Position numbers and translations under genes: made by a program
In this document: in pieces, positions 1 to 64,000 of the stretch
Layout: the number at the start of each line of letters is the position of its first letter
Numbering within the stretch: position 1 is the first letter of the stretch
Assembly (NCBI RefSeq): GCF_024223415.1
Contig: NZ_CP100500.1
Source of the DNA: Escherichia coli
GTDB taxonomy: Bacteria; Pseudomonadota; Gammaproteobacteria; Enterobacterales; Enterobacteriaceae
Strand: one strand, 5' to 3'
DNA: 64,000 nt
The notes under the pieces: generated by a model
Seen by the model: the letters and a program-made list of their open reading frames with translations, nothing else
What the model was told of the DNA's origin: nothing
The model's database searches: none

Positions 1-13189: not shown

Positions 13190-13645
13190 TTATTCAACAC
13201 CTGAATCCCCCGCAGCTTCTCTCCCCTTTATAAAACGCCCCTTCCGGAATCCAGACCGCTGCAGTGCACGACGAAGATGACCGTATACCGTCTTGTCATT
13301 CTGCCCCGTCTCTTCTGTAATCTCCGCAATACTTAAACCTCTGTAATACCGGTTCAGTACCGCTCTGCGCTCTTCCAGCGTCAACACACCTCCGGCCGCT
13401 CTCAGATTCAGCATCGACTTATTCAGAATACAGCAGGCCTCTCCGGTAAAAAGAATACGAACAATATCTGTATACTCATCATCACAGAATACAAAATAAT
13501 ATCTGAATGACCTGCCTGACTGCACCCTTCTTCTGTCTGATATGGCATCTTCTATATATCTGATTCGACTGCTTACGGTTCCAAATATCTCTCGCAGGGC
13601 TTTTTCAAAATAAATATCTCTCGTCGCCAGGATTATATCCAGCAT
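13190..13645 (-). CDS. Small protein with sigma-70 region-4 / LuxR-type HTH (putative transcriptional regulator)
   Basis: 151 aa; C-terminal LTLEERRAVLNRYYRGLSIAEITEETGQNDKTVYGHLRRALQRS resembles ECF sigma region 4. Confidence 0.5.
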   Translation of the reverse strand: MLDIILATRDIYFEKALREIFGTVSSRIRYIEDAISDRRRVQSGRSFRYYFVFCDDEYTDIVRILFTGEACCILNKSMLNLRAAGGVLTLEERRAVLNRYYRGLSIAEITEETGQNDKTVYGHLRRALQRSGFRKGRFIKGREAAGDSGVE

Positions 13646-13705
13646 CTCTGTACCTCATTATATCCCGGGGGACTCCCCCGGGACAGATATCTAAATCCTG
13701 ACCTG

Positions 13706-14833
13706 TCAGAACTCAAAATTCACACCAGCATTCCACGATGCGGATGACCCACCTGCAGCAACTGCAACTTTTCCTGCCACATTCTCTGTGAAACGGTAGC
13801 CCACGCCCACCGCAATGGCCTGCTCATCACGGTAACCACCAACGGCTGCTGTCGCGTTAAATTTTCCAACACTGTATGGCTGGAAAAGACCGGCCAGTGC
13901 CGCGCTCTGGGCTGCACTCTCCCTTAACTCCTTCCGGTTCTCTTTAATCTGCTCCTGCATATTATTCATTCTCTCTGTCGCCATCTTCTGCCAGGCTTCC
14001 GTCAAATCCAGACGATGACTGTTATTCCTTATCGCTGCTGTATTTGAGGCTATTGCTGCATCCGTCTGCGCCCTGTTCTTCACAAGCACATCGCTGAGAT
14101 GTTCTGCCTGGCTTTTCACCTCGTTACGGACAGTACGCACACTGCTGTCTGTATATGTACGCGTCTCGTCCAGAACATCCGACTTCACCGCATCCGTGTA
14201 TTCCTGCGCAGAAGCCCTGGCAGCTGTAATATTACCGTTAAGTCTGTTTTCTGCCGATTCCACTCGACTCTTAGCATCAGCAACAGCATCACGGTAGACA
14301 GCTCCTATCTCACCGCGCAGGGCATCCCCCGACTCCCGTACAGCATCTGCAATGGCGTTGTCCATCTGTCCTTTTGTGGCCGCATCACTATCCTTAACAC
14401 CATCTGAAACATTTATAATCCGGCGGGTTTCCGGTGCACCATCAACTGAAAATCCATATCCTGAAGGACCGGCCCCTACAGAAAGTACATTGCTTTCTCC
14501 ATTCACCTGAGAGCCATACCCCAGAGCGACACTGTTGTCTGCATTAAAAACAGCTGTATTATTTCCCACAGCCATGGATTTATCCGCATCCCAAATTATT
14601 GCATCGGAACCAACAGCAAAGTTTTTTCCAGTAACACTACCATCACTGTTAAAATTTCCATTTCTGTCAACCACAGTTGCACTTTCAAGTGAATGAGTGC
14701 CATTATCAATCCAGATAATACCCGTCGATGACTCAGTAAGTGTTTTATGAGCCAAAGCCTGAGATGAGAGCAGCAGGGCCACACTCACTGCCAGCGCGCT
14801 TTTCTTTAAAAAAGCATCACGTCTTTTAAGCAT
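13706..14833 (-). CDS. Trimeric autotransporter adhesin with YadA-like C-terminal anchor (Eib-like immunoglobulin-binding protein family candidate)
   Basis: ATG at 14833 gives 375 aa with signal peptide MLKRRDAFLKKSALAVSVALLLSSQALA, coiled-coil stalk, and C-terminal anchor ending ..WNAGVNFEF. Confidence 0.7.
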   Translation of the reverse strand: MLKRRDAFLKKSALAVSVALLLSSQALAHKTLTESSTGIIWIDNGTHSLESATVVDRNGNFNSDGSVTGKNFAVGSDAIIWDADKSMAVGNNTAVFNADNSVALGYGSQVNGESNVLSVGAGPSGYGFSVDGAPETRRIINVSDGVKDSDAATKGQMDNAIADAVRESGDALRGEIGAVYRDAVADAKSRVESAENRLNGNITAARASAQEYTDAVKSDVLDETRTYTDSSVRTVRNEVKSQAEHLSDVLVKNRAQTDAAIASNTAAIRNNSHRLDLTEAWQKMATERMNNMQEQIKENRKELRESAAQSAALAGLFQPYSVGKFNATAAVGGYRDEQAIAVGVGYRFTENVAGKVAVAAGGSSASWNAGVNFEF

Positions 14834-15237
14834 TCTGTTATTCTCCTGTATTATTACTTCACCAGCCAGAACGGTAGTGCGGAGCAAAAATACAGTGATA
14901 AGAATCCTCTTTTATTAATTTAATAATATCAGGAATATTATTGTGTATAATATGCGCCCTCAATTTAAGCAGCAGAAAAGCAATGACGCGAAAATCATTA
15001 AAATACATAAAGATAAAACATCATAACTATAATTATAATAAGCGCGCTTATTTTAGCATCTGAACATTTAAAGTACTGCTATCACAAAACAATAAAAATC
15101 CTGGGTAATATCTCTGATGATTGAATGAGAAATTCACGATGTCTGGTGAGAATTCTGTTCAAAACGAGGAATGCAGACGTACACGTGGCACGCACCACGT
15201 GATCCGTAGAAAAGCCTCTTGTTACGAATTTCGTAAA

Positions 15238-15268
15238 CCGCACGTCTGTCTGGTCGTGCGGATTTTTT
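15238..15268 (+). terminator. Intrinsic-terminator-like hairpin on plus strand in Eib / tail-fibre intergenic region
   Basis: CCGCACG..CGTGCGG stem then ATTTTTTAT. Confidence 0.4.
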
Positions 15269-15454
15269 ATCCGTCAACTTCACATGAAACCCGCCAGAGC
15301 ACTGTTTCCGGATTCAGACATCAGGCATATTATCATCCACAATATCGTGAACAAGATCACCTTTTTGCAATTCCTTTATTGATCGAAAGCAGTTAATCAC
15401 TGAAATTAATTACCGGAGTGAAAGCATTACTGCATAATAAATATAGATCCTTGC

Positions 15455-15488
15455 CCCCCTCTGACAGAATTTTCAGAGGGGTTTTTTT
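15455..15488 (+). terminator. Strong intrinsic-terminator-like hairpin (plus strand) convergent on tail-fibre operon end
   Basis: CCCCTCTGA..TCAGAGGGG stem followed by T8. Confidence 0.5.
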
Positions 15489-15496
15489 TATCAGTT

Positions 15497-16072
15497 TCAC
15501 CATCCAACCCTGTACGCCAGAATGGTTTCACTGTCACTCAGTTCTGCTATTGCCTTTTTCATCTCCCTTTGCCTTATATGTATTTCAAGGCCTTTCCTGA
15601 ACATCGCTTTACCAGCAGCATCACTCAGGGATATCAGTTCATCTGCCGTCATCGGTACATCATTATTCTCTGCGTCCGTCCAGAAAAATCCTTCCGGCAA
15701 CACTCCGCCTCTGGCCGCTGATGCCGACATTCCAAGACGTGTCATGGCTTCCTTTCCATAATCCCATTTCCGTCCTCTGTGCTCAAAAACATACCCTGAC
15801 GCCTCCATCGCATCACGCCAGGCATTTATCTCCGCGTTTTTCATCCTGCGTGCTTCTTCCACAGCCATATCATCATTTGCCCGGTACTCACCTACCGGCC
15901 CTGCATCACCTCTTATGCAGGCTTCAAATATTTCACGACCGTAAGACTCAGGATCATCCGCACTTGCTGTAAATACACATTCTGTTTCCGCGTCTGAAAA
16001 CTTCACTATACAGTTTATGGTCGTATGACCCCTGTCAGCCCACACTGGTGACGTGATTTTATCGACCTTCAT
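15497..16072 (-). CDS. Hypothetical protein in tail-fibre assembly (tfa) position
   Basis: 191 aa ORF immediately downstream of side tail fibre gene; assignment by position only. Confidence 0.4.
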   Translation of the reverse strand: MKVDKITSPVWADRGHTTINCIVKFSDAETECVFTASADDPESYGREIFEACIRGDAGPVGEYRANDDMAVEEARRMKNAEINAWRDAMEASGYVFEHRGRKWDYGKEAMTRLGMSASAARGGVLPEGFFWTDAENNDVPMTADELISLSDAAGKAMFRKGLEIHIRQREMKKAIAELSDSETILAYRVGW

Positions 16073-16086
16073 TCATTTCTCCCCTG

Positions 16087-17892
16087 TCACCGTATTCTCT
16101 GAAACAGGCCCCAAATCGTCCCAATGATATTATTCACTGTCATGTTAGTTGTGCATAACATCCATGTACCAAGCATAGGATTGCCAAATAAAAAGCGGAT
16201 ATCTGTAAGTTTATCCGATGACGACGACACAATAACGGCCTGTCTGATACGATACCCGGGTATTTCACGGGTATTTGTTACCTCATGATTTCGTTCTATG
16301 ATCCCCAGAACATAAGACCCCACGGAATAAACACTTCCGACGCTCGCTGGCTGCCCCGGCTGTCCCTGTGGTCCTGCCGGGCCGCGTTCACCTGTATACC
16401 CTCTTGGCCCCTGAGGACCTGCCGGGCCGCGTTCACCTGTATCCCCCTTTAGTCCCTGTGGACCTGCCGGACCGCGTTCACCTGTATCGCCCTTTGGTCC
16501 CTGTGGACCACGCTCCCCCTGGGCTCCCAGCTCTTTCCATTCAGACCAGGGGCCATTACCGGTAAAATTACCAGTAACAGTTCTTACGAACTTTCGTGGT
16601 GGGTTCCAGGTTGTATATTCATGCTGGCAATATCCCCATGCACCAACTCTTACCTGAAGATAACCCGCTCTCTGAATCGGATAATTATTTTCTCGTGTAG
16701 CCCCACTGTCTGATGGCTGATAATAATCACCCTGATCGGTCACTCGTCCCAGTCGGTTCAGATCACCATTCAGCAGTTGTCCACGGGCTGACTCTCCTCT
16801 TGGTCCCTGAGGACCTGCCGGACCGCGTGCTCCTGTTTCACCTTTTGCTCCCTGTGGACCTGTCGGACCGCGTTCACCTGTTTCACCTTTTGGTCCCTGT
16901 GGTCCTGCCGGGCCGCGTTCACCTGTTTCACCCTTTGCTCCCTGTGGACCTTCCGGGCCACGTTCACCTGTATCCCCCTTTGGTCCCTGAGGACCTGCCG
17001 GGCCACGTTCACCTGTATCGCCCTTTGATCCCTGTGGACCTGCCGGGCCGCGTTCACCTGTATCCCCCTTTGGTCCCTGTGGACCTCCCGGATCTCCTTT
17101 ATCCCCCTTAGGGCCTTTTTCTCCTCGCTCACCCTTTTCTCCCTTCAGACCCTGAGGGCCTTCCGGACCACGTGCACCTGTTTCGCCCTTTGCTCCCTGT
17201 GGACCTGCCGGGCCGCGTTCACCTGTTTCGCCCTTTGCTCCCTGTGGACCTGCCGGGCCGCGTGCACCTGTTTCACCCTTTGGTCCCTGTGGACCTGCCG
17301 GGCCGCGTTCACCTGTATCGCCCTTTAGTCCCTGTGGACCTGCCGGACCGCGTTCACCTGTTTCACCTTTTGGTCCCTGTGGTCCTGCCGGGCCACGTGC
17401 TCCTGTTTCACCTTTTGGCCCCTGTGGCCCGGTAATGCCTCTTTCACCACGAGCGCCGGTATCCCCTTTCTCTCCTCGTGGTCCCCGGGCAGATGCTGCT
17501 CGTTTCCGGGCTTCCTCCGCCTCAGATGCCGCGGACTCTGCTCTGTGCAGTATGGACTGCACCACAGCCTCCAGCTCTGACAACGCCTTCGGATAATAAG
17601 GAGCATCTTCCAGCTCCATCAGAAATTTATTCAGTGTTCCCGGTGAAGAATCCTCCCTGACCACGATATCTCCCACATACGAAGGACGGTAACCTTCTGT
17701 ATTGAGTGTCACCCTGTATATTCCTGGCTCCACATCCATACTGTAACTCCCCGTCTCTTCCGGCATGCCATAAGCCACTGTCGTGGCGATGACTGTCTCG
17801 CTGGTTCTCTTCGCTTTCAGCTCAATAATGCATCCCGGTACCGGTTTTCCGGTTCCGTCCCTCAGCACGCCTGAAATTTTTACAGCCGCCAT
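16087..17892 (-). CDS. Side tail fibre protein (lambda Stf-like N-terminus) with collagen-like Gly-X-Y repeats
   Basis: 601 aa; N-terminus [18 protein letters not shown].. resembles lambda Stf; long [19 protein letters not shown] collagen triple-helix repeats. Confidence 0.85.
16320..17510. repeat. Tandem collagen-like coding repeats (27/45-bp periodic units) within the tail fibre gene
   Basis: Repeated GGTCCCTGTGGACCTGCCGGRCCGCGTTCACCTGT units on plus strand. Confidence 0.85.
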
Positions 17893-17964
17893 ACTCGCTC
17901 CATAAAAAATAATCCCGCAAAATTGCGGGCGTCGTCATTCATTTACAATCGGGTGTTTTTATGA

Positions 17965-18210
17965 TTACTTCACGCACGAAACTTTCGTAAACATATCTTC
18001 ACTCACCCACTGACCATAAAATCTCGGAGCTGATACTTTATACACAGTGCCGCTTTTCGTTTCTATTTTCCCTGTAAGATCTACCGTATAAGCTCGCTGT
18101 AAAACCCCGGGACTCAGCACACCGGTGCACCGGACTCTCTCCGTAACGGAACGGTACCCCGCGCAACCTGATACAAGAAACAGCAAAAAAGTGCAGACGA
18201 TTATTTTCAT
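17965..18210 (-). CDS. Small lipoprotein (signal peptide with LVSGC lipobox), possible Cor-like superinfection-exclusion protein
   Basis: 81 aa; MKIIVCTFLLFLVSGC lipoprotein signal; located between J-distal genes and side tail fibre. Confidence 0.55.
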   Translation of the reverse strand: MKIIVCTFLLFLVSGCAGYRSVTERVRCTGVLSPGVLQRAYTVDLTGKIETKSGTVYKVSAPRFYGQWVSEDMFTKVSCVK

Positions 18211-18231
18211 TACATGCCCTCAACATAACTA

Positions 18232-18894
18232 TCAGTACGCATCATAAATTTCTGCATTTATGTAATAACAGAGGTTATTAACAACACCTGAATTATCATT
18301 GGGCGCCGCTACGTTATCTTCAGCAAAAGTTGACTGACGCCATAACTGTGAGTTTCTGGCATTAAAACTGGCGGTATACCAGTAATAACTCTCCCCTTCC
18401 TGAACTGTCGTCCACTGGGTACACCCCGGCATTACGGCCACATCATGTCCCACACTGATCGGTACATCCTTTTCCCATATTCGCGTCATTTTTACTTCCA
18501 GTGGCAGCATTTCCGTGTTCCAGACCACCCTGCCATGACTGTCGCACAACTGTATTCCCCATTGCGGCCATACATTCACCATGTTGGCAAAAACATAAAC
18601 AACATATGTGCTGTCCTGTTCCATGCCCGGCTCCTGCCCTGTACCAGCGCTGAAAATGTCATACTGCCAGGTACCGTTAAGCTGAACCATTTCACCATGG
18701 AAGGACTGATTACCGCTTATCTGTTTAATAAAAATCACGCAACGATAATTCGTCGGCACCCCAGTGTCGATAAACTGCATCACCGCATCACGCGCACTCA
18801 GTGTGAAATGAAAACGGCGCACAAGGTTCAGTGGCGGCGCAACAGGTGATATCCATTCTCTCCCCCGCTCATCAGTTAATTTAAGTGCAAACAT
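18232..18894 (-). CDS. Hypothetical protein, translationally coupled downstream of J
   Basis: 220 aa ORF; start overlaps upstream ORF stop. Confidence 0.55.
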   Translation of the reverse strand: MFALKLTDERGREWISPVAPPLNLVRRFHFTLSARDAVMQFIDTGVPTNYRCVIFIKQISGNQSFHGEMVQLNGTWQYDIFSAGTGQEPGMEQDSTYVVYVFANMVNVWPQWGIQLCDSHGRVVWNTEMLPLEVKMTRIWEKDVPISVGHDVAVMPGCTQWTTVQEGESYYWYTASFNARNSQLWRQSTFAEDNVAAPNDNSGVVNNLCYYINAEIYDAY

Positions 18895-19154
18895 CAGATC
18901 CCCCTTATCATGACCAGCACGGGTCTTAACCAGCTTGTGTTGGCATAGTGCACTGTCCAGCCGGATACACTGGCACTGGTATGACTTCCCTGACCGTTAA
19001 TCAGAATGGCCGGTGAACAGACTTCCAGACGCCAGCCCTGCAAAGGAGTATAAGAACGCTGCCCCGTCCCTTCAGTGATCACATCCAGCACCCCTGTTGG
19101 GTTTATTTCATGTGTCACAAGGCGCCCTTTGCGCCATACCCGGACTCCGAACAT
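18894..19154 (-). CDS. Hypothetical protein immediately downstream of J
   Basis: 86 aa ORF; start overlaps J stop. Confidence 0.45.
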   Translation of the reverse strand: MFGVRVWRKGRLVTHEINPTGVLDVITEGTGQRSYTPLQGWRLEVCSPAILINGQGSHTSASVSGWTVHYANTSWLRPVLVMIRGI

Positions 19155-22100
19155 TACAGTCTCCCCAGTCGTACTCTTAACACATTGTTATCGTCATATA
19201 CGTCGATTCGCTCGCCATTGAAAAACAGGCGGCCTGCGCCGGGCCTTCCTGAGTTAATTTCAAGGCTGCCGTTTCTTGATAAACGCCACCCCGGACTACC
19301 GGAATGAAAATTATCTGACCGGATATCTCCCGTCACTCTGGCAAAATCCACGGTCAGTTTTTTCATGAAAACATCATTCATGAACAGCTGATCACCCTGA
19401 GCCACAAACAAAGGTGTTGTATTGCCATTTTCCGGGTTAATCATCGCAATACGATCTGCCTGCATCAGGATCTGACTCTGAATTCCGTCAGACGTATTTT
19501 CGATTCCGGCACCAATACCTGCAATATAGAGACGTCCATCCCGTGTCTGCTGCAGCTTCACAGCCCACATGCTGTTCAGGTTCCGGCGCGTGTCCTCCTG
19601 AACTTTCTGTATCTGCTCAATGCTGGCATTCCAGGATCCCAGTTTTTTATCCGTGCTCTGTGTGATCTGACTTCCCTTATCATCAACATACTGTCTGATC
19701 TGCGCTATCTGTCGGCTGTTCTCCTCCGTGCTCCTGCTTACTGTCTGCCGGATTTCGCTTCCCATCCTGTCAACTTTTCTGTCAACTTCCGCAATGGCCA
19801 TTGACTGTTCAGCGCTCTTTTTCGCCACAACAGTACTTATTTGCGCACTTTTATCATCAACATACTGCCTGACCTGCGCTATCTGTCGGCTGTTCTCCTC
19901 CGTGCTCCTGCTCACTGTCTGCCGGATTTCACTGCTCACGCTGTCAACTTTCCTGTCGACTTTCGCAATGGCCAGCGACTGTTCACCGCTCTTTTTCGCC
20001 ACCAGTTCCGTTATGCTGTTTTCAGACGCCGTGATTTTTTTCGTCACCTCTGCGATATCACGCTCCGCACGCTGCCTCACATCTTTCTCCAGCTGCGTCA
20101 TTTCGCGGTTAATCGCATTCTCCAGTTGCTCAACTTCAGTGCGCCGTGCAGAGGCATCAATGCGTTCATTGATCTCCCGTCCCAGATGCGTTTTATTTAT
20201 CGCCCCCCTGAAAAAATTAAGGTAACCGGCAGGATCATTACTCGCCCGACCGACTGCCTCCACGAATGCCGATTTACCGACAGTGTTAACACTGCGGATA
20301 TAAAAGTAATAATCATGGCCAGGTTTAATATTCTGGCCGGAGACAAGCCACTGACTTCCGGTACCAAGATAACGGGCTGTGGTTTCAACCTGCCTGATAT
20401 CGGTAATCCGCGTTTCCGAGAACCAGAACTCAAACTGTACCGTCGGATCGTAAACCGCAAGATGCGGCGTGGCGGTTATCTGAAAATAGCCCGGCGTCAG
20501 CTCAATCCGCGACGGCGCTGCCGGTGCGGCAATCCGGAACGATACCGACGCCGGGTCTCCCTGCTGCCCCCGGGCATTTACTGCCCGGACTGTCAGCCTG
20601 TAGTTCCCCGGCGCCAGCTGCCTGAAGCGGTATGTGGTTTCCGTCGTCCGGGCCGTGCTGACCAGCCGCTCACTGCCATCATCCGCGGCCACGGTCAGGC
20701 GAAGCAGGAAGCTCACGCCCTTCACCACCTTCGGCGTGTCCCAGCGCGCCAGCACCTGATATTCCCCGCTGTCTGCGGTGACTTCTGCGGTCAGGTGCTG
20801 CACCGCTGGCGGCGTGACACCATTCACCGTTCCGCTCTGGTCGCCGTCAAAGTGCGCCCCGTTATCCACGATGGCCTCTTTTTCCGGTACATGCTGCACG
20901 GCAGTGATGGCATACGTGCCGTCGTCGTTCTCACGGATACTCACGCAGCGGAACAGGCGCTGGCGCAGCGTCGGCAGCTTCAGCCCCCACACGCTGTACT
21001 CGGCAACGCCGTCAGGAACCCGGCTCACTTTTACCTTCACGCCGTCGGTGACGGACTGAACCTCCACGCTGACCGGATTGCCACTTCCGTCAACCAGACT
21101 TATCAGCGTGGTACCGGAGGATGGCAGCGTGATTTCACGGTCGAGCGTCAGCGTCCGGGTCTGGCTGTTCACCGCCAGCACACGACCACCGGTGCTGATA
21201 CCGGCATAGTCATCATCACAGATTTCAATGACATCGCCCGGTACATGGCGAAGCCCTTCAGCACCCACGCTGAAATCCACGGTCTGCGTCTCCAGCAGTT
21301 CTGTTTTAATCAGCCACAGCCCGGCGCGGTGTGCCTGCCCCCGGCTGGTACAGCCAAAGGCATCCATCTTCGTGACGTTACGACCGTAACGGGCAATGGC
21401 CTGCGTGTCCTCCACAAGCTCTGTCGCCGTCTCCTGGCCGTTATCCGGGTCACTCCAGTTCACCTCAACGGCATTATGGCGGTCCTTCAGGGCGCTGAAG
21501 CTGTAGCGGAACGGCGCGCCATCATCCGGCATCACCACATTACTGCGGTTATAGGTCCACACCTTATCCGACGGTCGGTCCTGCACGAACGTCAGCGTCT
21601 GCCCGTTCCATACCGGCATACAGCGCATCGCCGAGCAGAAATCACTGAGCACATCCCACGCCTTACGCTGCCTGGTCAGCCAGGCATTACAGGTGATGCG
21701 CGGCTCCGTGCCACCAGAGCCGTCCGGCACCGACTGGTCGCAGTACTGGCCGATGACATACAGCGCCCATTTGTCCACATCCGCTGCGCCAACACGTTTC
21801 CCCATGCCGTAGCGCGGGTGGGTCAGCATATCCCACAGACACCAGGCCGGGTTATCGCTGTATGCCGGTTTAAACGTTCCGTCCCAGATACCGCTGTATT
21901 GCCGCGTCTGCGGGTTATAGTTCGACGGCACCTGCAGAATGCGCCCGCGAAGATGATAATTACGGCTCACCTGCTGGCTGCCGAACTGCTCCGAATCCAC
22001 CTGCACACCGACCAGTGCCGTGTTCGGGTAGCACTGTTTCACATCGATGATTTCGGTGTATGACGACCAGAGCGTTTTGTTCTGCAGCTGGTCTGTGGTG

Positions 22101-22663
22101 CTGTCCGGCGTCATCCTGCGCATCCGGATACTGAACGGGCGCGGCGGCAGGTTACCCACCACCACCGGGGCCAGATACTGCGAGGTGGTTTTGCCCTTAA
22201 TGGTGATGTCTTTTTCCGTTAACCAGCGACCGTTACGCTGTATCTGAACCAGCAGGCGGACTTCCGACGGATTCCGGTCCCCCTTTGAGGTGGTTTCCAC
22301 CAGTGCCTGCACACCGAAGGTCAGGCGCAGACGGTCGATGTTTGCCGACGTGATGGTCCGGGTAATCGGCGTGTCGTACTTCACTTCCGTACCCAGCACC
22401 GTCTCGGAGCCGGAGGATTCAAATCCCTCCGGCGGCGTCTGCTCCTGCTCACCGGCCCGGAATACCACCGTGACGCCGGATATATTGGTATTCCCCTCAC
22501 TGTCCAGCACCGGCGTACCGTTCAGCAGCACGCTTTTTAATCCATCCACCGGTCCTTGTATCGGCCCTTCGCTGATGACATCGATCACACTCAGCAACTG
22601 CGTGGACTTCAGGTTGTCCTTCGCTTCGCGCGGGGTATGCCCCTTACTGCTGCCTTTACCCAT
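19154..22663 (-). CDS. Host specificity / central tail fibre protein J
   Basis: 1169 aa; lambda gpJ-like N-terminal and fibronectin-like regions; internal duplicated coiled-coil segment. Confidence 0.9.
19690..19995. repeat. About 150-bp tandem duplication inside J (encodes repeated ..AKKSxEQSxAIAxVDRKVD..[28 protein letters not shown].. segment)
   Basis: Two near-identical adjacent copies visible in DNA and protein. Confidence 0.8.
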
Positions 22664-22671
22664 TCCTCACA

Positions 22672-22704
22672 CTCCATAAACAACAAAGCCGCCCAAAAGG
22701 CGGC
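22672..22704 (-). terminator. Intrinsic terminator after the I-J intergenic lipoprotein gene, ending at the J ribosome-binding site
   Basis: GCCGCC-CAAAA-GGCGGC hairpin followed on minus strand by UUUGUUGUUUAU. Confidence 0.55.
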
Positions 22705-22729
22705 TCATGAGTTACGGCAGGATTAACTA

Positions 22730-23068
22730 TTATTTACATGCATTAACACTATCAGCAAAAATTTTTGGCGTTAATGCTGGTACGCGTTCATAAAGAGTAA
22801 AACTACTGCCATTTCCTGCTTTTTTGATATCAAGCACAACATCATACCCACCCATAGCCTGTGGAACTAAAAGGCTTACCCCATTCTCAATAGGAATGGA
22901 TGTTATAGGTGTTCCATTACCAGCCCATTGTCTGGATATGCAGCCTGACAATTCATCAATATTTTTTAATGAATTACCTTCCATTACAGGCTTGCCGGAT
23001 TTTACGTAATCCAAAGATTTACATCCTGTTAAGGCAATAATCGTGCAGAATAAAATCGTTTTGTTCAT
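22730..23068 (-). CDS. Lipoprotein (moron) inserted between tail genes I and J
   Basis: ATG at 23068 gives 112 aa starting MNKTILFCTIIALTGC (lipobox); AT-rich relative to flanking tail genes. Confidence 0.6.
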   Translation of the reverse strand: MNKTILFCTIIALTGCKSLDYVKSGKPVMEGNSLKNIDELSGCISRQWAGNGTPITSIPIENGVSLLVPQAMGGYDVVLDIKKAGNGSSFTLYERVPALTPKIFADSVNACK

Positions 23069-23140
23069 ATAGCTAACCAACAGAATAATTATCAGTGTTC
23101 GATATAAATATTAAATCAGTTAGAACATGAGTAAATAATA

Positions 23141-23782
23141 TTACCGCCCAATTACCACAACCTGACCACCATCCCCTTCATCTGCCGTGCTAATCTCCTG
23201 AGATGCCACACGTGACCCCACGCGCATTTCACCGTACAGAACAGGCAGGACATTGCCCTGGGCAACCATGTTATCCAATGAGGAAAAATAGGTATTTTGC
23301 TTACCGTTATCAGTGGCTGACACTTTAGGCGTTTTGGCTTTCGGTGCCAGCATCTGCGCAACACCGCCTAAAACCATACCTGCCCCAAGAGAGAACATGA
23401 GATTACTTGCAACAATACTAAGCCCCGGCATCCAGATTGCCGTAGCAATTAGCGCCGCACCCAGCACTGCCTGAAAAATACCGCCACTTTTGGCACCCGC
23501 CAGACGCGGTACGATGTGGATCACGGCACCATTTGCCAGCGGCTCATTAAGACGGGCAGATAATTCGTTTTCGCCTGCATCACGCCCGGCAATGCGCACC
23601 TGATACCAGCCGTCATTCAGTTTCTGACGAAACGCCGGGAGCTGTGTGGCCAGTGCCCGGATGGCTTCAGCCCCCGTTTTCACACGAAGGTCGATGCGGC
23701 GGCCAAATCGTTGCAAATCCCCGTAAAGGCAGATGCGTGCCATGCCCGGTGACGCCTGAGGGAGTGTGTGCGTCGCTGCCAT
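23141..23782 (-). CDS. Tail assembly protein I
   Basis: 213 aa; lambda gpI-like; overlaps K. Confidence 0.85.
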   Translation of the reverse strand: MAATHTLPQASPGMARICLYGDLQRFGRRIDLRVKTGAEAIRALATQLPAFRQKLNDGWYQVRIAGRDAGENELSARLNEPLANGAVIHIVPRLAGAKSGGIFQAVLGAALIATAIWMPGLSIVASNLMFSLGAGMVLGGVAQMLAPKAKTPKVSATDNGKQNTYFSSLDNMVAQGNVLPVLYGEMRVGSRVASQEISTADEGDGGQVVVIGR

Positions 23783-24423
23783 TTGTCGGTGTACCTCTCT
23801 CGTTTGCTAAGTTGTTCAGGAATATGGTGCAGCAGCCCGCCGTCGCCGCAGTAAATGGCGGCATGATTCGGCACCGATGAACCAAAACAGCACAGCAGCA
23901 CGTCGCCGGGCTGCGCCTCTGTCAGTGCGACACGGTAAAAACCAGTCGCCTCCATATTGTCAAGATAGAGATTCTGACCGTTACGCCACCAGTCATCCCC
24001 GCGATGAAAATCCGGCATCTCAATTCCCGCCAGATGGTAAGCATCCCGGAACAGCGTGTAACAGTCCGTCACCCCGTGCTCAAAGCACCGCCCGGTGAGA
24101 TGCGGCACACAGCGGAACTTGTGAATCGCCCCCCGGCAGACCAGCCACCACGGCAAATCACTCTGCACCTGCAGCCGCCGGTCGGCCTCACTCAGCCAGG
24201 GCAGACCACCGGGGTGACTGTGGACCAGTGCCACAATCTCACCCTGCATTTCTGCCTGCAGCCAGTCCTCCGGCGACATCCGGAAATACGCCTCCGGCTC
24301 ACCGGAGATATTCACGCAGGGGAAATATCTTTCCCCCTCCGGCGCTCTCACCACGAAGCCGCACGACTCCGCTGGCGCACATCGCCGGGCGTGCGCCAGA
24401 ATCGCTGATTCTGTCTCTGTCAT
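23680..24423 (-). CDS. Tail assembly protein K (NlpC/P60 + JAB/MPN)
   Basis: ATG at 24423 gives MTETESAILAHARRC..; HSHP JAMM motif; C-terminal tail RRTHSLRRHRAW as in lambda K. Confidence 0.88.
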   Translation of the reverse strand: MTETESAILAHARRCAPAESCGFVVRAPEGERYFPCVNISGEPEAYFRMSPEDWLQAEMQGEIVALVHSHPGGLPWLSEADRRLQVQSDLPWWLVCRGAIHKFRCVPHLTGRCFEHGVTDCYTLFRDAYHLAGIEMPDFHRGDDWWRNGQNLYLDNMEATGFYRVALTEAQPGDVLLCCFGSSVPNHAAIYCGDGGLLHHIPEQLSKRERYTDKWQRRTHSLRRHRAWHASAFTGICNDLAAASTFV

Positions 24424-24427
24424 GGAA

Positions 24428-25126
24428 TTACTGCGAAAGTTTGTGAATGGAAAGAAAACCGCCAAAGTTGCCGACGTTATTGCGAAACTTACAGCCGCTC
24501 AGGCATTTGCTGCATTTATCCTTCGTGATATCGGACGTCGGCTGATCATATTCATCCGCGACCGCCGGACCGCTATAACCGCACTCATCGCCGCGATAGG
24601 TCCAGGTGCAGGTGTTGGCCAGCATGATACGTCCCGGAAAAACAGCGCCGTCCGTTTCCGTCGGCGTGGCCAGTACAAAGGTCGCGCTGACCGCTGTCAA
24701 ATCACTGCACTGCTCGATGCGCCAGCGGCTGATAACCTCCTGCTCCGGATCGGCGTCACTGTTTCCGTTGACGAAGTTCACCGCATCCAGAAAACGGGCA
24801 TAAACTTTACGCCGGACCACCGTTCCGCCGACCAGACTCTGCATATCTTCCACCATACCGGTGACCATACCGTACAGGTTAGAAACCGTCAGCGTGGGGC
24901 GCGTACTGGTGCCTTTGCCATTCAGTTCAAAACCACTCCCCTGAATGGGATACGGCTGATACTGTCGCCCCTGCCAGGTGACCGGCTCACCTTTTTCGTT
25001 CTGCTCATTACAGAAAAAATAACGTTCTCCACCGACCTCTGTCAGATCGATTTCCCAGAGCACCACGCTGGCCGACTGCTCCGCACGGGTGCATTCATTC
25101 AGTGTTTCCTGCCGGATATCCTGCAT
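24428..25126 (-). CDS. Minor tail protein L
   Basis: 232 aa, lambda gpL-like. Confidence 0.9.
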   Translation of the reverse strand: MQDIRQETLNECTRAEQSASVVLWEIDLTEVGGERYFFCNEQNEKGEPVTWQGRQYQPYPIQGSGFELNGKGTSTRPTLTVSNLYGMVTGMVEDMQSLVGGTVVRRKVYARFLDAVNFVNGNSDADPEQEVISRWRIEQCSDLTAVSATFVLATPTETDGAVFPGRIMLANTCTWTYRGDECGYSGPAVADEYDQPTSDITKDKCSKCLSGCKFRNNVGNFGGFLSIHKLSQ

Positions 25127-25455
25127 CAGTTCACCACCTGTTCAAACTCTGCGCTGAACTCAACACGCAGCATACTGACCCGCGACGACCATTTTGCGCA
25201 GGTCACCTTTATCTGCCGCCACTCATAAGGCGGCGTCCACAGAAAGGATTTCCAGCCCCCGTGCTCTTCCAGAAACGACTCCAGTACCGTGGCCTCCTCA
25301 CGGGGGACAGAAAGCGTCACGCTGTACGTTTTCAGGTTGGCATTCAGCCCGGCAGGCGCTCGCTGGGAATAGCCATCACCAAAGCGCACCTTTCTTACAG
25401 AAGGGACCGAAGCCACATCCATACCGGGTTTCACTTTCCAGCGGAAGGTTTTCAT
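25126..25455 (-). CDS. Minor tail protein M
   Basis: 109 aa, lambda gpM-like. Confidence 0.9.
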   Translation of the reverse strand: MKTFRWKVKPGMDVASVPSVRKVRFGDGYSQRAPAGLNANLKTYSVTLSVPREEATVLESFLEEHGGWKSFLWTPPYEWRQIKVTCAKWSSRVSMLRVEFSAEFEQVVN

Positions 25456-28013
25456 CGTCCACCTCCGGAGAACAGACCACCATCACGCATCTGTGTCTGA
25501 ATTTCATCACGGGCACCCTTGCGGGCCATGTCATACACCGCCTTCAGCATCTGTGGACCTGGCAGACCATTCGTACCGTCGTTCTGAATCACCACGTTGT
25601 TGTTCTGCTCAAACCTGATACCCTCTGAACGCCGCATTTGTGCCGGACTTCCGGTGCCACCGACATAACCACCAGTGGCATAGCCGCGCATCAGCCGGTA
25701 GAGATTTCCCACGCCAATCCGGCTGGTTGCCTCCTTCGTGAAGACAAACTCACCACGGTGAACAATCCCCGCTGGCTCATATTTGCCGCCGGTTCCCGTA
25801 AATCCCCCGGTCGCAAAATGGAATTTTGCCGCAGCAGCCTGAATGGCTGTACCGCCTGACACTGATGCGCCACCACCGGCAGCACCGCCAATGACGCTGC
25901 CGATACTCCCGACAATCCCCACCATTGCCTGCTTAAGCAGAATTTCTGTCATCATGGACAGCACGGAACGGGTGAAGCTGCGCCAGTTCTGCTCACTGCC
26001 GGTCAGCATCGCCGCCATATTCTGTGCAATTCCATCAAAGGTCTGCGTGGCTGCACTTTTTACCTGCGACATACTGTCCGTGGCGCTCTCTTCCCACTCA
26101 CTCCAGCCGGACTTCAGGCCTGCCATCCAGTTCCCGCGAAGCTGGTCTTCAGCCGCCCAGGTCTTTTTCTGCTCTGACATGACGTTATTCAGCGCCAGCG
26201 GATTATCGCCATACTGTTCCTTCAGGCGCTGTTCCGTGGCTTCCCGTTCTGTCTGCCGGTCAGTCAGCCCCCGGCTTTTCGCATCAATGGCGGCCCGTTT
26301 TGCCCGTTGCTGCTGTGCGAATTTATCCGCCTGCTGCGCCAGCGCGTTCAGGCGCTCCTGATACGTAACCTTGTCGCCAAGTGCAGCCAGCTGGCGTTTG
26401 TACTCCAGCGTCTCATCTTTATGCGCCAGCAGGGATTTCTCCTGTGCAGACAGCTGGCGACGTTGCGCCGCCTCCTCCAGTACCGCGAACTGACTCTCCG
26501 CCTTCCACAAATCCCGGCGCTGCTGGCTGATTTTCTCATTTGCTCCGGCATGCTTCTCCAGCGTCCGGAGTTCTGCCTGAAGCGTCAGCAGGGCGGCATG
26601 AGCACTGTCTTCCTGACGATCGCCCGCAGACACCTTCACGCCGGACTGTTTCGGCTTTTTCAGCGTCGCTTCATAATCCTTTTTCGCCGCCGCCATCAGC
26701 GTGTTGTAATCTGCCTGCAGGATTTTTCCGTCTTTCAGTGCCTTGTTCAGTTCTTCCTGACGGGCGGTATATTTCTCCAGCGGTGTCTGCAGGCGTTCGT
26801 AAGCCTTCTGCGCCTCTTCGGTATATTTCAGCCGTGACGCTTCGGTATCGCTCTGCTGCTGCGCATTTTTGTCCTGTTGACTCTGCTGCTCAGCCTTCTT
26901 TCGGGCGGCTTCAAGCGCAAGACGGGCCTTTTCACGATCATCCCAGTAACGCGCCCGCGCTTCATCGTTAACAAAATAATCATCCTTGCGCAGATTCCAG
27001 ATATCGTCCGCTTTCTTAAACGCGGCCTCTGCCTTAATCAGCATCTCCTGCGCGGTATCAGGACGACCAGTATCCAGCACCGCATCCCACATGGATTTGA
27101 ATGCCCGTGCTGTCCTGTCTGCCCAGGTTTCCAGCGTGCCCATGTTCTCTTTCAGGCGGCGGGTCTGGTCATCAAACCCTTTCGTTGCGGCCTCGTTCGC
27201 CGCCTGCAATGCCCCTGCCTCATCGCCGGAACGCTGCAACTGAGCAACATACGCAATCTGCTCCGCCGTCACGTTATGGAACTGGCGCGCCATCGCCGTC
27301 AGCCCCGACGTCGGGTCTGTGGTCAGCTTCCCGAAGGCTTCAGCGACCTTGTCCACCTCCACGCCGGATGCAGAGGAGAAACGCGCCACACTCTGGCTGA
27401 TGGACGCAATCTGAGCCTCACCGCTTACCCCCGCCTTAACCAGTGCGCTGAGTGACTCGCTGGTCTGGTTAAACGTCAGCCCTGCCGCCTGCCCGGCTCT
27501 GGACAGGACCAGCATACGATCTGCCGTCAGTCCCGCCTGATTGCCGGAAAGGACCAGCGTTTTGTTGAAATCGGACAGGGTTGAGTTGCCCTGATACCAG
27601 GCATACGCCAGCGCACCGGTCGCCACCGCCAGCGAGGTGGCCCCGACCATCGGCAGGGTGATCGCACCGGCAAGCCCCCTGAACATGGGGATCATCCCGC
27701 CGAAGGAGTCCTTCACCTGACCACCCTGTTGCAGCAGGATCAGCCACGGACTCTGCCCGCCTGCAAGCTGTGTGGCCACGTCGGTGAACTGTGCAGGCAG
27801 CATACGCATGGCGGCTTTATACTGTCCGACGGAAATCCCCGCTTTCTGTGCAGCCAGCGCCTGCCGGTTCATTGACTGTTCAACGACTGCCGCTGTTTTT
27901 TTCGCATCACTTTCCGTACCGGAAAAATGACGCCTGACTCTGGCCATCTGCTCGTCAAACCTGGCCGCATCCAGACTTAAATCAACGACCAGATCGCCTA
28001 CCGGTTCAGCCAT
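25452..28013 (-). CDS. Tail tape measure protein H
   Basis: 853 aa; coiled-coil rich; lambda gpH-like. Confidence 0.92.
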   Translation of the reverse strand: MAEPVGDLVVDLSLDAARFDEQMARVRRHFSGTESDAKKTAAVVEQSMNRQALAAQKAGISVGQYKAAMRMLPAQFTDVATQLAGGQSPWLILLQQGGQVKDSFGGMIPMFRGLAGAITLPMVGATSLAVATGALAYAWYQGNSTLSDFNKTLVLSGNQAGLTADRMLVLSRAGQAAGLTFNQTSESLSALVKAGVSGEAQIASISQSVARFSSASGVEVDKVAEAFGKLTTDPTSGLTAMARQFHNVTAEQIAYVAQLQRSGDEAGALQAANEAATKGFDDQTRRLKENMGTLETWADRTARAFKSMWDAVLDTGRPDTAQEMLIKAEAAFKKADDIWNLRKDDYFVNDEARARYWDDREKARLALEAARKKAEQQSQQDKNAQQQSDTEASRLKYTEEAQKAYERLQTPLEKYTARQEELNKALKDGKILQADYNTLMAAAKKDYEATLKKPKQSGVKVSAGDRQEDSAHAALLTLQAELRTLEKHAGANEKISQQRRDLWKAESQFAVLEEAAQRRQLSAQEKSLLAHKDETLEYKRQLAALGDKVTYQERLNALAQQADKFAQQQRAKRAAIDAKSRGLTDRQTEREATEQRLKEQYGDNPLALNNVMSEQKKTWAAEDQLRGNWMAGLKSGWSEWEESATDSMSQVKSAATQTFDGIAQNMAAMLTGSEQNWRSFTRSVLSMMTEILLKQAMVGIVGSIGSVIGGAAGGGASVSGGTAIQAAAAKFHFATGGFTGTGGKYEPAGIVHRGEFVFTKEATSRIGVGNLYRLMRGYATGGYVGGTGSPAQMRRSEGIRFEQNNNVVIQNDGTNGLPGPQMLKAVYDMARKGARDEIQTQMRDGGLFSGGGR

Positions 28014-28440
28014 ACCGGACTCCTCCTGCGATCCCTTCTGATACTGTCATCAGCATTACGTCATCCTCCGTCATGTCCGCCACATCCGGGGATGCAGGGA
28101 TAACTTCATTCCCGTCCGGGCCAAAGCGGACGCCTCCGGCAAGCCCTGCCGCTTTCTGCATCAGCACATCATCTTCAGGCTCTTCGTCAGCCTCGCGCCG
28201 GTTCAGCAGACTGAAATCCAGCGGATGCATATCCGGATCGCTGAAAAACAGGCTGAGCACGGTGTACGTCAGCCCGGAAAAGTGCATATCCAGCAGAACA
28301 TCATGAAAATAATGGGTACTGTAAAAGCGGTGCCAGTCGGCATACTCCGTGGATGACATCCCGGCAAGCATGGCGCGCCAGTCGGGTCGCCCCATCTCAC
28401 GCGCCAGTTTCAGGGCAAAACTCAGCTCACCGTCGAACAC
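28006..28440 (-). CDS. Tail assembly chaperone T segment (expressed as G-T fusion by -1 frameshift)
   Basis: 144 aa ORF in -1 frame starting at slippery site. Confidence 0.8.
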   Translation of the reverse strand: MFDGELSFALKLAREMGRPDWRAMLAGMSSTEYADWHRFYSTHYFHDVLLDMHFSGLTYTVLSLFFSDPDMHPLDFSLLNRREADEEPEDDVLMQKAAGLAGGVRFGPDGNEVIPASPDVADMTEDDVMLMTVSEGIAGGVRYG

Positions 28441-28844
28441 TTTCCCGCAGAAACAGGCTCTGCAGGCCCGGCGTCATCTGCCTGTTCAGGGGCATTATTC
28501 ACAACAAACTCAGACATTCCGGACAGACGTAACACCACGTTTTCAGCCTGAGCAATTGCCTCCGTGGGCCAGGTGGTAAGCACTTCCTGCTCAATCTGCG
28601 TAATGGCTTCATTCATGGGCAGCAGCTTTGTCTTCTGCGGATGGTTATGCCACAGAGACATCGCCACCAGAAACGCCCCGCCTCTGATAAGATCCTCTAC
28701 AGACACCTGCAGGTTGCCACTGGATTCAGCCTTTTTTTCCTGCTCTTTCAACCAGGCAAGATGCTCAATACGCTGCAGGGCTGACAGTTCAGAAAGCGTG
28801 ACGGTCACGCCGTTATGTTCAAATGATTCGTTTTTCAGGAACAT
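28422..28844 (-). CDS. Tail assembly chaperone G
   Basis: 140 aa, lambda gpG-like. Confidence 0.88.
   Translation of the reverse strand: MFLKNESFEHNGVTVTLSELSALQRIEHLAWLKEQEKKAESSGNLQVSVEDLIRGGAFLVAMSLWHNHPQKTKLLPMNEAITQIEQEVLTTWPTEAIAQAENVVLRLSGMSEFVVNNAPEQADDAGPAEPVSAGKCSTVS
28440..28446 (-). other. Programmed -1 ribosomal frameshift slippery heptamer G GGA AAG (G to G-T)
   Basis: Minus-strand GGGAAAG with GGA and AAG in the G frame, at the G/T overlap. Confidence 0.8.
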
Positions 28845-28859
28845 CGCTGACTCTCCGGA

Positions 28860-29600
28860 TTAACTGGCGGTGACGTTGATTTCTGCAACCGCAGCAAGTT
28901 CACCATTACCGGATACGACCGGAATGTTGACCCTGCCTGCAGCAACGCCCTTCACGGTGATGGTCATACCACTGACCGACACGGTGGCTTTTGTTTTATC
29001 CGCAGACACCGCACGGAAGCTCTTGTCGGTTGCGCCTTCCGGCTGGAATGCCACGGTCAGCGTGGTGCTCTGCCCTTTCACCACCGAGGTGCTGGCAGGC
29101 GTCACGGTCATGCCGGTTGCCGCTGTTAGCGTGCTGCGATCTTCTGCCATCGACGGACGTCCCACGTTGGTGACTTTCACCGTGCGGGTGATCACTTCCT
29201 TCGCTGTCACCGCCTTACCGATGCTGCTGACCCAGCCGCGGAACACATCGACCGTGCCGTTCGGGAAGCGGATTTTATAGGCACGGGTATCACCTTCATT
29301 AAACCACGCCAGCAGCGCCTGCTGCCCCTGCTCTCCGGGCATCCACGCCAGCGTGAAGCTGGTATCTCCGGCGGATTTCTGCCCCTGTCCGGTCGCGGCC
29401 CAGTCCGAATCTTCATCATCGAGATAGCTGTCGTCATAGAAATCTGCGGTCAGTTCGCCGGGCGTCAGGTCTTTAACTTTAGCCAGACGCGACCAGTCAT
29501 TGTCTGAAAGCGGGTTCGCATAAGGGTCACCGTTCCCCTTATAAACCCACAGTGTGGTCCCGGCCCCTTTCACCGGTGCCAGAGGATTTGGTGTTGGCAT
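28860..29600 (-). CDS. Major tail protein V with C-terminal Ig-like domain
   Basis: ATG at 29600 gives [22 protein letters not shown].., lambda gpV-like. Confidence 0.9.
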
Positions 29601-29607
29601 ATCGTCC

Positions 29608-30003
29608 TCACATTTCATAGGTAATGACATAAGTCAGATCGGCTGAACTCCACAGGCCCGCATCATCGTCGCGCCGGTAGTCATAGCCACTGGCCACCAT
29701 ACTGGTGATCAAATCTGACAGTGCCGGGATATCGCTCATCACCGGATAAATCCGGGACTCCATCCACGAATCCAGCTCTGAATCCGGCACCTGAGCAGGC
29801 AGGAAAACTTCAATATGCAGCTCCGCCTGCCAGGTATCGCTGTCCAGCTCTTCGCCCGTGTATTCAGCGCCGGTGAGATAAACGGCAACTGCCGGAAAAT
29901 CCGCCTCATCAAAAACAGCGGGGCGACCATCAAAAAACGTCGCCCCGGTGTCATGCTTCTCCAGTGCATCCAGTACGGCTGTACGGATATCAGTATTTTT
30001 CAT
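29608..30003 (-). CDS. Tail terminator protein U
   Basis: 131 aa, nearly identical to remembered lambda gpU. Confidence 0.93.
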
Positions 30004-30575
30004 CGCTTTATCACAATCCTCAGTTGTTGTTTCAGCGCATAGCTCAGTTCTTTTGGCAGACGTTCGCGTCGGATACGGTTAACGTTCTCATCAAAAGCCT
30101 GTTTCAGTGGGGCCGACATCGGAATTTTCACCACCTGAATGGGAAGACGATTACGCTTTTTCCTTCCCTTATCGTCATTGCCCTTCGCATACCTGGCTTC
30201 TGGCAGACGTTGCATAACATGCCAGCGCCCATTATTCAGTCGCTGGATGAATGCCCGCTGATAACGATGCTGACCGGCTTTGAGTATGCTGTTCGGGCGA
30301 CGTCCCAGCATCCTGATCCCCAGCTTAATCACAGGAAGATCGCCGCGGTTAACGATAATTTTTGCGTTCGGATTTCTGACCGTAGCCCGTTTCAGTCTGG
30401 ATCGCTCTTTAACAAGTTTTCTCGGCACCCGGGTTTCACGGGCGACCTGAGACGAAGACTGATTAATCGCCGTTGTGGCCACGCGGTTAATGGCCATTGC
30501 GGCGGCACCAGGCACCGCCGTTCTGCTGATACGGCTGAGGTTTTCAACGGCCTGCTCAAGACCCTGTATGGCCAT
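30000..30575 (-). CDS. Tail completion protein Z
   Basis: 191 aa, lambda gpZ-like. Confidence 0.9.
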   Translation of the reverse strand: MAIQGLEQAVENLSRISRTAVPGAAAMAINRVATTAINQSSSQVARETRVPRKLVKERSRLKRATVRNPNAKIIVNRGDLPVIKLGIRMLGRRPNSILKAGQHRYQRAFIQRLNNGRWHVMQRLPEARYAKGNDDKGRKKRNRLPIQVVKIPMSAPLKQAFDENVNRIRRERLPKELSYALKQQLRIVIKR

Positions 30576-30586
30576 ACATCCCCCTT

Positions 30587-30949
30587 TCAGCGGCGACGAT
30601 TAACGGCAGGCGGTACGCCCCGCCCAAGCCAGAGATGACAGCTTCCGCCATCATCCGGCGAAACCCGGTCTATCCAGAAGTTTTCCTCACCGATGGTCAG
30701 CGTGTCTCCACGCCGCAGTTGCCGCACATCATCAGTCCGGACAAACAGGGACGGGCTGGAGCCTTCAACGCGCACGCCCTGTCCGGCATAGCTGATATTT
30801 TCAGGGTCATCAAAAACACCACGTATTACTGCGCCGGGCTGCTCACCGGATGTAATGGTGGCTGACGTTCCCATATGCCCGCGTATCGTTTCATCAGCCC
30901 GGGCAATGGCTGTATCAAAACCGTTATCCCTGATATTAATAACTTTCAT
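30587..30949 (-). CDS. Head-tail connector protein FII
   Basis: ATG at 30949; ..FDTAIARADETIRGHMGTSATITSGEQ.. matches lambda FII. Confidence 0.88.
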   Translation of the reverse strand: MKVINIRDNGFDTAIARADETIRGHMGTSATITSGEQPGAVIRGVFDDPENISYAGQGVRVEGSSPSLFVRTDDVRQLRRGDTLTIGEENFWIDRVSPDDGGSCHLWLGRGVPPAVNRRR

Positions 30950-31298
30950 CTGTAACAAGCCCCTCCAGGACAAGTTCCGCAACATTCACTGGATCAACTC
31001 TGACAGTCATACCTGTAACAACAATCTCCATATCACTGTCATCATGCGGATGTTTTCCCGCCACATGCAGGGTTTTGAGTACACGAACAGTGCTCATTTC
31101 ATCCCCGCCAGTGGAGTGGCTATACGTCATCAAATGCCTTTCGTTCTCATCACTCTCCTGGTTTTTGTCCTCTGCTTCCTCTTCCCATTCCGCCACCCGC
31201 TGCGCTATCTCTGCGGCACTCCCGGATATATCCGGCTCACGCCCCAGAATCAGGGCCAGTTCATCAAGCCGTTTCAGATTTTGCTCTTTCGTTGCCAT
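30936..31298 (-). CDS. DNA packaging protein FI-like
   Basis: ATG at 31298 with AGGGGG RBS; position between E and FII; acidic. Confidence 0.6.
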   Translation of the reverse strand: MATKEQNLKRLDELALILGREPDISGSAAEIAQRVAEWEEEAEDKNQESDENERHLMTYSHSTGGDEMSTVRVLKTLHVAGKHPHDDSDMEIVVTGMTVRVDPVNVAELVLEGLVTDESY

Positions 31299-31349
31299 AT
31301 CAGCCCCCTGTGAAAAAAGACACGGGGGCATTTCGCCCCCGCTCACGGA

Positions 31350-32378
31350 TTATTTCACCTGTACCACCACAAACTCATCCGGGTCCGGCAACACCATCAG
31401 CGGCGCGGACTGCGTCATGGTAAATTCACGGGCGGGATCCCCCACCGTCAGCCAGTGTTTCGGATAACGGGAAGAGGCCACCACTCCTTCAGACAACGCC
31501 TGTGCATCCTGAATGGCACCGTAACAACGGATCCCATCTGCAGCAGTATTCCCCAGGACCAGCGTGCCGTCTGGCAGATAACGTTTTTCGGTACCGTCCT
31601 CTGCCACATAAGACGTTTTCGCCACCACAATGGCCAGATCACCGTAATACCCTTTGAAAGACACCACCGCCCCCAGGTCTTTCACTGCCGTTTCGAGTTG
31701 CGAATTTGAACCGCGACGGGTATCCAGTTTTTCGCGGAACAGCTTAAAACCATTCAGCAGACGCCAGACGGTACCGTCCATAATGGCAATATTCACAAGG
31801 CCGCTGGCCTGGTCGCAGTAGAGGTCAATATCATGCGCAGGATCGAACGTGTCACGATCGTGCTCAGACCATTTTTTACCACTGGCCTGCGTAATGTTAT
31901 TCTTCGTCGACCTGCCAAAATCGACCTCAATTTTCTCGAACTGGTCTCCTTCCATGGTGTATTTGCCATACAGCACGGCATTTACCGCCTGCATTTCTTC
32001 CACCTGGACAATCGCGTGCTCTTCCTGTTTGAGGTTATCGGTAATGATACGCAGACGGCGGTAAGCCGGATCGTTCAGTTGAGCCGGATCTTCACCAGGA
32101 AGGCGCTCAACCGCCTGCCGGGAATTAAATTCGTGTTTCGGCTTGACGTAGCCCGGACGCAACACGCGGGTTTCACCACCACGATGACGCAGCACTTTTC
32201 CTTCAACAACCGGGGAGACATAGGCCGCCACCGGCGTTTTTCCGGTAATTTTGTCCAGCATCACCTCTTCGGTATGGAAATTCACCGTACGACGGAAAAA
32301 CAGCTCCAGAAACAGCGCACGAAATTTCACTTTTTGTTCGGTATAACCGAGTAACTGGCGGGTCGTAAACAATCCCAT
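31350..32378 (-). CDS. Major capsid protein E
   Basis: 342 aa; lambda gpE-like throughout. Confidence 0.93.
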   Translation of the reverse strand: MGLFTTRQLLGYTEQKVKFRALFLELFFRRTVNFHTEEVMLDKITGKTPVAAYVSPVVEGKVLRHRGGETRVLRPGYVKPKHEFNSRQAVERLPGEDPAQLNDPAYRRLRIITDNLKQEEHAIVQVEEMQAVNAVLYGKYTMEGDQFEKIEVDFGRSTKNNITQASGKKWSEHDRDTFDPAHDIDLYCDQASGLVNIAIMDGTVWRLLNGFKLFREKLDTRRGSNSQLETAVKDLGAVVSFKGYYGDLAIVVAKTSYVAEDGTEKRYLPDGTLVLGNTAADGIRCYGAIQDAQALSEGVVASSRYPKHWLTVGDPAREFTMTQSAPLMVLPDPDEFVVVQVK

Positions 32379-32435
32379 AAATCAGTTCCTTTCATTCAGA
32401 AATCAGTCAGGCCACCGCGGTGGCCTGATAACGTG

Positions 32436-32783
32436 TTACGGCAGCGCCGCGTGACTCAGGGCACTACCGGCAAAGGCGTTGGCCTTTTTGTGTTCATCCA
32501 CACTGTCAGGCCAGCGGATTGCCTCCGTCGCAAAGGTTCCCGACTTGTAATACGTCAGCACCGTCTCTGTGCCTTCAAGCGGCAGTACCAGTATGCCAAC
32601 CGCACTACCGGCTTTCTGTCCGTCCCAGACCACCAGTTTCCCGGTGGCTTCATCCAGCATCAGGGGCGTCAGTGCCGGTGTTGGCGAGGAAATCCCGCTG
32701 CTGCCTGTGGCGGTATGAGCCGGATCATTACCGGCAAAAATACGTACTTCCGCACGCTGTTCAGTGATGGTTTTCGTTACCAT
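32436..32783 (-). CDS. Head decoration protein D
   Basis: 115 aa; lambda gpD-like (..DPAHTAT..TPLMLD..). Confidence 0.9.
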   Translation of the reverse strand: MVTKTITEQRAEVRIFAGNDPAHTATGSSGISSPTPALTPLMLDEATGKLVVWDGQKAGSAVGILVLPLEGTETVLTYYKSGTFATEAIRWPDSVDEHKKANAFAGSALSHAALP

Positions 32784-32819
32784 ATTGTAAAAACCTCCTA
32801 TTGATGGTCAGCACTGGCT

Positions 32820-34325
32820 TCATGGCATGGCCATGAGCATTTTCACGTCCGCATCACCGTCTGCTGACGTCTGTGGCACGCCACCCTGTACCGCTGCCGG
32901 TGAATGGTTCGCCATGAAATGTTCAAACATGGCGGTTGTGGATGCAGAGACCGGTTCTGCCTTACCTGATCCCGCAGCCAGCACAGCCCGGGCGTTCTCC
33001 ACGGTCATTCCCGGGCAGGCAGCCAGCTGTTCAGCCTGCGCCTCAGCCCCTTTTGCCTCATCCAGGGCCATGATCTGATCACGGAGTGATGGTCCGGCAT
33101 CCGCCTGCGGTGAAGCTGCCAGGATCGGGCGGGCTTTTTCCACCGTCATCTCCGGCATCGCCGCCAGCGTTGCCGCCAGTTGTTCACGACCTTTCGCCTC
33201 TTCACACGCCATAATGCGATCGGCTTCACTCTGCGCGGATGCCACCGGCTGCTGTGGTGCCGCCGCGGCCAGGATCTCCCGGGCCTGTTCAACGCTCATG
33301 CCCTGTTGTCCCGCCAGCATCGTGGCAAGCTGTTCACGTCCTTTCGCTTCCTTACTCGTCAGGATCCCCATCACTCGCTGGTTCTCCTGCGCGGCGGCTT
33401 CCGTTGCAGTTAATTGCGGCATAGTGCCTCCTGTATCATGTGTGTACAGCGCCGTGGTCATCACACTGATGGCATCCGACGCATTGACTAATTCATCCGC
33501 CAGCCCGGCCTCAATGCCGGACTGACCTTCAAAAACGGCGGCCTCTGTTCCCGTGACCACATCCACAGACAGCCCGGTATACATCGCCACTTTTTCGGCA
33601 AACATCCGGTGTGCCGCATCAATGCGCTGCTGCATGTCCTGACGCACCTCTTCCGGTAAGGCTTCAAACTGATTGCCATCCACCTTGTGCGCCCCGGCAT
33701 AAATCAGCGTGATATCCACACCGGCCTGCGCCAGATGACCGGCATAGCTGAGATGGCTCATCATCACGCCAATGGAGCCGATACGGGATGTCTGGGTAAC
33801 CAGCCGTCGGGAGCAGGCCGACGCCAGCAGCATGGCTGCAGAACAGGCCGTGTCATTGCACAGTGCCCAGACCGGCTTCTGCTGACGGAGGCGGTAAATC
33901 ATGTCAGCGCAGTCAAACGCGCCTGCGACCTGCCCGCCCGGACTGTCAATGTCCAGCAGTACGCCCCGGACAGCGGTGTCCGCCATTGCCTGCTGAAGAC
34001 AGGCGACAATGCCGTCATAGCCTGTCATTCCGGAAAATGGCCGCATACCACCCAGCCGGTGCACCAGCATGCCGGTCACCGGCAGTACAGCAATACCGTT
34101 CACCACCCGGTAAACACGGGCCGGTCGTTTACCTCCGGCCATGTACTCGTCCGTTTCAGCCAGCATTCCGGGAGCATCAAGCTGTACCTGCTGTTGTGGT
34201 ACCGAAAGACTTGCTGCCCCCATCTCGCGCCCGAGCGCGCAAAAGAAAACCCGCGCATAGGCGGGCTCCAGAAGCAGCGGTTCATTGAATGCTGCGGCAA
34301 TAATGTGTGAAAGATTACGTCTCAC
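32820..34325 (-). CDS. Head maturation protease / scaffold C (S49 ClpP-like) with internal EAKGxEQL repeats
   Basis: 501 aa; lambda gpC-like; three repeats of an approx 35-aa segment. Confidence 0.88.
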   Translation of the reverse strand: MRRNLSHIIAAAFNEPLLLEPAYARVFFCALGREMGAASLSVPQQQVQLDAPGMLAETDEYMAGGKRPARVYRVVNGIAVLPVTGMLVHRLGGMRPFSGMTGYDGIVACLQQAMADTAVRGVLLDIDSPGGQVAGAFDCADMIYRLRQQKPVWALCNDTACSAAMLLASACSRRLVTQTSRIGSIGVMMSHLSYAGHLAQAGVDITLIYAGAHKVDGNQFEALPEEVRQDMQQRIDAAHRMFAEKVAMYTGLSVDVVTGTEAAVFEGQSGIEAGLADELVNASDAISVMTTALYTHDTGGTMPQLTATEAAAQENQRVMGILTSKEAKGREQLATMLAGQQGMSVEQAREILAAAAPQQPVASAQSEADRIMACEEAKGREQLAATLAAMPEMTVEKARPILAASPQADAGPSLRDQIMALDEAKGAEAQAEQLAACPGMTVENARAVLAAGSGKAEPVSASTTAMFEHFMANHSPAAVQGGVPQTSADGDADVKMLMAMP

Positions 34326-35907
34326 GTGGTGTTGTCTCCTCTTCCGGCCTGCGACTCGCCGCTATCTGCTGCTGATACGCCTGCGCTATCCACACCGGAC
34401 GTGAGAGTCCGGCTTTTTCCCGCTCTGCAGATTCCCTGACCTGCTGGCGGAAAATGTCCTGATAATCCTCACCCATCAGCGCCAGCTCTTTCTCATACGT
34501 GCTCAGTCCGGCCTCAATGCGCATCACCGATTCCTGGACCTCCTTGAGCCCGTCAATGGCCATTCTTCCGGCTCCAATCCACTCTGCCCGTGACCAGGAT
34601 GAACGCGCCTGATAAAAATCAAAACGCGCCCGTGGCGGACGAATAATCCCCCGCAGAAGAGCCTCTTCCAGCCAGCAGGAAAACATCTGCGTGGCCAGCC
34701 GGGCCGCAATAAATTTTCGCCGCCCCATAAAATAGCGCCACGACTCATTGGCGGAGGCGCGGGCACTTGAATAACTGACCTTCGAGTAATCACGGGACAA
34801 CTGTTCGTAGGAAACGCCAAGACCGGCGGCGATATACCGCAGCAGCGCCTGTTCAAGCGCAGAAAATCCATTGTCTGAATCCTGCGCAGTCTGTAGTTTC
34901 AGATCATCACCGGGGAAAAGGTGCGGAATTTTGACACCGCCCAGTGTCACGTTATTCGTGTCATACCAGCTGGAGAACTTCTCCAGAATATTAATAAGCG
35001 GATTATCCTTCTGCCCCTCCGGCGCACCGGCGATATATTCAAAGGCCTTTTCGGTATCAAGTTCACTTTCAATCGTCGCTGCATACATCGCCTTCACTAT
35101 GGCTGACTGAAGCTGTGTTGCCTGCAGGGAATCGAGCATTTTCAGCCGTTCCATGACGCTGTAAAACTGATTAGCCCCACGGGTCTGCCCGTCCTCAACC
35201 GGCTCGAAAATATGCAGCATGGCCGGACGCCCGGTGGGAAGTTCACGCGGGATCCGTTCCCATCGTCCACTACCAGAGAGCGGAAAATCATCCTCACAGA
35301 TATGGTACGCAACGGCCCGTCCATGCCGATCGACCTCCACCCCGGCCCGCAGAAAGCGGTTCCCCATACCGTGTCCAGGCGTGTCCACCCGTTTCGGACT
35401 CACGGCTTTAAAACGCGTACGAAACAGCTGCGTAGTCTCCGCATCCCAGACCGGCTGCACAAAGATTTCGCCGTTAAACGCATGAACGCCCACGCCTTCC
35501 CGGATAAATTCCGTGAACGTGCGTTTTCCTTCCACGTCGATCTCGCCAGACATCCCTTCGGCGTATTCCGACCAGGCCGCCTCCACCTCATCGACAAAGC
35601 TTTTTGCTGCGGTCTCCCGCATCCCCAGCCAGCGCCAGTTCGGACGGTAGCTGATCAGAAACATATGCCCGACTATGTGATCCTTATGCAGGGCCACCGC
35701 ATTAGCCGCTATTCCGTTATTGCGCACCAGATCATCTGCCCGGGCATTCCCCAGACGCAACGCGGGCAGCAGGGCCGCATCGACACTCTGCGCCGGTGGC
35801 AACCACTCCGCCATTTGCCCGCCAAATCCTGCGCCGCCCCCGTTGTAGCTGAGACTCTCACGAAGCGGAACGCCGTTCACATCAATCAGGACAGGCGTTC
35901 TTTTCAT
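34315..35907 (-). CDS. Portal protein B
   Basis: 530 aa; lambda gpB-like. Confidence 0.92.
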   Translation of the reverse strand: MKRTPVLIDVNGVPLRESLSYNGGGAGFGGQMAEWLPPAQSVDAALLPALRLGNARADDLVRNNGIAANAVALHKDHIVGHMFLISYRPNWRWLGMRETAAKSFVDEVEAAWSEYAEGMSGEIDVEGKRTFTEFIREGVGVHAFNGEIFVQPVWDAETTQLFRTRFKAVSPKRVDTPGHGMGNRFLRAGVEVDRHGRAVAYHICEDDFPLSGSGRWERIPRELPTGRPAMLHIFEPVEDGQTRGANQFYSVMERLKMLDSLQATQLQSAIVKAMYAATIESELDTEKAFEYIAGAPEGQKDNPLINILEKFSSWYDTNNVTLGGVKIPHLFPGDDLKLQTAQDSDNGFSALEQALLRYIAAGLGVSYEQLSRDYSKVSYSSARASANESWRYFMGRRKFIAARLATQMFSCWLEEALLRGIIRPPRARFDFYQARSSWSRAEWIGAGRMAIDGLKEVQESVMRIEAGLSTYEKELALMGEDYQDIFRQQVRESAEREKAGLSRPVWIAQAYQQQIAASRRPEEETTPRET

Positions 35908-36110
35908 AACCTCACTCCCAGCGGACGACGGCGACGTCGGGTTGTCCCCAGTACCGACTCCGCATCATTGATCGCCCGGTTAAGCTCATCCAGAGAAGCC
36001 GCCGTATATTCAATTCTGCGACCATCTTTCTGGACAGACACCACCCGTTTACCGGTTAATAAATCAAGGCGCGCCTGACGCAGCGCCTGCAGTTCAGCGA
36101 CTGTAACCAT
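35904..36110 (-). CDS. Head-tail joining protein W
   Basis: 68 aa; lambda gpW-like (..LTGKRVVSVQKDGRRIEYTAAS..). Confidence 0.88.
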   Translation of the reverse strand: MVTVAELQALRQARLDLLTGKRVVSVQKDGRRIEYTAASLDELNRAINDAESVLGTTRRRRRPLGVRL

Positions 36111-38022
36111 TCACTCCTCCGGACAGCTTCGCTGCCAGTTCTTTAAGGGTTGGCCGGGTCGTCTCTTCTTCCCGGGATTTTGCCAGTACAGCCAGATCAA
36201 GCTGCCAGCGTTGCACGGACACACGTAATGCCGCGTAGGCATACACCAGGCAGTCCAGCGCTTCGTTACGCCGCTTTTTGTTATCCCACAGCAGACGCAT
36301 CTTTCCTTTTTCCCACTTCTCCACAAGCTCTTCCGCGACCAGTTGCTGCGCCTCTGTCTGCGAAAAAATCTCCGGATCATCAGGAAAACGGATGGCATAC
36401 GACGTGGATTCATCCGCAGGCGTGGGAGCGGCTTTCATACGGGCATAGAGAATTTCTTTTGCGGTGTCCGTCCCCACTTCACACAGATACACGCCCCGCT
36501 GATTGCGGGTTTTTGGCATGGTGATCACCGGCTTGCCATAGACAGATGCGCCTTTTACCGGCAGCACCCGGAAAACACCGTGTTTTTTTGACCTCTGATA
36601 AACGATTTCGCCATCGATCCCCCCGATGTCCCAGCAGACACGGGAAATGGTCATTTCGGTTCCGTCTGCATGGCAGTATTTTTTGTTGATCGCCGCATCC
36701 ACACGTAACAGCGTCTCTTCCTCATCGGGACGTCCCATAATGATGATTTTATCCACCAGAAAGGCTTCCTCTCCCGGAGCCCATCCCCAGACATACATCT
36801 CAAAACGGTTTCGCTGCGAGTCAATGCCCGCCGTCAGATAAACCACCCGGGCAGGCACCGCCGCCGTGTAACGCACAACCTTATCCATCAGTACCTGGTG
36901 ATCGAGTTTTTCGCCCACGGCCTCTTCCCAGGTCTCGCCCAGCGTGGTGTTCACAAAGGTTTTCAGGCCGTTGGGATCTTTCAGTGCATCCAGCCAGTCA
37001 TAGACTATCTGTACCCAGGTGGTGAACGGACTGTACGCCGTCCAGATATGGAAAGTGATGGAGCGCGGCGGCGGAATTTCATCACCCCGGGCGCTGAAAA
37101 ACGTCAGACCGTCACGGGTCCACATCCCCGTGTTTTCACAGATCCACCGCCCGTTACTCTGGTCAAGCTCAGACTGATGGATCACACAGCCATGATGCTC
37201 ACAAAGGTAGAAAACACTTTCTGGCTTATTCTTCTCCCACTTAAGACCGAAAGCCGAGGCATCATCACCAAATTTCAGATACTGCTCCTCCCCACAGTGC
37301 GGACAGGGCACATAAAAACGCATGAAATGTGCCGACTCGTTAGCGGCTTTTTCGATCTGGCAGGAGCCTTTGATTTTAGGCGTCGAGCCGCGAATGGATT
37401 TTGGCCATACAGAGCCCTCAATACGCTTATCCCCCAGCAGGGTTGGCGAGCCCTCTTTTTCAACATCAGGTTCAAACGATGAGAGTTCGTCATAGCAGAC
37501 CACGTCCACGGATTTTTCACGGTAGTTTTTGGCGGCAGCGCCGCCCAGGCACCAGAAACCGACGCCCGATGAAAAGCGTTTCAGCGTGAGGGTATTATCA
37601 CGATGTTTACGACCCAGCCATGGGGAAAGGTCTTTCAGGCATGGCACGTCCCTAATCGTCGTCTCCACGTGAGACTTCATAAAATCTTCAGCGGCAGAAT
37701 CCGTGGGCTGAAAAAGCAGACTGTTTCGGGATTTATGCTCAATAAAATACCCGACCACCCCCAGCAACATCTTTGTATAACCAATACGGGCAGATTTAAT
37801 CAGATTAACAGTGCGGATCAGGTCATTACCCATACTGTTCATGATGGCGATCTGGAACGGCAGCGTTTTCCATTCGCCGTCACCGTATGAGGATTCTTTA
37901 GGCAGATAATAATACTGGTCAGCCCATTCAACTGCCGTCATCGGTACAACCCTGACCAGAGGCTGCAGCGCAACCGAAACGGCAGCCATCAGATTATTCA
38001 GTTGTTGCTCTGATATATTCAT
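36094..38022 (-). CDS. Terminase large subunit A
   Basis: ATG at 38022 gives MNISEQQLNNL..; lambda gpA-like over full length. Confidence 0.93.
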   Translation of the reverse strand: MNISEQQLNNLMAAVSVALQPLVRVVPMTAVEWADQYYYLPKESSYGDGEWKTLPFQIAIMNSMGNDLIRTVNLIKSARIGYTKMLLGVVGYFIEHKSRNSLLFQPTDSAAEDFMKSHVETTIRDVPCLKDLSPWLGRKHRDNTLTLKRFSSGVGFWCLGGAAAKNYREKSVDVVCYDELSSFEPDVEKEGSPTLLGDKRIEGSVWPKSIRGSTPKIKGSCQIEKAANESAHFMRFYVPCPHCGEEQYLKFGDDASAFGLKWEKNKPESVFYLCEHHGCVIHQSELDQSNGRWICENTGMWTRDGLTFFSARGDEIPPPRSITFHIWTAYSPFTTWVQIVYDWLDALKDPNGLKTFVNTTLGETWEEAVGEKLDHQVLMDKVVRYTAAVPARVVYLTAGIDSQRNRFEMYVWGWAPGEEAFLVDKIIIMGRPDEEETLLRVDAAINKKYCHADGTEMTISRVCWDIGGIDGEIVYQRSKKHGVFRVLPVKGASVYGKPVITMPKTRNQRGVYLCEVGTDTAKEILYARMKAAPTPADESTSYAIRFPDDPEIFSQTEAQQLVAEELVEKWEKGKMRLLWDNKKRRNEALDCLVYAYAALRVSVQRWQLDLAVLAKSREEETTRPTLKELAAKLSGGVNGYSR

Positions 38023-38503
38023 CCAGCAAATCCGGTAATTTATCCCCTGCCCGCGCACACTGATTTGCCCCCTTCGCAATAAGGGTTTTCAGATGGTCAA
38101 GATGGCGCGGTGTTAAATCAGGAAACTGTCGTTGCATGGATAAAGGGATGGAATCAAGCGTACTGGATAACGCCATTGCCAGCTTGCTGAGGGCAAAAAT
38201 ACAGAATCCGGTGTCAATAAGTTTTCCTTTTGACACCTCATTTTTTAACTGCTGTGTAACAGCCTGTTCTGCTGTCAGTTCCCATCTGGCAATAAGCAAT
38301 TTCTCCTCATAGTCGTCTTCGCTATCGCCATCAGGCACATCGTTTTTACTTCTTCTCAGATACGATATGTAAAAATCACGCCAGGCATCCAGATCCAGTT
38401 GCCCTCGCTTATTCGATATCGGGGCACCCGGCAATTTCTGCAGTCTGCGAAGCTGGCGATCGGTCAGACTCAAATGCCTGGCAACTTCAGTCTGCGTAGC
38501 CAC
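37994..38503 (-). CDS. Terminase small subunit Nu1
   Basis: 169 aa; N-terminal HTH, C-terminal ..CIFALSKLAMALSSTLDSIPLSMQRQFPDL.. like lambda Nu1. Confidence 0.88.
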   Translation of the reverse strand: MATQTEVARHLSLTDRQLRRLQKLPGAPISNKRGQLDLDAWRDFYISYLRRSKNDVPDGDSEDDYEEKLLIARWELTAEQAVTQQLKNEVSKGKLIDTGFCIFALSKLAMALSSTLDSIPLSMQRQFPDLTPRHLDHLKTLIAKGANQCARAGDKLPDLLDEYIRATTE

Positions 38504-38570
38504 TGTTCACCTCGCAAAAAATCTCCCCTCATGCGTTTTAAACATGCATCTTGCGAGCAACTTTATGCAA

Positions 38571-38667
38571 ACGCACGCATATGTCCGGTTTGTTTGTACA
38601 TTTTTTGCACATGTCCGGTTCGCAGAAAGCATGTTTTTATATTTTTCATATAGTTAACTTGCAGAGA
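38571..38667. promoter_or_regulatory. cosB: three terminase R-element repeats (ATGTCCGGTT x2 direct, x1 inverted)
   Basis: Repeats at 38571-38580, 38601-38610 and inverted at 38658-38667 between cosN and Nu1. Confidence 0.6.
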
Positions 38668-38715
38668 AACCGGACATGGATCCCGGAAAATTTTCATAAA
38701 TAGCGAAAACGCGCG

Positions 38716-38727
38716 AGGTCGACGCCC
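38716..38727 (-). other. cosN cohesive-end site (GGGCGTCGACCT, one mismatch to lambda GGGCGGCGACCT)
   Basis: Minus-strand ACGGGGCGTCGACCTCGCGCGTTTTCGCTATTTATGAAAATTTTCCGG closely matches remembered lambda cos. Confidence 0.8.
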
Positions 38728-38878
38728 CGTAACCTGTTGGATCGCCGGAAAGGACCCGAAAAAAACGAGAATAATTATCACTTACAGCAAGAATCGAATC
38801 TGATCTATTCTGATGCTTGCTATTATGTGCCGGCACAAGTGCGTCGTTTACCGTCATTTCACACAGAGGCATCATCAA

Positions 38879-39130
38879 ATGAAAATCAGAAATATTCTCG
38901 CTATCTCCCTTGCAACATCATCCTTCAGTTGCCTGGCATTTAAACCCTCGCCCAATGTGCTACCAGGACCAACGAATCAACTAACTGCGGTAGAAAGTAA
39001 AATTATCGGACATTTTTATGCCCCACACAGTGCATTACCCGGAACAACCATCACAGGGACATGTGACGCCTCCCCCATTCCGGGATGCACCTGTCCGTTT
39101 TGTACTATGCTGCGTAGCCAAAACCGATAA
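38879..39130 (+). CDS. Small secreted cysteine-rich protein at the bor position (opposite strand to late operon)
   Basis: ATG at 38879 gives 83 aa with signal peptide MKIRNILAISLATSSFSCLA and C-terminal CxxxxxxxCxCxxC cluster. Confidence 0.5.
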   Translation: MKIRNILAISLATSSFSCLAFKPSPNVLPGPTNQLTAVESKIIGHFYAPHSALPGTTITGTCDASPIPGCTCPFCTMLRSQNR

Positions 39131-39373
39131 CATCCGCATTTACCTGGTATTCCATGATGAGTTCACGCAGCGACTGATAGAGTAAGGAAAGATGGTTAGC
39201 AAAAGCAAAGGCGCATTGCCGCCGCATGCTGCAGGCATTGCAACAGACGAGAGCAGGTATTTTTGACCAGTTGGAAAACTGCCAGCATACTTTGCCCGAG
39301 CATATCGCCATCTCATCGGAAACCAGTGCAACTCTTATTCATCGGGTTACACCAGAGAAAAAGAAGAAATGAA

Positions 39374-39400
39374 CAGTGAGGCGTTGTGTGGCATACAACG
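39374..39400. terminator. Hairpin GGCGTTGTGTGGCATACAACGCC, likely terminator between convergent cargo genes
   Basis: 9-bp perfect stem with T-rich flank. Confidence 0.45.
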
Positions 39401-39494
39401 CCTTCTTCCATCATTTCTCGTCAGCCATGACAAAAATATAACCGCTGGCTCTTTCATTTTTCTCCTGCTTCCAGCCCCTCTCTACCTGGAAGCA

Positions 39495-39821
39495 TCAGGG
39501 ACGTGATGGCGTAAAGATAAATTGTCTCTTCACTCCCTGACGGGGACTATTCTTTTCAAATCTCCATTTCGCCATGGCCTTCACCACTTCATCACGAAAC
39601 AAATTATGAGGCTCTGAGCGGAGAAAAACGATCCGTGTCACAGTCCCGTCAGCACCAATATCGAACTTAACCTCAACCAGCCCCTTGATATAATTTGCTG
39701 CAGCATATTCCGGATATCGTGGATACACCGTCACTAATTGCCGGGGCTCATCAGCTTTTTGCTGCGAGCATCCCACTGCCAGGGCAGATAACAGAAAAAG
39801 TAGTGAAAGGCGTCTTTTCAT
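39495..39821 (-). CDS. Lipoprotein consisting of a TonB C-terminal-like domain
   Basis: ATG at 39821 (AGGA RBS) gives 108 aa: lipobox LAVGC then ..YPRYPEYAAANYIKGLVEVKFDIGADGTVTRIVFLRS.. resembling TonB_C. Confidence 0.6.
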   Translation of the reverse strand: MKRRLSLLFLLSALAVGCSQQKADEPRQLVTVYPRYPEYAAANYIKGLVEVKFDIGADGTVTRIVFLRSEPHNLFRDEVVKAMAKWRFEKNSPRQGVKRQFIFTPSRP

Positions 39822-40453
39822 TTTTATTCCTACGGGTCTTATTCTGACAATATATCCTGTGTTCCAGACTGCCACATCACCACATCCTGTGCCATTATCT
39901 GACTCACATTACATACATCGCATCAGGATACAGTAGTAGCACTTTCTGTAATACAGCTTCCGGTTTCTTCCACCATCGCACCGGACTGGCGAGCATGAGG
40001 GACAAACCCGCGAACCATAAACGCGGTAAAAACCCGGTGTGCATCGTTTTTGATTATTCCCGCACACTCGCGCAGAAGGAGTTCCCCGTCGGGCTACGGT
40101 CATGGTTAATGCGGGAATACAGCGACGATACAGCGCATGATGTGTCAGGCTTGAATACCTTTATCCGTTAAAAGGGATATCAGTTAAGTTATCCCGTGTA
40201 GGGTATAAGCCATTATCAAAGCCACTCTGTAGGGAGTGGCTTTTGTAATGGCAATAAAAAAGCCCCGCGAATGCGAGGCTAAATCCAGGTATTTTTAATG
40301 ACTGGCTCTTATCTCAACGCAGCCCCTTACCGCGCGCCAGATGCTCAATATCAAGCATCAGCAATGAGATGTTTAATCTGGATTCACTCCAGAAGTGATC
40401 ACCACCCTGTCTACAGAGCCAGATGTGAAGGATGATGAGTAAAATTATCGCTA

Positions 40454-40921
40454 TCATCGAAGGCATTGCGTCCTGATGTATTCCTGAAGCGTTCTCAGTG
40501 CTGTTTGGTCGCGGATAATTCCGTCCCGGACACCGAGAACGTTTCGTCCAGCAACTGGAGAGAGTTCGACGGTGGCATCATTGCCCATGCCGGAGGCGCT
40601 GGAGGTTTCGGCTGAGGATGGCACAGGGCATTTTCCTTTGACGAGCACCCTGCCACCATTATCAAGCTTGCGCCGAAGAGCATCATTTTCAGCTTTCGCA
40701 TCAGCTAACTCCTTCGTGTATTTTGCATCGAGCGCAGCAACATCACGCTGACGCTGCTGCATGTCAGCGATGGTGGCGGTCGCCTGCTTCAGCTCACTGA
40801 CTTTTTTATCACGTTGTTCTTTGTAGGCTATGGCGTTATCACGGTAATGATTGACCGCCAACGACAGGCAGACGATGATGCAGATAACCAGAGCATAAAT
40901 AATCGCGGCGACTCTGCTCAC
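40454..40921 (-). CDS. Spanin inner-membrane subunit Rz
   Basis: GTG at 40921 gives (M)[29 protein letters not shown].. matching lambda Rz. Confidence 0.88.
40495..40701 (-). CDS. Spanin outer-membrane lipoprotein Rz1 (embedded in Rz, +1 frame)
   Basis: [21 protein letters not shown].. with proline-rich PKPPAPPAW, like lambda Rz1. Confidence 0.85.
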
Positions 40922-41451
40922 TGATCTATCCCCCAACAGGCTAATGCGCTTTCCTGGTCACGACGAATAACCTGTCCATAGCAGTTATTTGAACGGATAC
41001 GGCAGTCACGCCCACCATCCTTTATCCACCAGCGAATCGCCTCGCAGGCGCCTTTTCGATCACCGGCATTAAGCCGCTTATAAAACGTCGACGGGAAACA
41101 CTTACCGGGGCCAATGTTATAGGGACAGAATGACGCAATACCCGCTTTCTGTGGTTCGGTCAGAGGTACTTTAATATTGCGCTCCACCCATGCCAGTGCC
41201 TTATCACGTTCAATAGCGTTAACCTGGTCGCATTTTTCCTTCGACAGCTTCATTCCGGGAAAAACGGGTTTTCCATCCACCATCGTGGCACCCCGACAGA
41301 TGGTCCAGATGCCGGACCCATCGCGGTATGCCGTTGTGTGGTTACCCTCTTTTTCGTCCAGAAACTGATCAAGTATCTGAGGAGCAGATGCGCCAGCACC
41401 AATCAGCGCCAGAACGGCAGCCGACAGGCCGTATCTGATTTTTGCGTTCAT
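40918..41451 (-). CDS. SAR endolysin (T4-lysozyme-like GH24 with signal-arrest-release N-terminus)
   Basis: 177 aa; N-terminal weakly hydrophobic Gly/Ala-rich segment; resembles phage 21 R-type lysozyme. Confidence 0.82.
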
Positions 41452-41574
41452 GTATATTTATCAGGATCTAAAGGTTTATAACCCTGGATATATCAGGTAT
41501 ATAATCCAGTACCAGCATGTCTCATAAACATACCCGTTCAGGAAAACCAAACGACAACAGATGAGGCTTCAGAA

Positions 41575-41952
41575 ATGAACAGTAAAGAAAATTTGCGCAG
41601 TAGATTTTTGCAACTAATGACAGAAAAAGTTAAATCAGCGCTACTTCCACTTATGGTGGATAATAACGAAGCAACGAGCAGCATCCTTGCAGACCCTTAC
41701 GGTAAACTCTCGCATAAAACGCTGGATATTATTATGAGTGCATTAACACCCCGTATGCTTCAACACCTGAAACAAGATATTAACGCATGGGTGAATGAAG
41801 AATTGAGCCCCCCCTGTTCATGGGACAGACATTATGCATGGCAGCAAAAAATGAGGATTTTCAATTCATTATCACTAAAGTTCAGAGAACCGAAACAGCG
41901 TCCCTTCCCTCTGGAATCAGACAAAAAACAACCTGATCCCACAGGCCCGTAA
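41575..41952 (+). CDS. Hypothetical protein encoded on opposite strand between holin and endolysin
   Basis: 125 aa ORF with GAGG RBS and AT-rich promoter-like upstream; inverted-repeat hairpin downstream. Confidence 0.55.
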   Translation: MNSKENLRSRFLQLMTEKVKSALLPLMVDNNEATSSILADPYGKLSHKTLDIIMSALTPRMLQHLKQDINAWVNEELSPPCSWDRHYAWQQKMRIFNSLSLKFREPKQRPFPLESDKKQPDPTGP

Positions 41953-42108
41953 TATTTTGAATACCGTGATTATTGATATCACAATGAAAGCTATTCCGCA
42001 CAGTTATGCCCTGCTCCCCACGGGGCATGCCTCATGAAACGTTCCGGGCGTTTCATGTTCCCGGATTTTGTTAAAAGGTATATTATCCCCTCACTCCCGG
42101 GATATTCG

Positions 42109-42381
42109 TCATATTTCTTTTGGTGCCTTTTTCGCAATCTCAGCCACAGCATGTGCCGTAGCCGGAACATTACCGGCATTAGTTCGTTCCAGAATTTCGA
42201 GCAATATGCGGGTTCGTTTTTCCTGCTCCCGTTTGTTAAGGCGATAAGTAAGAACGCCAAGAATGATACTGAACGCCACGCCGATAATAAATCCCCAATC
42301 CTGCAGTGACAGGCTGGCAAAGAACGCAACAAGTCCTGCGCTGCCGTATGCAGCGTTACTGTATCGTTCGTCCATTCTCAT
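42109..42381 (-). CDS. Pinholin-like class II holin
   Basis: 90 aa, two TM segments and charged C-terminus; pattern similar to S21; paired with SAR endolysin. Confidence 0.72.
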   Translation of the reverse strand: MRMDERYSNAAYGSAGLVAFFASLSLQDWGFIIGVAFSIILGVLTYRLNKREQEKRTRILLEILERTNAGNVPATAHAVAEIAKKAPKEI

Positions 42382-42796
42382 AGTCCCTCACCTCCGCCAT
42401 CCGACATTACGGACGGCAGCAAGTCAGAATCTCGTTATAAAAAAGCCGCACGAAGAGGCTGTTTGTTCAGGTATTTTATCCAGTGCGCCGTAAAACCCCG
42501 ACCTTCAGGGTGTGGAGGATGTCAACATCAATAACTGACATTCTGCCCAAAGCTCCCGAAGATTCCCTTTGCACAATTTCACTGACCGGATCTCAGCACA
42601 AGCCACAGGGAATGGTCAGTGTGACGCTCTCTGTGGCCCCTCCTGAAAAGCCCTGTGGTTTAATCGCGACGGACCTGGCGCGGATATGAAGCAGGCCGTG
42701 AGCACGAGCCTGGAAATTTAGTGCCGACTACCGGAATTGAAGTGGTGGCCTGATGGTTACAACTAAACTGTTCTGCCGACTGAGGTAAGTCGGCAC

Positions 42797-42873
42797 TGGA
42801 CCGCCACCGGGGACTCGAACCTCGCACACTCAACTTAAAGGGTTGACGCTCTTTCCTGATGAGCTAGTGGCGG
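42797..42873 (-). tRNA. tRNA-like gene with non-canonical anticodon loop CCUUUAA (by analogy to Stx-phage argN/argO position)
   Basis: Cloverleaf with 7-bp acceptor, GCTC/GAGC D-stem, TTCGAGT T-loop, CCA encoded; C33 and one T-stem mismatch. Confidence 0.55.
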
Positions 42874-42874
42874 T

Positions 42875-42950
42875 TGGTGGCCCTTGCTGGATTTGAACCA
42901 GCGACCTGGCGATTATGAGTCGCTCGCTCTCACCACTGAGCTAAAGGGCC
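42875..42950 (-). tRNA. tRNA with CAU anticodon (ileX/ileZ-like tRNA-Ile2 or Met)
   Basis: GGCCCTTTAGCTCAGTGGTGAGAGCGAGCGACTCATAATCGCCAGGTCGCTGGTTCAAATCCAGCAAGGGCCACCA folds as canonical cloverleaf. Confidence 0.8.
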
Positions 42951-43070
42951 GGGCGCAGGATAATAACGTTACGAAATCAATGTTGCAAGCATTCAAAAAT
43001 CACCTGGTTAAAAATCACCCTTAGCTCCTCCACCAGCGCATTCACCATGTCTATCCGAGATAAGTGGCAC

Positions 43071-43097
43071 AAAAAAACCCGCTTGTGGGCGGGTTTT
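43071..43097 (-). terminator. Late-operon terminator tR' (target of Q antitermination)
   Basis: CCCGC-CACAA-GCGGG stem followed by U7 on minus strand, about 70-90 nt downstream of Q-like gene. Confidence 0.65.
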
Positions 43098-43160
43098 GTT
43101 TGCTTTTGCCATCACGTACAAAATCGGCAAAATATCAGATTTGCATGAAATATATGCCTT

Positions 43161-43856
43161 TCAATCTACTTTTGCAACACTTTGCTTTGAAAATGCCGCC
43201 TTTTGTTTTGAACGTGTTCTCATTACAAACAATAAAGCCTCACTATCCAGTCGGTGAAAAATGTGTTTCATTGCAACCCAGTGACGAGTAAATGTTTTGG
43301 ACCAGTTTTTAGTTGTCACTCCCGCCAGTAATGCCAGCTCCTGGTATTCATAACTTTCCCCACCAAAAAGTTCTGCTTTTACTGCCTGCGCCGCCAGCCA
43401 GATTAATTTTTTCAGGCGTTCCTGCGTTTTCCCTGCAATTTTTCTGGTACCTGATTGAGTATTAAATTCATTCCACGCCCACTGTGTTATCGCGATCTGA
43501 TATTCCCAACAAATACTCCCGCTGTAACTCCACAACAACCAGGCTTTATGATGTTCTTCAAGAGACAGAACAGCCCGCCGCCACGATGATGTCGAAAACT
43601 CAACCGGGCTGACCAGGGCAATTGATGAGCCTTTCGCCAGTGATTGTTTTCCCGGGATTGGTGGATTATCCCGCGTTATCATTTTTCCAGTCACTTCATC
43701 GCGGTACCGGATTTTTTTACGCCTGTAACGCCCTGTATCAAACATGGCATTCTCCTGCCAGGCCTCAAGCTGCCCTTTTGTTGATCCACTCAAATCGGCG
43801 GTGGCAATCATGAGTTGCTGACGAACAAACTGTAAATACTGGTTATTCATGCGCAC
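43161..43856 (-). CDS. Putative late-gene antiterminator Q (QuuQ/YdfT-like)
   Basis: 231 aa; sits downstream of rusA and DUF968 gene and upstream of tR' and lysis genes, as QuuQ in Qin prophage. Confidence 0.55.
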   Translation of the reverse strand: MRMNNQYLQFVRQQLMIATADLSGSTKGQLEAWQENAMFDTGRYRRKKIRYRDEVTGKMITRDNPPIPGKQSLAKGSSIALVSPVEFSTSSWRRAVLSLEEHHKAWLLWSYSGSICWEYQIAITQWAWNEFNTQSGTRKIAGKTQERLKKLIWLAAQAVKAELFGGESYEYQELALLAGVTTKNWSKTFTRHWVAMKHIFHRLDSEALLFVMRTRSKQKAAFSKQSVAKVD

Positions 43857-44212
43857 TCCAGTTCTGTGATTTTTATCCCCAACCGCCCACCAGGAACAAG
43901 CTGACCGCGCACAATATTAATTTCATCAAACTGCTCGTCGTCTATGAGCAGCCCAGCATGCGTCAGTGCATCCAGTGGTGCCTTCAGGATATTGTCCAGG
44001 TCACGACGGCGCTTATCCGGTGGCTCTGCAATAATTTTTATTGCCAGCCTTCCTGACAGGTTTAATTTCAGTCGCTGCTGGCGAACAATAAGCGCCACAT
44101 CACGGCGATAACGCTCACCGGCTTTTGATACAAAATATGTGCTGCCACGACGTCGCCAGTAGGTATTCACCGTCGGCGGGTAAGGCAAAACAAATTCTAT
44201 GCGTTCAGTCAT
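43847..44212 (-). CDS. rusA: Holliday junction resolvase RusA
   Basis: 121 aa; ..PDKRRRDLDNILKAPLDALTHAGLLIDDEQ.. matches RusA. Confidence 0.9.
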   Translation of the reverse strand: MTERIEFVLPYPPTVNTYWRRRGSTYFVSKAGERYRRDVALIVRQQRLKLNLSGRLAIKIIAEPPDKRRRDLDNILKAPLDALTHAGLLIDDEQFDEINIVRGQLVPGGRLGIKITELECA

Positions 44213-45268
44213 TCATGCTTTCCACTTCAGGACACCCGAATTTCTCGCGTGCATTAAAAAACGAATCAGCAACAACAGCTGGCTGCCGTGTTTTTCTTCA
44301 AAATCTTTTACCCCGGCGTGCAGTTCGTTATGACATTTACGGCACAGCGGAATAACAAACAAATCATCAGCCTTTGTTCCCATCCCTCCCAGTCCATGAC
44401 CAATGATGTGATGCGGATCATCTGCCTGATTACCGCACGTCATGCATTTCTGCGTTTTTACCCAGCGCGTGTATACAGGCATCTCTTCCCGTTGTGGTTT
44501 CTGGCGCTGGAGATACTGAGCCGGTGACTCCGGATCAACGGCAATGCTGACCACCGCCTCTTCCTGTGGCGGGTTTTGCTGGTGGGCGTGAGGCAGCGGC
44601 GCAAGATTTTTTGTGCGCTGCTTCAGTATGCTGGTGGCGGTCTGCTCTCCCGGTACGATGTCGCTTTCACGGTACATTGAGCGGATTTTTTCCGCACGCA
44701 ACCCCAGCGAACGACGTAATACCGCTTCCGGTAGCGCGTCCGCCACCTGATTGCGGACCGCCCACCAGGATAATTCAGCCAGAGATAATTCACGCTCCTG
44801 CGTACCGCTTATTGCGTGACCGATGACGTCAATCATCCATGCTGACAGGTTTTGATGAGCAAGTTGCTCGAGTGATTCGGATGTCTGGTCACGCAGCTGG
44901 TTGTCGCAGTGCCAGCACAACACCATCGCGCCGGTACCGTAACGATGTATGACGATTTCACTGTGATGATAGTCACCATGAGGCCACTGGCAGGATTTGA
45001 CATGACGCAACAGCCAGTCAGACAGTGCCCCAGCGCCGCCAACAGCACGAATCACCCGATCATCGCTGAAAAATGGCAGTAATGATTTATCCTCCGCCAG
45101 CGGCTGGCGAACGGCAGGGACGACTCCGGATGGCAGGCCGCACGTACTTTTCGGTTCCGGCTCCACCAGCACTCGAGGATTGTGAAATACCGGCATGGAT
45201 TCACGACCGGGCTTAAGGACCACCAGCCCGAGTTCCGGTACCAGAACAGGTCGAAGTAATACCCGCAC
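44213..45268 (-). CDS. DUF968 family protein (YdfU-like) with C-terminal HNH-like Cys/His motif
   Basis: 351 aa; C-terminal CMTCG..HHIIGHG..CRKCHNELH. Confidence 0.7.
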   Translation of the reverse strand: MRVLLRPVLVPELGLVVLKPGRESMPVFHNPRVLVEPEPKSTCGLPSGVVPAVRQPLAEDKSLLPFFSDDRVIRAVGGAGALSDWLLRHVKSCQWPHGDYHHSEIVIHRYGTGAMVLCWHCDNQLRDQTSESLEQLAHQNLSAWMIDVIGHAISGTQERELSLAELSWWAVRNQVADALPEAVLRRSLGLRAEKIRSMYRESDIVPGEQTATSILKQRTKNLAPLPHAHQQNPPQEEAVVSIAVDPESPAQYLQRQKPQREEMPVYTRWVKTQKCMTCGNQADDPHHIIGHGLGGMGTKADDLFVIPLCRKCHNELHAGVKDFEEKHGSQLLLLIRFLMHARNSGVLKWKA

Positions 45269-45269
45269 G

Positions 45270-45623
45270 TTACCTCCAGATCCGTTGCTGGAATGTGCGG
45301 GACGGACGCGGTGGGCGTTCGGAGTAAGGAAGCCTGACGGAGATTATCCAGTGACGATAATCGAGGCTGAGGGCTTTCTTAATCTCGTATCCGTGTCTGC
45401 GGTAACACTGAATCAGCCATTCGGCCTGTTCTTCAGTGCATGGAGGGTGTTGGTACCAGTCGGTTTTAAATACGCGAGAACGCCGCCCATGCCTGCTGGC
45501 ACGAACGGCATCAGAATTGTGATTTTTGGTATTGTGCGCCATTTGTTTTCTCTGCTGGCGCAGCAGGTGCCAGTTGTTCAGGCTAGCGTGCAGATTGTAA
45601 ACCAGAATTCCCGGAAAAAACAA
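45270..45623 (-). CDS. Hypothetical nin-region protein
   Basis: 117 aa ORF abutting DUF968 gene. Confidence 0.45.
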   Translation of the reverse strand: MFFPGILVYNLHASLNNWHLLRQQRKQMAHNTKNHNSDAVRASRHGRRSRVFKTDWYQHPPCTEEQAEWLIQCYRRHGYEIKKALSLDYRHWIISVRLPYSERPPRPSRTFQQRIWR

Positions 45624-45734
45624 AACTCGCTCAGGCTGGTATGCTAATCATCACAGTCATGTTTGATGGGGTTAGCTCACATTGGGTGAGGGTTCACGGC
45701 GTTTTCACTAATAATTTACCGTCCCCGCTATACA

Positions 45735-46127
45735 CTACTGCCCAGTTCTAACGAAGTTTTTGAAGGAAACAACTGCCTGATAGAGGTTTGGTTGACAGCC
45801 AAACATATTATCGCAAAAAGGCTGGATGAAAATTCTTGAGGATCCATCTTCATTTGGCATTTTACTCACTTGATAAGCGAGGAGTGGACTATTTGGTGAG
45901 GGGTTATAAGTGGAAATTAGCGTGTCTGTCGCCGTTTGAATTTTCCATGCGGAATTATTAGCCAACCAGAATTGCGCGCGTTTCCAATAAAAGTCACATT
46001 GCTTTTCATCTTTACATGTTAGTGGCTTCATTGCTTCTGCTTTCAACGCAGGATCGACCTTTGCTGCACACCCTCCCAACATTACTGTTGCAATCATTAC
46101 ACCTGCAACTAAAACAAGTTTCTTCAT
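45735..46127 (-). CDS. Lipoprotein (nin-region cargo)
   Basis: 130 aa; MKKLVLVAGVMIATVMLGGC lipobox; six further Cys. Confidence 0.65.
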   Translation of the reverse strand: MKKLVLVAGVMIATVMLGGCAAKVDPALKAEAMKPLTCKDEKQCDFYWKRAQFWLANNSAWKIQTATDTLISTYNPSPNSPLLAYQVSKMPNEDGSSRIFIQPFCDNMFGCQPNLYQAVVSFKNFVRTGQ

Positions 46128-46270
46128 CTCCCTGCCCCCATCAGTAAAAGTTCGGTTCTCTGATAACTAGAGTTAATCAACGGAAAAACGCCGAAGCGGG
46201 TTAAGTGTGGGTGCATTGAGGATGCCTGACTCATCAGAGGTGGCGAGGGATTTCTCCCTCGCCTGGTCTC

Positions 46271-46426
46271 TTACTCCTCAGGTTCGTAAGCTGTGAAGAC
46301 AGCGACCTCCGTCTGGCCGGTTCGGATTCGTACCTCGCAGAGGTCTTTCCTCGTTACCAGTGCCGTCACAATGACGGTAATACAGATGACGATCAGGGCG
46401 ACTAACATCGCCTTTTGCTGCTTCAT
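46271..46426 (-). CDS. hok: Hok/Gef family type I toxin
   Basis: 51 aa MKQQKAMLVALIVICITVIVTALVTRKDLCEVRIRTGQTEVAVFTAYEPEE, nearly identical to remembered HokD/RelF. Confidence 0.88.
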   Translation of the reverse strand: MKQQKAMLVALIVICITVIVTALVTRKDLCEVRIRTGQTEVAVFTAYEPEE

Positions 46427-46717
46427 AGCCTGCTTCTCCTTGCCTTTCGGCACGTAAGAGGCTAACCTAGATTTGCCGTTCATAGATTGAGCCTCAGATT
46501 AATGTTAAGCGTCTTGCCGGACGCGTAATGTTAACTGGGGCTTTTCTCTATCTGCCTTTTGGGGTTCATGCCTGAGACAGATAGCCTCAAGCACCCGCTG
46601 CAATTCTACTTAACTCTCCTTTTCCCGCAAACCATTTTTATCCCCAGCGGCAAATCGAATACACCACCAGCGCCACCGCCATCGCAATTCCTACCGTTGT
46701 GAATGCTTCAGGCCAGG

Positions 46718-47233
46718 TCATCGTAAAATATCCTCCGCGCTTATCAGTCCATTTCGTTTCAGGTAATCCATCGCCTTCTCCGGTAATTTGCAGTCCGGCT
46801 GAGCTTTTTTCAGTTGACTGACCAGTCGTTTAACCCACATTGTTAATTCGCCAACCTGATTACTGGATGCCAGTGGATTGTCGGCTTTACCCAGAATGAC
46901 AGCACAGCAGGCCTCTTTGAGCACCCAATCAACAGCATCTTTCCATGCTCCTGTTTCGACTGGTGGATTCTCACGCTTTACCTGTTCATAAAAGCGCACG
47001 GCTTTAACCAGTCCTTCTGATGTCACCGGGACTGACGGGGCAGTGAATAAGGCCTGAATCTCATAGCTCGGCCTGTCGTTGCAATCCTCTTTTGTCGGTA
47101 CATATTTCCAGTCACCAACCCACATCTTCTCCTGAAAGTCCGTAACGCCTTTTTTCACGTAGCGATATCGCCATACAACTGGTTTTGCCTGCCCTGCCGT
47201 TTCATGCCCTTCCTGATAATTAATCTCGCTCAT
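46718..47233 (-). CDS. Hypothetical nin-region protein
   Basis: 171 aa ORF. Confidence 0.55.
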   Translation of the reverse strand: MSEINYQEGHETAGQAKPVVWRYRYVKKGVTDFQEKMWVGDWKYVPTKEDCNDRPSYEIQALFTAPSVPVTSEGLVKAVRFYEQVKRENPPVETGAWKDAVDWVLKEACCAVILGKADNPLASSNQVGELTMWVKRLVSQLKKAQPDCKLPEKAMDYLKRNGLISAEDILR

Positions 47234-47383
47234 TCATCGGCCCACTCATCACAATATGCTTCGACCGGAGTTTTTCCTGCTTCGTAGTCATCACGCCAGG
47301 CTTCAGCATCAGCAGCACTTCCACCACGTAACTCTGCATAATCCATTAACAGTTCATTCCATTCTTCAAAACTGACGTTGTAT

Positions 47384-47581
47384 TTAGTTGAACCAAAACC
47401 AGCCATTTTGTTCTTCCTCTTCGTCTTTTATTTCGTGATATGAGTAATTGCAGTAGTTAAAGAAAATTTCTTTTGCTTCGTCATGAATTTCATCAGGTGT
47501 TGCGTCATCGTCCACTTCGAATACATCCTCAAAATCTCCACCAGCTATTCCCGTTTCAATAATTATTTTGAACTTTCGCAT
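47384..47581 (-). CDS. Small acidic hypothetical protein
   Basis: 65 aa ORF. Confidence 0.4.
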   Translation of the reverse strand: MRKFKIIIETGIAGGDFEDVFEVDDDATPDEIHDEAKEIFFNYCNYSYHEIKDEEEEQNGWFWFN

Positions 47582-47674
47582 TTCACTACCGCCCTTTCGG
47601 GTGGCCTCCTGCTGTTCTGAGGGTGCAGAAATCCCTACGGTTAAGGATTAAATTTTTAACAGTGCTAAATTTAA

Positions 47675-48031
47675 TTATTCAGTTCTTGATTTTGCCGCCC
47701 TGCGTATCCGCGCTTTCGCGTTACGCTCAATATGAATTAGCTTTTCTATATTTTTTCGCCTTTCCCGTTCCTCCTGGCGCAAGAGCCTTACATCATCTGC
47801 CAGTCTGGTTTCTCTTTTCGCCACAGAGAGCATCCAGTCAAATGGCTCCACAACTGCACCGCAGATTTTACAGCGGACCTGACGCTCTTTTTCGTCAACC
47901 CGGACAGAGGCGTGATGACAATATGGTCTTTCCGATGGCTCATAAAGAAAATTAACCTGATTACGTGGGTCATCCTCTTTTACCGGAAATAAAACAATAT
48001 TACTTAACTCATCTTCTGGTTTTATTTCCAT
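47675..48031 (-). CDS. Hypothetical protein with Cys/His cluster
   Basis: 118 aa; CHH..CKIC motif. Confidence 0.5.
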   Translation of the reverse strand: MEIKPEDELSNIVLFPVKEDDPRNQVNFLYEPSERPYCHHASVRVDEKERQVRCKICGAVVEPFDWMLSVAKRETRLADDVRLLRQEERERRKNIEKLIHIERNAKARIRRAAKSRTE

Positions 48032-48084
48032 GCTCCTCTCCTTTGATGCGAATGCCAGCGATAATTGAAGCCTGATAGCTAATT

Positions 48085-48522
48085 TTACTCACAGCCCCCC
48101 TGATAATTTCCCTGATAAAACGCCAGCACGCGCTGCATAACTTCGCTCTTCCTGCACTCGCAACAGATTATGTTCTGACGCCTGTCGTAGCGGCGTATTT
48201 CTCCGTCTGGTAATGACCAGATAAGGTCAGGATCAACCACAACCGGTTTTTTCACCTTTGCCCTGGATAGTTTTTTGCGGGCATTTTGCCAGTCCTTACG
48301 AGCCTGTTCAGACGGGAATAACCCGTAACCAGAGTTGTATACATCACCACTGGCAACCAGCTCTCTGGCAAGAACGCTCAGCAGATATCTTGTCGCACCT
48401 GTTTTCGCTTCCTGTTGTCGTAACGTCTCGCGCGCACTCCGGCGTACCAGCTCAACAACCTGCCCTTTAATTTTTTCCCGCTCTTCTTGTGTAAATACTT
48501 TTGCCATAAGCGCCTCCGGCAA
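48085..48522 (-). CDS. Hypothetical nin-region protein
   Basis: 145 aa ORF. Confidence 0.5.
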   Translation of the reverse strand: MPEALMAKVFTQEEREKIKGQVVELVRRSARETLRQQEAKTGATRYLLSVLARELVASGDVYNSGYGLFPSEQARKDWQNARKKLSRAKVKKPVVVDPDLIWSLPDGEIRRYDRRQNIICCECRKSEVMQRVLAFYQGNYQGGCE

Positions 48523-49293
48523 TCACTTTTCCGATACAACACGGCGGGAAGAATCAGTAATCTGTCGAACAATATCCCGGTGCTTGTTCAGCTCCCGCAG
48601 CGCGGCGCAGACTCGCTCCCACTTCTGAACATGATTTTTCGCCCGACGCAATTCGCGGTTTGCCATATGCAGCGATGGTAAAACCAGGTCATCCGCTCGG
48701 GTTTCAGTAAACGATGGCAACGATTGCACAATATCAGCCACAGTTTCTGTTTTAATATCTTCCTGTGTTGCAGCTTCCTGTACTGGTAACGCAACACCTG
48801 CTGGCTGAGGAAAGGCTTTACCATCAGTTTCCGCTACCGATGCAGACTCCGGCCCTGCCGGTAAGTTGTCGTCCGGCAGGAAGTAACGAAATTTACCGTT
48901 CCGATTAACGCGTGCCAGCCGCCCCGTTGCGGTTACTACCGCCAGTGTGGAAGCAACCTTGCGAGTGCTGACACCGAACTTACCCGCCAGTTCCTCACAC
49001 GTTTTAGCCCCCTCCTGACTGATAAACTCAATCATCATGTCTGCGGTAACTTTTTGTTCGACCTCCCCGGTCAGCATATCCTGTGCTTCAGATTTTACTG
49101 GTCGCTCTTCGGTTACCCGGGATTCACCTTCGCCAGCCAGAAACCAGGTGTGACCAGTTTTATCAACGACGCCATTTCTTTTGAGTTCCCACAGCTCGTT
49201 CAGCACTTCTTCACGACTGATATCAAGTCGCGCAGCCAGCTCTACCGATGTGGCTTTTCCCATCGCTTTCAGTGCGTCAAAAACAGTCTCCAT
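48523..49293 (-). CDS. Putative DNA-binding protein with two winged-helix-like segments
   Basis: 256 aa; ..ATSVELAARLDISREEVLNELWELKRNGVV.. and ..KTCEELAGKFGVSTRKVASTLAVV.. Confidence 0.5.
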   Translation of the reverse strand: METVFDALKAMGKATSVELAARLDISREEVLNELWELKRNGVVDKTGHTWFLAGEGESRVTEERPVKSEAQDMLTGEVEQKVTADMMIEFISQEGAKTCEELAGKFGVSTRKVASTLAVVTATGRLARVNRNGKFRYFLPDDNLPAGPESASVAETDGKAFPQPAGVALPVQEAATQEDIKTETVADIVQSLPSFTETRADDLVLPSLHMANRELRRAKNHVQKWERVCAALRELNKHRDIVRQITDSSRRVVSEK

Positions 49294-49325
49294 AAATTTC
49301 CTCCCGGTAAAAATTACTTCTCAAC

Positions 49326-49868
49326 TCAGACAAAACCAGCCGCTTTCCGGCGTTCATACTCCTGTTTCAGCAACTCAATTGGCGTTGGTCCCGACGGGCG
49401 TTTGGGGGCCGCCAGTTGTCGCCGGACTGGCGGAACGCTGAGGCCCATACCAACATGCTTTGACCATTTCGTCAGTTGCCGTTCTGCAAACCGTTTTAAC
49501 TCCCCTTCGGTCATCTGGCGTTCAATCCCCTTTGAACGCATCTCGAGGCATATGTGATACAGCACAGGCTGAGACCACGGGTATTTATCGCTTCCGTCGT
49601 ATCGCCAGGACTCATTGCGCCAGCGTCGGTACTCCTCCATCACAGCCCCCACCGTCAGACCGAATGGATTGGCCCCGCTTTCCGGAATCAGTGCCACAAA
49701 CTCAGCCAGGTCAGGAGGCCATGTTTCACCCGCCCGGCAGCGGTCCATGCACTGGCGGCAGACCTGCCGGATTTGCTGCTCAGTCATCGCGCCAATCTGT
49801 GCAATCCAGAGCTTCGAAGGTGCGGCCCCGTTCTTCCGGGTCCAGCGGTCCGAATAAACCTCCCCCAT
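49326..49868 (-). CDS. Replication protein P-like (DnaB helicase loader)
   Basis: C-terminal half resembles lambda P (YPW..LT..ELRR..); start uncertain (ATG 49868 or 49787; ORF track start 49991 overlaps upstream gene). Confidence 0.65.
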   Translation of the reverse strand: MGEVYSDRWTRKNGAAPSKLWIAQIGAMTEQQIRQVCRQCMDRCRAGETWPPDLAEFVALIPESGANPFGLTVGAVMEEYRRWRNESWRYDGSDKYPWSQPVLYHICLEMRSKGIERQMTEGELKRFAERQLTKWSKHVGMGLSVPPVRRQLAAPKRPSGPTPIELLKQEYERRKAAGFV

Positions 49869-50790
49869 GAGTTCCCACAGCTTCCAGGCTGTTTCCGTCG
49901 CTGATAAATCCGTTTTCACGTTCCCACTGCTCACGTGCTGCCCGAATTTCCTGAACTGCCCGTGATGCGGTGCCACCTGGTGCTGCTGCATGGTTCACCC
50001 CCTTGCTGACTGGTTTAACCTGCGCCCTGACGTGATTTACGTGACGGGCGAATTTCTGCTCCCACTGAACCTGTGTGAACACTTTCCCCTCCGCCATCCA
50101 GTAATCCCGGAAGGCGGCAAGTTCAGCAGGTGTAAATTCCGGTTCCGGCAAAGCCGCTCCCCACAACGCAGCCCGCCGTCGAAAATCCAGCGACGGATGC
50201 CAGCCATCGGCCATCGGAAATTTCCCGATGGGTTCACTCAGGCCATCCGGAAATTCAGGTTCCGCCACCTGCAACGGCGTACCGTTCGGTTCACTGGTCG
50301 GAGCACTCTCGCGCACGCGCGCGTTATGTGTGGGGTTTAATTCTTTATCTGTATCTTTATTAGTTGCCTTTGTGTTTGCGTCATGTTCAAACACCACACC
50401 AACATTTGTTTGAACACCTGTTAAATCTCTCTCTTGTTTTGTTTGAACATCTGCTTCCTTTCTGCTTCTTCTGGCCTGAACAGATGCTTTTCCGGCGGCT
50501 GATTTTTTGGTTAATTTTTCCCTGACTGATGCCAGATCTTCCTCAATCCGAAGATGCACCCATTCATCGCCGTTATCGTGAAAAAACTCCCGCAAGGATG
50601 GCTCCACATCAGCCCATCGCTCATTAGTCAGACGGGCAATTTTTGCCAGCCTGTTTTTAGGTATTGGCTTTCCTGTTTGCCAGTAATTGAACATCAGCAA
50701 CAAATACGCACCGTGCTCCTCTGCTGATAAATGCATGGTGTCAGCCAGGTAATCAGCGATGTACAGTTGCATGTATGGTAATGCGGCCAT
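49780..50790 (-). CDS. Replication initiation protein, YdaU/DUF1376-like N-terminal domain (O position)
   Basis: 336 aa; N-terminal YMQLYIADYLADTMHLSAEEHGAYLLLMFNYWQ. Confidence 0.65.
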   Translation of the reverse strand: MAALPYMQLYIADYLADTMHLSAEEHGAYLLLMFNYWQTGKPIPKNRLAKIARLTNERWADVEPSLREFFHDNGDEWVHLRIEEDLASVREKLTKKSAAGKASVQARRSRKEADVQTKQERDLTGVQTNVGVVFEHDANTKATNKDTDKELNPTHNARVRESAPTSEPNGTPLQVAEPEFPDGLSEPIGKFPMADGWHPSLDFRRRAALWGAALPEPEFTPAELAAFRDYWMAEGKVFTQVQWEQKFARHVNHVRAQVKPVSKGVNHAAAPGGTASRAVQEIRAAREQWERENGFISDGNSLEAVGTHGGGLFGPLDPEERGRTFEALDCTDWRDD

Positions 50791-50860
50791 AATTGCCTCT
50801 TCTGATACCGAATTCCTTAATCACGTACTACCGAAAGCGATCCGGTATAACTATTGCCAG

Positions 50861-51286
50861 TCAGTGCATCACCACAGCATTACCCGCCGGGCCACCACGA
50901 TTCATCTGATTGAAACCGGCGATTGCCACTGCGATAAAATCATCAGCGTCTCTCACCAGCCGTTCTCGTGTCTCCAGCAGCTCCCTGAAATAGGCTGAGC
51001 TGTGGCTACGCATTCTGGCCACCAGCAAAGGCGGCATTGCCTTTTCGATCGCTGGTAGTAACGCCTGAATTTTTTCAACCGCATCAGGGGTGTCTTTCTC
51101 CACCCAGCGGAAAATTTTCTGGGTATTACGGGCCAGGGCTTCCGGATGGCTGTCGTCATACAGTTCCGGGAACGTCATACCCAGCTCAAAATAAGCCCGG
51201 GTTATTTCAGCTGCCGGAACTTTTTCGCCATCCGGACGCGCCCAGGCATTCATCGCCATGCGGATGTGTTCATGCTTGATTTTCAT
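50861..51286 (-). CDS. YdaT-like protein (cII position)
   Basis: 141 aa; starts MKIKHEHI as remembered for Rac YdaT. Confidence 0.6.
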   Translation of the reverse strand: MKIKHEHIRMAMNAWARPDGEKVPAAEITRAYFELGMTFPELYDDSHPEALARNTQKIFRWVEKDTPDAVEKIQALLPAIEKAMPPLLVARMRSHSSAYFRELLETRERLVRDADDFIAVAIAGFNQMNRGGPAGNAVVMH

Positions 51287-51551
51287 GAATCAAGCTCCTA
51301 GTAAGTGGTTGTGTTAACGTTTTGGTATCTTCCAGCTCGGGCCAAATATTCATCCAATCAAAAGGCCTTAGTTGCTGACGTGTAACTTCACCATTACTGG
51401 CTCGCTCAATAAGGACACATAACGATGCCCCTAACATTTGACCTTTACTCAATGCCTTTCTTAGATAACCGATGCTAGTACCACACTCACATGCAAACAT
51501 ACGCTGTTCATCTGACGAAAGAGAATTGAGAAATATTCTTAATTCTTCCAT
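51270..51551 (-). CDS. Cro-like / YdaS-like HTH regulator
   Basis: 93 aa, first gene divergent from repressor; HTH ..CGTSIGYLRKALSKG.. Confidence 0.7.
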   Translation of the reverse strand: MEELRIFLNSLSSDEQRMFACECGTSIGYLRKALSKGQMLGASLCVLIERASNGEVTRQQLRPFDWMNIWPELEDTKTLTQPLTRSLIHENQA

Positions 51552-51581
51552 AGCTACTCCTTAGTAAACACAGCAAAAGAA

Positions 51582-51633
51582 TACCCACAGGTAAACAAAA
51601 GTCAATACCCTTGGGTTGTTTACCTTGCGGTAA
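51582..51633. promoter_or_regulatory. Right operator region: three TACC(C)-N-(G)GGTA-type half-palindromic sites between cro-like and repressor genes
   Basis: TACCCACAGGTA, TACCCTTGGGTT, TTACCTTGCGGTAA. Confidence 0.55.
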
Positions 51634-51652
51634 TCGCATCTATTATTTACCT

Positions 51653-52072
51653 ATGGACAAATATGAATTTAGACGACAACAACTCATCAAAATTCGTGAT
51701 GAGAAATGCGATGGTAAAGCGGTTAACGTGGCCAGAAAGATCGGTCGCGAGCCTTCTTATGTATCAAGAATGTTGTACCCAGAGGGGAAAAAAGGAAAAA
51801 AACGGATCGCTGATGATATGGTGGAGATTATAGAAGAGTCCTTTGGGTTACCCCGGGGATGGATGGATGGTATCGTTTCATCATCAACGAACACAGCCTC
51901 CAATTATGAAACAAGGGTTCTAACGCCACGACAACGTATTTTTTTAGATCTCTTAGACGAACTGCCTGAAAGTGAAGCGGATAACTTATTAAAAACTCTT
52001 GAAGAGAAAAAACAGTATTACAATATGATCTACGAAGAAATCCGTAAAAAGAAAGCACAAAACGCATCATAA
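51653..52072 (+). CDS. CI-like prophage repressor (HTH, no obvious peptidase domain)
   Basis: ATG at 51653 gives about 139 aa; HTH ..AVNVARKIGREPSYVSRML..; divergent from cro-like gene. Confidence 0.7.
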   Translation: MDKYEFRRQQLIKIRDEKCDGKAVNVARKIGREPSYVSRMLYPEGKKGKKRIADDMVEIIEESFGLPRGWMDGIVSSSTNTASNYETRVLTPRQRIFLDLLDELPESEADNLLKTLEEKKQYYNMIYEEIRKKKAQNAS

Positions 52073-52115
52073 CTCACCAAACAACCAGTCACCAGTTAAG
52101 ATACATCAAAAAAAT

Positions 52116-52152
52116 TACCCATGGGTATTTACTTCTTGGATACCCATGGGTA
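52116..52152. promoter_or_regulatory. Left operator: two identical perfect 12-bp palindromes TACCCATGGGTA, 25 bp centre to centre
   Basis: Sites at 52116-52127 and 52141-52152, same arms as the right operator sites. Confidence 0.65.
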
Positions 52153-52474
52153 TCCTTTCTTTCATACCAACCCACCCCGCCCCACAGAACGCAGGGCAAT
52201 ACTTCGAGTTACCAGGCAGTGGTCAGGGGTTAAGTAGCCAGCCCGAGGCGTATGAACATGACGGCAGGGTTTAACTTTAACTATGCAGCAGGTTTTTGTT
52301 CCGCTACCCCGGCGTTAAGGGGAAACAGAGGATTTCTCAGTGGGCGAAGTCAAACATCAGAATGGAAGGCATCCCGGGATCGGCAAAGAAGCAGCAATGG
52401 CGCTTTATATTGACATCAGCGCCATTGCCGGACAGGTAAGAATTATCAGAGCGGTAACTAAGCGGTATGTGCCT

Positions 52475-52675
52475 TTACTTCAGAAAGGCTCCGGTGATTA
52501 CACCGAAGATATTGTCAACGATTTCCTCATCGAATTGCGAGGACTCATCTTCAGTTACAAGGTGACCACAATTTTTGCAGATGGCTCCCGCGAAACTGTC
52601 AGAGCCCTGCGGCTTAAAGGATGTGTCGAAGACTTCGCCACCACATTCTGGGCAAGAAAACTTGATTGTATTCAT
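52475..52675 (-). CDS. Small zinc-ribbon protein (CPECGG..CKNCGH), reverse-oriented within leftward early leader
   Basis: ATG at 52675 preceded by AGAGGAAA RBS; 66 aa with two CxxC pairs. Confidence 0.55.
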   Translation of the reverse strand: MNTIKFSCPECGGEVFDTSFKPQGSDSFAGAICKNCGHLVTEDESSQFDEEIVDNIFGVITGAFLK

Positions 52676-53292
52676 AACCAATTTCCTCTCGGGTAACAGA
52701 CCCCTCAGAGGATACCACCTCGCCTGACGTGGTTAAAAGCAGGCACACAACACGAAAGCGCACGGCGAGGTAGCTGGTTCATATATAGCCTGTCGTTAAA
52801 TTTTCGTCGACCGTGCGCTTCCGGTTGTGGCACTCCGCGAAATGGCGCGGCGGTAAGCATGGCGGGGTTCCCTTCCCCTTGAGGACACCGGGTTGTCAGG
52901 TTGACCATGCGCCTGAGTGACAACCCCGCTGCAACGCCCTCTGTTATCAATTTTCTGGTGACGTTTGGCGGTATCAGTTTTACTCCGTGACTGCTCTGCC
53001 GCCCTTTTTAAAGTGAATTTTGTGATGTGGTGAATGCGGCTCAGCGCACGCGGAACAGTTAAAACCAAAAACAGAGTTATGGGTGGATTCTCTGTATCCG
53101 GCGTTAATTGTTAACTGGTTAACGTCACCTGGAGGCACCTGGCACCGCATCAACAAAGTTCACTTCGGTGATGAAAGGTAAGAGAAAATGTTGAATGTAG
53201 CTATTGAAAACCAGTACGGGTGGAATTATAGTGCACCTGCACCTCATAAAACGGGTGCCGGGCGTGGAAACCCGAAAGTTACTCGAGCGCAT

Positions 53293-53316
53293 AACCGCGC
53301 CGAAGCGGTTTTTTTA
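53293..53316 (+). terminator. Intrinsic terminator in leftward early leader (tL-like)
   Basis: AACCGC-GCCGAA-GCGGTT followed by T7. Confidence 0.6.
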
Positions 53317-53484
53317 TGCGTAATGCACAGCCACATTCAGATAATGGTGGGGCGTGCAGGGCAGCTGCAAGGCTGGCCGGGTTCTCGAGTGACCGGTATT
53401 TCCACCCCTGTACGTCTCGCCACCCTTATGGTCGTGGAAAGCCTCGGTGGTGAGTTAATTAACTTAACACTTGAGGATGCCATC

Positions 53485-54036
53485 ATGGCTACTACCCTTA
53501 CCCTTTCTCACCCTGACGTAACCATTGAAAATGGTCGCGCTGTCACTACGTCTATTGCGATCGCAGAATTCTTCGGCAAGCAGCATCACCATGTTGTTCA
53601 AAAAATAGAGGCCCTCGAATGTTCTGAACGCTTTTTAACCAGCAACTTTTCGCGGGTTAAATTCGAGCACCGTGGCAATACCTACAATGCCTACCAAATC
53701 ACCAAAAACGGCTTCGTTTTCCTGGTGATGGGCTTCACGGGCAAAAAGGCCGCTGCATTCAAGGAAGCCTACATTGCCGAGTTCGACCGCATGGAGGAAG
53801 AACTGCGCCGGAATAACACCACACCCGCTGACAAAATAATCCCGGGTGATGGCCGCACCCTGGTTATCCGCTTCGACGAACACGGCTACATCAAATTCAC
53901 CGAAACCGTTCCTGATGGCGCACTGGTCTGTACTCTGGATACTTTCCGTTTTTATCTGGAAAAGCAGGGATGGACTCTCATAAACCGGGGCGCAATTAAA
54001 AATATGACCGTCGAGCAGTTGCTGAGTATTAAATAG
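53485..54036 (+). CDS. Rha family phage regulatory protein
   Basis: ATG at 53485 with GAGGA RBS; ..TTSIAIAEFFGKQHHHVVQKIEAL.. Rha motif; ORF track start 53188 is an upstream extension across the terminator. Confidence 0.72.
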   Translation: MATTLTLSHPDVTIENGRAVTTSIAIAEFFGKQHHHVVQKIEALECSERFLTSNFSRVKFEHRGNTYNAYQITKNGFVFLVMGFTGKKAAAFKEAYIAEFDRMEEELRRNNTTPADKIIPGDGRTLVIRFDEHGYIKFTETVPDGALVCTLDTFRFYLEKQGWTLINRGAIKNMTVEQLLSIK

Positions 54037-54081
54037 TTTTCTGGAATTTCCTTCATATCACAAATTATTAAGGAGATTATT

Positions 54082-54303
54082 ATGATTGCTCATCACTTCG
54101 GAACCGATGAAATACCACGCCAGTGCGTCACTCCCGGCGATTACGTTATTTACGAAGGCCGGACATATGTTGCATCGGCAAACAATATCGAAAAGCAAAA
54201 ACTTTATATCCGTGATTTCACTACAAAAACATGCATTACTGACCGCATGATTAAAGTCTTCCTCGATCGTGATGGTTTACCTGTAAAGGCGGAGGCATGG
54301 TGA
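54082..54303 (+). CDS. Hypothetical protein preceding the exonuclease gene
   Basis: 73 aa ORF with AGGAG RBS. Confidence 0.5.
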
Positions 54304-54422
54304 GCTGTAATAAATAACTGACCCAATACGACATTCAGCTTAATAAATACATAAGGGTCGATTCTTATATGCCAGCAATGGCAGGGATTCGCACAACCTT
54401 AAAACAGCAATGAGGTTTATCA

Positions 54423-56876
54423 ATGAGCACTGATAAAGAAACTTTTGCGCTATATTGCGAAGCTAAAAATGACAAAGTCAGAAAACGCCTTGGGATTAAA
54501 GGTGGTTTTTACTGGACTACAGCAAAAAAATTATCTGTTGCCATCTCCCGCTGCATTACCGCAATGGATGATAACGATTATGATGAAGACGACTTTAAAA
54601 AACCTGTTCGCGTCCATTTGCCCGTTGTTGATGACCTTCCACCGGAAGGCGTGTTTGATACCGAATTCTGTAACCGGTATGAAAAAGGCGGCGAAGATGG
54701 CATCACAATGATATTTATCGCGCCTCCGCCATCCGCGCAGGACAAACCAGCCAGCACTGACAACACCAATGTTAATGGCGAAGACATGACTGAGATTGAG
54801 GAGAATATGCTTCTGCCGGTTTCAGGTCAGATTCTGCCTGTTCGCTGGCTGGCGCAACACGGCGGCGAAAAACCAGTAACGCACGTTTCGCGGGATGAAC
54901 TGCGCTCATTACATAACGCACAGGAAGAAAAACTTCCCGCCGTTACCGCGCTGGCCATCTCAAATAAAGCAGCGCAACTCGAACCGCTGGAGATTCGGGA
55001 TTTGTACAAACTGGTGCGGGACACTGACAAAGTTTTTCCCGCCCCCGTAAATTCAGACCTGGGACTGATGACCTCCTTCATCGAAGCATACCTAGACGCT
55101 GACTACACTGATCGTGGTCTGCTTACAAAAGAGTGGATGAAAGGAAATCGTGTTTCTCGCATCAGTCGCACACCATCCGGCGCTAACGCTGGCGGCGGTA
55201 TTCTTACCGATCGCGGCGAAGGTTTTGTGCATGATAATGCGTCAATGGCATTCGATGTTGCTACAGGAAAACTGGCTCGTTCGATGGATGTGGATATTTA
55301 CAACATGCATCCTTCACATACCAGACGTGTTAACGAAATTATCGCAGAAAATGATCCCTGTTTCTCCGTCTTCCTTAAGGCTTTTCTGAACATGCCAGGC
55401 GGGATGGATTATTCCCGCGCCATCGTGGTTGCCTCCGTGAAAGAAGCACCGGTTGGTATAGAGGCTATGCCCCACCGCGTCACCGAATACCTGAATAAAG
55501 TGCTGACCGAAACCGATCATGCCAACCCTGATCCGGAAATCGTGGATATTGCCTGCGGTCGTTCCTCTGCCCCAATGCCGCAGCGTGTAACAGAAGAAGG
55601 AAAACAGGATGATGAAGAAAAACCGCAACCGTCTGGCGCAATGGCAGATGAACAGCCAACGACTGAAACAGTGGAACCGGATACAACTGAACATCATCCG
55701 GACACGCAGCCGCTGGATGCTCAGCCGCAGGTGAATTCTGTTGATGCGAAATATCAGAAACTGCGGGCAGAACTCCATGAATCCCGGAAAAACATTCCGC
55801 CCCAAAATCCTGTCGACGAAGACAAGTTGCTGGCAACCTCTGGCGGAGAATTTGCTGAAGGGATTAGCGACCCGAATGATCCGAAATGGGTGAAGGGGAT
55901 TGAAACCCGCGATTCTGTGAACCAGAATCAGCAAGAAACGGAACAGAACGACCAGAAAGCGGAACAAAACAGCCCAAATGTGCAACGAAAAGAGCCAAAA
56001 GCGAAACAATCCGAACCAGTAGCGCAACAGGAACCGGAAAAAGTCTGCACCGTCTGCGGTCAGAGCGGTGTCGACAACTGTCCTGATTGTGGCGTGGTGA
56101 TGGGCGACGCAACATACCAGGAAATGTTCGATGAAGAGAATCAGCCTGAAGTTCAGGAAAATGATCCAGAGGAAATGGAAGGCTCTGCGCATCAGAACAA
56201 GGAGAACTCTGGCGGCAATCAGCATCATGCCAGCGATAGTGAAACTGGCGAGACGGCAAATCCCTTAATTAAGATAACCAGTCATCACAAATATAAGTCC
56301 ACAAGCAAAACGTGGTATCACCTGATGATCGACCTTGAAACAATGGGAACCAACACCAATGCACCCATAGTAGTTATTGGTGCGGTTTTCTTCGACCCGG
56401 AAACAGGGGAAATCGGGCCGGTATTTTATATCGTTATCAGCCTGACTGACGCAATGAATACAGGGGCTGTTCCTGATGGTGGCACCATCGAATGGTGGCT
56501 GAAGCAGTCCAGCGAAGCCAGAGCTGCCATTTTAACTGACCAGGTAAAAATGAAAGATGCCCTTTTGCGTTTTCGGGAATTCGTCAATGAACACTCTGAT
56601 GAAAAATTCGTTCAGGTGTGGGGTAATGGCGCAACGTTCGATAACGCAATTTTGCGCACCTCATACGAACGTCTGGACATCCCCTGTCCGTGGCATTACA
56701 GCAACGATCGTGATGTACGCACAATCGTTGAGATGGGGAAAATCACAGACTTCAATGCCAGAAGCGTAATTCCATTCGAAGGCGTGCGCCATAATGCTCT
56801 GGATGACGCTCTTCACCAGGCAAAATACGTAACAGCCGCTATACAAAAACTGATCCCGAATCAGGCTGATTTTTAA
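54423..56876 (+). CDS. RecE-like N-terminal region fused to a C-terminal DEDDh-type 3'-5' exonuclease domain
   Basis: 817 aa; ..[45 protein letters not shown].. matches remembered RecE N-terminal region; C-terminus has [26 protein letters not shown] motifs. Confidence 0.72.
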
Positions 56877-56940
56877 TGTTCAACCCCGGTCGTCGCCCAC
56901 CGGCTATAGTGGCGGCGACCATGATTAGCGAACGACGCTC

Positions 56941-57189
56941 ATGGCAAGACTTATTCTGCTCACTGAGTGGGCAAAAGAGGAATTCAGTGAACCGGTCCCT
57001 ACTCCGGGTACGTTAAGTAAATACGCTAAAGCCGGAATGATATTTCCTCTCCCCAAAAAAGTAGGAAGGCACTGGCGAGTGGATCCACGCGCTCGCTTTG
57101 TCGGAATGGTAAACAAGCCGGAGGTGATCGCCACAGATCACCCTGCTTTGAAGAGGATACTGGAAGATGGCGCGCCCGCGAAAATATAA
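56941..57189 (+). CDS. xis: Excisionase-like protein
   Basis: 82 aa basic protein overlapping int start. Confidence 0.65.
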   Translation: MARLILLTEWAKEEFSEPVPTPGTLSKYAKAGMIFPLPKKVGRHWRVDPRARFVGMVNKPEVIATDHPALKRILEDGAPAKI

Positions 57190-58297
57190 AACCGATGTTC
57201 CGGGTTTATCTCCGTATTTTGACAAAAGAAATAACAAAGTTTACTGGCGTTACAGGCATCCCATCACAGGTAAAAATCATGGACTCGGCAGTATTGACCA
57301 GAAACTGGCGGAAACCATTGCAGCAGAAGCGAACAGCCGTCTTGCCAGACAACAAATGGAGCAAATTCTCAGTCTGCAGGAGAAAATTATTAGTGATACC
57401 GGCGGCGCATCAACCGTTTCCATTTTTCTGAATAATTACAGAAAAATTCAACAGGAAAGATATGAGAACGGAGAGATCAAACTCAGCACGCTGAAGCAAA
57501 AAGCGGCTCCTCTCAGGGTGTTTGATGAACGTTTTGGAGCCAGGCCGCTAGATGCCATAACCGTAAAAGATGTGGTATCGGTGCTGGAAGAATACAAGGC
57601 AAAGGGACATAACAGAATGGGACAAATTTTCAGGAAGGTATTGATCGATGTTTTCCGGGAGGCTCAACAAACGGGTGATGTTCCGCCAGGCTTTAACCCG
57701 GCTGAATCGGCAAAAAAACCGCAAGTGCGGATATCAAGACAGCGACTGACTTTTGATGAGTGGATGATGATTTATAACGCAGCGGAAAAGGATGGTTACT
57801 TTTTACAGCGCGGCATGCTGCTGGCACTGATGACGGGCCAGCGTCTTTCGGATATTTGCAAAATGCAGTTTTCGGATATCCGGGATGGTTACCTTCATGT
57901 CGAACAGCAAAAAACAGGAGCCCGGATAGCCATTCCTCTGGCTCTGCGTTGCGACAAATTAAATCTTACCCTGGGTGACGTGGTGTCATCCTGTCGTGAT
58001 TACATCCTTAGTCCGTGGTTATTGCACCATCATCACGCTAAGGGGATGGGTAAGCGCGGCGGGATGGTTAAACCAGCAACATTAACAGTCGCATTTAAAA
58101 AAGCCCGGGATTCTGTGGATTACAACTGGCGTGCTAATGGCACGCCACCCTCTTTCCATGAGCAAAGATCTTTATCAGAACGATTGTTCAGAGAACAGGG
58201 AATTGATACCAAAATTTTGCTGGGCCATTCGAATCAAAAAATGACCGATATTTACAACGACGCACGCGGTAAAGAGTGGAAAAAACTGGTTATTTGA
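57167..58297 (+). CDS. int: Tyrosine-type site-specific integrase
   Basis: 376 aa; adjacent to prophage end at ompW 3' end. Confidence 0.88.
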   Translation: MARPRKYKTDVPGLSPYFDKRNNKVYWRYRHPITGKNHGLGSIDQKLAETIAAEANSRLARQQMEQILSLQEKIISDTGGASTVSIFLNNYRKIQQERYENGEIKLSTLKQKAAPLRVFDERFGARPLDAITVKDVVSVLEEYKAKGHNRMGQIFRKVLIDVFREAQQTGDVPPGFNPAESAKKPQVRISRQRLTFDEWMMIYNAAEKDGYFLQRGMLLALMTGQRLSDICKMQFSDIRDGYLHVEQQKTGARIAIPLALRCDKLNLTLGDVVSSCRDYILSPWLLHHHHAKGMGKRGGMVKPATLTVAFKKARDSVDYNWRANGTPPSFHEQRSLSERLFREQGIDTKILLGHSNQKMTDIYNDARGKEWKKLVI

Positions 58298-58310
58298 TAA
58301 CCAGTTTTGC
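58283..58310 (+). terminator. Hairpin AACTGGTTA-TTTGA-TAACCAGTT plus TTTT overlapping int stop
   Basis: 9-bp inverted repeat then T-run. Confidence 0.5.
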
Positions 58311-58340
58311 AGAAGAGTTTTGCAGAGGTTTTGCAGAGAA
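58306..58340. repeat. Three tandem copies of GTTTTGCAGA(R) between int stop and ompW stop
   Basis: AGTTTTGCAGAAG AGTTTTGCAGAG GTTTTGCAGAG. Confidence 0.6.
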
Positions 58341-58342
58341 AA

Positions 58343-58981
58343 TTAGAAGCGGTATCCGGCAGAGAACATAAACACCCACGGATCCAGTCGTACCGCGTCT
58401 TTCACGGGGGTTCCATTAAATTTATAGCTGGCGGTGGTGTCGATATCCATGTACCACACTGACATATTAACCAACCAGTCACGGTTAATCAGATAATCAA
58501 CCCCCACCTGCCCGGCAGCTCCCCAGGAATCTTTCAGACTGAGATCGGAAAGCCCCGCCTCTTTGCCATGATCGTTAAATCCATTATCAAAGAAGGTGGT
58601 GTAGTTAATACCTGCCCCAACATAAGGACGGAATTTGCTGCTGGCATCACCAAAATACCACTGCGCCATCAGTGTTGGCGGCAGATGATGAACGGTTGCA
58701 ATATCGCCGGTCGCCCGGGTGCCGATTTTATGGCGGAACGGCGTCGCTGCCAGTAATTCCACACCAATGTTGTCGGTCGCCATATAAGTAAACGTCAGGC
58801 CCAGTTGAGTGTTATTGGTCACGCTGAATCCACCCAGACTTCCTAACGTACCACCAGCACCTTCTGTAGGACGTACGGTTGCAGAACCTGCACGCATAAA
58901 AAATTCTCCTGCTTCATGCGCAAAGGCACTGCCAGAGAGAAGTGTTGTTACTGCCAAAGCCGCCACTGTTAACTTTTTCAT
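58343..58981 (-). CDS. ompW: Outer membrane protein W
   Basis: 212 aa; MKKLTVAALAVTTLLSGSAFA signal; ends ..FSAGYRF. Confidence 0.93.
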   Translation of the reverse strand: MKKLTVAALAVTTLLSGSAFAHEAGEFFMRAGSATVRPTEGAGGTLGSLGGFSVTNNTQLGLTFTYMATDNIGVELLAATPFRHKIGTRATGDIATVHHLPPTLMAQWYFGDASSKFRPYVGAGINYTTFFDNGFNDHGKEAGLSDLSLKDSWGAAGQVGVDYLINRDWLVNMSVWYMDIDTTASYKFNGTPVKDAVRLDPWVFMFSAGYRF

Positions 58982-59337
58982 ATCCGCTCCGTCGTTATGG
59001 TTATAAAAACGTGACGAATATACCTACATTGGAGTAACAAATGATCCTACATAGATCACATTACATATGATAATTCACCCTTTATTGATCTGGATTAATT
59101 TAGAAGTTGCATTGAGAATCCTGGTTAACGTGATTTAAATCAATTTTTAAATATTTTCGCTACGCAAATATTAACTTGTTCGCCACTTGCCGCGGTTTGC
59201 CCACGCCTGAAGGCCAGCAATTACCTCCGCTTTACAAAGATATGCTTTTCCATACAAGACCTGATGCTGCCACCCGAGGCTTAACCAGGGTACAATTGCC
59301 CGCTAATTAACACCTGCATAAAACTCAAGGAGAGTGC

Positions 59338-60081
59338 ATGTCTATCACGGCGCAGTCCGTATACCGTGACACCGGAAATTTCTTCCGTAATCAATTTATG
59401 ACCATTCTGTTGGTATCGTTGCTATGTGCGTTTATCACAGTGGTGTTAGGGCATGTTTTCTCACCCAGTGATGTACAGCTTGCGCAGCTCAATGACGGCG
59501 TGCCCGTTAGCGGCAGTAGTGGGTTGTTCGACCTGGTTCAGAATATGTCACCGGAACAGCAACAAATTTTGCTGCAGGCTTCAGCGGCGTCCACTTTTTC
59601 AGGATTAATCGGTAACGCCATTCTCGCCGGAGGCGTAATATTAATTATCCAGCTGGTGTCTGCGGGTCAGAGAGTCAGTGCGCTGCGAGCTATTGGTGCC
59701 AGTGCGCCGATATTGCCAAAGTTATTTATTCTGATTTTTCTGACTACCCTTTTAGTACAGATTGGCATCATGCTAGTGGTCGTTCCGGGAATTATCATGG
59801 CTATTTTACTGGCCCTGGCACCGGTGATGTTGGTACAGGACAAAATGGGCATTTTTGCCTCGATGCGTAGCAGTATGCGGCTGACTTGGGCGAATATGCG
59901 TCTGGTGGCACCCGCAGTACTGAGCTGGTTGCTGGCAAAAACACTGTTGCTGCTTTTTGCCTCTTCTTTTGCCGCATTAACCCCGGAAATTGGTGCCGTA
60001 CTGGCGAACACCTTGAGCAACCTGATTTCAGCCGTATTGCTCATCTATCTGTTCCGTCTGTATATGTTGATTCGCCAATAA
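59338..60081 (+). CDS. yciC: UPF0259 inner membrane protein YciC
   Basis: 247 aa; conserved position next to ompW. Confidence 0.9.
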
Positions 60082-60110
60082 CCTTAAGCATTTGATTACG
60101 GAATCGTAAA

Positions 60111-60650
60111 ATGAAGCAGTTTCTTGATTTTTTACCGCTGGTTGTCTTTTTCGCGTTTTACAAGATTTATGACATCTATGCGGCTACTGCGGCGCTGATC
60201 GTCGCCACGGCGATTGTGCTTATATATAGCTGGGTTCGCTTTCGTAAGGTTGAGAAGATGGCCCTGATCACTTTTGTTCTGGTGGTCGTCTTCGGTGGCT
60301 TGACGCTGTTCTTCCACAATGATGAGTTTATAAAATGGAAGGTTACAGTCATTTATGCTCTGTTTGCGGGAGCCCTGTTAGTCAGCCAATGGGTGATGAA
60401 AAAGCCGCTAATTCAGCGGATGCTGGGTAAAGAACTCACGCTGCCGCAACCGGTATGGTCGAAGCTGAATCTGGCCTGGGCTGTTTTCTTTATCCTTTGC
60501 GGTCTGGCAAACATCTACATCGCATTCTGGCTGCCGCAAAATATTTGGGTCAACTTTAAAGTCTTTGGCCTGACCGCCCTTACCTTAATCTTCACATTGT
60601 TAAGCGGTATCTATATCTACCGCCACATGCCGCAGGAAGATAAATCCTAA
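60111..60650 (+). CDS. yciB: Intracellular septation protein YciB
   Basis: 179 aa polytopic membrane protein. Confidence 0.9.
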
Positions 60651-60754
60651 CCAGACTGCCAGTCCTTCGGGGCTGGCGCTGTATCTCCTCTGTTCTCCTC
60701 AGGAAAATCATAGTAGCATCGCGCCTGTGATTTTCCTTTTAAGTCGGTTTTACC

Positions 60755-61153
60755 ATGTCTACAACACATAACGTCCCTCAGGGCGATCTTGTTTTACGTA
60801 CTTTAGCCATGCCCGCCGATACCAATGCCAATGGTGACATCTTTGGTGGTTGGTTAATGTCACAAATGGATATTGGCGGCGCTATTCTGGCGAAAGAAAT
60901 TGCCCACGGTCGCGTAGTGACTGTGCGGGTTGAAGGAATGACTTTCTTACGGCCGGTTGCGGTCGGCGATGTGGTGTGCTGCTATGCACGCTGTGTCCAG
61001 AAAGGGACGACATCGGTCAGCATTAATATTGAAGTGTGGGTGAAAAAAGTAGCGTCTGAACCAATCGGGCAACGCTATAAAGCGACAGAAGCATTATTTA
61101 AGTATGTCGCGGTTGATCCTGAAGGAAAACCTCGCGCCTTACCTGTTGAGTAA
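60755..61153 (+). CDS. yciA: Acyl-CoA thioesterase YciA
   Basis: 132 aa hotdog-fold thioesterase. Confidence 0.9.
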   Translation: MSTTHNVPQGDLVLRTLAMPADTNANGDIFGGWLMSQMDIGGAILAKEIAHGRVVTVRVEGMTFLRPVAVGDVVCCYARCVQKGTTSVSINIEVWVKKVASEPIGQRYKATEALFKYVAVDPEGKPRALPVE

Positions 61154-61192
61154 TAATCAAAAGCCTCCGGTCGGAGGCTTTTGACTTTCTGC

Positions 61193-61912
61193 TTACTGAA
61201 TTTCGGTGGTGCCGTTAATTTTAAACAGGATATTCACCACAATCCCACTGCCTGGCTTACCCGGCTCATAACGCCATCTGCGCATCGCATTTTTCACCTC
61301 ACGCTCAAACATGTTCGCAGGTTTAGCTGAGAGGATTTGCACGTTATCCACGCGACCATCCGGCGTGACATCAAATTTAACTTTAACCTGCCCTTCAATG
61401 CGCAATGCCTGTGCCCGTGCCGGATACTGCGGCTGATTACGGCTTAATGCGCGTGGTCCTGAAGCCACACTGGTAACCGGCTTGCTGGTCGCAGCCGTTG
61501 CCGTACTTGATGTCGGGCGTGCCGGTGCCGTATTTTCAAACGGTGATGCCGGACGCGACTCTACGGGTTTGACATCGCGTTTTGGCTGTTCCTGTACCTT
61601 TTTCACCGGCTTCGGTTTTGGCTTAGGTTTCGGCTTCGGCTTTTCAATGACCACCGGAGCTTCTTTTGGCGGTTCGGGGATCGGCTCAGGTTCCGGTTCT
61701 GGCTTTACCACCGGCTCCGGTGGCGGCTGAACGGCTTGTGGCGGTTCGAGATCAGCAGGCGCAACCATCGTGACAGAAATTGGCTGCGCAGGCGCAGGTA
61801 GTTCAATAACCTGATGTACCGAGGTATAGAGCAGACCCGCCACAACAGCACCATGAATGCAGACCGAAAGTAACGTCGGCCAGGGGAAGCGGCGAGGTAA
61901 ATCAAGGGTCAT
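61193..61912 (-). CDS. tonB: Energy transducer TonB
   Basis: ATG at 61912 gives 239 aa [17 protein letters not shown]..; EP/KP repeats; ORF track start is upstream extension. Confidence 0.93.
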
Positions 61913-62135
61913 TGAAGTCATAATCATTTCAGTAGAAAAACCAGGTCTCGATTTTAAATGCAAATAGCAATCATATTCAATAAGGCAAGACGATCAGGAT
62001 CAGTGAAAATGTCATTTTTGGCGTAATTGACCTTACTTTACGCATGGTCTTAACAAAGACATCATCTTTCCGTTGCAGATCTTCGCCCTTTCAAATAACG
62101 TACTTTACAACTTTCCCGAACAAGGAGTTGTGCCC

Positions 62136-62432
62136 GTGTTGTATGTTATTTACGCTCAAGACAAAGCTGATAGCCTCGAAAAACGCCTTTCCGTTCGTCC
62201 GGCACATTTAGCACGTTTACAGTTACTGCATGATGAAGGTCGTTTGTTGACAGCTGGTCCAATGCCAGCGGTAGACAGTAACGATCCAGGGGCTGCGGGA
62301 TTTACTGGCTCAACCGTTATTGCTGAATTTGAATCGCTGGAAGCAGCTCAGGCCTGGGCCGATGCTGACCCGTACGTAGCGGCAGGTGTCTATGAACACG
62401 TTTCAGTGAAACCATTTAAGAAAGTGTTCTGA
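62136..62432 (+). CDS. yciI: YciI-like protein
   Basis: GTG at 62136 with AAGGAG RBS gives 98 aa (M)[17 protein letters not shown].. Confidence 0.85.
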
Positions 62433-62731
62433 ATAGAGATTCAATATTTAAGGGCACGGTTTTTGCAACCGTGTTCTTGTTTGGCCTTTCCTTATTGCCG
62501 GTCAGTGCATTCACCACCACAAGCAGATAATAACTTTATCTGTATTTCTTTATATGATGTGAGCATGTTCAGGAAAAATGCCCTTTCCTGACGCAGAGTT
62601 GCTCACTCAAAACCTTTGATTACTGCGGATAAAGTCATCTACTATTGTTTAACACATTCACGTGTCGCATGTATGTTCAGAAAATGTGCACGTTAAGATA
62701 ATTAAACAAAATTGTGGTTACAGAGGTATCA

Positions 62732-63985
62732 GTGAGTCACTGGGCTACATTCAAACAAACAGCAACAAATTTATGGGTGACCCTACGGCACGACATTCTC
62801 GCGCTGGCCGTCTTTTTAAATGGATTGCTTATTTTTAAAACAATCTATGGTATGTCGGTCAATTTGCTTGATATTTTCCATATCAAAGCATTTTCAGAGT
62901 TGGATCTCTCCTTGCTGGCAAACGCCCCACTATTTATGCTCGGCGTCTTTCTTGTCCTGAACTCCATTGGCTTACTGTTCCGGGCAAAGCTCGCATGGGC
63001 AATCAGTATCATTTTGTTGTTGATAGCGCTAATTTACACCCTGCATTTTTATCCCTGGCTGAAATTTAGTATTGGATTTTGCATTTTTACGCTGGTGTTT
63101 TTGCTGATACTGCGCAAAGACTTCTCCCACAGTAGCGCCGCAGCCGGGACAATTTTTGCATTTATTAGTTTCACGACATTACTGTTTTACTCAACCTACG
63201 GTGCGCTTTATTTAAGCGAAGGTTTTAATCCGCGAATAGAAAGTTTGATGACCGCGTTCTATTTTTCGATAGAAACCATGTCAACCGTCGGCTATGGCGA
63301 TATTGTCCCTGTTTCTGAATCAGCACGATTGTTCACTATTTCGGTCATTATTTCCGGCATTACCGTTTTTGCCACATCTATGACCTCAATTTTTGGTCCG
63401 CTTATCCGCGGGGGATTCAACAAACTTGTAAAAGGAAACAATCATACAATGCATCGTAAAGATCATTTTATTGTTTGCGGACATTCGATTCTCGCCATCA
63501 ATACGATCCTGCAACTGAATCAACGCGGACAAAACGTAACGGTTATCAGCAACTTGCCTGAAGATGATATCAAGCAACTTGAGCAACGCTTAGGCGATAA
63601 CGCTGATGTTATCCCCGGTGACAGTAATGACAGTTCAGTATTAAAGAAAGCGGGAATCGATCGTTGCCGGGCCATTCTGGCGCTGAGTGATAACGATGCA
63701 GATAACGCGTTTGTTGTACTCTCGGCAAAAGATATGAGCAGTGATGTCAAAACAGTTCTCGCCGTCAGTGATAGCAAAAACCTGAATAAGATTAAGATGG
63801 TACATCCGGATATCATTCTCTCACCGCAACTGTTTGGCAGCGAAATTCTGGCGCGAGTTTTAAATGGTGAAGAGATTAATAATGATATGCTCGTTTCAAT
63901 GTTGTTGAACTCAGGTCATGGTATTTTCAGCGATAACGATGAACAAGAAACGAAAGCTGACAGTAAAGAATCGGCGCAAAAATAG
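62732..63985 (+). CDS. kch: Voltage-gated potassium channel Kch
   Basis: GTG at 62732 gives 417 aa (M)SHWATFKQ..; selectivity filter TVGYGD; RCK domain. Confidence 0.92.
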   Translation: MSHWATFKQTATNLWVTLRHDILALAVFLNGLLIFKTIYGMSVNLLDIFHIKAFSELDLSLLANAPLFMLGVFLVLNSIGLLFRAKLAWAISIILLLIALIYTLHFYPWLKFSIGFCIFTLVFLLILRKDFSHSSAAAGTIFAFISFTTLLFYSTYGALYLSEGFNPRIESLMTAFYFSIETMSTVGYGDIVPVSESARLFTISVIISGITVFATSMTSIFGPLIRGGFNKLVKGNNHTMHRKDHFIVCGHSILAINTILQLNQRGQNVTVISNLPEDDIKQLEQRLGDNADVIPGDSNDSSVLKKAGIDRCRAILALSDNDADNAFVVLSAKDMSSDVKTVLAVSDSKNLNKIKMVHPDIILSPQLFGSEILARVLNGEEINNDMLVSMLLNSGHGIFSDNDEQETKADSKESAQK

Positions 63986-64000
63986 AGTTTAAAGACGGAA

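What the first reader, a model, noticed from the sequence alone, without database searches (positions are those of the whole stretch)
38879..39130. Small secreted cysteine-rich protein at the bor locus
On the strand opposite the late operon, exactly where lambda encodes the serum-resistance lipoprotein Bor, lies an 83-aa protein with a signal peptide and a C-terminal Cys cluster (TGTCDASPIPGCTCPFCT) that does not resemble Bor. Its orientation implies expression in the lysogen; a small disulfide-rich secreted peptide could be a toxin or bacteriocin-like peptide, or an envelope factor.
Basis: seen in the sequence. Interest (0 to 1): 0.5.

Follow-up and report, generated by a model that had tools for sequence, protein, structure and literature searches.

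The report
Unannotated prophage gene for zinc-linked periplasmic protein
The 83-codon reading frame is a real, conserved but almost never annotated gene for a small exported four-cysteine protein, carried next to the cos site of phage-21-like prophages in about a fifth of complete E. coli genomes, and its chromosomal relatives in other enterobacteria sit behind zinc-starvation (Zur) operators, which points to zinc handling in the cell envelope rather than to a toxin.

Summary
ORF 38879-39130 (+) encodes 83 aa, lies opposite the late operon about 150 bp from cosN, and has a signal peptide and a C-terminal 4-Cys cluster. It is unrelated to Bor.

It is a real gene. Against six homologues at 58-70% identity, synonymous sites are saturated (pS 0.71-0.84) while pN is 0.17-0.25. 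Only this frame is open in all seven.

It belongs to an undescribed family of ~80-aa proteins confined to Enterobacterales, with no Pfam, NCBIfam, PHROG or PDB match. The family signature is AxA|F (SPase I site, F+1 invariant), a helix, then G-T-C-x3-P-V-x-G-C-x-C-x2-C-T-x-L-R.

PGAP, the phage 21 curators and other phage annotators all miss it. The DNA is in 1,222 of 5,426 complete E. coli genomes.

Chromosomal members carry near-perfect Zur boxes: Kosakonia, Phytobacter, Erwinia, Enterobacter, Serratia and Citrobacter. In Salmonella the box precedes the upstream PPC gene. Some members neighbour aztD/ZnuA-family genes or a COG0523/Fur-family island.

The window copy has no Zur box.

Best reading: a prophage moron encoding a periplasmic protein involved in zinc handling, now uncoupled from Zur. 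The biochemistry (zinc binding versus disulfides) is inferred, not shown. A toxin or bacteriocin role is unsupported.

The parts
38879..39130 (+). Protein-coding gene: 83 codons plus stop, precursor of a small exported four-cysteine protein
   Evidence: ORF. Purifying selection and frame specificity. Intact 83-aa ORF in 6 of 6 E. coli and phage copies examined. No indels in 40 of 40 sampled E. coli genomes.
38879..38938 (+). Signal peptide (residues 1-20, MKIRNILAISLATSSFSCLA), predicted SPase I cleavage CLA|F
   Evidence: In the 52-sequence family alignment, position -1 is Ala in 51/52, position -3 is A/C/V/S, and +1 is Phe in 52/52. K2 is present in 50/52. Mean Kyte-Doolittle hydropathy of residues 5-20 is 1.48. 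No SignalP run was available.
38939..39127 (+). Mature protein: 63 aa, 6.6 kDa, pI 8.5. Variable Pro/Ser/Thr linker, conserved helix (E39, F46, Y47, H50), then the Cys cluster
   Evidence: AlphaFold predicts helices 32-46 and 73-82, but at low confidence (pLDDT 57).
39062..39103 (+). Cys cluster C62-x7-C70-x-C72-x2-C75, within the motif G-T-C-x3-P-V-x-G-C-x-C-x2-C-T-x-L-R
   Evidence: C70 and C72 are invariant; C62 and C75 are present in 51/52. Exactly four Cys occur in the mature part of 50/52 members.
38865..38869 (+). Shine-Dalgarno-like AGAGG, 9 nt upstream of the ATG
   Evidence: Read from the sequence. An SD-like GGAG/AGG at the same distance occurs in diverged homologues.
38818..38826 (+). 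Candidate extended -10 promoter element TGcTATTAT (inferred, untested)
   Evidence: My reading of the sequence. The consensus scan did not report it because the -35 is poor. It lies within the 150 bp between cosN and the ATG.
38716..38727 (.). cosN-like sequence AGGTCGACGCCC. It is the reverse complement of lambda GGGCGGCGACCT (recalled, not looked up here) with one mismatch, and marks the right end of the phage genome next to the gene
   Evidence: Sequence. The phage 21 linear record ends at the position aligned to window 38728. Exact AGGTCGCCGCCC occurs in L009 and L014.

Best explanation
The ORF is a genuine cargo gene (moron) of a phage-21-like lambdoid prophage.

Expression (inferred): it is probably transcribed from its own promoter, away from cos and opposite the late operon, so it can be expressed in the lysogen.

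Export (inferred from sequence): the 83-aa precursor goes through Sec and is cut by signal peptidase I after CLA20. This releases a 63-aa basic periplasmic protein whose C-terminal 14 residues carry four invariant cysteines.

Family (shown): it belongs to a previously undescribed Enterobacterales family. Chromosomal members sit directly behind canonical Zur operators and in several genera lie next to zinc-uptake genes (aztD plus a ZnuA-family gene; COG0523/FolE2/Fur-family). The ancestral role is therefore part of the zinc-starvation response in the periplasm.

Mechanism (inferred): the most likely mechanism is zinc capture or hand-over by the Cys4 (+His50) cluster, or a disulfide-locked adaptor acting on a zinc-uptake component.

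Window copy (shown): it has lost the Zur box, like the other E. coli prophage copies, the Klebsiella plasmid copy and the Salmonella TraT-DUF1090-linked copies examined. The lysogen would therefore make the protein independently of Zur (inferred). A plausible benefit is under host-imposed zinc limitation; the Salmonella copies sit beside the envelope virulence genes bor and omptin, or traT.

Shown: coding status, family, signature, distribution, Zur boxes, neighbours. Inferred: export, promoter, zinc chemistry, fitness benefit.
For: Coding:
- pS 0.71-0.84 against pN 0.17-0.25; omega 0.09-0.32 among the other homologues.
- Only this frame is open in 7/7 sequences.

Family:
- 30 representatives at E<=1e-3 in a library of 1.8 billion proteins.
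- 84 clusters, all named hypothetical, from E. coli, Salmonella, Citrobacter, Erwinia, Serratia and Pantoea.
- Further members in Kosakonia, Phytobacter and Enterobacter and on Klebsiella IncF plasmids.

Export: AxA|F is conserved. Position -1 is Ala in 51/52 and +1 is Phe in 52/52.

Zinc link, Zur boxes:
- The Zur box core TGTTATnnnATAACA is matched 12/12 at 89-107 nt upstream of the ATG in Kosakonia and Phytobacter (L036-L040).
- It is matched 11/12 in Erwinia (-116), C. koseri (-39) and a metagenome contig (-37).
- It is matched 10/12 in Serratia (-38) and Enterobacter (-98).
- It is matched 12/12 at 50 nt upstream of the PPC gene that immediately precedes the family gene in all Salmonella island copies.
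- The published gamma-proteobacterial Zur box is GAAATGTTATANTATAACATTTC (PMC2706843).
- Specificity control: the only hit of >=11/12 in the 64-kb window is the real znuA-znuC operator at 3425.

Zinc link, neighbours:
- AztD (PDB 6CMK, E 1.8e-283) plus a ZnuA-family gene lie convergent with the family gene in Phytobacter. The 80%-identical AztD homologue is at the same place in Erwinia.
- A CobW/COG0523 GTPase and a Fur-family repressor lie next to the Klebsiella plasmid copy.

Moron status:
- The gene is present in 1,222 of 5,426 complete E. coli genomes and in phage 21.
- It also occurs outside phages: beside icd with a cos remnant in C. koseri, and in Salmonella islands with bor/omptin or traT.
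Against: - No transcript, protein or metal-binding data exist for any member.
- The window copy has no Zur box (best 7/12 within 200 nt; alignment). The zinc link is therefore transferred from relatives at 30-65% identity.
- Cys4 zinc sites are unusual in the oxidising periplasm. The four cysteines could simply form two disulfides.
- AlphaFold gives no confident fold (pLDDT 40 and 57), and Foldseek finds nothing.
- The zinc-gene neighbourhood is not universal. Kosakonia has pagP, SDR and HxlR genes; Serratia has peptide ABC transporter genes.
- No intrinsic terminator is evident downstream, and the proposed promoter is only my reading.
- Some E. coli alleles are frameshifted and lose the Cys cluster (P0100 with 54 members, P0004, P0015). 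The prophage copy may therefore be dispensable in some hosts.
Confidence: 0.55

Rival explanations
1. A disulfide-stabilised periplasmic or envelope protein whose function has nothing to do with metal binding. Examples are an inhibitor or decoy acting on a host, phage or colicin component: superinfection exclusion, serum or antimicrobial-peptide resistance. Zur control in relatives would only be a cue for the host environment.
For: - The gene lies in the moron region together with a TonB_C lipoprotein.
- In other genomes it lies beside bor/iss, omptin, traT and pagP.
- Periplasmic cysteines are normally oxidised (general knowledge).
- The E. coli Zur regulon is known to include a non-metal protein, the lysozyme inhibitor PliG (my recollection).
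Against: - No match in PADLOC.
- No similarity to Bor, Cor, Llp or TraT-type proteins.
- Repeated adjacency to aztD/ZnuA-family and COG0523 genes argues for a role in zinc handling itself.
Confidence: 0.25
2. A secreted peptide toxin or bacteriocin, or an ST-enterotoxin-like pre-pro-peptide with an active C-terminal Cys-rich core.
For: - The layout is superficially like the STa precursor: signal peptide, variable middle, Cys-rich C-terminus (my knowledge).
- It is found in virulence-associated islands in Salmonella.
Against: - No Pfam hit to enterotoxin or bacteriocin families at E<=1.
- The Cys pattern C-x7-C-x-C-x2-C differs from the six-Cys STa core.
- No immunity, processing or outer-membrane export partner is conserved.
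- Many members are lone chromosomal genes in plant- and soil-associated genera under Zur boxes.
- The middle region with E39, F46 and Y47 is conserved like a folded protein, not a pro-peptide.
Confidence: 0.05
3. An outer-membrane lipoprotein, with Cys18 as the lipidated residue of a non-canonical lipobox SFS|C, functionally analogous to Bor.
For: - Cys18 is invariant within the close subfamily, and S17G is tolerated.
- The sequence fits the permissive PROSITE lipobox rule (my reading).
Against: Across the family, position 18 is Ala in 34/52, Cys in 12/52 and Val in 5/52. A20 and F21 are conserved, which is the AxA|F pattern of signal peptidase I.
Confidence: 0.05
4. A chance ORF; the real genes are the ones annotated on other frames or strands in public records.
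For: PGAP and the phage 21, ev017 and PhiR47_2 annotations do not call it. They call overlapping or neighbouring small ORFs instead.
Against: - Frame-specific purifying selection with saturated synonymous sites.
- Full-length conservation across at least ten genera.
- Conserved start context.
Confidence: 0.02

Closest known systems
Lambda Bor / Iss serum-resistance lipoprotein (PF06291)
   Same: A small envelope protein encoded by a moron in the Rz-cos region of lambdoid prophages, opposite the late operon. It is adjacent to this gene in Salmonella islands and near it in phage 21 and UM146.
   Different: There is no sequence similarity. Bor is a lipoprotein with a canonical lipobox, whereas this protein has an SPase I site. 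The two coexist, so this gene does not replace Bor.
ZinT (YodA) and AztD, Zur-regulated periplasmic zinc chaperones that feed ZnuA/AztC
   Same: Sec-exported periplasmic proteins. Relatives of the window gene sit behind Zur boxes, and in two genera they lie next to aztD and a ZnuA-family gene.
   Different: There is no homology. This protein is much smaller (63 aa). Its candidate ligands are four Cys rather than His-rich sites. Zinc binding is untested, and the window copy lacks the Zur box.
Heat-stable enterotoxin STa precursors
   Same: A precursor of about 70-80 aa with a Sec signal, a middle segment and a Cys-rich C-terminus.
   Different: The Cys number and spacing differ. No Pfam match. 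The middle region is conserved. Family members occur in non-pathogens under Zur control.
Lambdoid prophage morons in general (e.g. lom, bor, sodC, and the TonB_C lipoprotein next door)
   Same: An independently oriented, patchily distributed cargo gene between lysis and packaging modules, also found outside phages.
   Different: It encodes a protein family with no described member, and it is missed by current annotation pipelines.

Membership tests
Bor/Iss (PF06291 Lambda_Bor) | Sequence match to the Bor family profile or to phage 21 Bor | tested here: not met
   No Pfam family at E<=1. BLASTP against phage 21 Bor finds no alignment at E<=100.
Bor/Iss (PF06291 Lambda_Bor) | Lipoprotein signal with a conserved lipobox Cys | tested here: not met
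   Position 18 is Ala in 34/52 family members. AxA|F is conserved instead.
Sec/SPase I secreted proteins | N-terminal basic residue, hydrophobic core, small residues at -3 and -1 | tested here: met
   K2 in 50/52; mean hydropathy 1.48 for residues 5-20; -1 Ala in 51/52; -3 A/C/V/S. This is a heuristic; no SignalP run and no experiment.
Zur regulon (gamma-proteobacteria) | Zur box GAAATGTTATANTATAACATTTC in the promoter region: family members elsewhere | tested here: met
   12/12 core matches in L036-L040 and upstream of the PPC gene in the Salmonella islands. 10-11/12 in Erwinia, C. koseri, Serratia, Enterobacter and L017. Consensus from PMC2706843.
Zur regulon (gamma-proteobacteria) | Zur box in the promoter region: the window copy itself | tested here: not met
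   Best match is 7/12 within 200 nt upstream. The aligned position is replaced by unrelated sequence.
Zur regulon (gamma-proteobacteria) | Zur binding and zinc-dependent repression | not testable with these tools
   Needs EMSA or ChIP, and expression under zinc chelation.
Heat-stable enterotoxin (STa) family | C-terminal six-Cys core (CCxxCCNPAC-type) and a match to the enterotoxin profile | tested here: not met
   Four Cys with spacing C-x7-C-x-C-x2-C. No Pfam match.
Prophage moron / lysogenic-conversion gene | Located between conserved modules, oriented independently of them, patchy among related phages, also found outside phages | tested here: met
   The gene lies between Rz and cos/Nu1 on the opposite strand. 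It is present in 7 phage records only. It also occurs in islands, plasmids and chromosomes.
Prophage moron / lysogenic-conversion gene | Own promoter and terminator; expression in the lysogen | tested here: inconclusive
   Only a candidate extended -10 (my reading). The consensus scan is at background level. No terminator-like fold downstream.
Known anti-phage defence proteins (PADLOC) | Match to a defence-system profile | tested here: not met
   No family at E<=1.

The most novel reading that the evidence does not exclude
The family is a new class of Zur-controlled periplasmic zinc-handling mini-proteins. A Cys4 zinc site would function in the periplasm and feed ZnuA/AztC-type transporters. 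Phage-21-like prophages, Salmonella islands and Klebsiella plasmids would have captured it and, in E. coli prophages, freed it from Zur repression. Lysogens would then gain a constitutive edge against host zinc withholding. This would be a lysogenic-conversion function hidden in the classic phage 21 genome and in about 22% of complete E. coli genomes.
Probability: 0.3. Interest if true: 0.8.

Novelty: new variant of a known kind. Interest (0 to 1): 0.62.

Why it matters
- A conserved exported protein is missing from the annotation of phage 21 and of more than a thousand complete E. coli genomes. Screens that rely on annotation (proteomics databases, Tn-seq gene tables, pangenomes) cannot see it.
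- Linking the family to Zur operators and to aztD/ZnuA-family neighbours gives a directly testable function for an orphan family.
- It adds a candidate component to enterobacterial zinc acquisition, a process that matters for survival against calprotectin in the gut and urinary tract.
- If the prophage copy works without Zur control, it would be an example of a phage rewiring a host stress-response gene into a lysogenic-conversion factor.

Tried and rejected
Searches with no result:
- Pfam, PHROGs, NCBIfam and PADLOC scans of the protein and of distant members: no family.
- PDB sequence search with the family profile: nothing at E<=10.
- AlphaFold with 8 and then 52 sequences: pLDDT 40 and 57, so no usable fold. 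Foldseek against PDB found nothing, and further fold searches were not run because the model is unreliable.
- Consensus promoter/terminator scan: background level. Downstream RNA fold: no terminator.
- Rfam over 38400-40500: only sub-threshold chance hits away from the ORF.
- Literature: no paper contains the peptide motifs. The phage 21 genome announcement does not mention the ORF. Reviews and Zur-regulon papers searched do not describe such a protein.

Ideas rejected:
- Lipoprotein idea: considered because Cys18 is invariant in close homologues, and rejected once distant members showed Ala at that position.
- Conserved partner-gene idea: the 133-aa upstream genes in the two Salmonella contexts are unrelated, one PPC and one DUF1090.
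- The 105-aa version starting at 38813: rejected because the extension is not conserved.

Technical failure: the search for related loci with the 52-sequence alignment failed for lack of a conserved stretch. It was repeated with a 13-sequence alignment.

Full report
**1. The observation**

The window carries a lambdoid prophage whose late genes run on the - strand. They are lysozyme 40918-41451, Rz 40454-40936, Nu1 37994-38503 and the terminase large subunit 36094-38079.

On the + strand an ORF starts with ATG at 38879 and ends with TAA at 39130. It has 83 codons, and AGAGG lies 9 nt upstream.

The ATG is about 150 bp from a cosN-like AGGTCGACGCCC at 38716-38727. The linear phage 21 record ends at the position aligned to window 38728. 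The gene is therefore the last gene at the right end of a phage-21-type genome and reads inward from cos.

The statement 'exactly where lambda encodes Bor' is only roughly right. In phage 21, PhiR47_2 and E. coli UM146, bor/iss is a separate gene next to Rz, and this ORF coexists with it. The window has no bor.

**2. Is it a gene?**

Full-length homologues at 58-76% identity exist in other E. coli prophages, Citrobacter koseri, Salmonella and a metagenome.

- Nei-Gojobori counts on codon alignments give saturated synonymous differences (pS 0.71-0.84) against pN 0.17-0.25 for the window gene.
- Among the other homologues dN/dS is 0.09-0.32.
- In a six-frame control on the same alignment, only + frame 0 is free of stops in all seven sequences, with pN/pS 0.28. 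The other five frames contain 15-43 stops.
- The sequence just before the ATG (ATCATCA[AG]ATGAAA with an SD-like element) is conserved in diverged loci. N-terminal extensions from upstream ATGs are not.
- All six E. coli and phage copies I extracted encode an intact 83-aa protein.
- 40 of 40 E. coli hits sampled down the ranking align over exactly 252 bases without indels.

This is a real protein-coding gene.

**3. Annotation status and distribution**

The DNA is present at 95% identity or more in 1,222 of 5,426 complete E. coli genomes. It is also in seven phage records, including the classic phage 21.

None of the annotations I inspected calls the ORF:

- the CPT annotation of phage 21;
- PhiR47_2 and ev017;
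- PGAP for strains B771, UM146 and ECCNB12-2.

They annotate other small ORFs on other frames or strands instead. Only a handful of 'hypothetical protein' entries exist in nr. The phage 21 genome announcement does not discuss it.

**4. The family**

A profile search of 1.84 billion representative proteins found 30 hits. About 20 of them are full-length proteins of roughly 80 aa.

A second profile search found 84 clusters, all unnamed or 'hypothetical'. They come from E. coli, Salmonella, Citrobacter, Erwinia, Serratia and Pantoea. A genome scan added Kosakonia, Phytobacter, Enterobacter and S. enterica diarizonae. tblastn found copies on 66 plasmids, 64 of them Klebsiella.

No Pfam, NCBIfam, PHROG, PADLOC or PDB match exists.

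Conservation in a 52-sequence alignment:

| Position | Residue | Conservation |
|---|---|---|
| -1 (A20) | Ala | 51/52 |
| -3 (C18 in the window) | A/C/V/S | Ala 34, Cys 12, Val 5, Ser 1 |
| +1 (F21) | Phe | 52/52 |
| E39 | Glu | 48/52 |
| F46 | Phe | 45/52 |
| Y47 | Tyr | 49/52 |
| H50 | His | 35/52 |
| C62, C75 | Cys | 51/52 each |
| C70, C72 | Cys | 52/52 each |

- Exactly four Cys occur in the mature part of 50/52 members.
- The AxA|F pattern is that of signal peptidase I.
- Cys18 of the window protein is simply the -3 residue. The lipoprotein idea is therefore rejected.
- The mature protein is 63 aa, 6.6 kDa, pI 8.5.
- AlphaFold gives only low-confidence helices (pLDDT 40 with 8 sequences, 57 with 52). 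Foldseek finds nothing.

**5. Genomic contexts**

| Host | Context |
|---|---|
| E. coli | Always between Nu1/cos and the lysis genes, opposite strand |
| C. koseri | Beside icd (the phage 21 attachment gene, from my own knowledge), with a cos remnant upstream and no phage genes left |
| Salmonella, island type 1 | PPC-domain gene, family gene, bor, omptin |
| Salmonella, island type 2 | traT, DUF1090, family gene |
| Serratia, Erwinia, Kosakonia, Phytobacter | A lone chromosomal gene |

There is no conserved partner gene. The gene is thus an autonomous unit that moves between chromosomes, islands, plasmids and prophages.

**6. The zinc lead**

Upstream of the C. koseri and metagenome copies I noticed a palindrome, TGTTATTACATAAC. 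I scored all loci against the Zur-box core TGTTATnnnATAACA. The published gamma-proteobacterial consensus is GAAATGTTATANTATAACATTTC (PMC2706843).

| Locus | Match to core | Position relative to the ATG |
|---|---|---|
| Kosakonia and Phytobacter (L036-L040) | 12/12 | -89 to -107 |
| Erwinia (L027) | 11/12 | -116 |
| C. koseri (L008) | 11/12 | -39 |
| Metagenome contig (L017) | 11/12 | -37 |
| Serratia (L024, L025) | 10/12 | -38 |
| Enterobacter (L035) | 10/12 (a perfect palindrome) | -98 |
| All Salmonella PPC-type islands | 12/12 | 50 nt upstream of the PPC gene, which ends 95 bp before the family gene |

One Kosakonia site reads GAAATGTTATTTTATAACACTT.

In each chromosomal case the box lies between a co-directional or divergent upstream gene and the family gene. 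The family gene is therefore the obvious target.

- Background: 13 positions scored 11/12 or better among 372,527 in the loci held at that point, and those 13 include the true sites.
- Positive control: in the 64-kb window the single hit of 11/12 or better, at 3425, is the genuine znuA-znuC operator.

The neighbours agree with this. In Phytobacter and Erwinia the family gene converges on an operon made of a ZnuA-family gene and a 421-aa His-rich periplasmic protein. That protein is AztD (PDB 6CMK, E 1.8e-283), and the two genera share it at 80% identity. The Klebsiella plasmid copy lies beside a CobW/COG0523 GTPase, a Fur-family repressor and a FolE2-like ORF.

**7. The window copy**

It has no Zur box. 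The best match within 200 nt upstream is 7/12. At the aligned position, the prophage and plasmid copies carry unrelated sequence.

A possible extended -10 (TGcTATTAT, 38818-38826) is only my reading. The consensus scan was at background level, and no terminator is evident.

Expression in the lysogen is therefore inferred from three points: orientation, an intact translation start, and purifying selection on copies that sit in prophage remnants and islands.

Some E. coli alleles are frameshifted and lose the Cys cluster (P0100, P0004, P0015). Two others (P0003, P0006) carry a double frameshift that restores it.

**8. Interpretation**

- Most likely (about 0.55): a prophage moron encoding a Sec-exported periplasmic mini-protein. 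Its family belongs to the zinc-starvation response. The four Cys (possibly with His50) either bind zinc or lock a small domain that works with a zinc-uptake component. The prophage copy has escaped Zur control.
- About 0.25: a disulfide-stabilised envelope factor with a non-metal role, such as exclusion or resistance to host factors.
- About 0.05: a toxin, bacteriocin or ST-like peptide.
- About 0.05: a lipoprotein.
- About 0.02: a spurious ORF.

The evidence does not support a toxin.

**9. Novelty**

The kind of element is familiar: a moron encoding a small envelope protein, and a Zur-regulon accessory. The protein family itself has no described member, no profile in any library searched, and is systematically unannotated. 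I rate it a new variant of a known kind, with interest 0.62. The strongest open reading is a periplasmic Cys4 zinc-handling protein captured and deregulated by phages; it would rank higher if shown.

Noticed in passing
window 39495-39821 (-): A 108-aa lipoprotein (MKRRLSLLFLLSALAVGC, lipobox LAVGC) consisting of a TonB C-terminal domain (PF03544 E 2.6e-13; TIGR01352). It lies in the same moron region and is conserved with the finding in phage 21 and many E. coli. PHROG 1267 labels it 'Rz-like spanin', which looks wrong. It could act as a periplasmic TonB-box decoy, giving exclusion of TonB-dependent phages or colicins. That is speculation.
   Followed up: partly
window 2459-4225, Zur box core at 3425-3439: The host genes znuA (-) and znuC (+) with their shared Zur operator (gaagTGTGATATTATAACAtttc) lie about 35 kb from the finding. 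It is the only match of 11/12 or better to the Zur core in the window, and it served as a positive control.
   Followed up: yes
window 39105-39311 (-) and 39226-39372 (+): Small ORFs that public records annotate instead of the real gene (CPT_21_75 / WP_000881610.1; WP_258736186.1; WP_226454076.1; PHROGs 3744 and 4843). The first overlaps the 3' end of the 83-aa gene by 26 nt. Their coding status was not tested and may be doubtful.
   Followed up: no
window 39875-40454: There is no bor/iss gene in this prophage (tblastn with phage 21 Bor finds nothing), although phage 21, PhiR47_2 and UM146 carry bor/iss between Rz and the TonB_C gene. The window matches mEp460-type sequence here instead.
   Followed up: partly
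L004 5454-6255; L012 5456-6252; L034 3456-4249 (Salmonella): A perfect Zur box precedes a 133-aa PPC-domain gene, followed by the family gene, bor and an omptin gene, all on one strand, near a SPATE autotransporter and a SET-domain protein. This is a possible zinc-regulated virulence islet.
   Followed up: partly
proteins P0100, P0004, P0015, P0003, P0006 (E. coli alleles of the window gene): Frameshift alleles. Three read into the +1 frame after about residue 66-72 and lose the Cys cluster (P0100 has 54 member sequences). Two have a frameshift pair that replaces residues around 55-65, including C62, but restores the C-terminal CxCxxC.
   Followed up: partly
proteins P0034 and P0036 (metagenomic, Asn-rich, eukaryote-like): Proteins of about 610-630 aa with an N-terminal ubiquitin-like segment and 4-5 repeats of P[IL]PGCNCPKCT[NE]LRN. 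The repeats resemble the family's C-terminal PVPGCxCPFCTMLR motif (E 3e-8 and 3e-7). This may be convergence or a shared mini-module.
   Followed up: no
L009 and L014 about 6350 (+); L017 6292-6489 (+): In other contexts the family gene is followed on the same strand by further small signal-peptide or lipoprotein ORFs (e.g. MKYFALISALLLSACAGPA...). At least one of them is not called by the gene finder.
   Followed up: no
L008 about 5930-5960 (C. koseri, beside icd): A cos-like remnant (ccgcgaggtcg...) lies upstream of the family gene, with no phage genes left. This suggests that a decayed phage-21-like prophage at icd retained only this gene, and here it has a Zur box.
   Followed up: partly

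Follow-up and report, generated by a model that had tools for sequence, protein, structure and literature searches.

The window analyzed here, a 64,000-nucleotide stretch of Escherichia coli DNA, lies in a lambdoid prophage and is 100% identical to several sequenced strains. The late operon occupies the minus strand and runs in the order holin, endolysin, Rz/Rz1, a 50-aa ORF, a terminator-like hairpin, a gene for a small lipoprotein with a TonB C-terminal (TonB_C) domain, further small ORFs and terminase (Table 1). In the window, ~38728 matches the right cohesive end of phage 21, which places cos ~0.77 kb past the stop codon of the TonB_C gene. With the lysis genes on its upstream side, the gene thus sits between the lysis cassette and cos, as a sequence-only reading of the locus had described. 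The same slot—after the lysis cassette, before the packaging genes and on the same strand—was occupied in four phage backgrounds, namely 21-like phages, the Stx1a/JLK-2012 phages with their HNH-type packaging, a metagenomic HK97-like phage (in which the homologue sits between a DUF2514 spanin and HNH/terminase genes) and a Klebsiella phage. The slot was constant in every phage case, although the packaging modules differ. The window does not contain lambda bor; phage 21 has bor and the TonB_C gene side by side.

Table 1 Features of the TonB_C locus, numbered from the first nucleotide of the window.
Feature	Position	Strand	Basis or remark
Nu1-like terminase small subunit	37994-38503	-	large subunit gene next
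cos region plus Nu1-like terminase small subunit	37994-38728	-	phage 21 right end; ORF match
Downstream 8-bp hairpin, GGCGTTGT-7 nt-ACAACGCC	39380-39402	-	sequence
TonB_C lipoprotein CDS, 108 aa	39495-39821	-	ORF translation; profile and BLASTP matches; dN/dS
TonB C-terminal domain, residues 26-103, beta-alpha-beta-beta-alpha-beta	39513-39746	-	Pfam, AlphaFold, Foldseek
Lipoprotein signal peptide (residues 1-17) plus Cys18, the predicted lipidation site	39768-39821	-	read from sequence
Shine-Dalgarno sequence AGGA	39828-39831	-	6 nt before ATG
Conserved structured non-coding RNA, ~172 nt, late-gene sense	39960-40131	-	alignments, covariation, RNAalifold
Intrinsic-terminator-like hairpin plus T-run, between lysis cassette and TonB_C gene	40261-40280	-	terminator scan
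Lysis cassette, complete	40454-42381	-	PHROG matches of ORFs
Rz	40454-40936	-	phrog_13, E 9e-73
Rz1, embedded in Rz	40495-40701	-	phrog_3198, E 8e-26
Endolysin	40918-41451	-	
Holin	42109-42381	-	

The TonB_C gene starts with an ATG at 39821, ends with a stop codon at 39497-39495 and translates to MKRRLSLLFLLSALAVGCSQQKADEPRQLVTVYPRYPEYAAANYIKGLVEVKFDIGADGTVTRIVFLRSEPHNLFRDEVVKAMAKWRFEKNSPRQGVKRQFIFTPSRP. A longer reading from a GTG at 39875 is unlikely, because the ATG start already yields a canonical signal peptide. The gene has a ribosome-binding site of its own, as had been proposed, and comparison of both alleles revealed that the sequence GGAAT.AAAATG around this site and the start codon is kept in an allele that is only 70% identical.

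The precursor opens with MKRRLSLLFLLSALAVGC, followed by SQQ. Its signal peptide is laid out as MKRR-LSLLFLLSALAVG-C18, with a basic n-region (K2, R3 and R4), an h-region devoid of charge and a lipobox that reads L-A-V-G-C, in which the cysteine falls at position 18—that is, within positions 15-35, where it is expected in lipoproteins—and is followed by Ser at +2. The 108-aa lipoprotein with an LAVGC lipobox that the sequence-only reading had called is therefore found as described. In the alignment of small homologues, 13 carried a lipobox with a +2 residue other than Asp, the remaining rows having no lipobox; none of the lipobox-bearing homologues had Asp at this position, and the arrangement was retained in relatives as distant as ~35% identity. 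Under the Lol-avoidance rule, Asp at +2 causes retention in the inner membrane, and lipoproteins without it are sorted to the outer membrane. Given Ser at +2 and no Lol-avoidance Asp, outer-membrane sorting is expected, and we infer that the mature protein would reside in the inner leaflet of the outer membrane. Compared with the earlier description as ‘periplasm-anchored’, the outer membrane is the more specific prediction.

Past Cys18, the protein consists of a TonB C-terminal domain. Pfam TonB_C (PF03544) matched residues 33-102 (i-E 3.2e-13, 50.4 bits) and NCBIfam TIGR01352, with a cut-off of 27.1 bits, scored 48.6, whereas the full-length TonB equivalogs of NCBIfam remained below their cut-offs (46-67 bits versus 265-448). 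BLASTP aligned residues 23-103 with residues 150-230 of E. coli TonB (41% identity, gap-free, E 3e-19), and the best matches of a PDB sequence search were all TonB C-terminal domains (E ~1e-14). An AlphaFold model computed with 25 homologues was compact, globular and alpha/beta, with a pLDDT of 96-98 over the domain. Foldseek superposed this model on 1u07_A, a 92-residue TonB crystal structure, and on 2gsk_B, TonB bound to BtuB, with an rmsd of 1.0 Å and target TM scores of 0.90-0.92; the rmsd to 2grx_C, TonB in the FhuA complex, was 1.2 Å. The top 11 matches were TonB/FusB C-terminal domains throughout (rmsd 0.7-2.8 Å), and at E < 0.1 the fold search returned the TonB/TolA C-terminal-domain fold and no other. 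Profiles, sequence matches and predicted structure hence all agree with the resemblance to the TonB C-terminal domain that had been suspected from the letters alone.

In the BLASTP and PDB alignments, residue n of the phage protein corresponds to TonB n+127. On this numbering, the phage protein retains TonB Y163/P164 (as Y36/P37), F180 (F53), G186 (G59), F202 (F75), W213 (W86) and F230 (F103), and Y215 is replaced by a phenylalanine (F88). The hydrophobic-core residues were conserved in the homologue alignment, and strand beta3 (residues 94-103) is complete. The domain (TonB ~150-239; 1u07, 1xx3, 2gsk, 2grx) thus shares with that of E. coli TonB the Pfam/TIGRFAM assignment, the fold to within 1.0-1.2 Å, the YP motif, the conserved aromatics and the strand that pairs with Ton boxes. 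It differs in that TonB Q160 and R166, where Ton-box suppressor mutations and the contact with FhuA Glu56 map, are both tyrosines, and in that beta3 starts with basic residues (K98, R99) where TonB has Val-Val. The phage protein further ends five residues past beta3: the final nine residues of TonB are swapped for a different five-residue tail, four shorter, and the TonB 235-239 strand, which mediates the 1u07-type dimer, is absent. At the other end, a cleavable 17-residue lipoprotein signal peptide takes the place of the TonB transmembrane anchor, and only ~8 residues, with no Pro-rich spacer, separate Cys18 from the domain. The protein is a TonB C-terminal domain alone, fused to a lipoprotein export signal and predicted to be lipid-anchored to the opposite membrane; it is not a TonB proper, as the anchor and the proline-rich rod are both missing.

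We next consider how widespread the gene is and what it has been called. The classical phage 21 encodes the protein at 96% identity under the annotation ‘TonB C-terminal domain protein’; the copy in ev017 is annotated ‘Partial tonB-like membrane protein encoded within prophage CP-933N’, that in Perceval ‘TonB fragment’, and three ECOR-derived phages have the gene as well. PGAP names it ‘TonB family protein’. The 70%-identical allele was found in four Stx1a-converting phages, in Lys8385Vzw and in JLK-2012, and a relative with 41% identity in a Klebsiella phage. Of 5426 complete E. coli genomes, at least 1220 (at least 22%) contained ≥80% of the 701-bp locus. The exact protein was encoded on at least 999 contigs, under generic names throughout (‘TonB family protein’, ‘energy transducer TonB’), and hundreds of cluster members kept the full length. 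Among otherwise similar phages, the gene is present or absent at one fixed site, which fits ‘extra DNA’. Between the allele in the window and the 70%-identical one, dS was ~1.5 and dN 0.18, giving a dN/dS of 0.12 (0.10-0.11 for the mature domain alone); since this ratio is so low, the comparison indicates a working protein under selection rather than a ‘TonB fragment’.

In PHROGs, the protein belongs to phrog_1267 (E 2e-40), a family labeled ‘Rz-like spanin’. We rejected a spanin identity: the domain is globular alpha/beta, with the hallmarks of neither an inner-membrane coiled-coil i-spanin nor a short Pro-rich o-spanin, and a complete Rz/Rz1 pair is already encoded upstream. The label looks inherited from the neighboring genes, and it is spreading from PHROGs into phage annotations. 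PADLOC returned no match for the protein. In the full texts searched, a collection mostly without subscription journals, we found no published work on its function, an absence that is not proof; in a 2024 review of superinfection exclusion, TonB comes up solely as the supplier of energy to FhuA. The earlier suggestion that the function is uncharacterized accordingly survives, and the gene itself has been noticed: it is annotated in phage 21, in CP-933N-derived annotation and by PGAP, and has a family of its own in phrog_1267. The protein is known to databases, yet functionally unstudied.

With respect to expression, a search for sigma-70-like promoters on the gene’s strand between 38400 and 40600 found none. 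Inspection by eye of the 140 nt upstream, including a check for a Fur box around GATAATGG, revealed nothing convincing, and the islands conserved between both alleles contained no −35/−10 pair at conserved spacing. The hairpin downstream of the gene, which the sequence-only reading had pointed out, is present; it lacks, however, the adjacent U-run of a terminator on the gene’s strand. The opposite strand is T-rich, and the hairpin may be the terminator of a convergent small ORF at 39226-39372 on the plus strand. Given the late-operon direction, the terminator upstream and the lack of a detectable sigma-70 promoter, the gene may be expressed only late, by Q-antiterminated transcription in induced cells, with no expression in the lysogen. 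The missing promoter together with a strong upstream terminator leaves expression in the lysogen, which a Cor-like conversion would need, unsupported. Late-only expression would suit protection of the producer cell or a late envelope role better than a conversion of that kind. As Juhala et al. 2000 define it, a moron has its own promoter upstream and a terminator downstream, which allow the repressed prophage to express it.

The ~180 nt upstream of the gene were more conserved than the gene itself in the alignment of the two alleles, and a structured RNA element lies in this region, 138 nt upstream of the ATG. In lambdoid phages of E. coli, the TonB_C gene, where present, always comes after the element with constant spacing. 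The element was present in ~500 phage records, comprising lambda/HK630, phage 21, mEp460, many Stx1 and Stx2 phages and phages of Salmonella and Shigella, whether or not they also carry bor or the TonB_C gene. A role as a private leader of the TonB_C gene was rejected, given that most of these records are without the gene; upstream of the distant TonB_C homologues, the element was absent. Indels of 1, 9 and 17 nt led us to reject a coding block as well. Across 68 distinct copies, a four-helix structure in late-gene sense had 97.6% of its cells paired, as compared to 33-57% in slid controls, and eight pairs changed on both sides, a number that 0 of 500 shuffles reached. One-sided changes were mostly U-A to U-G or C-G to U-G, implying that pairing is preserved only on the late-sense strand; RNAalifold likewise returned −24.9 kcal/mol for this strand and −10.3 for the other. 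A search of Rfam 15, at the gathering threshold and at E values up to 5, returned no relevant family. The AgvB/AsxR anti-sRNA site of O157 prophages was considered and rejected, as these RNAs lie just 3’ of pR’.

A survey of gene context covered the 96 loci with enough flanking sequence. Where bor was present (25 loci), it was always upstream of the RNA element and on the opposite strand; where the TonB_C gene was present (15 loci), it always lay on the same strand, 216-250 nt beyond the search pattern. At the other loci, the gene for the terminase small subunit starts 100-300 nt downstream of the element. The element appears to be a cis-acting RNA, so far undescribed, that belongs to the late transcript of lambdoid phages and sits at the lysis-packaging junction; it also marks the insertion point of the TonB_C gene.

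What might a TonB docking domain do beneath the outer membrane? TonB_C domains bind the Ton box as an added strand beside beta3 (2gsk, 2grx). The best explanation of the architecture, to which we assign a probability of roughly 40%, is that a TonB_C domain held at the outer membrane would compete with TonB for Ton boxes and thereby damp TonB-dependent uptake. The 8-14 tether residues would hold a free TonB C-terminal domain just beneath the outer membrane, where the Ton boxes of FhuA, BtuB, FepA, Cir and others emerge. The edge strand beta3 could then pair with the exposed Ton boxes of transporters, and perhaps with those of group B colicins, and the bound decoy would keep the real TonB away. 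Lacking the membrane anchor and the proline-rich rod of TonB, the phage protein has no way of coupling to ExbB/ExbD and delivers no energy, which makes a competitive action the most likely one. Affected processes would include irreversible adsorption or entry of T1/phi80-type phages and the uptake of colicins B, D, Ia, Ib and M and of some microcins, at the cost of reduced siderophore and B12 uptake.

Published precedents for such interference exist. In PMC9841981, TonB is described as scarce relative to its transporters. The same source cites reports that an overexpressed periplasmic TonB domain inhibits iron transport through FhuA and FecA (Howard et al. 2001, J Bacteriol 183:5885) and that a Ton-box pentapeptide blocks phi80 and colicins (Tuckman and Osburne 1992). 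The phage lipoproteins Llp and Cor are acylated outer-membrane proteins that act at the periplasmic face of FhuA; binding of Llp overlaps that of TonB on this transporter and Llp needs its acyl anchor (bioRxiv 10.64898/2026.03.26.714494). In an AlphaFold fusion of the mature domain, a 31-aa GS linker and FhuA residues 1-20, modeled from a matched alignment and without a TonB control, the Ton box had a pLDDT of 54-60 and formed no strand. With Q160 and R166 replaced and a basic start of beta3, the preference for Ton boxes may differ from that of TonB.

Other roles could be built on the same fold. The free domain might heterodimerize with the C-terminal domain of host TonB, or target ExbD, and so trap TonB at the outer membrane. 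The loss of TonB-dependent uptake would be the same, brought about through another contact. Its fold is indeed that of the TonB C-terminal domain, which crystallizes as dimers (1u07 and 1ihr were among the matches), and its conserved hydrophobic core would be in keeping with this; the protein stops five residues after beta3, however, without the 235-239 strand on which the 1u07-type dimer relies. Less protein would be needed for titration, given that TonB is far scarcer than the transporters according to PMC9841981. Overall, we consider such trapping improbable. A late function in the envelope, with the domain binding a Ton-box-like strand elsewhere (in a phage protein, an outer-membrane protein or peptidoglycan) and contributing to lysis timing, tethering or progeny release, would account for a gene that always directly follows the lysis cassette in late-operon orientation and for which no own promoter was found on its strand between 38400 and 40600. 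The departures from TonB at Q160, R166 and the start of beta3 would be compatible with a different ligand, and the ‘Rz-like spanin’ label points the same way. Yet that label is apparently inherited, a full Rz/Rz1 pair is present already, the compact globular domain resembles neither type of spanin, and the slot also holds bor and unrelated cargo, pointing to a hotspot for insertions instead of a role in lysis; a late envelope role thus appears unlikely.

Lysogenic conversion is a further candidate: mild throttling of TonB-dependent iron uptake could derepress the Fur regulon, perhaps including an iron-regulated stx1, or the protein could protect the host in the gut against colicins and microcins. 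The occurrence of the 70%-identical allele in four Stx1a-converting phages, Lys8385Vzw and JLK-2012, the adjacency to bor in phage 21 and a frequency typical of conversion genes (≥1220 of 5426 complete genomes) all speak for it. Against these stand the failure to find either a promoter or a Fur box, the occurrence of the allele family in non-Stx phages too and the speculative nature of the stx1 link, so that we regard conversion as quite unlikely. That the gene is a decaying, functionless piece of a captured tonB is suggested by the ‘partial tonB-like’ and ‘TonB fragment’ annotations in ev017 and Perceval and by its covering just the final third of TonB. Decay is nonetheless hard to reconcile with a dedicated lipoprotein signal peptide where TonB has its anchor, with a confident and compact AlphaFold model, with a full length that hundreds of cluster members and at least 999 contigs retain, and with homologues of the same architecture at 35-45% identity. 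On the strength of a dN/dS of 0.12 at near-saturated dS we rejected this reading, leaving it only a very slight chance.

Competition for Ton boxes, our preferred explanation, can be set beside several known systems. The closest functional analogue is the artificial periplasmic TonB fragment (Howard, Herrmann, Stratilo and Braun 2001, as described in PMC9841981), likewise a TonB domain in the periplasm without an energy-coupling anchor; those fragments were soluble, overexpressed laboratory constructs, whereas the phage protein is natural, diverged, selected and predicted to be lipid-anchored. Cor (of phi80, N15, HK022 and mEp167) and Llp (of T5) are small phage lipoproteins as well, anchored in the outer membrane’s inner leaflet and acting at the periplasmic face of a TonB-dependent transporter. 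They have no sequence kinship with the TonB_C lipoprotein, which matched neither of the Cor families phrog_1119 and NF047972, and share a fold of their own (bioRxiv 10.64898/2026.03.26.714494). Cor and Llp are specific to FhuA, with Llp acting allosterically, while a mimic of TonB would be expected to act on any Ton box; and Llp is made early after infection (bioRxiv 10.64898/2026.03.26.714494), whereas the TonB_C lipoprotein may be late. If the competition model holds, the protein would represent a TonB-mimicking variant of the exclusion lipoproteins of the Cor/Llp type.

The Bor/Iss moron of lambda shares the Rz-cos neighborhood and is another small outer-membrane lipoprotein, unrelated in sequence. 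The bor gene precedes the conserved RNA element and is encoded on the other strand, as opposed to the TonB_C gene, which follows the element on the late strand; in HK630, bor has an annotated upstream promoter. Bor is linked to serum resistance, not to TonB.

The evidence presented here establishes a real, widespread and selected phage protein, for which a plausible mechanism can be proposed. On the preferred explanation, the protein would jam TonB-dependent uptake, affecting iron, some phages and some colicins. Should the competition model prove true, it would constitute a new exclusion principle, in which a phage copy of the TonB docking domain shuts a whole entry class, in contrast to Cor and Llp, which block one receptor each. 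Because the gene is common (≥22% of complete E. coli genomes, phage 21, Stx1a phages), it could then influence the host range of FhuA- or TonB-dependent phages in phage therapy, the ecology of colicins and microcins, how well siderophore-antibiotic conjugates work, and virulence under iron control. In its most far-reaching form, the proposal is that about one-fifth of E. coli strains carry an outer-membrane-tethered mimic of the TonB docking domain that jams all TonB-dependent transporters generically, so that a single protein would shield the cell from TonB-dependent phages, group B colicins and microcins, with iron limitation that may feed Fur-regulated virulence genes such as stx1 in Stx1 phages; this wider form is possible, albeit doubtful.

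The combination of a lipobox with a TonB_C domain extends beyond phages. An exhaustive profile-free search returned more proteins of ~110 aa with this layout, at 35-45% identity, and some of these are chromosomal, lying beside ahpC/GST housekeeping genes; one close relative came from Gibbsiella greigii. These TonB_C-only lipoproteins of Enterobacterales (for example, the G. greigii hypothetical protein, P0219/P0041) comprise a lipobox and a single TonB_C domain in 107-133 aa, are 36-45% identical to the phage protein, sit among housekeeping genes (ahpC, GST, Usp, PTS) outside phages and are equally uncharacterized. The motifs YP.YA.AN, LFD and KW.FE are common to both groups. Because such proteins occur in plain chromosomal contexts, the architecture is not a phage invention and has some role beyond phages.

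Elsewhere in the window, at 17965-18210, this prophage also encodes a Cor-like lipoprotein, for which tblastn gave no match in the phage collection. Genes for exclusion at the outer membrane therefore belong to the repertoire of this prophage.

Where its lysis cassette gives way to the packaging genes, the prophage carries a conserved non-coding element, which occupies this junction in about 500 lambdoid phage records, including lambda, and is also present at eight of the collected loci (L001, L013 and L015-L020) and at about 120 IMG/VR loci. The element adopts a four-helix RNA structure (97.6% paired, eight covarying pairs) that is supported on the late-gene strand only, with strand-specific G-U changes; Rfam holds no family for it. 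Its neighbours are bor on the upstream side and the gene for the TonB_C lipoprotein on the downstream side.

Features of the prophage outside the TonB_C lipoprotein gene
Feature	Position	Strand	Remarks
Conserved non-coding element, ~172 nt	39960-40131	minus	between lysis cassette and packaging genes
81-aa lipoprotein, lipobox VSGC	17965-18210	minus	directly downstream of tail-tip J gene
Side-tail-fibre-like protein, 601 aa	16087-17892	minus	
393-aa protein	13706-14887	minus	at prophage end; matches phage adhesin-type families phrog_9547 and phrog_17426
151-aa protein	13190-13645	minus	adjoins 393-aa protein; weak match to sigma-factor family
Two tRNA genes	42800-42950	minus	upstream of holin
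Rfam matches, in order of listing	46421-46596; 52953-53004; 53239-53315; 53340-53427	minus; plus; plus; plus	

Two PHROG families matched in this region, phrog_1267 (by the TonB_C lipoprotein, 39495-39821) and phrog_6954 (by a spurious ORF at 39909-40103 that overlies the RNA element), both carry the description ‘Rz-like spanin’. This label seems to derive from the neighbouring genes, and the deposited phage record NC_049922 already bears it over this region.

With respect to relatives of the TonB_C protein, proteins of 113-133 aa consisting only of a TonB_C domain behind a lipobox were found on metagenomic contigs (L006-L008 and L010-L012) and in Gibbsiella greigii (P0219), sharing 36-42% identity with the phage protein. 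Their genes have housekeeping neighbours on the chromosome (ahpC, GST, Usp, PTS EIIB). These chromosomal proteins form an uncharacterised bacterial family, in which the phage gene may have had its origin.

The 81-aa lipoprotein resembles Cor, the phage exclusion lipoprotein acting on FhuA, across its full length, yet remains sub-threshold, scoring 28.4 bits against the NCBIfam Cor family NF047972 (cut-off 31) and an E value of 8e-7 against its PHROG counterpart, phrog_1119. Neither Pfam nor a tblastn search of 50,697 phage records returned a match. It probably belongs, as a divergent member, to the exclusion proteins that block receptors.

Collagen-like repeats ([16 protein letters not shown]) account for most of the side-tail-fibre-like protein. 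The 393-aa and 151-aa genes are probably cargo.

Rfam matches above the gathering score inside the prophage comprised the sok antitoxin RNA (112 bits), DicF (77 bits), isrK (67 bits) and the C4 antisense RNA (74 bits). The two tRNA genes occupy the same post-late-promoter slot as tRNA-Asn and tRNA-Thr in phage 21.

Follow-up and report, generated by a model that had tools for sequence, protein, structure and literature searches.

The window analyzed here is a stretch of 64,000 nucleotides of Escherichia coli DNA of lambdoid prophage origin. The late operon of the prophage lies on the minus strand and runs from the Q antiterminator through two tRNA genes to the holin and, across a gap, to the lysozyme and Rz/Rz1 genes (Table 1). 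The gap extends exactly from the start of the lysozyme gene (41451, minus strand) to the stop of the holin gene (42109, minus strand) and measures 657 bp (41452-42108). An earlier note on this DNA had described a spacing of about 650 bp between these two genes, a 125-aa ORF on the strand opposite to them, a GAGG ribosome-binding site and a downstream inverted-repeat hairpin; all of these are present, with the hairpin being preceded by a second one. DNA identical to the whole gap is found in 19 of 5,426 complete E. coli genomes, the set on which all the E. coli counts given below are based. In the immunity region the cII-like and cro-like genes are on the minus strand and a divergent cI/DicA-like regulator (51611-52072) is on the plus strand, indicating that the plus strand is the lambda "leftward", repressor-carrying strand. 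The gap ORF shares this strand with the regulator.

Table 1. Features of the prophage late operon and of the gap between holin and lysozyme, in window coordinates
Feature	Position	Strand	Basis or comment
Rz and Rz1	40454-40936	-	Late operon
Lysozyme, 177 aa; borders the gap downstream, in late-strand direction	40918-41451	-	phrog_7 endolysin, E 7e-64
Candidate -10 element, a perfect TATAAT 69 nt before the ATG; weak -35	41500-41505	+	Alignment of related loci
GAGG, Shine-Dalgarno-like, 8 nt before the ATG at 41575	41563-41566	+	Read from the sequence
Gap ORF, 125 aa and stop, PHROG 1853 member, predicted soluble five-helix bundle	41575-41952	+	ORF list, profile, dN/dS, AlphaFold2
21-codon C-terminal extension by stop loss	41887-41949	+	TAA of relatives is GAA at 41887-41889
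Decayed non-coding remnant of the partner 3' end (C-domain of the PHROG 1085/YdfR family), about 100 bp	41935-42034	-	DNA similarity
Second hairpin, 9-bp stem, 7-nt loop	42005-42029	+	RNA fold
Hairpin, 11-bp stem (9 Watson-Crick and 2 G-U pairs), 3-nt loop, then UUCCCGGAUUUUGUU; candidate terminator	42033-42057	+	RNA fold
Holin, 90 aa; borders the gap upstream, in late-strand direction	42109-42381	-	phrog_1350, E 3e-29
Two tRNA genes	42797-42950	-	Between Q and holin, late-operon leader
Q antiterminator	43161-43856	-	phrog_304

Several other elements of the prophage merit mention. The tRNA pair consists of a Lys(UUU) tRNA and a tRNA with a CAT anticodon, which is called Met by ARAGORN and Ile by PGAP. 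A search with the covariance models of Rfam 15 gave six matches in the window, none of them within 41452-42108; matches elsewhere in the prophage, at 46421-46596 (minus), 52953-53004 (plus) and 53239-53427 (plus), are the sok antitoxin RNA (beside hokD), DicF, isrK and the C4 antisense RNA, with isrK and C4 positioned just within, or upstream of, an Ant/Rha-like regulator ORF (53188-54036). Downstream of Rz, a 126-aa ORF of the late strand (39495-39875, minus) combines a lipobox-like stretch at its N-terminus (LSALAVGC) with a C-terminal TonB domain (TIGR01352, E 1e-12). The PHROGs label of 'Rz-like spanin' (phrog_1267) for this ORF looks like a mis-transfer, and it may be a further accessory gene, situated at the position of lambda bor.

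The GC content is 0.40-0.42 over the gap ORF as against 0.49-0.54 in the flanks, and the plus strand is A-rich. The AT-rich promoter-like region of the earlier note is borne out in part: the 123 bp upstream of the ORF are indeed AT-rich (about 40% GC) and contain a conserved TATAAT, whereas a good -35 element is lacking and a two-hexamer consensus scan of this region recovered no full sigma-70 site. In an alignment of nine related loci the TATAAT block (GGTATATAATCC) stands 67-73 nt before the ATG and persists even beside differing neighbor genes; it is kept in the window and in loci L027, L022, L009 and L012, reads TACAAT in L006 and is missing from L018, L002 and L003. The GAGG motif is represented by GAGA, GAAG or GAGG in the aligned relatives. 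On the downstream side, the candidate terminator hairpin possesses an imperfect U-tract and is identical in L027, but the fold of the whole 171-nt downstream segment is ordinary relative to shuffled sequences (z = -1.3), and a consensus terminator scan gave terminator-like counts that do not exceed those of the shuffles. A divergent subfamily of related loci (L002 at ~3905-3945, L003, L013, L014, L015, L030 and L031) has an inverted repeat 50-90 nt upstream of the start codons, comprising CGCCAGTG, a spacer of 4-8 nt and CACTGGCG followed by a T-run, with wobble-compatible changes in its arms. This repeat, which may be a 5' stem-loop, an attenuator or a terminator, is not present in the subfamily of the window, where the TATAAT block stands instead.

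The gap ORF and its protein family

The gap ORF is very probably a real protein gene. The profile HMM of PHROG 1853 recovers its product with an E-value of 4.8e-41 (141 bits), with residues 1-102 spanning profile positions 57-158 of 159. The homologues that were collected, 15 close and 21 representative sequences, have a canonical length of 104-107 aa, and homologues of conserved length are known from E. coli, Shigella and Salmonella. An exhaustive HMM search over 1.84 billion representatives yielded only 21 matches; the single large one, P0034 (1,344 aa), was rejected as a HEAT-repeat artefact. Pairwise Nei-Gojobori estimates, confined to comparisons with unsaturated dS, gave dN/dS values of 0.14-0.33, and those of the window ORF against the nearest canonical copies are 0.19-0.30, indicating that the amino-acid sequence is under purifying selection. 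The AlphaFold2 model of the ORF, built from only 8 sequences, is a five-helix bundle with a mean pLDDT of 89 and a pTM of 0.80. Sister alleles with a frameshift are also on record (P0002, P0004 and P0005).

With 125 aa, corresponding to a product of 14.5 kDa, and a lost stop codon the window ORF falls outside the canonical length of the family, while its 104-codon core is uninterrupted. Canonical genes end in AGA TAA, as against AGA GAA at 41884-41889 in the window, and in DNA alignment A4 the ending TTCAGATAACC of L006, L009, L012 and L018 is replaced by TTCAGAGAACC. The canonical proteins accordingly terminate in LSLKFR, an instance of the LS(x)(x)(x)R ending of the family, and the window protein continues through a read-through tail of 21 codons (EPKQRPFPLESDKKQPDPTGP), which is proline-rich and probably disordered. 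As a consequence of the lost stop codon, PGAP records the interval 41617-41886 as a pseudogene ('missing C-terminus') in NZ_CP172217.1 and NZ_CP080260.1 (in both entries the adjacent holin is labeled 'hypothetical protein'). This call appears unproven rather than wrong, because the 104-codon core is intact and hundreds of contigs have entries for the exact 125-aa allele and for the 111-aa version given by an alternative start call. The NCBI pipeline currently discards this stop-loss allele as a pseudogene despite its intact conserved core.

The highest Kyte-Doolittle 19-residue mean of the ORF protein is 0.76, and scans of it detected no transmembrane or hydrophobic segment and no signal peptide. 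It is thus predicted to be a soluble cytoplasmic protein with a core of about 104 residues folded as a five-helix bundle. Profile and structure searches, which the earlier note had proposed for this protein, established its membership of PHROG 1853 and gave no function from Pfam, NCBIfam, PADLOC, PDB or BFVD. Specifically, Pfam and NCBIfam searches returned no match, the defence models of PADLOC-DB returned no family even at E <= 1, and a profile search of PDB sequences returned only designed helical proteins (E >= 0.02). Structure searches of PDB, AFDB and BFVD found no neighbor informative about function; the AFDB matches to the model, with TM-scores of 0.9-0.99, have the same predicted fold and are members of the family. 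All members of PHROG 1853 are annotated only as hypothetical, so that membership in itself says nothing about function. Literature searches on DUF1327, on ydfR together with holin, on WP_000138558 and on genes between holin and endolysin found no study of the gap gene, and a paper by Owen et al. on prophage transcriptomes describes analogous antisense accessory loci, but the PHROG 1853 family is absent from it (PMC7067206). Family members vary in pI between 4.6 and 9.5, a spread that speaks against a generic nucleic-acid binder. Given that no catalytic, DNA-binding or membrane features are recognizable, the modeled protein most likely acts by binding another macromolecule.

The variable holin-lysozyme slot and the convergent partner gene

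The slot between holin and lysozyme is a known variable site. The earlier note had taken holin and endolysin genes to be normally adjacent, and this holds for the holin relatives (77% aa identity) of PhiR46_1 and UPF_BP1, which directly adjoin a lysozyme, implying that the gap of the window is extra DNA. It does not hold for mEp460 and Stx2 phage 86, in which the slot is filled: that of mEp460 contains a YdfR/DUF1327 gene on the late strand (gp55), and that of phage 86 contains a YdfR-family gene together with a homologue of the window ORF. The lysozyme DNA of the window is 94% identical in mEp460 and PhiR40_1, both of which lack the gap gene, and homology to these phages stops 26 bp upstream of the lysozyme ATG (about window position 41477). 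In most E. coli loci the ORF and its upstream region tend to travel with the lysozyme type of the window, and the joint to an unrelated holin lies within 156 bp beyond the ORF. As regards the lysis genes themselves, the lysozyme N-terminus resembles a phage 21-type signal-anchor-release segment, which is usually partnered by a class II holin of small size (seen in L006, L018 and L022). The holin of the window is of another type (phrog_1350), with relatives that are paired with a different lysozyme, making this a mosaic holin/endolysin combination.

Members of the family occur in 673 of the 5,426 complete E. coli genomes (~12%, or about one in eight), including O157:H7 EDL933, with roughly 800 copies in total. 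Among the records of a phage genome collection, queried with both the window ORF and a Salmonella-type member, they occur in 4 of 50,697, namely in Stx2 phage 86 and the Stx2a 12E129 phages. The family is thus commoner in prophages than in sequenced phages, and the gap gene is a recurrent accessory gene already present in databases rather than a one-off oddity. All intact copies are located within lysis cassettes and are oriented against the late operon. In L002, L003, L006, L007, L018-L022 and L028 the copy separates holin from lysozyme, and in L013-L015, L017, L030 and L031 it lies immediately upstream of the holin. Position and orientation are the same as in the window in phage 86 (gp06), Stx2a 12E129 and EDL933, and a lysozyme adjoins the family member in L002, L003, L006, L018, L022 and L028. 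Two loci retain the ORF intact at 104 codons in degraded surroundings: L012 has a frameshifted, truncated lysozyme and only a 28-residue trace of the partner gene described below, and L009 has a decayed partner and neither a detectable lysozyme nor a detectable holin. Small as this sample is, such retention suggests a selection that does not depend on the phage's own lysis.

In most of the diverse loci the family gene is arranged tail-to-tail with a late-strand gene of 184-321 aa (L002, L003, L006, L007, L013-L015, L017, L030 and L031), with the 3' ends of the two genes abutting or overlapping by up to 33 nt. The partner matches PHROG 1085, and only its long forms, like gp05 of phage 86, contain a Pfam domain, the N-terminal DUF1327 (YdfR). 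This pairing spans E. coli and Salmonella at 35-50% identity of the ORF, which implies that it is old. Each gene is also found alone: the ORF in the window, L022 and L028, and the partner in the Salmonella locus L029, where only the last ~12 ORF codons are left (3763-3963). A toxin-antitoxin-like obligate pair was considered and is ruled out by these solitary occurrences of each gene. The commonest E. coli arrangement, the P0011 type found also in O157:H7, has the ORF without a partner. In the window a tblastn search for the partner gave no significant protein-level match, and what is left is a decayed piece collinear with the 3' end of the L003 partner (local DNA score 45, with shuffles reaching at most 37; z = 6.1). 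The same piece is similar to the spacer of L022 (z = 5.7), which in turn is similar to the partner genes (z = 8-10). An AlphaFold2 model of an ORF-linker-partner fusion, read for per-residue confidence only, gave values of 89-97 for the ORF and 64-81 for the C-domain of the partner, with a pTM of 0.39. In L031 (~4110-4346) a GC-rich hairpin with a T-run on the late strand, between ORF and holin, looks like an intrinsic terminator, through which a Q-modified polymerase would have to read.

Possible roles and comparison with known systems

The architectural and contextual observations on the locus suggest an independent accessory transcription unit in the holin-lysozyme slot, antisense to the Q-dependent late operon. 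It is an extra gene between genes that are adjacent in related phages, with a base composition unlike that of its neighbors, as is typical of morons. The earlier note's reading of the ORF as a cargo gene thus stands as far as a genuine gene inserted opposite to the late operon is concerned, with moron-like GC content, a candidate -10 element and a hairpin, and finds no positive support as regards the defence role suggested alongside it. We consider it likely that the locus combines such a moron-like unit with the relic of a two-gene convergent module. Ancestrally, this module would have comprised the gap gene and a convergent late-strand neighbor of the YdfR/PHROG 1085 type, which in the window would have been lost by decay. 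The ORF would be transcribed from its own weak sigma-70 promoter, marked by the TATAAT block, while the late operon is silent, and its protein would bind and antagonize, or otherwise modulate, YdfR/PHROG 1085-type late proteins. The targets might be those of its own prophage or of co-resident or superinfecting lambdoid phages, and transcription of the ORF would affect the late mRNA, if at all, only incidentally. Taken as a whole, an accessory moron-type gene acting in this manner is on balance the most probable explanation. Its specific element of an antagonist or modulator of the YdfR-type partner, for which genetic linkage is the sole basis, is possible if rather doubtful.

A first functional hint for the DUF1327 family is provided by a report of 2026 that YdfR of the Qin prophage binds the N-terminal catalytic half of RNase E and pulls down or co-purifies with RNA (PMC13232886). 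This makes a role of the ORF-partner module related to RNA decay conceivable. In its boldest form, the proposal would be that of a convergent two-gene lysis-cassette module not recognized before, in which a helical protein encoded on the prophage strand antagonizes a late YdfR-type binder of RNase E and RNA, with orphan copies acting in trans; this we regard as a long shot. If true, orphan copies in polylysogens such as O157:H7 would affect the fate of late mRNA, lysis or release of other phages, amounting to a form of inter-prophage competition.

Among the alternatives, it is possible, though fairly unlikely, that the product is a lysogen-expressed defence or superinfection-exclusion protein directed against unrelated incoming phages. 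The moron architecture, the placement antisense to lytic genes, which is typical of accessory loci (PMC7067206), the retention of the gene in decayed prophages and the much greater frequency in prophages than in sequenced phages noted above would all suit such a protein. However, the lack of matches among the PADLOC, Pfam and NCBIfam models and of informative structural neighbors in PDB, AFDB and BFVD, the nature of the product as a single 12-kDa helical protein devoid of an effector domain, and a position restricted to lysis cassettes, with linkage to one particular late gene, speak against it. With all intact contexts in lysis cassettes, a host-directed role fits no better than a lysis-related one.

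Such a role might be that of a lytic-cycle regulator which functions together with the YdfR-type protein, for example as a timing or anti-lysis factor, and is expressed at induction rather than in lysogeny. This reading draws on the location of every intact copy in a lysis cassette, in one or the other of the two positions given above, and on the fact that the ORF is tightly linked to a late-operon gene in both E. coli and Salmonella. It is unlikely, however, as the strand of the ORF prevents it from joining the Q-dependent transcript, and as the gene is dispensable in closely related lysis cassettes and kept where the lysis genes are dead. The window copy might, on the other hand, be a decaying functionless relic, orphaned by deletion of its partner, as hinted by the missing stop codon, the partner's reduction to a remnant, the PGAP pseudogene flag in two genomes and the frameshifted sister alleles. 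The uninterrupted 104-codon core, the dN/dS of 0.19-0.30 against the nearest canonical copies, the presence of the exact allele on hundreds of contigs and the predominance of intact partner-less copies in E. coli, including O157:H7, make this quite unlikely, and a proline-rich tail behind a folded core need not disturb the fold.

Least probable is a role at the RNA level, in which plus-strand transcription would collide with or pair to the late transcript, tuning lysis timing or silencing leaky lysozyme expression, with the ORF being incidental: the antisense orientation, the 3' overlaps of up to 33 nt in partner-bearing loci and the precedent of STnc6030 of BTP1, an antisense RNA that functions within the late genes of a prophage (PMC7067206), are outweighed by purifying selection on the protein (dN/dS 0.14-0.33) with its confident and conserved predicted fold, the intact ORFs of L009 and L012 where holin and lysozyme are gone or broken, the absence of Rfam matches in the gap, the phages with 94%-identical lysozyme that do without the gene, and a predicted transcript (~41512 to ~42060) that misses the holin and lysozyme coding sequences as well as the lysozyme start region (<=41470). 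Antisense control of lysis timing, as envisaged by the earlier note, is therefore unlikely as the selected or main function, given that selection acts on the protein and that the predicted transcript would pair only with spacer RNA.

Returning to the accessory-gene reading, the gap gene would seem to be an ordinary hypothetical moron of a recurrent uncharacterized family, not new to databases. If expressed in lysogens, it would add an uncharacterized accessory protein to the prophages carried by ~12% of the complete genomes of E. coli, Shiga-toxin-producing lineages among them. The holin-lysozyme slot emerges as a recurrent landing site for accessory genes, and the most interesting thread is the conserved pairing, which offers a handle on two families that have no assigned role in the phage life cycle.

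The closest known counterparts are the members of PHROG 1853, such as gp06 of Stx2 phage 86 (YP_794053.1), E. coli WP_000138558.1 and UniProt A0A2Y0YWC2, which share family, position, orientation and predicted fold with the window ORF, the phage proteins being 46-47% identical to it in amino-acid sequence. Unlike these relatives, the window copy lacks a convergent YdfR-family partner and carries the 21-residue stop-loss tail. The YdfR/DUF1327 genes (ydfR of Qin, the customary occupant of this site, and gp55 of mEp460) fill the same slot between holin and R21-type lysozyme, but are encoded on the late strand and are unrelated in sequence to the ORF; of the C-terminal part of such a partner the window has only a decayed piece. 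A further parallel is bor of lambda, a small gene at the lysis cassette that lies opposite to the late operon, downstream of Rz, and encodes an exported lipoprotein with a serum-resistance phenotype. Like bor and the morons in the sense of Hendrix and colleagues, the ORF has candidate promoter- and terminator-like signals of its own, an odd GC content and an absence from close relatives. In contrast to Bor, its product is predicted to be cytoplasmic and is unrelated in sequence, and the gene is situated between holin and lysozyme. Homologues of bor are themselves found beside Rz, opposite to the late strand, in L002, L029 and L031. The best precedent for an antisense reading of the gap gene is STnc6030 of the Salmonella prophage BTP1, a lysogen-expressed transcript antisense to late genes that mediates superinfection exclusion (PMC7067206). 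That RNA encodes no protein and overlaps its target's coding sequence, whereas in the window selection is on a protein and only the spacer would be covered by the predicted transcript.

Follow-up and report, generated by a model that had tools for sequence, protein, structure and literature searches.

In the Stx phage 933W the late region is ordered Q, pR′, tR′, pT, ileZ-argN-argO, stx2AB, nanS-p and S-R-Rz. The tRNA names ileZ, argN and argO follow the annotation of the 933W record and Plunkett et al. 1999. A second described group, the PPompW prophages of STEC O145:H28 (LC5678xx; Nakamura et al. 2021, PMC8112680), is stx-free and has its integrase next to ompW. Both ompW and yecE are documented integration sites of STEC prophages (PMC8112680), as an earlier note on the present DNA had stated.

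The window analysed here is a stretch of 64,000 nucleotides from Escherichia coli (contig NZ_CP100500.1). It contains a prophage whose late region has the same order of functions as that of 933W. The earlier note saw in it a late region resembling that of a Shiga-toxin-converting phage, with an empty toxin slot. We conclude, with a probability of roughly 85%, that the region is the standard late-operon control of a mosaic lambdoid prophage whose virion genes are phage 21/lambda-like and whose Q is of the phage-82 type, and that the prophage is neither a Stx phage nor a derivative of one.

Layout and predicted control of the late region

Q, a tR′-like terminator, a tRNA cluster and a holin-endolysin-spanin cassette had all been claimed and were all found, on the minus strand. 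They run in the order Q, strong terminator, two intact tRNAs, one decayed tRNA, non-coding spacer, holin, endolysin and Rz/Rz1. The features are as follows.

43161..43856, minus strand: late-gene antiterminator Q, phage-82 type (PF06323, E = 1.4e-90)
43149..43177, minus strand: candidate late promoter pR′ (TTGCAA-17-TATATT; consensus scan, 9/12 matches), overlapping the end of Q
43074..43097, minus strand: tR′-like intrinsic terminator, a GC hairpin downstream of Q (CCCGCCCACAAGCGGG then U7)
42960..42988, minus strand: pT-like tRNA promoter site (TTGCAA-17-TATTAT; consensus scan)
42875..42950, minus strand: tRNA-Ile2, anticodon CAU, ileZ (ARAGORN; Rfam 72.5 bits)
42797..42873, minus strand: tRNA-Lys(UUU) with C33 on an argN-type scaffold (ARAGORN; Rfam 44.4 bits)
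42719..42794, minus strand: decayed tRNA-Thr(UGU) pseudogene (Rfam 19.8 bits)
42382..42718, minus strand: non-coding spacer of 337 bp, from the tRNA cluster to the holin start codon
42640..42718, minus strand: conserved post-tRNA segment with a hairpin that has lost its former U-tract (homology to 933W and stx-free relatives)
42473..42526, minus strand: 52-bp relic of a small gene resembling VT2-Sakai orf72, from its 3′ end
42109..42381, minus strand: holin, 90 aa (phrog_1350, E = 3e-29)
41575..41952, plus strand: ORF between holin and endolysin (phrog_1853, unknown function, E = 5e-41)
40918..41451, minus strand: endolysin R, a lysozyme (PF00959)
40454..40936, minus strand: spanin Rz, with Rz1 embedded at 40495-40701 (PF03245, PF06085)
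57167-58297: integrase at the right prophage end, adjoining ompW (58343-58981)

The earlier note ascribed the Q-tRNA-lysis layout to Stx phages; it turned out to be generic to lambdoid phages and not Stx-specific. The region has the make-up of a lambdoid late operon, in which Q is followed by a promoter-like site (43177-43149) and a predicted intrinsic terminator (43097-43074), with co-oriented holin, endolysin, Rz and Rz1 genes downstream. The Q protein is 77% identical to phage 82 Q and 96% identical to PPompW Q. The terminator folds at -16.4 kcal/mol (z = -3.9), and none of 200 shuffles was equally stable. The candidate promoter lies directly upstream of it, which fits a lambdoid pR′. The pT-like site aligns with the 933W element annotated 'pT; putative tRNA promoter', both hexamers being conserved. 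From these consensus matches, and by analogy with lambda, phage 82 and 933W, we infer the use of pR′ and pT and antitermination by Q. RNA polymerase would acquire Q at the late promoter, immediately downstream of the Q gene, and in this modified form would pass through tR′. The read-through transcript would then cover the tRNAs, the spacer, holin, endolysin, Rz/Rz1 and the packaging and virion genes. Since the tRNAs appear to have a sigma-70-type promoter of their own, they could also be made in the lysogen. In fold tests on the window sequence no convincing intrinsic terminator was found between the tRNAs and the holin. A candidate just before the holin (42431-42455) folds at only -5.3 kcal/mol (z = +0.2) and is not claimed.

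The holin is annotated by RefSeq as 'phage holin family protein' and its Pfam holin matches are weak, below the cut-off. The plus-strand ORF between holin and endolysin gave no match in a Pfam search, and relatives have a homolog that is annotated as a partial pseudogene. At the amino acid level the endolysin shares 92% identity with 933W R, but Rz only 46% with its 933W counterpart. The virion genes (12200-37000) have their best matches in phage 21 and lambda-like phages, with 94.8% identity over 64% of the query. A backbone comparison showed that they are not those of the best-matching Stx phage genomes.

The spacer and the absence of stx

About 340 bp with neither stx nor a substantial ORF had been described between tRNAs and holin. 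The interval measures 337 bp and contains only small ORFs, one antisense ORF of 68 aa and fragments of about 32-57 aa. The 68-aa ORF was rejected as a protein gene, having no Pfam or PHROG match. At the Rfam gathering scores (29 bits for tRNA) the only matches are the two intact tRNAs, and none falls in the spacer. Permissive Rfam matches (isrK-like at 16-23 bits, leader peptides, and Plastid-ycf2 antisense to ileZ) fall far below threshold and are taken as noise from terminator and tRNA shapes.

stx is absent from the window. Searching all 64 kb by tblastn with StxA2 and StxB2 of 933W gave a best E of 0.29, and 933W nanS-p, S and Q likewise have no tblastn homolog there. The spacer has no DNA similarity to stx or to the 933W sequence downstream of stx. 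Alignment to 933W bore out the homology of the tRNA module: pT, ileZ and the second tRNA together are 85.5% identical over 200 bp, and ileZ is identical at 76 of 76 positions. The first ~57 nt after the tRNAs (42717 to 42661) align with 933W L004 3377-3437, the hairpin segment that precedes stx2, with a score of 34 (shuffles 15.8 ± 2.1, maximum 25). The hairpin itself, at -11.3 kcal/mol, is no different from shuffles. The alignment breaks off some 26 nt short of the stxA2 ATG. Past this break point the spacer stays homologous to the stx-free PPompW prophages and to two viral contigs (L078 and L113).

This edge could be read as the remains of a deletion, in which an ancestral stxAB between the tRNAs and the holin was lost and the 337-bp spacer was left. 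The homology to sequence immediately upstream of stx2 would fit, as would the endolysin resembling 933W R and the relic gene fragment, which points to a history of rearrangement. The relic has matches of 90-94% identity in HK97, in a segment after tfa, and in orf72 of VT2-Sakai, and encodes DILHTLKVGVLRRTG followed by a stop, compared with DILHALKDGVLQRTG and a stop at the end of orf72. However, the gene that it matches has another place in both Stx phages and HK97, away from stx, and we rejected the relic as a stx-linked sequence; it comes from the 3′ end of a gene that is small and unrelated. Several further observations stand against a deletion. There is no stx similarity at the DNA or protein level, and none to 933W downstream of stxB, to nanS-p or to the sequence upstream of S; beyond the break point the match passes to stx-free relatives. 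Among 120 viral contigs carrying the same tRNA-Lys, not one has stx. The Q and holin types of the window occur in no true Stx phage of a collection of 50,697 phage records, which may lack rare Stx phages with a Q82-type Q; the phrog_1350-type holin is present in eight of these records, none of them Stx. Five records labelled 'Stx2a-converting' do have this Q, but are composites in which Q sits in the stx-free PPompW part. With no stx remnant, no post-stx homology and a spacer that continues into stx-free relatives, the stx-loss derivative suggested by the earlier note is left without support, and we regard it as highly improbable. Its 'empty toxin slot' holds in so far as the tRNA module and the post-tRNA edge are homologous to 933W, and fails in that there is no loss scar and the Q and holin types are non-Stx.

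An ordinary stx-free lambdoid, our preferred reading, agrees with what occupies this position elsewhere. The site is one of optional cargo in lambdoid phages, holding stx2AB and nanS-p in 933W. Seven contigs of the tRNA-Lys set have cargo there, and in a few relatives the site is taken by nanS-p, a 143-aa ORF or a likely methyltransferase. An S holin was recognised in 75 contigs of the set and lies 500-550 nt after the start of the tRNA-Lys in 66 of them, so a short spacer is the rule, and most often the site is a cargo-free interval of about 300 bp. The present spacer is probably recombination scar tissue, made up of the conserved post-tRNA hairpin segment, unique sequence, the 52-bp relic and the ribosome-binding site of the holin. 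Of 5,426 complete E. coli genomes, 19 carry the whole module at 99.7-100% identity.

A cargo site of this kind might also serve as an acceptor, prone to recombination and able to gain a stx cassette by homologous exchange through the shared tRNA module and endolysin. Its flanks are indeed common with 933W: to one side lie pT, ileZ, the second-tRNA scaffold and the post-tRNA segment, to the other R, whose similarity was measured at the protein level. The tRNA cluster is precisely where the mosaic breaks, PPompW homology ending at 42797 and yecE-prophage homology at 42973, and the cargo in relatives is varied. However, the property is generic, equally true of many lambdoid prophages and not peculiar to this locus, and the sequence bears no sign that such exchange happened or is favoured here. 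We consider the reading as an acceptor backbone unlikely. Because the stx-free Q-tRNA-lysis layout is the ordinary condition of lambdoid prophages, neither toxin loss nor special risk should be deduced from it.

Compared with 933W, then, the conserved elements are pT, an identical ileZ, the argN scaffold in the second tRNA, the post-tRNA hairpin segment and R. In contrast, the features of a Stx phage, namely stxAB between Q/tRNA and the lysis genes, a Stx-type Q, nanS-p with an S-type holin and a Stx backbone, are missing from the window. Q belongs to a different family (phage-82 type, PF06323), as does the holin (phrog_1350), Rz is divergent and the virion genes are phage 21/lambda-like. Within the ileZ-argN-argO module the second tRNA reads Lys instead of Arg, and a dead tRNA-Thr stands in the place of argO.

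Prophage ends and stx-free relatives

The closest likeness to the PPompW prophages is in the stretch ydfU-rusA-Q-ileZ-tRNA-Lys(C33), which is 94-96% identical; the post-tRNA segment is also homologous. The integrase adjoins ompW in both, with 88% DNA identity. The PPompW prophages differ in carrying T3SS effector loci and a yecE-like attB, and their tail genes are only about 75% identical to those of the window. The left end also differs, lying in the window at yecD/yecE and not at ompW: an aspS-yecD and yecE-type junction is found in place of yciE and an ompW remnant. Since one flank is yecD/yecE and the other ompW, an inversion between prophages is implied. No complete RefSeq E. coli genome covers at least 80% of the left-junction query. 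The best complete RefSeq E. coli match reaches 96.5% over the late region, and none matches the window end to end.

Other relatives share the late region more closely. The E. coli GF4 prophage, with both ends at ompW, has the same arrangement of Q82-type Q, ileZ, tRNA-Lys, decayed tRNA-Thr, spacer and holin, and is 100% identical across the decayed tRNA-Thr, spacer and holin. With the yecE prophage of E. coli ECCNB12-2 the identity is 97-98.6% over a segment that runs from the decayed tRNA-Thr across the spacer and takes in the holin, lysis, terminase and tail genes. The non-Stx lambdoid vB_EcoM-606R7 has, like GF4, the same Q82-type Q, ileZ and C33 tRNA-Lys as the window. It differs, together with the non-Stx lambdoid PhiR47_1, in that the Thr(UGU) and Gly(UCC) tRNAs are both intact and match host thrU and glyT exactly, and in that the holin is a Qin/933W-type S, preceded by a spacer of about 290 bp that contains a strong terminator.

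The tRNA cluster and a probably recoded tRNA-Lys

ARAGORN called two tRNAs (CAU and UUU); the third, decayed one, already implied by the range 42700-42960 given in the earlier note, was found by homology. ARAGORN labels the CAU tRNA as tRNA-Met. We reject this label and assign the gene as ileZ (Ile2), given its complete identity to 933W ileZ, which the 933W record annotates as tRNA-Ile, and the tRNA-Ile annotation by RefSeq of an identical gene in E. coli GF4. The annotation should accordingly read Ile2, not Met. ileZ would supply AUA decoding. Among Ile codons AUA has a share of 18% in the prophage, three times the 6% seen in the host genes that flank it; AGR makes up 20% of Arg codons in the prophage and 4% in the flanks.

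The decayed tRNA-Thr, which escaped ARAGORN and scores below the Rfam gathering threshold, lies hidden inside the interval thought to be empty and deserves annotation. Its identity to the intact tRNA-Thr in related phages is 82.5%. The intact phage copy has the same sequence as K-12 thrU, and the decayed one departs from it at 15 of 76 positions. Pairing is disrupted in the D, anticodon and T stems, and CCA now reads CTA. The third tRNA is a dead copy of thrU. A decayed tRNA-Gly following it was considered and rejected, there being no similarity; the homology to phages with the Thr-Gly pair ends at 42721.

Nearly all tRNAs have U at position 33, the U-turn nucleotide. The earlier note had remarked on the unusual anticodon loop of the second tRNA (CCUUUAA), and the sequence and Rfam alignment confirm that its position 33 is C. 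C33 is present in 120 of 120 viral contigs carrying this tRNA-Lys, and no U33 form was found among 2.9 million viral contigs. The gene aligns to 933W argN(UCG) and to the Arg(UCU) tRNA of DG341-1, and probably derives from the argN scaffold. Intermediates with a UUU anticodon on a G30-C40 stem were sought in IMG/VR, and the scan returned only unrelated contigs, many with GVMAG (giant-virus) names. The four-helix cloverleaf is maintained: 94.6% of cells are paired, compared with 29-52% for slid controls, and there are compensatory changes at pairs 27-43 and 30-40. It has one A51-C63 mismatch and a U73 discriminator instead of A73. The UUU anticodon, the main determinant for LysRS, is present.

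These features would be explained if the C33 tRNA-Lys(UUU) on its Arg scaffold were a replacement tRNA that escapes the tRNA-Lys nucleases PrrC, PARIS AriB and P2 Old in lytic growth, the tRNA cluster being partly an anti-defence device. We put this forward tentatively. The lack of the known PARIS and P2 Old cleavage motifs is what suggests it. [quoted passage not shown] AriB cleaves E. coli tRNA-Lys at U36AAUC|A41, and a U39 to A change abolishes cleavage (PMC12409363); the corresponding site in the phage tRNA is U36AAGUU41. For cleavage by P2 Old, positions 28-30 and 40-42 must carry CNG motifs that pair with each other (PMC12445682). In the Arg(UCU) and argN forms of the scaffold these read CAG/CUG, and in the Lys version CAA/UUG through a swap of the pair (G30A/C40U). 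The retention of the cloverleaf, with compensatory changes, also fits this role. The prophage is enriched in AUA, AGR, ACA and GGA but not in Lys codons, so codon supply explains the tRNA-Lys least well. Most relatives pair Lys(UUU) with Thr(UGU). These are the two prime AriB targets (PMC12409363), and thrU is the main Old target (PMC12445682).

Other observations weigh against such a role, which is proposed from sequence features. C33 had no effect on the yeast gamma-toxin (PMC2275089). Given the A51-C63 mismatch, U73 and the modest Rfam score, the tRNA may work only weakly, or may simply be carried along by a module that is young and widespread. In relatives the Thr and Gly genes have the sequences of host thrU and glyT and so are not resistant variants, and host thrU protected little against Old (PMC12445682). 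Every tRNA in these clusters reads A-ending codons, so plain codon supply also fits.

[quoted passage not shown] Both are phage-encoded and have an anticodon stem-loop unlike that of the host at the AriB site, where T5 differs at positions 39 and 41 and the prophage tRNA at positions 39-41. T5 is a virulent phage and its tRNA-Lys has been validated experimentally; the present tRNA, known from sequence, belongs to a temperate lambdoid and has C33 and an Arg-tRNA scaffold. It is possible, though we lean against it, that an argN-type tRNA-Arg was recoded by U33C, C35U and the change of G30-C40 to A30-U40 into a nuclease-resistant tRNA-Lys, a temperate counterpart of the T5 tRNA in the cargo site that holds stx elsewhere. 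The wider value of the locus would lie in this tRNA, whose fixed C33 and recoded scaffold appear to change features used by PrrC, PARIS AriB and P2 Old. Were it functional, common E. coli prophages would join virulent phages such as T5, in which tRNA-based counter-defence has been shown so far, and there would also be a tie to classic P2-lambda interference.

Organisation of the late region

A prophage of about 46 kb lies in the window, and its late genes are encoded on the minus strand. An earlier note had claimed the order Q, terminator, tRNAs and then holin, endolysin and Rz/Rz1, and an interval of about 340 bp ahead of the holin; the layout was borne out and the interval measures 337 bp. 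Terminase genes and then lambda-like head and tail genes follow Rz/Rz1, and the locus is an ordinary, already annotated kind of lambdoid late region.

Features of the late region (window coordinates)
44213-45268, minus: DUF968/ydfU
43847-44212, minus: rusA
43161-43856, minus: Q antiterminator (PF06323, E = 1.4e-90)
43177-43149, minus: promoter-like site overlapping the end of Q
43097-43074, minus: intrinsic terminator (-16.4 kcal/mol, z = -3.9)
42988-42960, minus: second promoter-like site (pT)
42875-42950, minus: tRNA, anticodon CAU
42797-42873, minus: tRNA, anticodon UUU
42719-42794, minus: degenerate tRNA-Thr(UGU)
42382-42718, minus: spacer, 337 bp
42718-42640: conserved post-tRNA segment with hairpin
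42640-42527: sequence unique to this rare module
42526-42473: 52-bp relic, matching the 3' end of VT2-Sakai orf72 and an HK97 fragment after tfa at 90-94% identity
42472-42382: holin leader, ribosome-binding sequence GGAGGTGAGGGACTATG
42109-42381, minus: holin, 90 aa (phrog_1350, E = 3e-29)
41575-41952, opposite strand to the late genes: ORF of unknown function
40918-41451, minus: endolysin
40454-40936, minus: Rz (Rz1 at 40495-40701)

An ARAGORN run called two tRNAs, with anticodons CAU and UUU. The first is identical at 76/76 positions to 933W ileZ and RefSeq labels the identical gene tRNA-Ile; ARAGORN therefore mislabelled an Ile2 (lysidine) tRNA as "Met". The third, decayed tRNA-Thr differs from thrU at 15/76 positions and scores 19.8 bits on the Rfam tRNA model (threshold 29). 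Its D, anticodon and T stems are broken and CCA has become CTA; the acceptor stem is intact. It is far more diverged than its neighbours, which fits an origin in a different mosaic module.

The spacer contains only a 68-aa antisense ORF, with no family match, and fragments of about 32-57 aa. In 933W and in PPompW (the stx-free ompW prophages of STEC O145:H28) the post-tRNA hairpin has a U-tail and forms a terminator, whereas the window copy has lost the U-tract. The relic encodes DILHTLKVGVLRRTG*; a small gene like VT2-Sakai orf72 is its source type, the HK97 copy being an isolated fragment. Further copies of the relic sit in genes whose annotation is phage head-binding domain protein, and many E. 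coli plasmids have it over 35-41 bp at 95-100% identity. Of 5,426 complete E. coli genomes, only 19 carry the whole module from decayed tRNA-Thr through spacer to holin, at 99.7-100% identity; among the 15 of these 19 matches listed, most genomes with a stated origin came from chickens. We note that a 126-aa protein with a TonB C-terminal domain (39495-39875), which may be a moron, is encoded after the lysis cassette and ahead of the terminase genes.

Mosaic origin and prophage ends

Homology to PPompW covers 42797-45563 and the integrase end, and the yecE-integrated prophage of E. coli ECCNB12-2 matches 11320-42973 at 97-98.6%. These tracts share only ileZ and the second tRNA, which marks the tRNA cluster as a junction between modules. 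An E. coli GF4 prophage with both ends at ompW has this junction too, so the junction is older than the event behind the window's ends. On the left the prophage is flanked by aspS-yecD with a yecE-type junction (11320-12500); on the right (57167-58981) an ompW-type integrase adjoins ompW and yciC. In K-12 the terminus lies between the yecD/yecE and ompW/yciC loci. One integration cannot yield both flanks. The simplest reading would be homologous recombination of ompW and yecE prophages through their common late regions, with a large inversion of the chromosome between; inversions of this kind have been described (PMC8112680).

The left end encodes a trimeric autotransporter of YadA-like type that may be Eib-like (13706-14887) and an HTH protein resembling sigma factors (13190-13645), adjoined by a DinI-like gene (12558-12806). 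Rfam matches above threshold in the early region (46421-46596, 52953-53004, 53239-53315 and 53340-53427) comprise sok antitoxin, accompanied by a hokD-like toxin, DicF, isrK and C4 antisense RNA.

A tRNA-Lys with C33

The CCUUUAA anticodon loop noted earlier for the second tRNA was confirmed and places C at position 33, where U is near-universal in tRNAs. Its acceptor, D and T arms are common to 933W argN(UCG) and to the tRNA-Arg(UCU) that occupies this position in E. coli DG341-1. The anticodon arm differs from the latter by four changes (U33C, C35U, G30A and C40U), G30A and C40U being a compensatory pair swap. By sequence, tRNA-Lys(UUU) is a re-coded argN-type scaffold. C33 is found in all 120 viral contigs gathered by their tRNA-Lys anticodon arm, and a search of the viral collection gave no U33 version. 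Over 16 distinct variants, pairing in the cloverleaf is 94.6% (slid controls 29-52%), and four pairs changed on both sides, a number reached in only 1/500 shuffles. Pairing, double-sided changes and constancy of C33 together argue that the structure is maintained. The tRNA also has an A51-C63 mismatch and a U73 discriminator.

The commonest cluster in IMG/VR viral contigs L011-L130 is ileZ-Lys(C33)-Thr(UGU)-Gly(UCC), its Thr and Gly tRNAs 100% identical to K-12 thrU and glyT. Re-coding has given the Thr scaffold a UUU anticodon in four contigs, which thereby have a second Lys; switches of anticodon seem common in these clusters. The deposited annotations of phages vB_EcoM-606R7 and 689R5 omit the C33 tRNA-Lys, although ARAGORN calls the 606R7 copy (2928-3004); it is probably under-annotated in databases.

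Prophage and host flanks differ in their shares of AUA among Ile codons (18% vs 6%), AGR among Arg (20% vs 4%), ACA among Thr (25% vs 15%) and GGA among Gly (22% vs 12%); Lys codons number 53 vs 47 per 1000. On these figures, codon supply accounts for ileZ and for the relatives' Arg, Thr and Gly tRNAs better than for Lys. An anti-nuclease role for tRNA-Lys is a reasonable hypothesis, though less likely than not. [quoted passage not shown] The PARIS nuclease AriB cleaves E. coli tRNA-Lys at U36AAUC|A41, and a U39->A change abolishes this (PMC12409363); the window tRNA reads U36AAGUU41 against U36AAUCA41 in lysT. P2 Old depends on CNG motifs paired between 28-30 and 40-42 (PMC12445682); at these positions CAG/CUG is found in the Arg forms and CAA/UUG in the Lys form. 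By sequence, the window tRNA-Lys lacks both the AriB site and the P2 Old motifs. Against such a role, the relatives' Thr and Gly tRNAs have host sequence and so cannot count as resistant variants, a different anticodon nuclease was unaffected by C33 (PMC2275089), and conservation may reflect only the youth of a widespread module. The C33 tRNA-Lys is the sole lead at this locus worth following.

The empty slot and relationship to Stx phages

The absence of stx and of a substantial ORF from the interval was upheld by ORF and family searches and by tblastn, in which StxA2, StxB2, nanS-p, S and Q of 933W had no homologue in the whole 64 kb (best E = 0.29); R and Rz of that phage matched at 92% and 46% amino-acid identity. 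The suggestion of a stx-loss derivative found no evidence. Beyond the point where 933W becomes stx2 leader, the window stays homologous to stx-free PPompW (as far as its ISEc20 insertion) and viral contigs L078 and L113, and the spacer shows no similarity to the 933W DNA that follows stxB or precedes S.

None of the 120 viral contigs encodes Stx; Q is of phage-82 type in 78 and 933W type in 13. An S holin was recognised in 75, and 66 of these place it 500-550 nt after the tRNA-Lys start, so a short unoccupied spacer (about 290 bp with the usual Lys-Thr-Gly cluster) is the default. Seven contigs carry extra DNA in the slot, among them four with nanS-p homologs, one whose 310-aa ORF resembles a DNA methyltransferase and one with a 143-aa ORF of unconfirmed identity. 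This variety bears out the site as a general cargo position, at which, as is established, lambdoid late operons carry stx and other morons. Further cargo examples around the late promoter are found in the ECCNB12-2 yecE prophage (NZ_CP033635.1; locus L185, 27059-27352 and 31673-32779), where iss (serum survival) adjoins the lysis genes and a porin gene and ISKpn26 lie between Q and the tRNAs.

By alignment, genuine homology to 933W is restricted to three pieces: the pT-tRNA block, the post-tRNA segment and the endolysin. The first is a 200-bp block (85.5% identity) spanning the annotated tRNA promoter pT, ileZ and argN. In the second, about 57 nt directly 3' of the tRNA cluster align with a hairpin segment upstream of stx2 (score 34; shuffles 15.8 +/- 2.1, maximum 25), stopping about 26 nt ahead of the stxA2 ATG. 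The Q of the window is of phage-82 type (77% aa identity), as in 73 phage records; five are named "Stx2a-converting", but these are composites with that Q in their stx-free PPompW part. The holin type occurs in eight phage records, Stx phages being 0/8. The proposed likeness to Stx phages holds for the common tRNA module and the cargo position, and a special relationship is not supported: Q, holin and virion genes differ, the last being 94.8% identical to those of phage 21.

Follow-up and report, generated by a model that had tools for sequence, protein, structure and literature searches.

A horizontally mobile prophage cassette in Escherichia coli encodes a lipoprotein from a large uncharacterised family with a possible role in periplasmic superinfection exclusion

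We examined a small lipoprotein gene carried by a prophage in a 64,000-nucleotide stretch of Escherichia coli DNA (GCF_024223415.1, NZ_CP100500.1), which we refer to as the window. The evidence that this gene is horizontally mobile cargo, that is, a moron cassette, is strong: the slot that it occupies is empty or differently filled in close relatives, and the same gene recurs in unrelated contexts elsewhere. The gene itself is of an ordinary kind, a prophage moron for an envelope lipoprotein, and the family to which it belongs is large and entirely uncharacterised. Our reading of its function, as a periplasmic superinfection-exclusion factor, is tentative. Envelope-acting prophage cargo decides which phages, and sometimes which toxins, can attack a lysogen, and such genes matter for phage therapy, for the ecology of STEC and APEC, and for the discovery of new defence functions.

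The ORF is a genuine gene under purifying selection. A 130-aa lipoprotein ORF had been claimed at this position by the first-pass annotation, and it is indeed present on the minus strand, with an ATG start codon, a length of 393 bp (130 codons) and an N-terminus that reads exactly MKKLVLVAGVMIATVMLGGC (Table 1). The window gene compared with E. coli alleles gave a dN/dS of 0.22-0.38, and against an 81%-identical Pantoea-type homologue pN was 0.11 despite saturated synonymous sites (pS 0.93); the ORF is therefore more than a chance reading frame. An identical 393-bp CDS is annotated by RefSeq in other E. coli genomes, and at least 1000 public contigs encode precisely this protein. The gene has the replication genes on one side and Q on the other, forms part of the early rightward transcript, and shares the minus strand with hok, DUF968, rusA and Q. 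It is flanked, as described earlier, by non-coding spacers on both sides: 143 bp (46128-46270) separate it from the stop codon of hok, and 186 bp (45549-45734) from the start codon of the following gene. Its description as sitting between hok and the DUF968 gene is accurate on the hok side; on the other side a 92-aa gene of phrog_1212, a family of unknown function, elsewhere annotated as hypothetical or as "toxin to Rem", intervenes.

Table 1. Features of the lipoprotein locus, in window coordinates
Feature	Position	Strand	Basis
Lipoprotein ORF, 130 aa, phrog_16082 member	45735..46127	minus	ORF listing, translation, PHROGs match, selection, AlphaFold
Signal peptide with lipobox: MKK n-region, 14-residue hydrophobic core, LGGC	46068..46127	minus	read from sequence
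Inserted cassette, ~562 bp: 61-nt leader, ORF, 108-nt tail	45627..46188	minus	alignment with empty hok/phrog_1212 slot
Conserved leader: TTTACTGATGGGGGCAGGGAG purine-rich Shine-Dalgarno region; TAGTTATCAG at -10-like position	46128..46183	minus	leader alignment
Degenerate UUCG hairpin and T-run (ACCCGCTTCGGCG-TTTTT) between hok and lipoprotein gene	46184..46202	minus	alignment, fold energy
Decayed hok-type terminator copy (ACCAGCCTGAGCGAG + TTTTGTTTTTT) downstream of cassette	45613..45640	minus	alignment
mok/hok ORF, upstream neighbour	46271..46483	minus	Pfam HOK_GEF, E 1.5e-23
Upstream neighbour region: mok/hok ORF and hok/sok regulatory region	46271..46596	minus	Pfam, Rfam
hok/sok regulatory element (Rfam sok RF01794)	46421-46596	minus	112 bits, full-length
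92-aa gene, phrog_1212, downstream neighbour separating lipoprotein gene from DUF968	45270..45548	minus	ORF listing, PHROGs
DUF968/YdfU gene	44213..45268	minus	Pfam match
rusA	43847..44212	minus	
Q antiterminator gene	43161..43856	minus	

The N-terminus of the protein has the composition of an SPII lipoprotein signal, MKK followed by LVLVAGVMIATVM and LGGC, with Cys20 as the lipobox cysteine; the Gly at -2 is compatible with the PROSITE-type lipobox and not with the strict [ASTVI] version. In E. coli, an Asp at +2 serves as a retention signal, and lipoproteins are otherwise sorted to the outer membrane. Residues +2 and +3 of the mature lipoprotein are both Ala, with no Asp retention signal, and from the Ala at +2 we infer Lol-dependent sorting to the outer membrane as the predicted destination. 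The protein had been credited with six cysteines beyond that of the lipobox, a count that we correct to four: there are five in total (C20, C38, C44, C105 and C111). In an alignment of 39 diverse homologues, C20, C38, C44 and C105 were invariant and C111 nearly so. Since the first pair always keeps a CX5C spacing and the second ranges from CX4C to CX6C, the cysteines probably close two local disulfide loops, C38-C44 and C105-C111.

The AlphaFold model of the mature domain (pLDDT > 90) predicts an antiparallel sheet of four to five strands with two long helices packed on top. In a structure search, the closest folds were the outer-membrane lipoproteins Flpp3 and the BamC N-terminal domain, both with a helix-grip-like alpha+beta fold, in weak and generic matches at 10-12% identity, and eukaryotic KA1/AMPK domains scored equally well. 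As modelled, the resemblance to BamC and Flpp3 may be at the level of a common fold, without demonstrable homology; the two conserved CX5-6C pairs are specific to the family of the window protein. Pfam and NCBIfam returned no family at E up to 0.1, Bor (PF06291) and TraT-type lipoproteins included, and neither DUF3568 (Flpp3) nor BamC (Lipoprotein_18) matched the window protein as a Pfam HMM. A search of PDB chain sequences gave only two chance matches (E > 0.3), and the PADLOC-DB v2 defence HMMs matched neither the window protein nor seven diverse homologues. The one full-length match was to phrog_16082, a family of unknown function (E 1.4e-81, residues 1-130 against profile positions 1-130). 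The homology and structure searches that had been recommended for this gene yielded no named family, only phrog_16082 and weak BamC/Flpp3-like folds, and a full-text literature search for the gene, its slot or prophage exclusion lipoproteins found no paper on the gene or its family.

A family profile search against 1.84 billion cluster representatives recovered 1,277 clusters (at 50% identity) at E <= 1e-3 and 601 at E <= 1e-10, and every member with any name was called "hypothetical". The named hosts were Escherichia, Enterobacter, Pantoea, Phytobacter, Yersinia, Achromobacter, Burkholderiaceae and Cupriavidus. The family occurs in soil and environmental Beta- and Gammaproteobacteria, a range that argues against an animal-host-specific role. 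A locus search with the subfamily alignment added three new viral loci and a single locus in 100,044 species-representative genomes; with so few loci added, the family is rare in reference genomes.

Alignment of the window with the empty-site phage 813R8 and two other carriers delimited the inserted cassette, which has landed in the terminator of hok and whose boundaries are ambiguous by ~13 nt owing to repeated hairpin sequence. Morons in the sense of Juhala and Hendrix, as summarised in PMC3594210, are recognised by present/absent polymorphism between collinear phages, by a deviating GC content, by a promoter and a terminator of their own, and by expression from the repressed prophage; on the last point the evidence is contextual, namely the hok unit here and the cI or parDE operons of relatives. 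The polymorphism is evident here, as the ~562 bp are missing after hok in 813R8, which is otherwise collinear. The GC content deviates too, at 41.5% against 50.8% for the window, with 45.5-54.4% in the five neighbouring genes measured. By contrast, a sigma-70 consensus scan around the gene recognised no promoter on its strand, nor was an intrinsic terminator of its own found in the window copy, in which the downstream hairpin has decayed to -3.0 kcal/mol. In the ompW prophage of strain Ch1 and in PPompW/Stx2 phages the slot holds rem instead, and a rem-bearing, ompW-integrated prophage is 97% identical to the window over 25 kb of tail-to-Q DNA. Presence of the gene in all relatives, which would speak against moron status, is excluded by these empty and rem-filled slots. 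Of the earlier description as an "independently expressed moron", the cargo part therefore stands, on the present/absent slot, the low GC content and the occurrence of the same gene elsewhere; independent expression is not supported for this copy, as neither promoter nor terminator was recognised.

Of 5,426 complete E. coli genomes, 254 carry the gene, in each case on the chromosome; avian, bovine and human isolates are among the carriers, as are the lysogens AR_0085 and TUM1886. The gene is also present in two of 50,697 phage records. Where it is present, the order hok-LIPO-phrog_1212-DUF968-RusA-Q (LIPO being the lipoprotein gene) is kept in more than 50 E. coli prophages in IMG/VR. The contrary case that had been raised against a cargo gene, namely a conserved nin gene of known function, is not what we found: the slot is variable and its carriers are few.

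The hairpins that flank the cassette bear on its expression. At the empty site, hok is terminated by a strong hairpin with a UUCG loop, ACCCGCTTCGGCGGG, and a T-run after it (-13.9 kcal/mol), and the rem-bearing close relative also has an intact hok hairpin directly 3' of hok. In the carriers, the post-hok copy (CCCGCTTCGGCG-TTTTT) is without two G residues of the 3' stem arm, and in the window it folds at -5.1 kcal/mol, into an alternative, non-terminator structure, compared with -13.9 kcal/mol for the intact hairpin. This weakening is common to nearly all E. coli copies. The downstream terminator copy, at -3.0 kcal/mol in the window versus -13.1 kcal/mol in the common E. coli allele, is decayed in a minority allele only. 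At 44 of 51 E. coli loci, a crippled hairpin upstream of the lipoprotein gene is combined with an intact terminator downstream, a pattern that makes hok-LIPO-terminator a single unit. In the leader, an extended -10-like TGnTAGGAT present in three related loci (L131, L061 and L062) reads TAGTTATCAG in the window.

With no recognisable promoter, and with both the upstream hairpin and the downstream terminator decayed, read-through from hok is, on our model, the most likely source of expression in the lysogen. The cassette would then lie inside the hok transcription unit, and the lysogen's product would be made by read-through of the constitutively transcribed hok mRNA; during lytic growth, the gene would be transcribed from the antiterminated early (pR) transcript. 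The 3-bp stem and U-tract left after hok may, as modelled, still terminate part of the transcripts, and the loss of the downstream terminator in the window allele could be a sign of decay. Read in this way, the locus would illustrate the transfer of cargo cassettes from phage to phage through recombination at short terminator hairpins, and also how such a cassette can become dependent on the promoter of an adjacent gene.

The closer homologues support the mobility of the unit. An 82%-identical homologue in Enterobacter hormaechei lies between the tape-measure gene and gpM, those in Pantoea-type phages lie between gpI and gpJ or just upstream of gpI/gpJ, and another lies between gpK and gpI beside a Fic gene. 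Despite these unrelated contexts, the ~90-nt upstream regions align with that of the window. They share a UUCG-type hairpin, (A)CCCGCTTCGG[C/T]GGGTTTT, and a ribosome-binding leader, TTTACTGATGGGGATAGGGA, and the TGnTAGGAT of L131, L061 and L062 reads as an extended -10 element. Strong terminators stand 3' of the gene at the closer-homologue loci, and intact downstream terminators were also seen at L062, L007, L126 and L131. Because hairpin, -10-like motif and leader are shared and terminators follow, these copies look like classical hairpin-promoter-gene-terminator morons as far as their sequences can tell; the window copy differs from them in having no self-contained promoter and terminator set. 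Judged from the alignment, the 5' hairpin of the cassette is so nearly identical to the hok terminator that it would be an obvious site for the recombination behind the insertion in E. coli.

The contexts of more distant relatives were gathered protein by protein. In four lineages, the gene lies on the same strand directly behind, or overlapping, a CI-type repressor gene: in P0024 and P0020 a gap of 45 bp separates it from a Peptidase_S24 repressor, in P0021 it overlaps an HTH_3 repressor gene at the stop codon of the latter, and P0120 belongs to a repressor-HIRAN-LIPO operon. The cI-LIPO pair is followed by a terminator. In three distinct prophages of Yersinia enterocolitica, the gene forms a parD-parE-LIPO unit that ends in a bidirectional terminator, opposes the pL genes and adjoins sieB and the repressor gene. 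Wherever the gene belongs to an operon it occupies the final position, and the promoter in front (cI, parDE or hok) is one that should be active in the lysogen. Tail-module copies lie among the H/M/K/I/J genes, some of them near gpK, which has an NlpC/P60 domain. Other copies were found in an integrase island with RM and PLD genes alongside, close to a reverse transcriptase, and next to an integrase gene.

The family also extends to plasmids. The protein WP_032201349.1, 76% identical to the cI-linked P0024, is essentially the sole cargo of ColRNAI (ColE1-type) plasmids of 2.5-4 kb in Salmonella, Citrobacter and Enterobacter. No cognate toxin gene adjoins it on these small plasmids, and the neighbouring ORFs of 66-69 aa had no family match. 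In addition, a LysM fusion (WP_000819256.1), in which an SPI signal peptide and a LysM domain stand in for the lipid anchor, is encoded on ~126 Acinetobacter plasmid records (~100-160 kb among the 11 listed); in other relatives a PDZ domain is appended at the C-terminus, and one relative is duplicated in tandem. The core domain is thus found with three anchors, namely the lipid, the peptidoglycan-binding LysM and the C-terminal PDZ, and the LysM- and PDZ-fused relatives point to action in the periplasm rather than at the surface.

Export, the three anchors, placement behind lysogen-active promoters or at tail-tip genes, sole-cargo status on mini-plasmids and environmental hosts together argue for a selectable periplasmic function exerted by a single gene. 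Similarly, the recurrent placement, the purifying selection and the sole-cargo status indicate that this 0.4-kb gene confers a selectable phenotype on its own; if it had no phenotype, it would be one more ordinary hypothetical prophage gene. We consider superinfection exclusion a possible, and for us the leading, form of this function. The lipoprotein would block the entry of superinfecting phages from the periplasm of the lysogen, possibly by binding the periplasmic side of an outer-membrane receptor, in the manner of Cor and Llp. Alternatively, it might neutralise the incoming tail tip, its wall-degrading activity or its DNA conduit, in the manner of T4 Spackle or HK97 gp15. The context part of this argument is guilt by association, and none of the annotations links a family member to phage resistance. 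T4 Spackle is a small exported periplasmic inhibitor of the superinfecting phage's tail lysozyme, soluble and not lipidated; a Spackle-like action would fit the LysM-anchored relatives and the copies near gpK-type tail peptidase genes.

Several characterised systems offer precedents. Cor and Llp are receptor-specific phage-excluding lipoproteins (PMC11990801), the tail-cluster lipoproteins Lpp021/Lpp010 of mEpimmI phages also exclude phages receptor-specifically (PMC11893012), and Cor/Llp-type lipoproteins act from the periplasmic side (PMC11990801, PMC11893012, bioRxiv 10.64898/2026.03.26.714494). HK97 gp15 is a tail-operon moron able to block DNA entry (PMC3594210), and both it and the tested exclusion lipoproteins are encoded among tail genes (PMC11893012, PMC3594210, PMC11990801). 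The genes for Cor (phi80/N15/T1) and Llp (T5) are accessory genes that often lie beside the receptor-binding tail gene, and several relatives of the window gene similarly adjoin gpI/gpJ; Llp contains a disulfide, and the window protein has two putative ones. However, Cor and Llp are proteins of ~60 aa, whereas the mature window protein has ~110 aa and a predicted alpha+beta, BamC/Flpp3-like fold, and its gene lies in the nin region rather than beside gpJ and is not tied to gpJ type. Homology to Cor was considered and rejected: a match to phrog_1119 at E 0.009 covers residues 1-44 only, and hhalign against the window's Cor-like protein aligned 20 signal-peptide columns with a probability of 22%. 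PDB chain and structure searches detected no sequence or fold similarity to Llp or Spackle.

The likeness to HK97 gp15 lies in the small size and envelope location of the protein and in its origin from an inserted cassette of deviating GC content, which in the case of gp15 is expressed from the prophage, and in the 82%-identical Enterobacter homologue, which sits in the tail operon by the tape-measure gene and is bracketed by hairpin terminators. Unlike the window protein, gp15 is a YebO-like inner-membrane protein and no lipoprotein, and the two are not homologous. The four family lineages that lie directly behind a CI-type repressor gene and end in a terminator recall lambda rexAB, P22 sieB and TP-J34 ltp, exclusion genes that are transcribed together with the prophage repressor or next to it; the ltp product is itself a lipoprotein (PMC3952083), and the Yersinia copies even neighbour sieB; the proteins, however, are unrelated, and the window copy stands behind hok and not in the immunity region. 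From the spread of the family over prophages of Gamma- and Betaproteobacteria, ColE1-type mini-plasmids and large Acinetobacter plasmids, one might go further and regard the window protein as the founding member of an extensive, still unnamed family of periplasmic proteins, each acting as a single-gene exclusion or defence factor. By a mechanism unlike those of Cor, Llp, Spackle and gp15, they would block phage entry or another attack that crosses the envelope, and, with typically weak or absent promoters of their own, they would ride on lysogen-active ones. This wider proposal we hold to be doubtful.

Other functions compatible with an exported lipoprotein have to be weighed against exclusion. 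Like Bor, Lom and TraT, the protein could serve lysogenic conversion, raising host fitness or virulence through serum or complement resistance, adhesion, permeability or stress tolerance. Such a role would suit the predicted outer-membrane location of the lipoprotein, the YadA-like adhesin and further envelope proteins encoded by the same prophage, the avian, bovine and human origin of the E. coli carriers, and closest folds that comprise Flpp3, a Francisella virulence determinant, and the BamC N-terminal domain; we think it rather unlikely. The benefit might instead be protection from competitors, with the lipoprotein inhibiting, or conferring immunity to, a toxin that attacks the wall or the membrane from the periplasm; it might inhibit lysozyme or a peptidoglycan hydrolase as MliC/PliC do, or protect against a type VI effector, a colicin or a tailocin. 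The small size, the periplasmic or outer-membrane location and the putative disulfides would be in keeping with this, as would the LysM fusion, which puts the domain at the peptidoglycan, the proximity of some tail-module copies to gpK (NlpC/P60), and the sole-cargo position on ColE1-type plasmids, a class that classically carries bacteriocin-related genes. Yet no cognate toxin gene lies beside it on the small plasmids, nothing among the PDB matches resembled MliC, PliC, Ivy or known type VI immunity proteins in sequence or in fold, and a location behind cI repressors or among tail genes is more typical of phage-versus-phage functions, so that we judge toxin inhibition unlikely.

There are two further readings. 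That the gene is, in this particular prophage, a silent or decaying passenger, functionless in the lysogen, would be suggested by the lack of a promoter on its strand, by the loss of the extended -10-like motif of its relatives and by the decayed downstream terminator, the last of these confined to the window's minority allele. Against this stand the intact ORF, the exact protein on at least 1000 contigs and the dN/dS of 0.22-0.38; moreover, the weakened upstream hairpin, near-universal in the E. coli copies, would raise rather than abolish hok-derived transcription. A functionless passenger is thus improbable. A conserved nin-region or lytic-cycle gene, acting in replication, late control or lysis, could be imagined from its place in the early rightward transcript, where the replication genes and Q flank it. 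But the gene is missing from most lambdoid phages (2/50,697 phage records and 254/5,426 E. coli genomes carry it), its slot is empty or rem-filled in close relatives, its product is a predicted exported lipoprotein, and its homologues occur outside nin regions and on non-phage plasmids. We regard this reading as effectively refuted, with a very slim chance of being right.

The prophage itself bears on the possible target of superinfection exclusion. The gene had been counted as the third or fourth for a small envelope-targeted protein on this prophage, and the count is right: other envelope proteins encoded in the window are Rz1, a YadA-like adhesin, a lipoprotein of phrog_914 whose gene lies between gpI and gpJ, a Cor-like lipoprotein whose gene adjoins gpJ, and one more lipoprotein encoded close to the lysis genes. 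It had also been suggested that these proteins may together remodel the surface of the lysogen; the LysM- and PDZ-fused relatives point instead to the periplasm. Homology to the phrog_914 lipoprotein was rejected, as the similarity is confined to the signal peptide. Coupling of the E. coli copies to the receptor specificity of this phage was rejected as well, given that a near-identical prophage with the same gpJ has rem instead. Because a Cor-like protein is already present and there is no gpJ-type coupling, any exclusion would probably be aimed at other phages or at a common entry step. Among the carriers in which the gene adjoins gpJ, the gpJ C-termini are 55-80% identical to one another and 22-29% identical to that of the window.

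From a comparison of sequences, the slot 3' of hok is a recombination hot spot, occurring in three states: empty, with rem, or with the lipoprotein cassette. The cassette borders share a recurring 18-nt UUCG hairpin (CCCGCTTCGG[C/T]GGGTTTT), seen in Pantoea-type phages as well as in E. coli and Enterobacter. At locus L034, hok is present twice, with a hairpin after each copy. The listed members of the 90%-identity cluster containing the studied lipoprotein include many Hok-family toxins. Gene calls that are fused or partial and extend across hok and the lipoprotein gene have presumably produced this as an artefact of clustering. The figure of 1,137 members for this cluster should not be taken as a count of the lipoprotein.

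The lipoprotein family lies directly behind a toxin-antitoxin system in two cases, namely the hok locus and parD-parE of Yersinia. In the Yersinia enterocolitica prophages, parD-parE and the lipoprotein homologue form one three-gene unit, directed against the early-left genes and located near sieB or a Ser/Thr kinase gene (three prophages shown). A homologue, WP_032201349.1, is also carried by two tiny ColRNAI plasmids, the 2,519-bp pIsolateG_G of Citrobacter and the 3,988-bp p1559-3 of Salmonella. Their gene content consists of rop and mob genes, WP_032201349.1 and unannotated ORFs of 66-69 aa, with nothing further. One 69-aa ORF is convergent with the WP_032201349.1 gene, and no family matches were found for the 66-69 aa ORFs of these plasmids.

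Further lipoproteins are encoded among the tail genes of the window prophage and near its lysis genes. The phrog_914 lipoprotein, which begins MNKTILFCTIIALTGC, is unrelated to the studied one and constitutes an insertion between gpI and gpJ. In the Pantoea-type phage locus L061, a homologue of the studied lipoprotein is followed directly by a phrog_914 member, and the pair is located just upstream of gpI/gpJ. Downstream of gpJ in the window come the 86-aa ORF, the phrog_425 protein and then the Cor-like lipoprotein. The latter matches phrog_1119, the Cor superinfection-exclusion family, over its full length (E 8e-7). It is the prophage's own candidate receptor blocker.

Coordinates of the features in the window and in the compared loci
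Feature	Position	Strand	Length	Description
YadA-like trimeric-autotransporter adhesin	window 13706-14887	-	393 aa	beyond tail-fibre genes
Tail fibre	window 16087-17892	-	601 aa	mostly collagen-like G-x-x repeats
Cor-like lipoprotein	window 17965-18210	-	81 aa	phrog_1119
Membrane associated protein	window 18232-18894		220 aa	phrog_425
ORF	window 18894-19154		86 aa	
gpJ	window 19154-22663			
Lipoprotein	window 22730-23068	-	112 aa	phrog_914, PHROG family of unknown function
gpI	window 23141-23782			
Lipoprotein	window 39495-39821	-	108 aa	phrog_1267 (family label “Rz-like spanin”), near lysis genes
Candidate Rz1-type o-spanin, lipoprotein	window 40495-40701	-	68 aa	near lysis genes
IsrK match	window 43072-43144	-		below threshold
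UUCG hairpin	window 46184-46202			
UUCG hairpin	L003 1829-1846			
UUCG hairpin	L118 37622-37639			
parD-parE-lipoprotein unit	L126-L128 6314-7402			Yersinia enterocolitica prophages

The Rfam model of the Hfq-binding sRNA IsrK gave a weak match a short distance downstream of Q, the antiterminator gene. At 22.7 bits (E 0.085) it remained below the gathering score, which is 50. This match is probably due to chance, or else the sequence is distantly related to the sRNA region next to Q in Salmonella Gifsy-type phages. Near the lysis genes, the ORF of a related prophage that corresponds in position to the phrog_1267 lipoprotein is annotated as “TonB family protein”.

What the first reader, a model, noticed from the sequence alone, without database searches (positions are those of the whole stretch)
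46271..46560. Stand-alone hok/sok-type type I toxin-antitoxin in the nin region
A 51-aa Hok/Gef toxin nearly identical to the HokD/RelF sequence I remember is present without a relBE operon upstream. The upstream leader should encode an overlapping mok frame and an antisense Sok RNA. Such modules can stabilise the prophage or provide abortive-infection defence.
Basis: partly seen in the sequence, partly recalled or inferred. Interest (0 to 1): 0.45.

Follow-up and report, generated by a model that had tools for sequence, protein, structure and literature searches.

The report
Intact hok/mok/sok toxin–antitoxin cassette in prophage
This is an ordinary, complete copy of the well-known hok/sok RNA-controlled toxin–antitoxin module, of the type already annotated and tested in Shiga-toxin phages as hokW-sokW, sitting between the replication and Q genes of a lambda-like prophage.

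Summary
On the minus strand there is an intact 51-aa Hok toxin (46426..46271). It is 49/51 identical to K-12 HokD and identical to the RefSeq protein that PGAP names HokD. An in-frame 70-aa Mok frame starts at 46483. No relB or relE occurs anywhere in the window.

It contains:
- a hok promoter;
- a 5' 'tac' end that pairs with a 3' 'fbi' element;
- an anti-SD/mok-SD hairpin;
- a Sok gene on the plus strand (about 46475-46545) with its own promoter;
- a 3' protective hairpin.

Rfam RF01794 scores 112 bits and Pfam HOK_GEF 83 bits.

The cassette is about 92% identical to hokW/mokW/sokW of phage 933W/Sp5. [quoted passage not shown] Related DNA is present in 4933 of 5426 complete E. coli genomes. 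The K-12 relBE-hokD arrangement is the truncated exception.

Verdict: already known, low interest.

One side observation may be worth a follow-up. A 22-nt stretch (the Sok 5' tail and its target loop) is about 20 times more variable than silent sites in hok.

The parts
46625..46630 (-). hok promoter -35 (TTGCGG)
   Evidence: Located. It lies 16 nt upstream of the -10. TTGCGG, TTGGCG or TTGCAG recurs at this position in most homologous loci. It falls below the threshold of the consensus scan.
46603..46608 (-). hok promoter -10 (TAGAAT)
   Evidence: Lies 6 nt before the mRNA 5' end. TAGAAT, TAAAAT or TAAGAT is kept at this distance in 44 of 45 distinct upstream contexts, including contexts otherwise unrelated in sequence.
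46184..46596 (-). full-length hok (mok-hok) mRNA; 5' end placed by homology, 3' end inferred
   Evidence: The Rfam RF01794 match starts at 46596 at model position 1. Homology among 77 loci runs from about the promoter to 46184/46189. The MFE fold is -159.7 kcal/mol, z = -5.5.
46585..46596 (-). tac (5' translational activator element, GGGUGCUUGAGG)
   Evidence: Pairs with fbi in the MFE of the full-length RNA. 99.5% of cells are paired in 63 homologues. R1 hok mRNA folded as a control gives the same 5'-3' pairing.
46568..46578 (-). partner of tac in the local (metastable-type) 5' hairpin
   Evidence: Appears in the MFE of the 3'-truncated RNA. It is 100% pairable in 63 homologues, and 4 positions vary only in wobble-compatible ways.
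46548..46584 (-). conserved 5' hairpin (nt 13-22 with nt 40-49)
   Evidence: Seen. An A-U to G-C compensatory change occurs in 13 of 63 sequences. R1 has the equivalent CUUUCUGCC/GGCAGAAAG hairpin.
46535..46542 (-). ucb / anti-SD (AGCCCCAG) that sequesters the mok SD in the closed form
   Evidence: Pairs with 46490-46497 in the MFE; the pairs are listed, helix 4. It can alternatively pair with tac (G2-C60, G3-C59, G5-C57, C6-G56, U7-A55), and these positions are invariant in homologues. The model is taken from PMC9841398.
46491..46495 (-). mok Shine-Dalgarno (GAGGC)
   Evidence: Lies 8 nt upstream of the mok AUG and is invariant in 63 homologues.
46458..46495 (-). Sok-target hairpin (mok SD GAGGC paired with dcb GCCUC; mok AUG in the stem, variable loop)
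   Evidence: Forms in all 20 sequence variants when folded alone. The closing pairs are invariant. R1 has the same GAGGC...GCCUC closure.
46271..46483 (-). mok reading frame, 70 aa, in frame with hok
   Evidence: It is 60/70 identical to MokW. The frame is kept open in nearly all of 63 homologues even though residues 2-5 are hypervariable.
46271..46426 (-). hok toxin gene, 51 aa; SD GGAG lies at 46436-46439
   Evidence: Pfam PF01848, 82.6 bits. PHROG 251, 'MokW-like host killing', 113 bits. 49/51 identical to HokD and 45/51 to HokW. Identical to WP_000813267.1, which PGAP names HokD.
46440..46445 (+). Sok promoter -35 (TTGCCT)
   Evidence: Located. A 17-nt spacer separates it from the -10. The complementary columns are invariant in 63 homologues. 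R1 has TTGCGC at the same place.
46463..46468 (+). Sok promoter -10 (TAACCT)
   Evidence: Located and nearly invariant. The same hexamer in sokW is the one mutated in the 'pro-less' construct that released HokW toxicity (primer YO-421 against the wild-type sequence).
46475..46545 (+). Sok antisense RNA (about 71 nt; ends placed by homology to annotated sokW)
   Evidence: sokW coordinates in AF125520 were transferred through the alignment. The fold shows a single-stranded 5' tail, a long hairpin and a U-rich tail; -31.4 kcal/mol, z = -5.3.
46469..46490 (.). hypervariable stretch (Sok 5' tail, loop and upper stem of the target hairpin, mok codons 1-5)
   Evidence: Nucleotide diversity is 0.33 here, against 0.044 for the rest of the cassette and 0.017 at four-fold sites of hok. 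There are 20 variants in 63 sequences.
46242..46263 (-). 3' hairpin GGCGAGGGA-GAAA-UCCCUCGCC (expected 3' end of the processed, active mRNA)
   Evidence: 99.6% of cells are paired, with compensatory changes in 6 sequences. In R1 the equivalent last hairpin protects the truncated mRNA from exonucleases (PMC9841398).
46209..46221 (-). fbi (fold-back inhibition element, CCUCAAUGCACCC)
   Evidence: Pairs with tac. Homology to 933W ends just after it.
46184..46199 (-). terminator-like hairpin plus U-run, weakened here
   Evidence: Most relatives have CCCGCUUCGGCGGG followed by a U-run (-11.8 kcal/mol). The window lacks two G, leaving a 3-bp stem (-3.1 kcal/mol). The terminator scan does not detect it.

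Best explanation
The locus is a complete, apparently functional hok/mok/sok type I toxin-antitoxin cassette of the hokD/hokW lineage. It is carried as an autonomous ~450-bp insert in the early-right operon of a lambdoid prophage, between the replication genes and DUF968-RusA-Q.

Mechanism, by homology with R1 hok/sok and hokW-sokW:
- A weak promoter makes a stable full-length hok mRNA. Its 5' end (tac) is locked to its 3' end (fbi), and its mok ribosome-binding site is buried by an upstream anti-SD box, so it is neither translated nor bound by Sok.
- Slow 3' trimming back to the GC-rich hairpin removes fbi. The 5' end then refolds, the mok SD moves into a hairpin with the dcb box, and mok-coupled translation of Hok becomes possible.
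- In a lysogen the abundant, short-lived Sok RNA, made from the opposite strand, pairs with this hairpin through its 5' tail, and the duplex is destroyed.
- When Sok supply stops, the stored mRNA is translated and the 51-aa Hok peptide inserts into the inner membrane and depolarises the cell.

What is shown here: all sequence and structural elements are present and conserved.

What is inferred: expression, toxicity and the trigger.
- The most likely role, by analogy with hokW-sokW, is Hok production after prophage induction, which hastens lysis and raises phage release. Killing of cells that lose the prophage would be a by-product.
- My own inference for the trigger is that induced sense-strand read-through from the early operon interferes with the convergent Sok promoter and/or titrates Sok.
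For: Family assignment: Pfam HOK_GEF 82.6 bits; Rfam RF01794 112.4 bits, full model length; PHROG 251 'MokW-like host killing'.

Relatives: about 92% DNA identity over 450 nt to 933W hokW/mokW/sokW, which are annotated there. Hok is 49/51 identical to HokD and 45/51 to HokW.

Folding: tac-fbi pairing appears in the MFE, and the R1 control folds the same way. The 5' end refolds when the 3' end is removed. Sok folds as a tail plus hairpin plus U-tail.

Conservation in 63 distinct homologues: 96.8% of structure cells are paired against about 40% for slid controls. There are 6 pairs with compensatory changes, and 0 of 500 shuffles reach that number. The alternative 5' hairpin is 100% pairable, and the open-form pairs are invariant.

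Promoters: the hok -10 is kept across unrelated upstream contexts. The Sok -35 and -10 are invariant, and the Sok -10 equals the element mutated experimentally in sokW.

Experiments on the closest relative (PMC8621323): HokW is toxic. sokW expressed from its own promoter neutralises it. sokW RNA disappears and HokW appears after mitomycin C in a RecA-dependent way. Deleting the locus halves phage yield.

Context: the flanking ORFs lie mostly on the same strand as hok, about 80% of flanking coding length in 80 loci. No terminator is predicted between the upstream ORFs and hok.
Against: - Nothing about expression or toxicity can be measured here.
- The terminator-like hairpin after fbi is weakened by a 2-nt deletion, so the 3' end of the primary transcript may differ. 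933W lacks this hairpin altogether and is still functional.
- The MFE of the truncated RNA does not itself show the tac/ucb open form; it shows only the local tac hairpin.
- No YUNR U-turn motif is obvious in this variant's target loop. This was by eye and was not formally tested.
- According to the introduction of bioRxiv 10.1101/2025.08.07.668861, the chromosomal hokA, hokB and hokC loci could not mediate post-segregational killing.
- The read-through/interference trigger is my inference. Co-orientation is frequent but not universal.
Confidence: 0.85

Rival explanations
1. The cassette is a silent relic. It would be structurally intact but not able to kill, like the chromosomal hok loci of laboratory E. 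coli, and carried along passively by prophage recombination.
For: The hokA, hokB and hokC chromosomal loci were reported unable to mediate post-segregational killing (cited in bioRxiv 10.1101/2025.08.07.668861). K-12 hokD has lost its whole leader. The window's terminator hairpin is degraded.
Against: Every regulatory element is intact and under visible constraint. hok diversity is 0.011 at first and second codon positions, helices carry compensatory changes, and promoters are invariant. The close relative hokW-sokW is active. No IS element or frameshift is present.
Confidence: 0.07
2. The main role is prophage addiction (post-segregational killing). Cells that excise and lose the prophage lose Sok faster than hok mRNA and die, which stabilises lysogeny.
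For: This is the established function of R1 hok/sok on plasmids (PMC9841398; PMC10899753 listed). The 933W GenBank record annotates hokW and mokW with 'prophage maintenance'. The structural features needed, a stable locked mRNA and an unstable antisense RNA, are all present.
Against: Deleting hokW-sokW did not affect growth of the lysogen, and the phenotype that was measured concerned induction. Prophage curing without induction is rare, and no stability data exist for this lineage.
Confidence: 0.3
3. The main role is defence of the lysogen against other phages (abortive infection). A superinfecting phage shuts off host transcription, Sok decays, and Hok kills the cell before the invader matures.
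For: R1 hok/sok on a high-copy plasmid reduced T4 plating by 42% and plaque size by about 85%, as cited in PMC8621323. Prophage accessory genes in this region are often defence genes.
Against: Hok is not in PADLOC-DB, and the neighbouring ORFs I scanned gave no defence hits. A survey found hok is not enriched near defence systems (section heading; discussion passage). The R1 effect is weak and was seen at high copy number.
Confidence: 0.15

Closest known systems
hokW / mokW / sokW of Stx2 phage 933W and Sakai prophage Sp5 (GenBank AF125520; Takada et al. 2021, PMC8621323)
   Same: The cassette architecture and length are the same, with about 92% nucleotide identity over 450 nt. Mok is in-frame and 70 aa in both. 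The Sok promoter hexamers, tac, fbi and 3' hairpin are identical. The 27-aa ORF and hok promoter upstream are also shared.
   Different: Hok differs at 6 of 51 residues, four of them in the C-terminal tail. Mok residues 2-5 and the Sok 5' tail are a different variant: AUGAACGGCAAAUCU against AUGCUGAACACAUGU. The position in the phage genome also differs. In 933W the locus lies near attR, beyond the tail genes; here it lies between the replication genes and Q. 933W also lacks the short terminator hairpin after fbi.
hokD (relF) of the Qin cryptic prophage, E. coli K-12
   Same: Hok is 49/51 identical. The 3' UTR with hairpin and fbi is the same. The neighbourhood is the same, with DUF968 (ydfU) and Q downstream.
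   Different: In K-12 homology starts only 17 nt upstream of the hok AUG. The leader, mok start, Sok gene and hok promoter are replaced by relBE. The window has the full cassette and no relBE. Among the 84 fetched loci compared, 77 are full-length and only 3 (K-12 itself, L015, L042) show the relE-type breakpoint.
hok/sok (parB) of plasmid R1, the paradigm of the family
   Same: The order of elements is the same: tac, 5' hairpin, ucb, Sok hairpin, mok SD/dcb target hairpin closed by GAGGC...GCCUC, mok, hok, 3' hairpin, fbi. The same 5'-3' pairing is predicted. tac/fbi differ in a compensated way: GGGUGC/GCACCC here against GGCGC/GCGCC in R1.
   Different: Takada et al. report HokW and R1 Hok as 44% identical. 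R1 mok is in the +1 frame relative to hok, whereas it is in-frame here. This Sok hairpin carries an extra inner stem-loop (GCGUC-CGGCAA-GACGC), shown as an insertion relative to the Rfam consensus. The replicon is a prophage rather than a plasmid.

Membership tests
[quoted passage not shown] | Small Hok/Gef membrane toxin (Pfam PF01848) | tested here: met
   82.6 bits against a cut-off of 22, E=1.5e-23, covering the full 42-position model. PHROG 251 scores 113 bits.
[quoted passage not shown] | Conserved hok mRNA leader (Rfam RF01794) | tested here: met
   112.4 bits against a gathering score of 59, model positions 1-157, at 46596..46421. The match is on the hok (sense) strand, so it identifies the leader that contains the Sok complement, not a transcript.
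[quoted passage not shown] | Overlapping mok reading frame with its own SD, starting upstream of hok | tested here: met
   A 70-codon ORF starts at 46483, with GAGGC 8 nt upstream. The frame is kept open in nearly all 63 homologues.
[quoted passage not shown] | Cis-encoded antisense Sok gene opposite the mok translation start, with promoter and hairpin/U-tail | tested here: met
   The promoter is TTGCCT-17 nt-TAACCT, invariant in homologues. The locus is homologous to annotated sokW. The fold is a tail plus hairpin plus U-rich end. The same -10 was shown to be functional in sokW.
[quoted passage not shown] | Long-range tac/fbi pairing of the mRNA 5' and 3' ends | tested here: met
   12 pairs in the MFE; 99.5% paired in 63 homologues; the R1 control behaves the same. 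These pairs hardly vary within this close set, so covariation here is uninformative. Against R1 the change is compensated.
[quoted passage not shown] | Alternative pairings: ucb/mok-SD (closed form) versus tac/ucb and mok-SD/dcb (open form) | tested here: met
   The closed form is in the MFE. The SD/dcb hairpin forms in all 20 variants. The tac/ucb and SD/dcb pairs are possible and invariant. The switch itself is not demonstrable in silico.
[quoted passage not shown] | Stable 3' hairpin that stops exonucleolytic trimming | tested here: met
   A 9-bp GC-rich hairpin with a GAAA loop lies at 46242-46263, with compensatory changes in relatives.
[quoted passage not shown] | Toxicity of Hok and neutralisation by Sok RNA | not testable with these tools
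   Shown only for the relative hokW-sokW (PMC8621323).
K-12-type hokD (relBE-hokD operon) | hok directly downstream of relBE, with the hok leader, mok start and Sok missing | tested here: not met
   The leader is complete. There are no relB or relE hits in the window. K-12 homology begins 17 nt before the AUG. PGAP's name 'HokD' reflects toxin sequence only.
Lambda nin region | Location between replication gene P and antiterminator Q | tested here: met
   A Phage_lambda_P domain lies at 49326-49991 and Phage_antiter_Q at 43161-43856, both on the minus strand, with hok between them.
Lambda nin region | Presence of lambda Nin proteins (NinB, NinG and others) | tested here: not met
   The ORFs scanned gave DUF968/HNH, RusA, DUF977 and DUF1627 but no Nin family. 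The region is nin-like by position only.
Catalogued anti-phage defence systems (PADLOC-DB 2.0) | Match to a defence-system protein model | tested here: not met
   No hits for Hok, Mok or three neighbouring ORFs.

The most novel reading that the evidence does not exclude
The 22-nt stretch covering the Sok 5' tail, the loop of its target hairpin and the first five mok codons (46469-46490) may be a specificity code under diversifying or balancing selection. Prophages that carry almost the same Hok toxin would then keep private, non-cross-reacting antitoxins. That would stop a resident prophage's Sok from disarming, or being disarmed by, another prophage's module in the many E. coli genomes that hold several copies. 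The evidence here does not exclude this and is suggestive. Diversity is 0.33 in this stretch against 0.017 at silent sites of hok. There are 20 variants in 63 sequences. Every variant still forms the hairpin. A recent large Hok survey explicitly left Sok and Mok unanalysed.
Probability: 0.3. Interest if true: 0.4.

Novelty: already known. Interest (0 to 1): 0.12.

Why it matters
As a discovery it matters little. It is a textbook module whose close relative has been annotated in the phage 933W record and tested experimentally in 2021.

It is useful for annotation. Automatic pipelines label only the toxin, as 'HokD', and omit mok, Sok and the regulatory RNA elements. That hides the fact that this copy is complete and self-regulated, unlike the truncated K-12 gene it is named after.

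For anyone studying this prophage, the cassette is a candidate modifier of lysis timing and phage yield after induction, and a possible obstacle to curing the prophage.

The hypervariable antitoxin-recognition stretch could be a tractable system for asking how multiple copies of one RNA-controlled toxin coexist in a genome.

Tried and rejected
- The consensus promoter/terminator scan of 46100-46750 found nothing. Both promoters are weak by consensus (8/12 and 7/12 matches), so they were placed by homology and conservation instead.
- The MFE fold of the 3'-truncated mRNA did not reproduce the published open tac/ucb form. It showed only the local tac hairpin, so I do not claim the switch is predicted, only that the pairings are possible and conserved.
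- I first labelled the nt 13-22/40-49 hairpin as ucb/dcb. After reading PMC9841398 I reassigned ucb to the anti-SD box (46535-46542) and dcb to GCCUC (46458-46462).
- NCBIfam gave only sub-threshold hits for Hok (48.6 bits against a cut-off of 73), so that library does not support a HokD equivalog call.
- I tried to test whether co-resident copies in one genome always carry different Sok-tail variants. Only 4 same-genome pairs could be recognised among the fetched IMG/VR loci, far too few. The second scan was therefore not used further.
- The 27-aa upstream ORF gave 19 synonymous to 41 nonsynonymous distinct codon changes. That is not distinguishable from neutral, so no claim is made.
- Structure prediction and the large protein-database searches were not run, because the family assignment was already unambiguous.
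Full report
**What is in the sequence**

The feature lies on the minus strand. A 51-codon ORF (46426..46271) encodes MKQQKAMLVALIVICITVIVTALVTRKDLCEVRIRTGQTEVAVFTAYEPEE. A longer in-frame ORF starts at 46483 and encodes 70 aa.

The protein matches Pfam HOK_GEF over the whole model (82.6 bits, E=1.5e-23) and PHROG 251, 'MokW-like host killing'. The 176 nt upstream of and including the hok AUG (46596..46421) match Rfam RF01794 end to end, at 112.4 bits against a gathering score of 59. That match is on the hok strand. It therefore identifies the conserved leader in which Sok is encoded antisense, not the Sok transcript itself. None of this is a chance match.

- Hok differs from K-12 HokD at two conservative positions (V9I, I16L) and from HokW of phage 933W at six.
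- It is identical to WP_000813267.1, which NCBI's pipeline names 'type I toxin-antitoxin system toxin HokD'.
- tblastn with K-12 RelB, RelE and Rem finds nothing in the 64-kb window; the best E-values are 0.35-1.2.
- There is only one hok copy in the window.
- An alignment with the K-12 Qin region shows that K-12 homology begins only 17 nt before the hok AUG. Everything upstream there is relE. The window keeps the whole leader.
The stated span (46271-46560) misses the first 36 nt of the leader, the promoter and the entire 3' UTR.

**Anatomy**

Coordinates are. mRNA nucleotide i corresponds to window position 46597 minus i.

On the minus strand:
- hok promoter: TTGCGG (46630-46625), a 16-nt spacer, then TAGAAT (46608-46603).
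- mRNA 5' end at 46596, beginning GGGUGCUUGAGG (tac).
- A conserved hairpin, nt 13-22 with nt 40-49.
- The anti-SD box AGCCCCAG (ucb, 46542-46535).
- A long hairpin that is the complement of the Sok stem.
- The mok SD GAGGC (46495-46491).
- mok AUG at 46483.
- The GCCUC box (dcb, 46462-46458).
- hok SD and AUG (46439-46424), and the stop codon at 46273-46271.
- A 9-bp GC-rich hairpin with a GAAA loop (46263-46242).
- The fbi element CCUCAAUGCACCC (46221-46209).
- A short hairpin plus U-run (46199-46184).

On the plus strand:
- Sok promoter: TTGCCT (46440-46445), a 17-nt spacer, then TAACCT (46463-46468).
- Sok RNA, placed by transferring the annotated 71-nt sokW of AF125520 through the alignment. 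It runs from about 46475 to about 46545.

**Folding**

- The full-length RNA (46596..46186) has an MFE of -159.7 kcal/mol (z = -5.5). In it, nt 1-12 pair with fbi, and the mok SD is paired with the anti-SD box.
- R1 hok mRNA was recalled from memory, confirmed as 100% identical to thousands of IncF plasmids, fetched and folded as a positive control. It gives the same 5'-3' lock and the same 5' hairpin.
- Removing the 3' end (46596..46238) makes the 5' end refold onto the sequence immediately downstream. This corresponds to the metastable-type hairpin described for R1 (PMC9841398).
- The published open form is tac/ucb plus SD/dcb. It is not the MFE. Its pairs are possible here, however: G2-C60, G3-C59, G5-C57, C6-G56, U7-A55, and GAGGC with GCCUC. 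These positions are invariant in relatives.
- Sok folds into a single-stranded 5' tail, a long hairpin and a U-rich tail (-31.4 kcal/mol, z = -5.3).

**Relatives**

- The 501-nt region has matches in 4933 of 5426 complete E. coli genomes. The median is 2 places per genome and the maximum is 9. The match covers most of the query in 3820 genomes.
- It matches 101 phage records, including 933W, VT2-Sakai and many other Stx phages at about 92% identity.
- In 933W the locus is annotated as hokW, mokW and sokW.
- A scan of IMG/VR with the Hok protein returned 80 loci. Of the 84 fetched loci compared (these 80 plus four reference loci), 77 contain the complete cassette. Three, including K-12 itself, show the relE-type breakpoint. 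L034 starts at the contig edge and L075 lacks only the first nucleotide and the promoter. Two are cut short at the 3' contig end.
- Homology typically starts between about -50 and +1 and ends at 46184-46189. The unit therefore behaves as a discrete ~450-bp cassette inserted in different surroundings.
- The -10 hexamer (TAGAAT, TAAAAT or TAAGAT) stays 6 nt before +1 in 44 of 45 distinct upstream contexts, even where the rest of the upstream sequence is unrelated.

**Conservation of structure**

These counts are on an alignment of 63 distinct cassettes (A2).

- The window's full-length structure is 96.8% paired, against about 40% for slid controls.
- It has 6 pairs with changes on both sides, a number reached by 0 of 500 shuffles.
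- The compensatory changes sit in the nt 13-22/40-49 hairpin (A-U to G-C in 13 sequences), the Sok hairpin and the 3' hairpin.
- tac/fbi is 99.5% paired but almost invariant in this close set, so it is uninformative for covariation. Against R1 it changes in a compensated way: GGGUGC/GCACCC here and GGCGC/GCGCC in R1.
- The local tac hairpin is 100% pairable, with four wobble-compatible variable positions.
- Positions 13 and 20 take part in both mutually exclusive helices and vary only in ways that fit both.

**Experimental knowledge of the closest relative**

Takada et al. 2021 (PMC8621323) reported the following.

- HokW arrests growth when induced.
- The native fragment with sokW is harmless. 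Mutating the sokW -10 makes it toxic, and sokW supplied in trans partly rescues.
- Their mutagenic primer YO-421 changes AGGTTA, the complement of TAACCT. That is exactly the hexamer I place at 46463-46468.
- RNase III and Hfq contribute to antitoxin activity.
- In an Sp5 lysogen both RNAs are present. After mitomycin C, sokW RNA vanishes and HokW appears in the inner membrane, in a RecA-dependent manner and about an hour before endolysin.
- Deleting the locus delays growth arrest and halves phage yield.

A recent survey finds hok genes four-fold enriched in prophages and present in 9.3% of Escherichia phages (bioRxiv 10.1101/2025.08.07.668861).

**Context in the window**

Reading along the minus strand:
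1. YdaS/YdaT-like genes.
2. A DnaT/DUF1376 replication organiser.
3. A lambda-P-like protein.
4. DUF1627 and DUF977 proteins, then several small phage ORFs.
5. A 171-aa PHROG 660 protein and a 27-aa ORF.
6. The hok cassette.
7. A 130-aa lipoprotein-like ORF and a PHROG 1212 ORF.
8. DUF968/HNH, RusA and antiterminator Q.
9. tRNA-Met and tRNA-Lys, then lysozyme.

This is the position of lambda's nin region, but no Nin family was detected among the ORFs scanned. Near-identical neighbourhoods occur in E. coli prophages.

**How it most likely works**

Shown here: every sequence and structural element of the R1 paradigm is present, intact and conserved.

Inferred by homology: the full-length mRNA is locked and silent. 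3' trimming to the hairpin at 46242-46263 frees the 5' end, exposes the mok SD in the target hairpin, and allows either Sok binding and RNase III cleavage or, without Sok, mok-coupled Hok synthesis and membrane damage.

Inferred from hokW: the physiological trigger is prophage induction, and the pay-off is earlier lysis and more released phage.

My own inference for why Sok disappears on induction rests on three points:
- hok is co-oriented with the early operon (about 80% of flanking coding length in 80 loci).
- No terminator is predicted upstream of it.
- Sok's promoter fires against that direction.

Antiterminated read-through could therefore occlude the Sok promoter and provide excess target that titrates Sok. 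This is untested.

Addiction to the prophage and exclusion of other phages remain possible additional roles. No catalogued defence model matches, and hok is not enriched near defence systems.

**Differences from the references**

- Against R1: mok is in-frame, whereas R1 mok is in the +1 frame. The Sok hairpin carries an extra inner stem-loop. Takada et al. give HokW and R1 Hok as 44% identical.
- Against 933W: the Sok-tail/mok N-terminus variant is different, the Hok tail has four substitutions, and the site in the phage genome is different.
- Against most close relatives: a 2-nt deletion weakens the small terminator hairpin, from -11.8 to -3.1 kcal/mol. 933W lacks this hairpin and is functional, so I do not regard the deletion as disabling.

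**Side observation**

Within otherwise 96%-identical cassettes, one 22-nt stretch (46469-46490) is hypervariable. Nucleotide diversity there is 0.33, against 0.044 for the rest of the cassette and 0.017 at four-fold degenerate sites of hok. There are 20 variants among 63 sequences.

The stretch covers the first ~16 nt of Sok (its single-stranded recognition tail), the loop and upper stem of the target hairpin, and mok codons 1-5. Each variant still folds into a hairpin closed by the invariant GAGGC...GCCUC, and the mok frame stays open.

This pattern would be expected if antitoxin-target recognition is kept private among co-resident copies. I could not test that: only four same-genome pairs were recognisable. 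The recent Hok survey did not analyse Sok or Mok.

**Verdict**

Novelty: already known. Interest: low (0.12). The modest residual value lies in correct annotation of mok, Sok and the RNA elements, and in the hypervariable recognition stretch.

Noticed in passing
window 46469-46490 (both strands): A hypervariable 22-nt stretch inside an otherwise 96%-conserved cassette. It covers the Sok 5' tail, the target-hairpin loop and mok codons 1-5. Diversity is 0.33 against 0.017 at silent hok sites, with 20 variants in 63 sequences, and all variants keep the hairpin. It may determine antitoxin specificity.
   Followed up: partly
window 46638-46721 (minus strand): An unannotated 27-aa hydrophobic ORF (MTWPEAFTTVGIAMAVALVVYSICRWG). 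Its start overlaps the stop of the upstream 171-aa ORF (ATGA), and it ends 8 nt before the hok -35. It is open in 44 of 47 homologous copies and is also present in 933W. The substitution pattern (19 synonymous to 41 nonsynonymous) does not show whether it is a real gene.
   Followed up: partly
window 45735-46127 (minus strand): A 130-aa ORF with a lipoprotein-type signal (…MLGGC…) lies directly downstream of the hok cassette. It matches PHROG 16082 (unknown function) and has no Pfam, NCBIfam or PADLOC hit. In K-12 Qin and E. coli strain Ch1 the same slot holds rem instead, so this is an exchangeable cargo position.
   Followed up: partly
window 46184-46199 (minus strand): The small terminator hairpin after fbi has lost two G compared with most relatives: CCCGCUUCGGCG-UUUUU against CCCGCUUCGGCGGG-UUUUU, or -3.1 against -11.8 kcal/mol. 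hok transcripts may therefore read into the downstream lipoprotein-like gene.
   Followed up: partly
window 46285-46288 (minus strand): The Tyr47 codon of hok is UAC followed by G (UACG). I recall UACG as the TadA target motif; the bioRxiv survey (10.1101/2025.08.07.668861) states only that hokD mRNA is edited to give a cysteine it numbers 46. Editing at 46287 would recode Tyr47 to Cys.
   Followed up: no
window 46509-46524 (minus strand) / Sok hairpin: An extra inner stem-loop (GCGUC-CGGCAA-GACGC) appears as an insertion relative to the Rfam sok consensus. It is present in nearly all hokD/hokW-type loci but is replaced by an unrelated shorter sequence in L009 and L011.
   Followed up: no
window 42797-42950 (minus strand): tRNA-Met (CAT) and tRNA-Lys (TTT) genes lie just downstream of the Q antiterminator gene. 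Related E. coli prophages carry different tRNA sets (Ile/Thr/Gly or Ile/Lys) at this position.
   Followed up: no
window 50861-51551 (minus strand): A YdaS-like/YdaT-like gene pair sits at the start of the early-right operon, in the cro/cII position. This pair is sometimes labelled a toxin-antitoxin system in annotations.
   Followed up: no
L075:1250-1345: One IMG/VR locus keeps the full hok cassette from nt 2 of the mRNA onward, but an unrelated GC-rich sequence replaces the promoter. This copy is possibly promoterless or read-through-driven.
   Followed up: no
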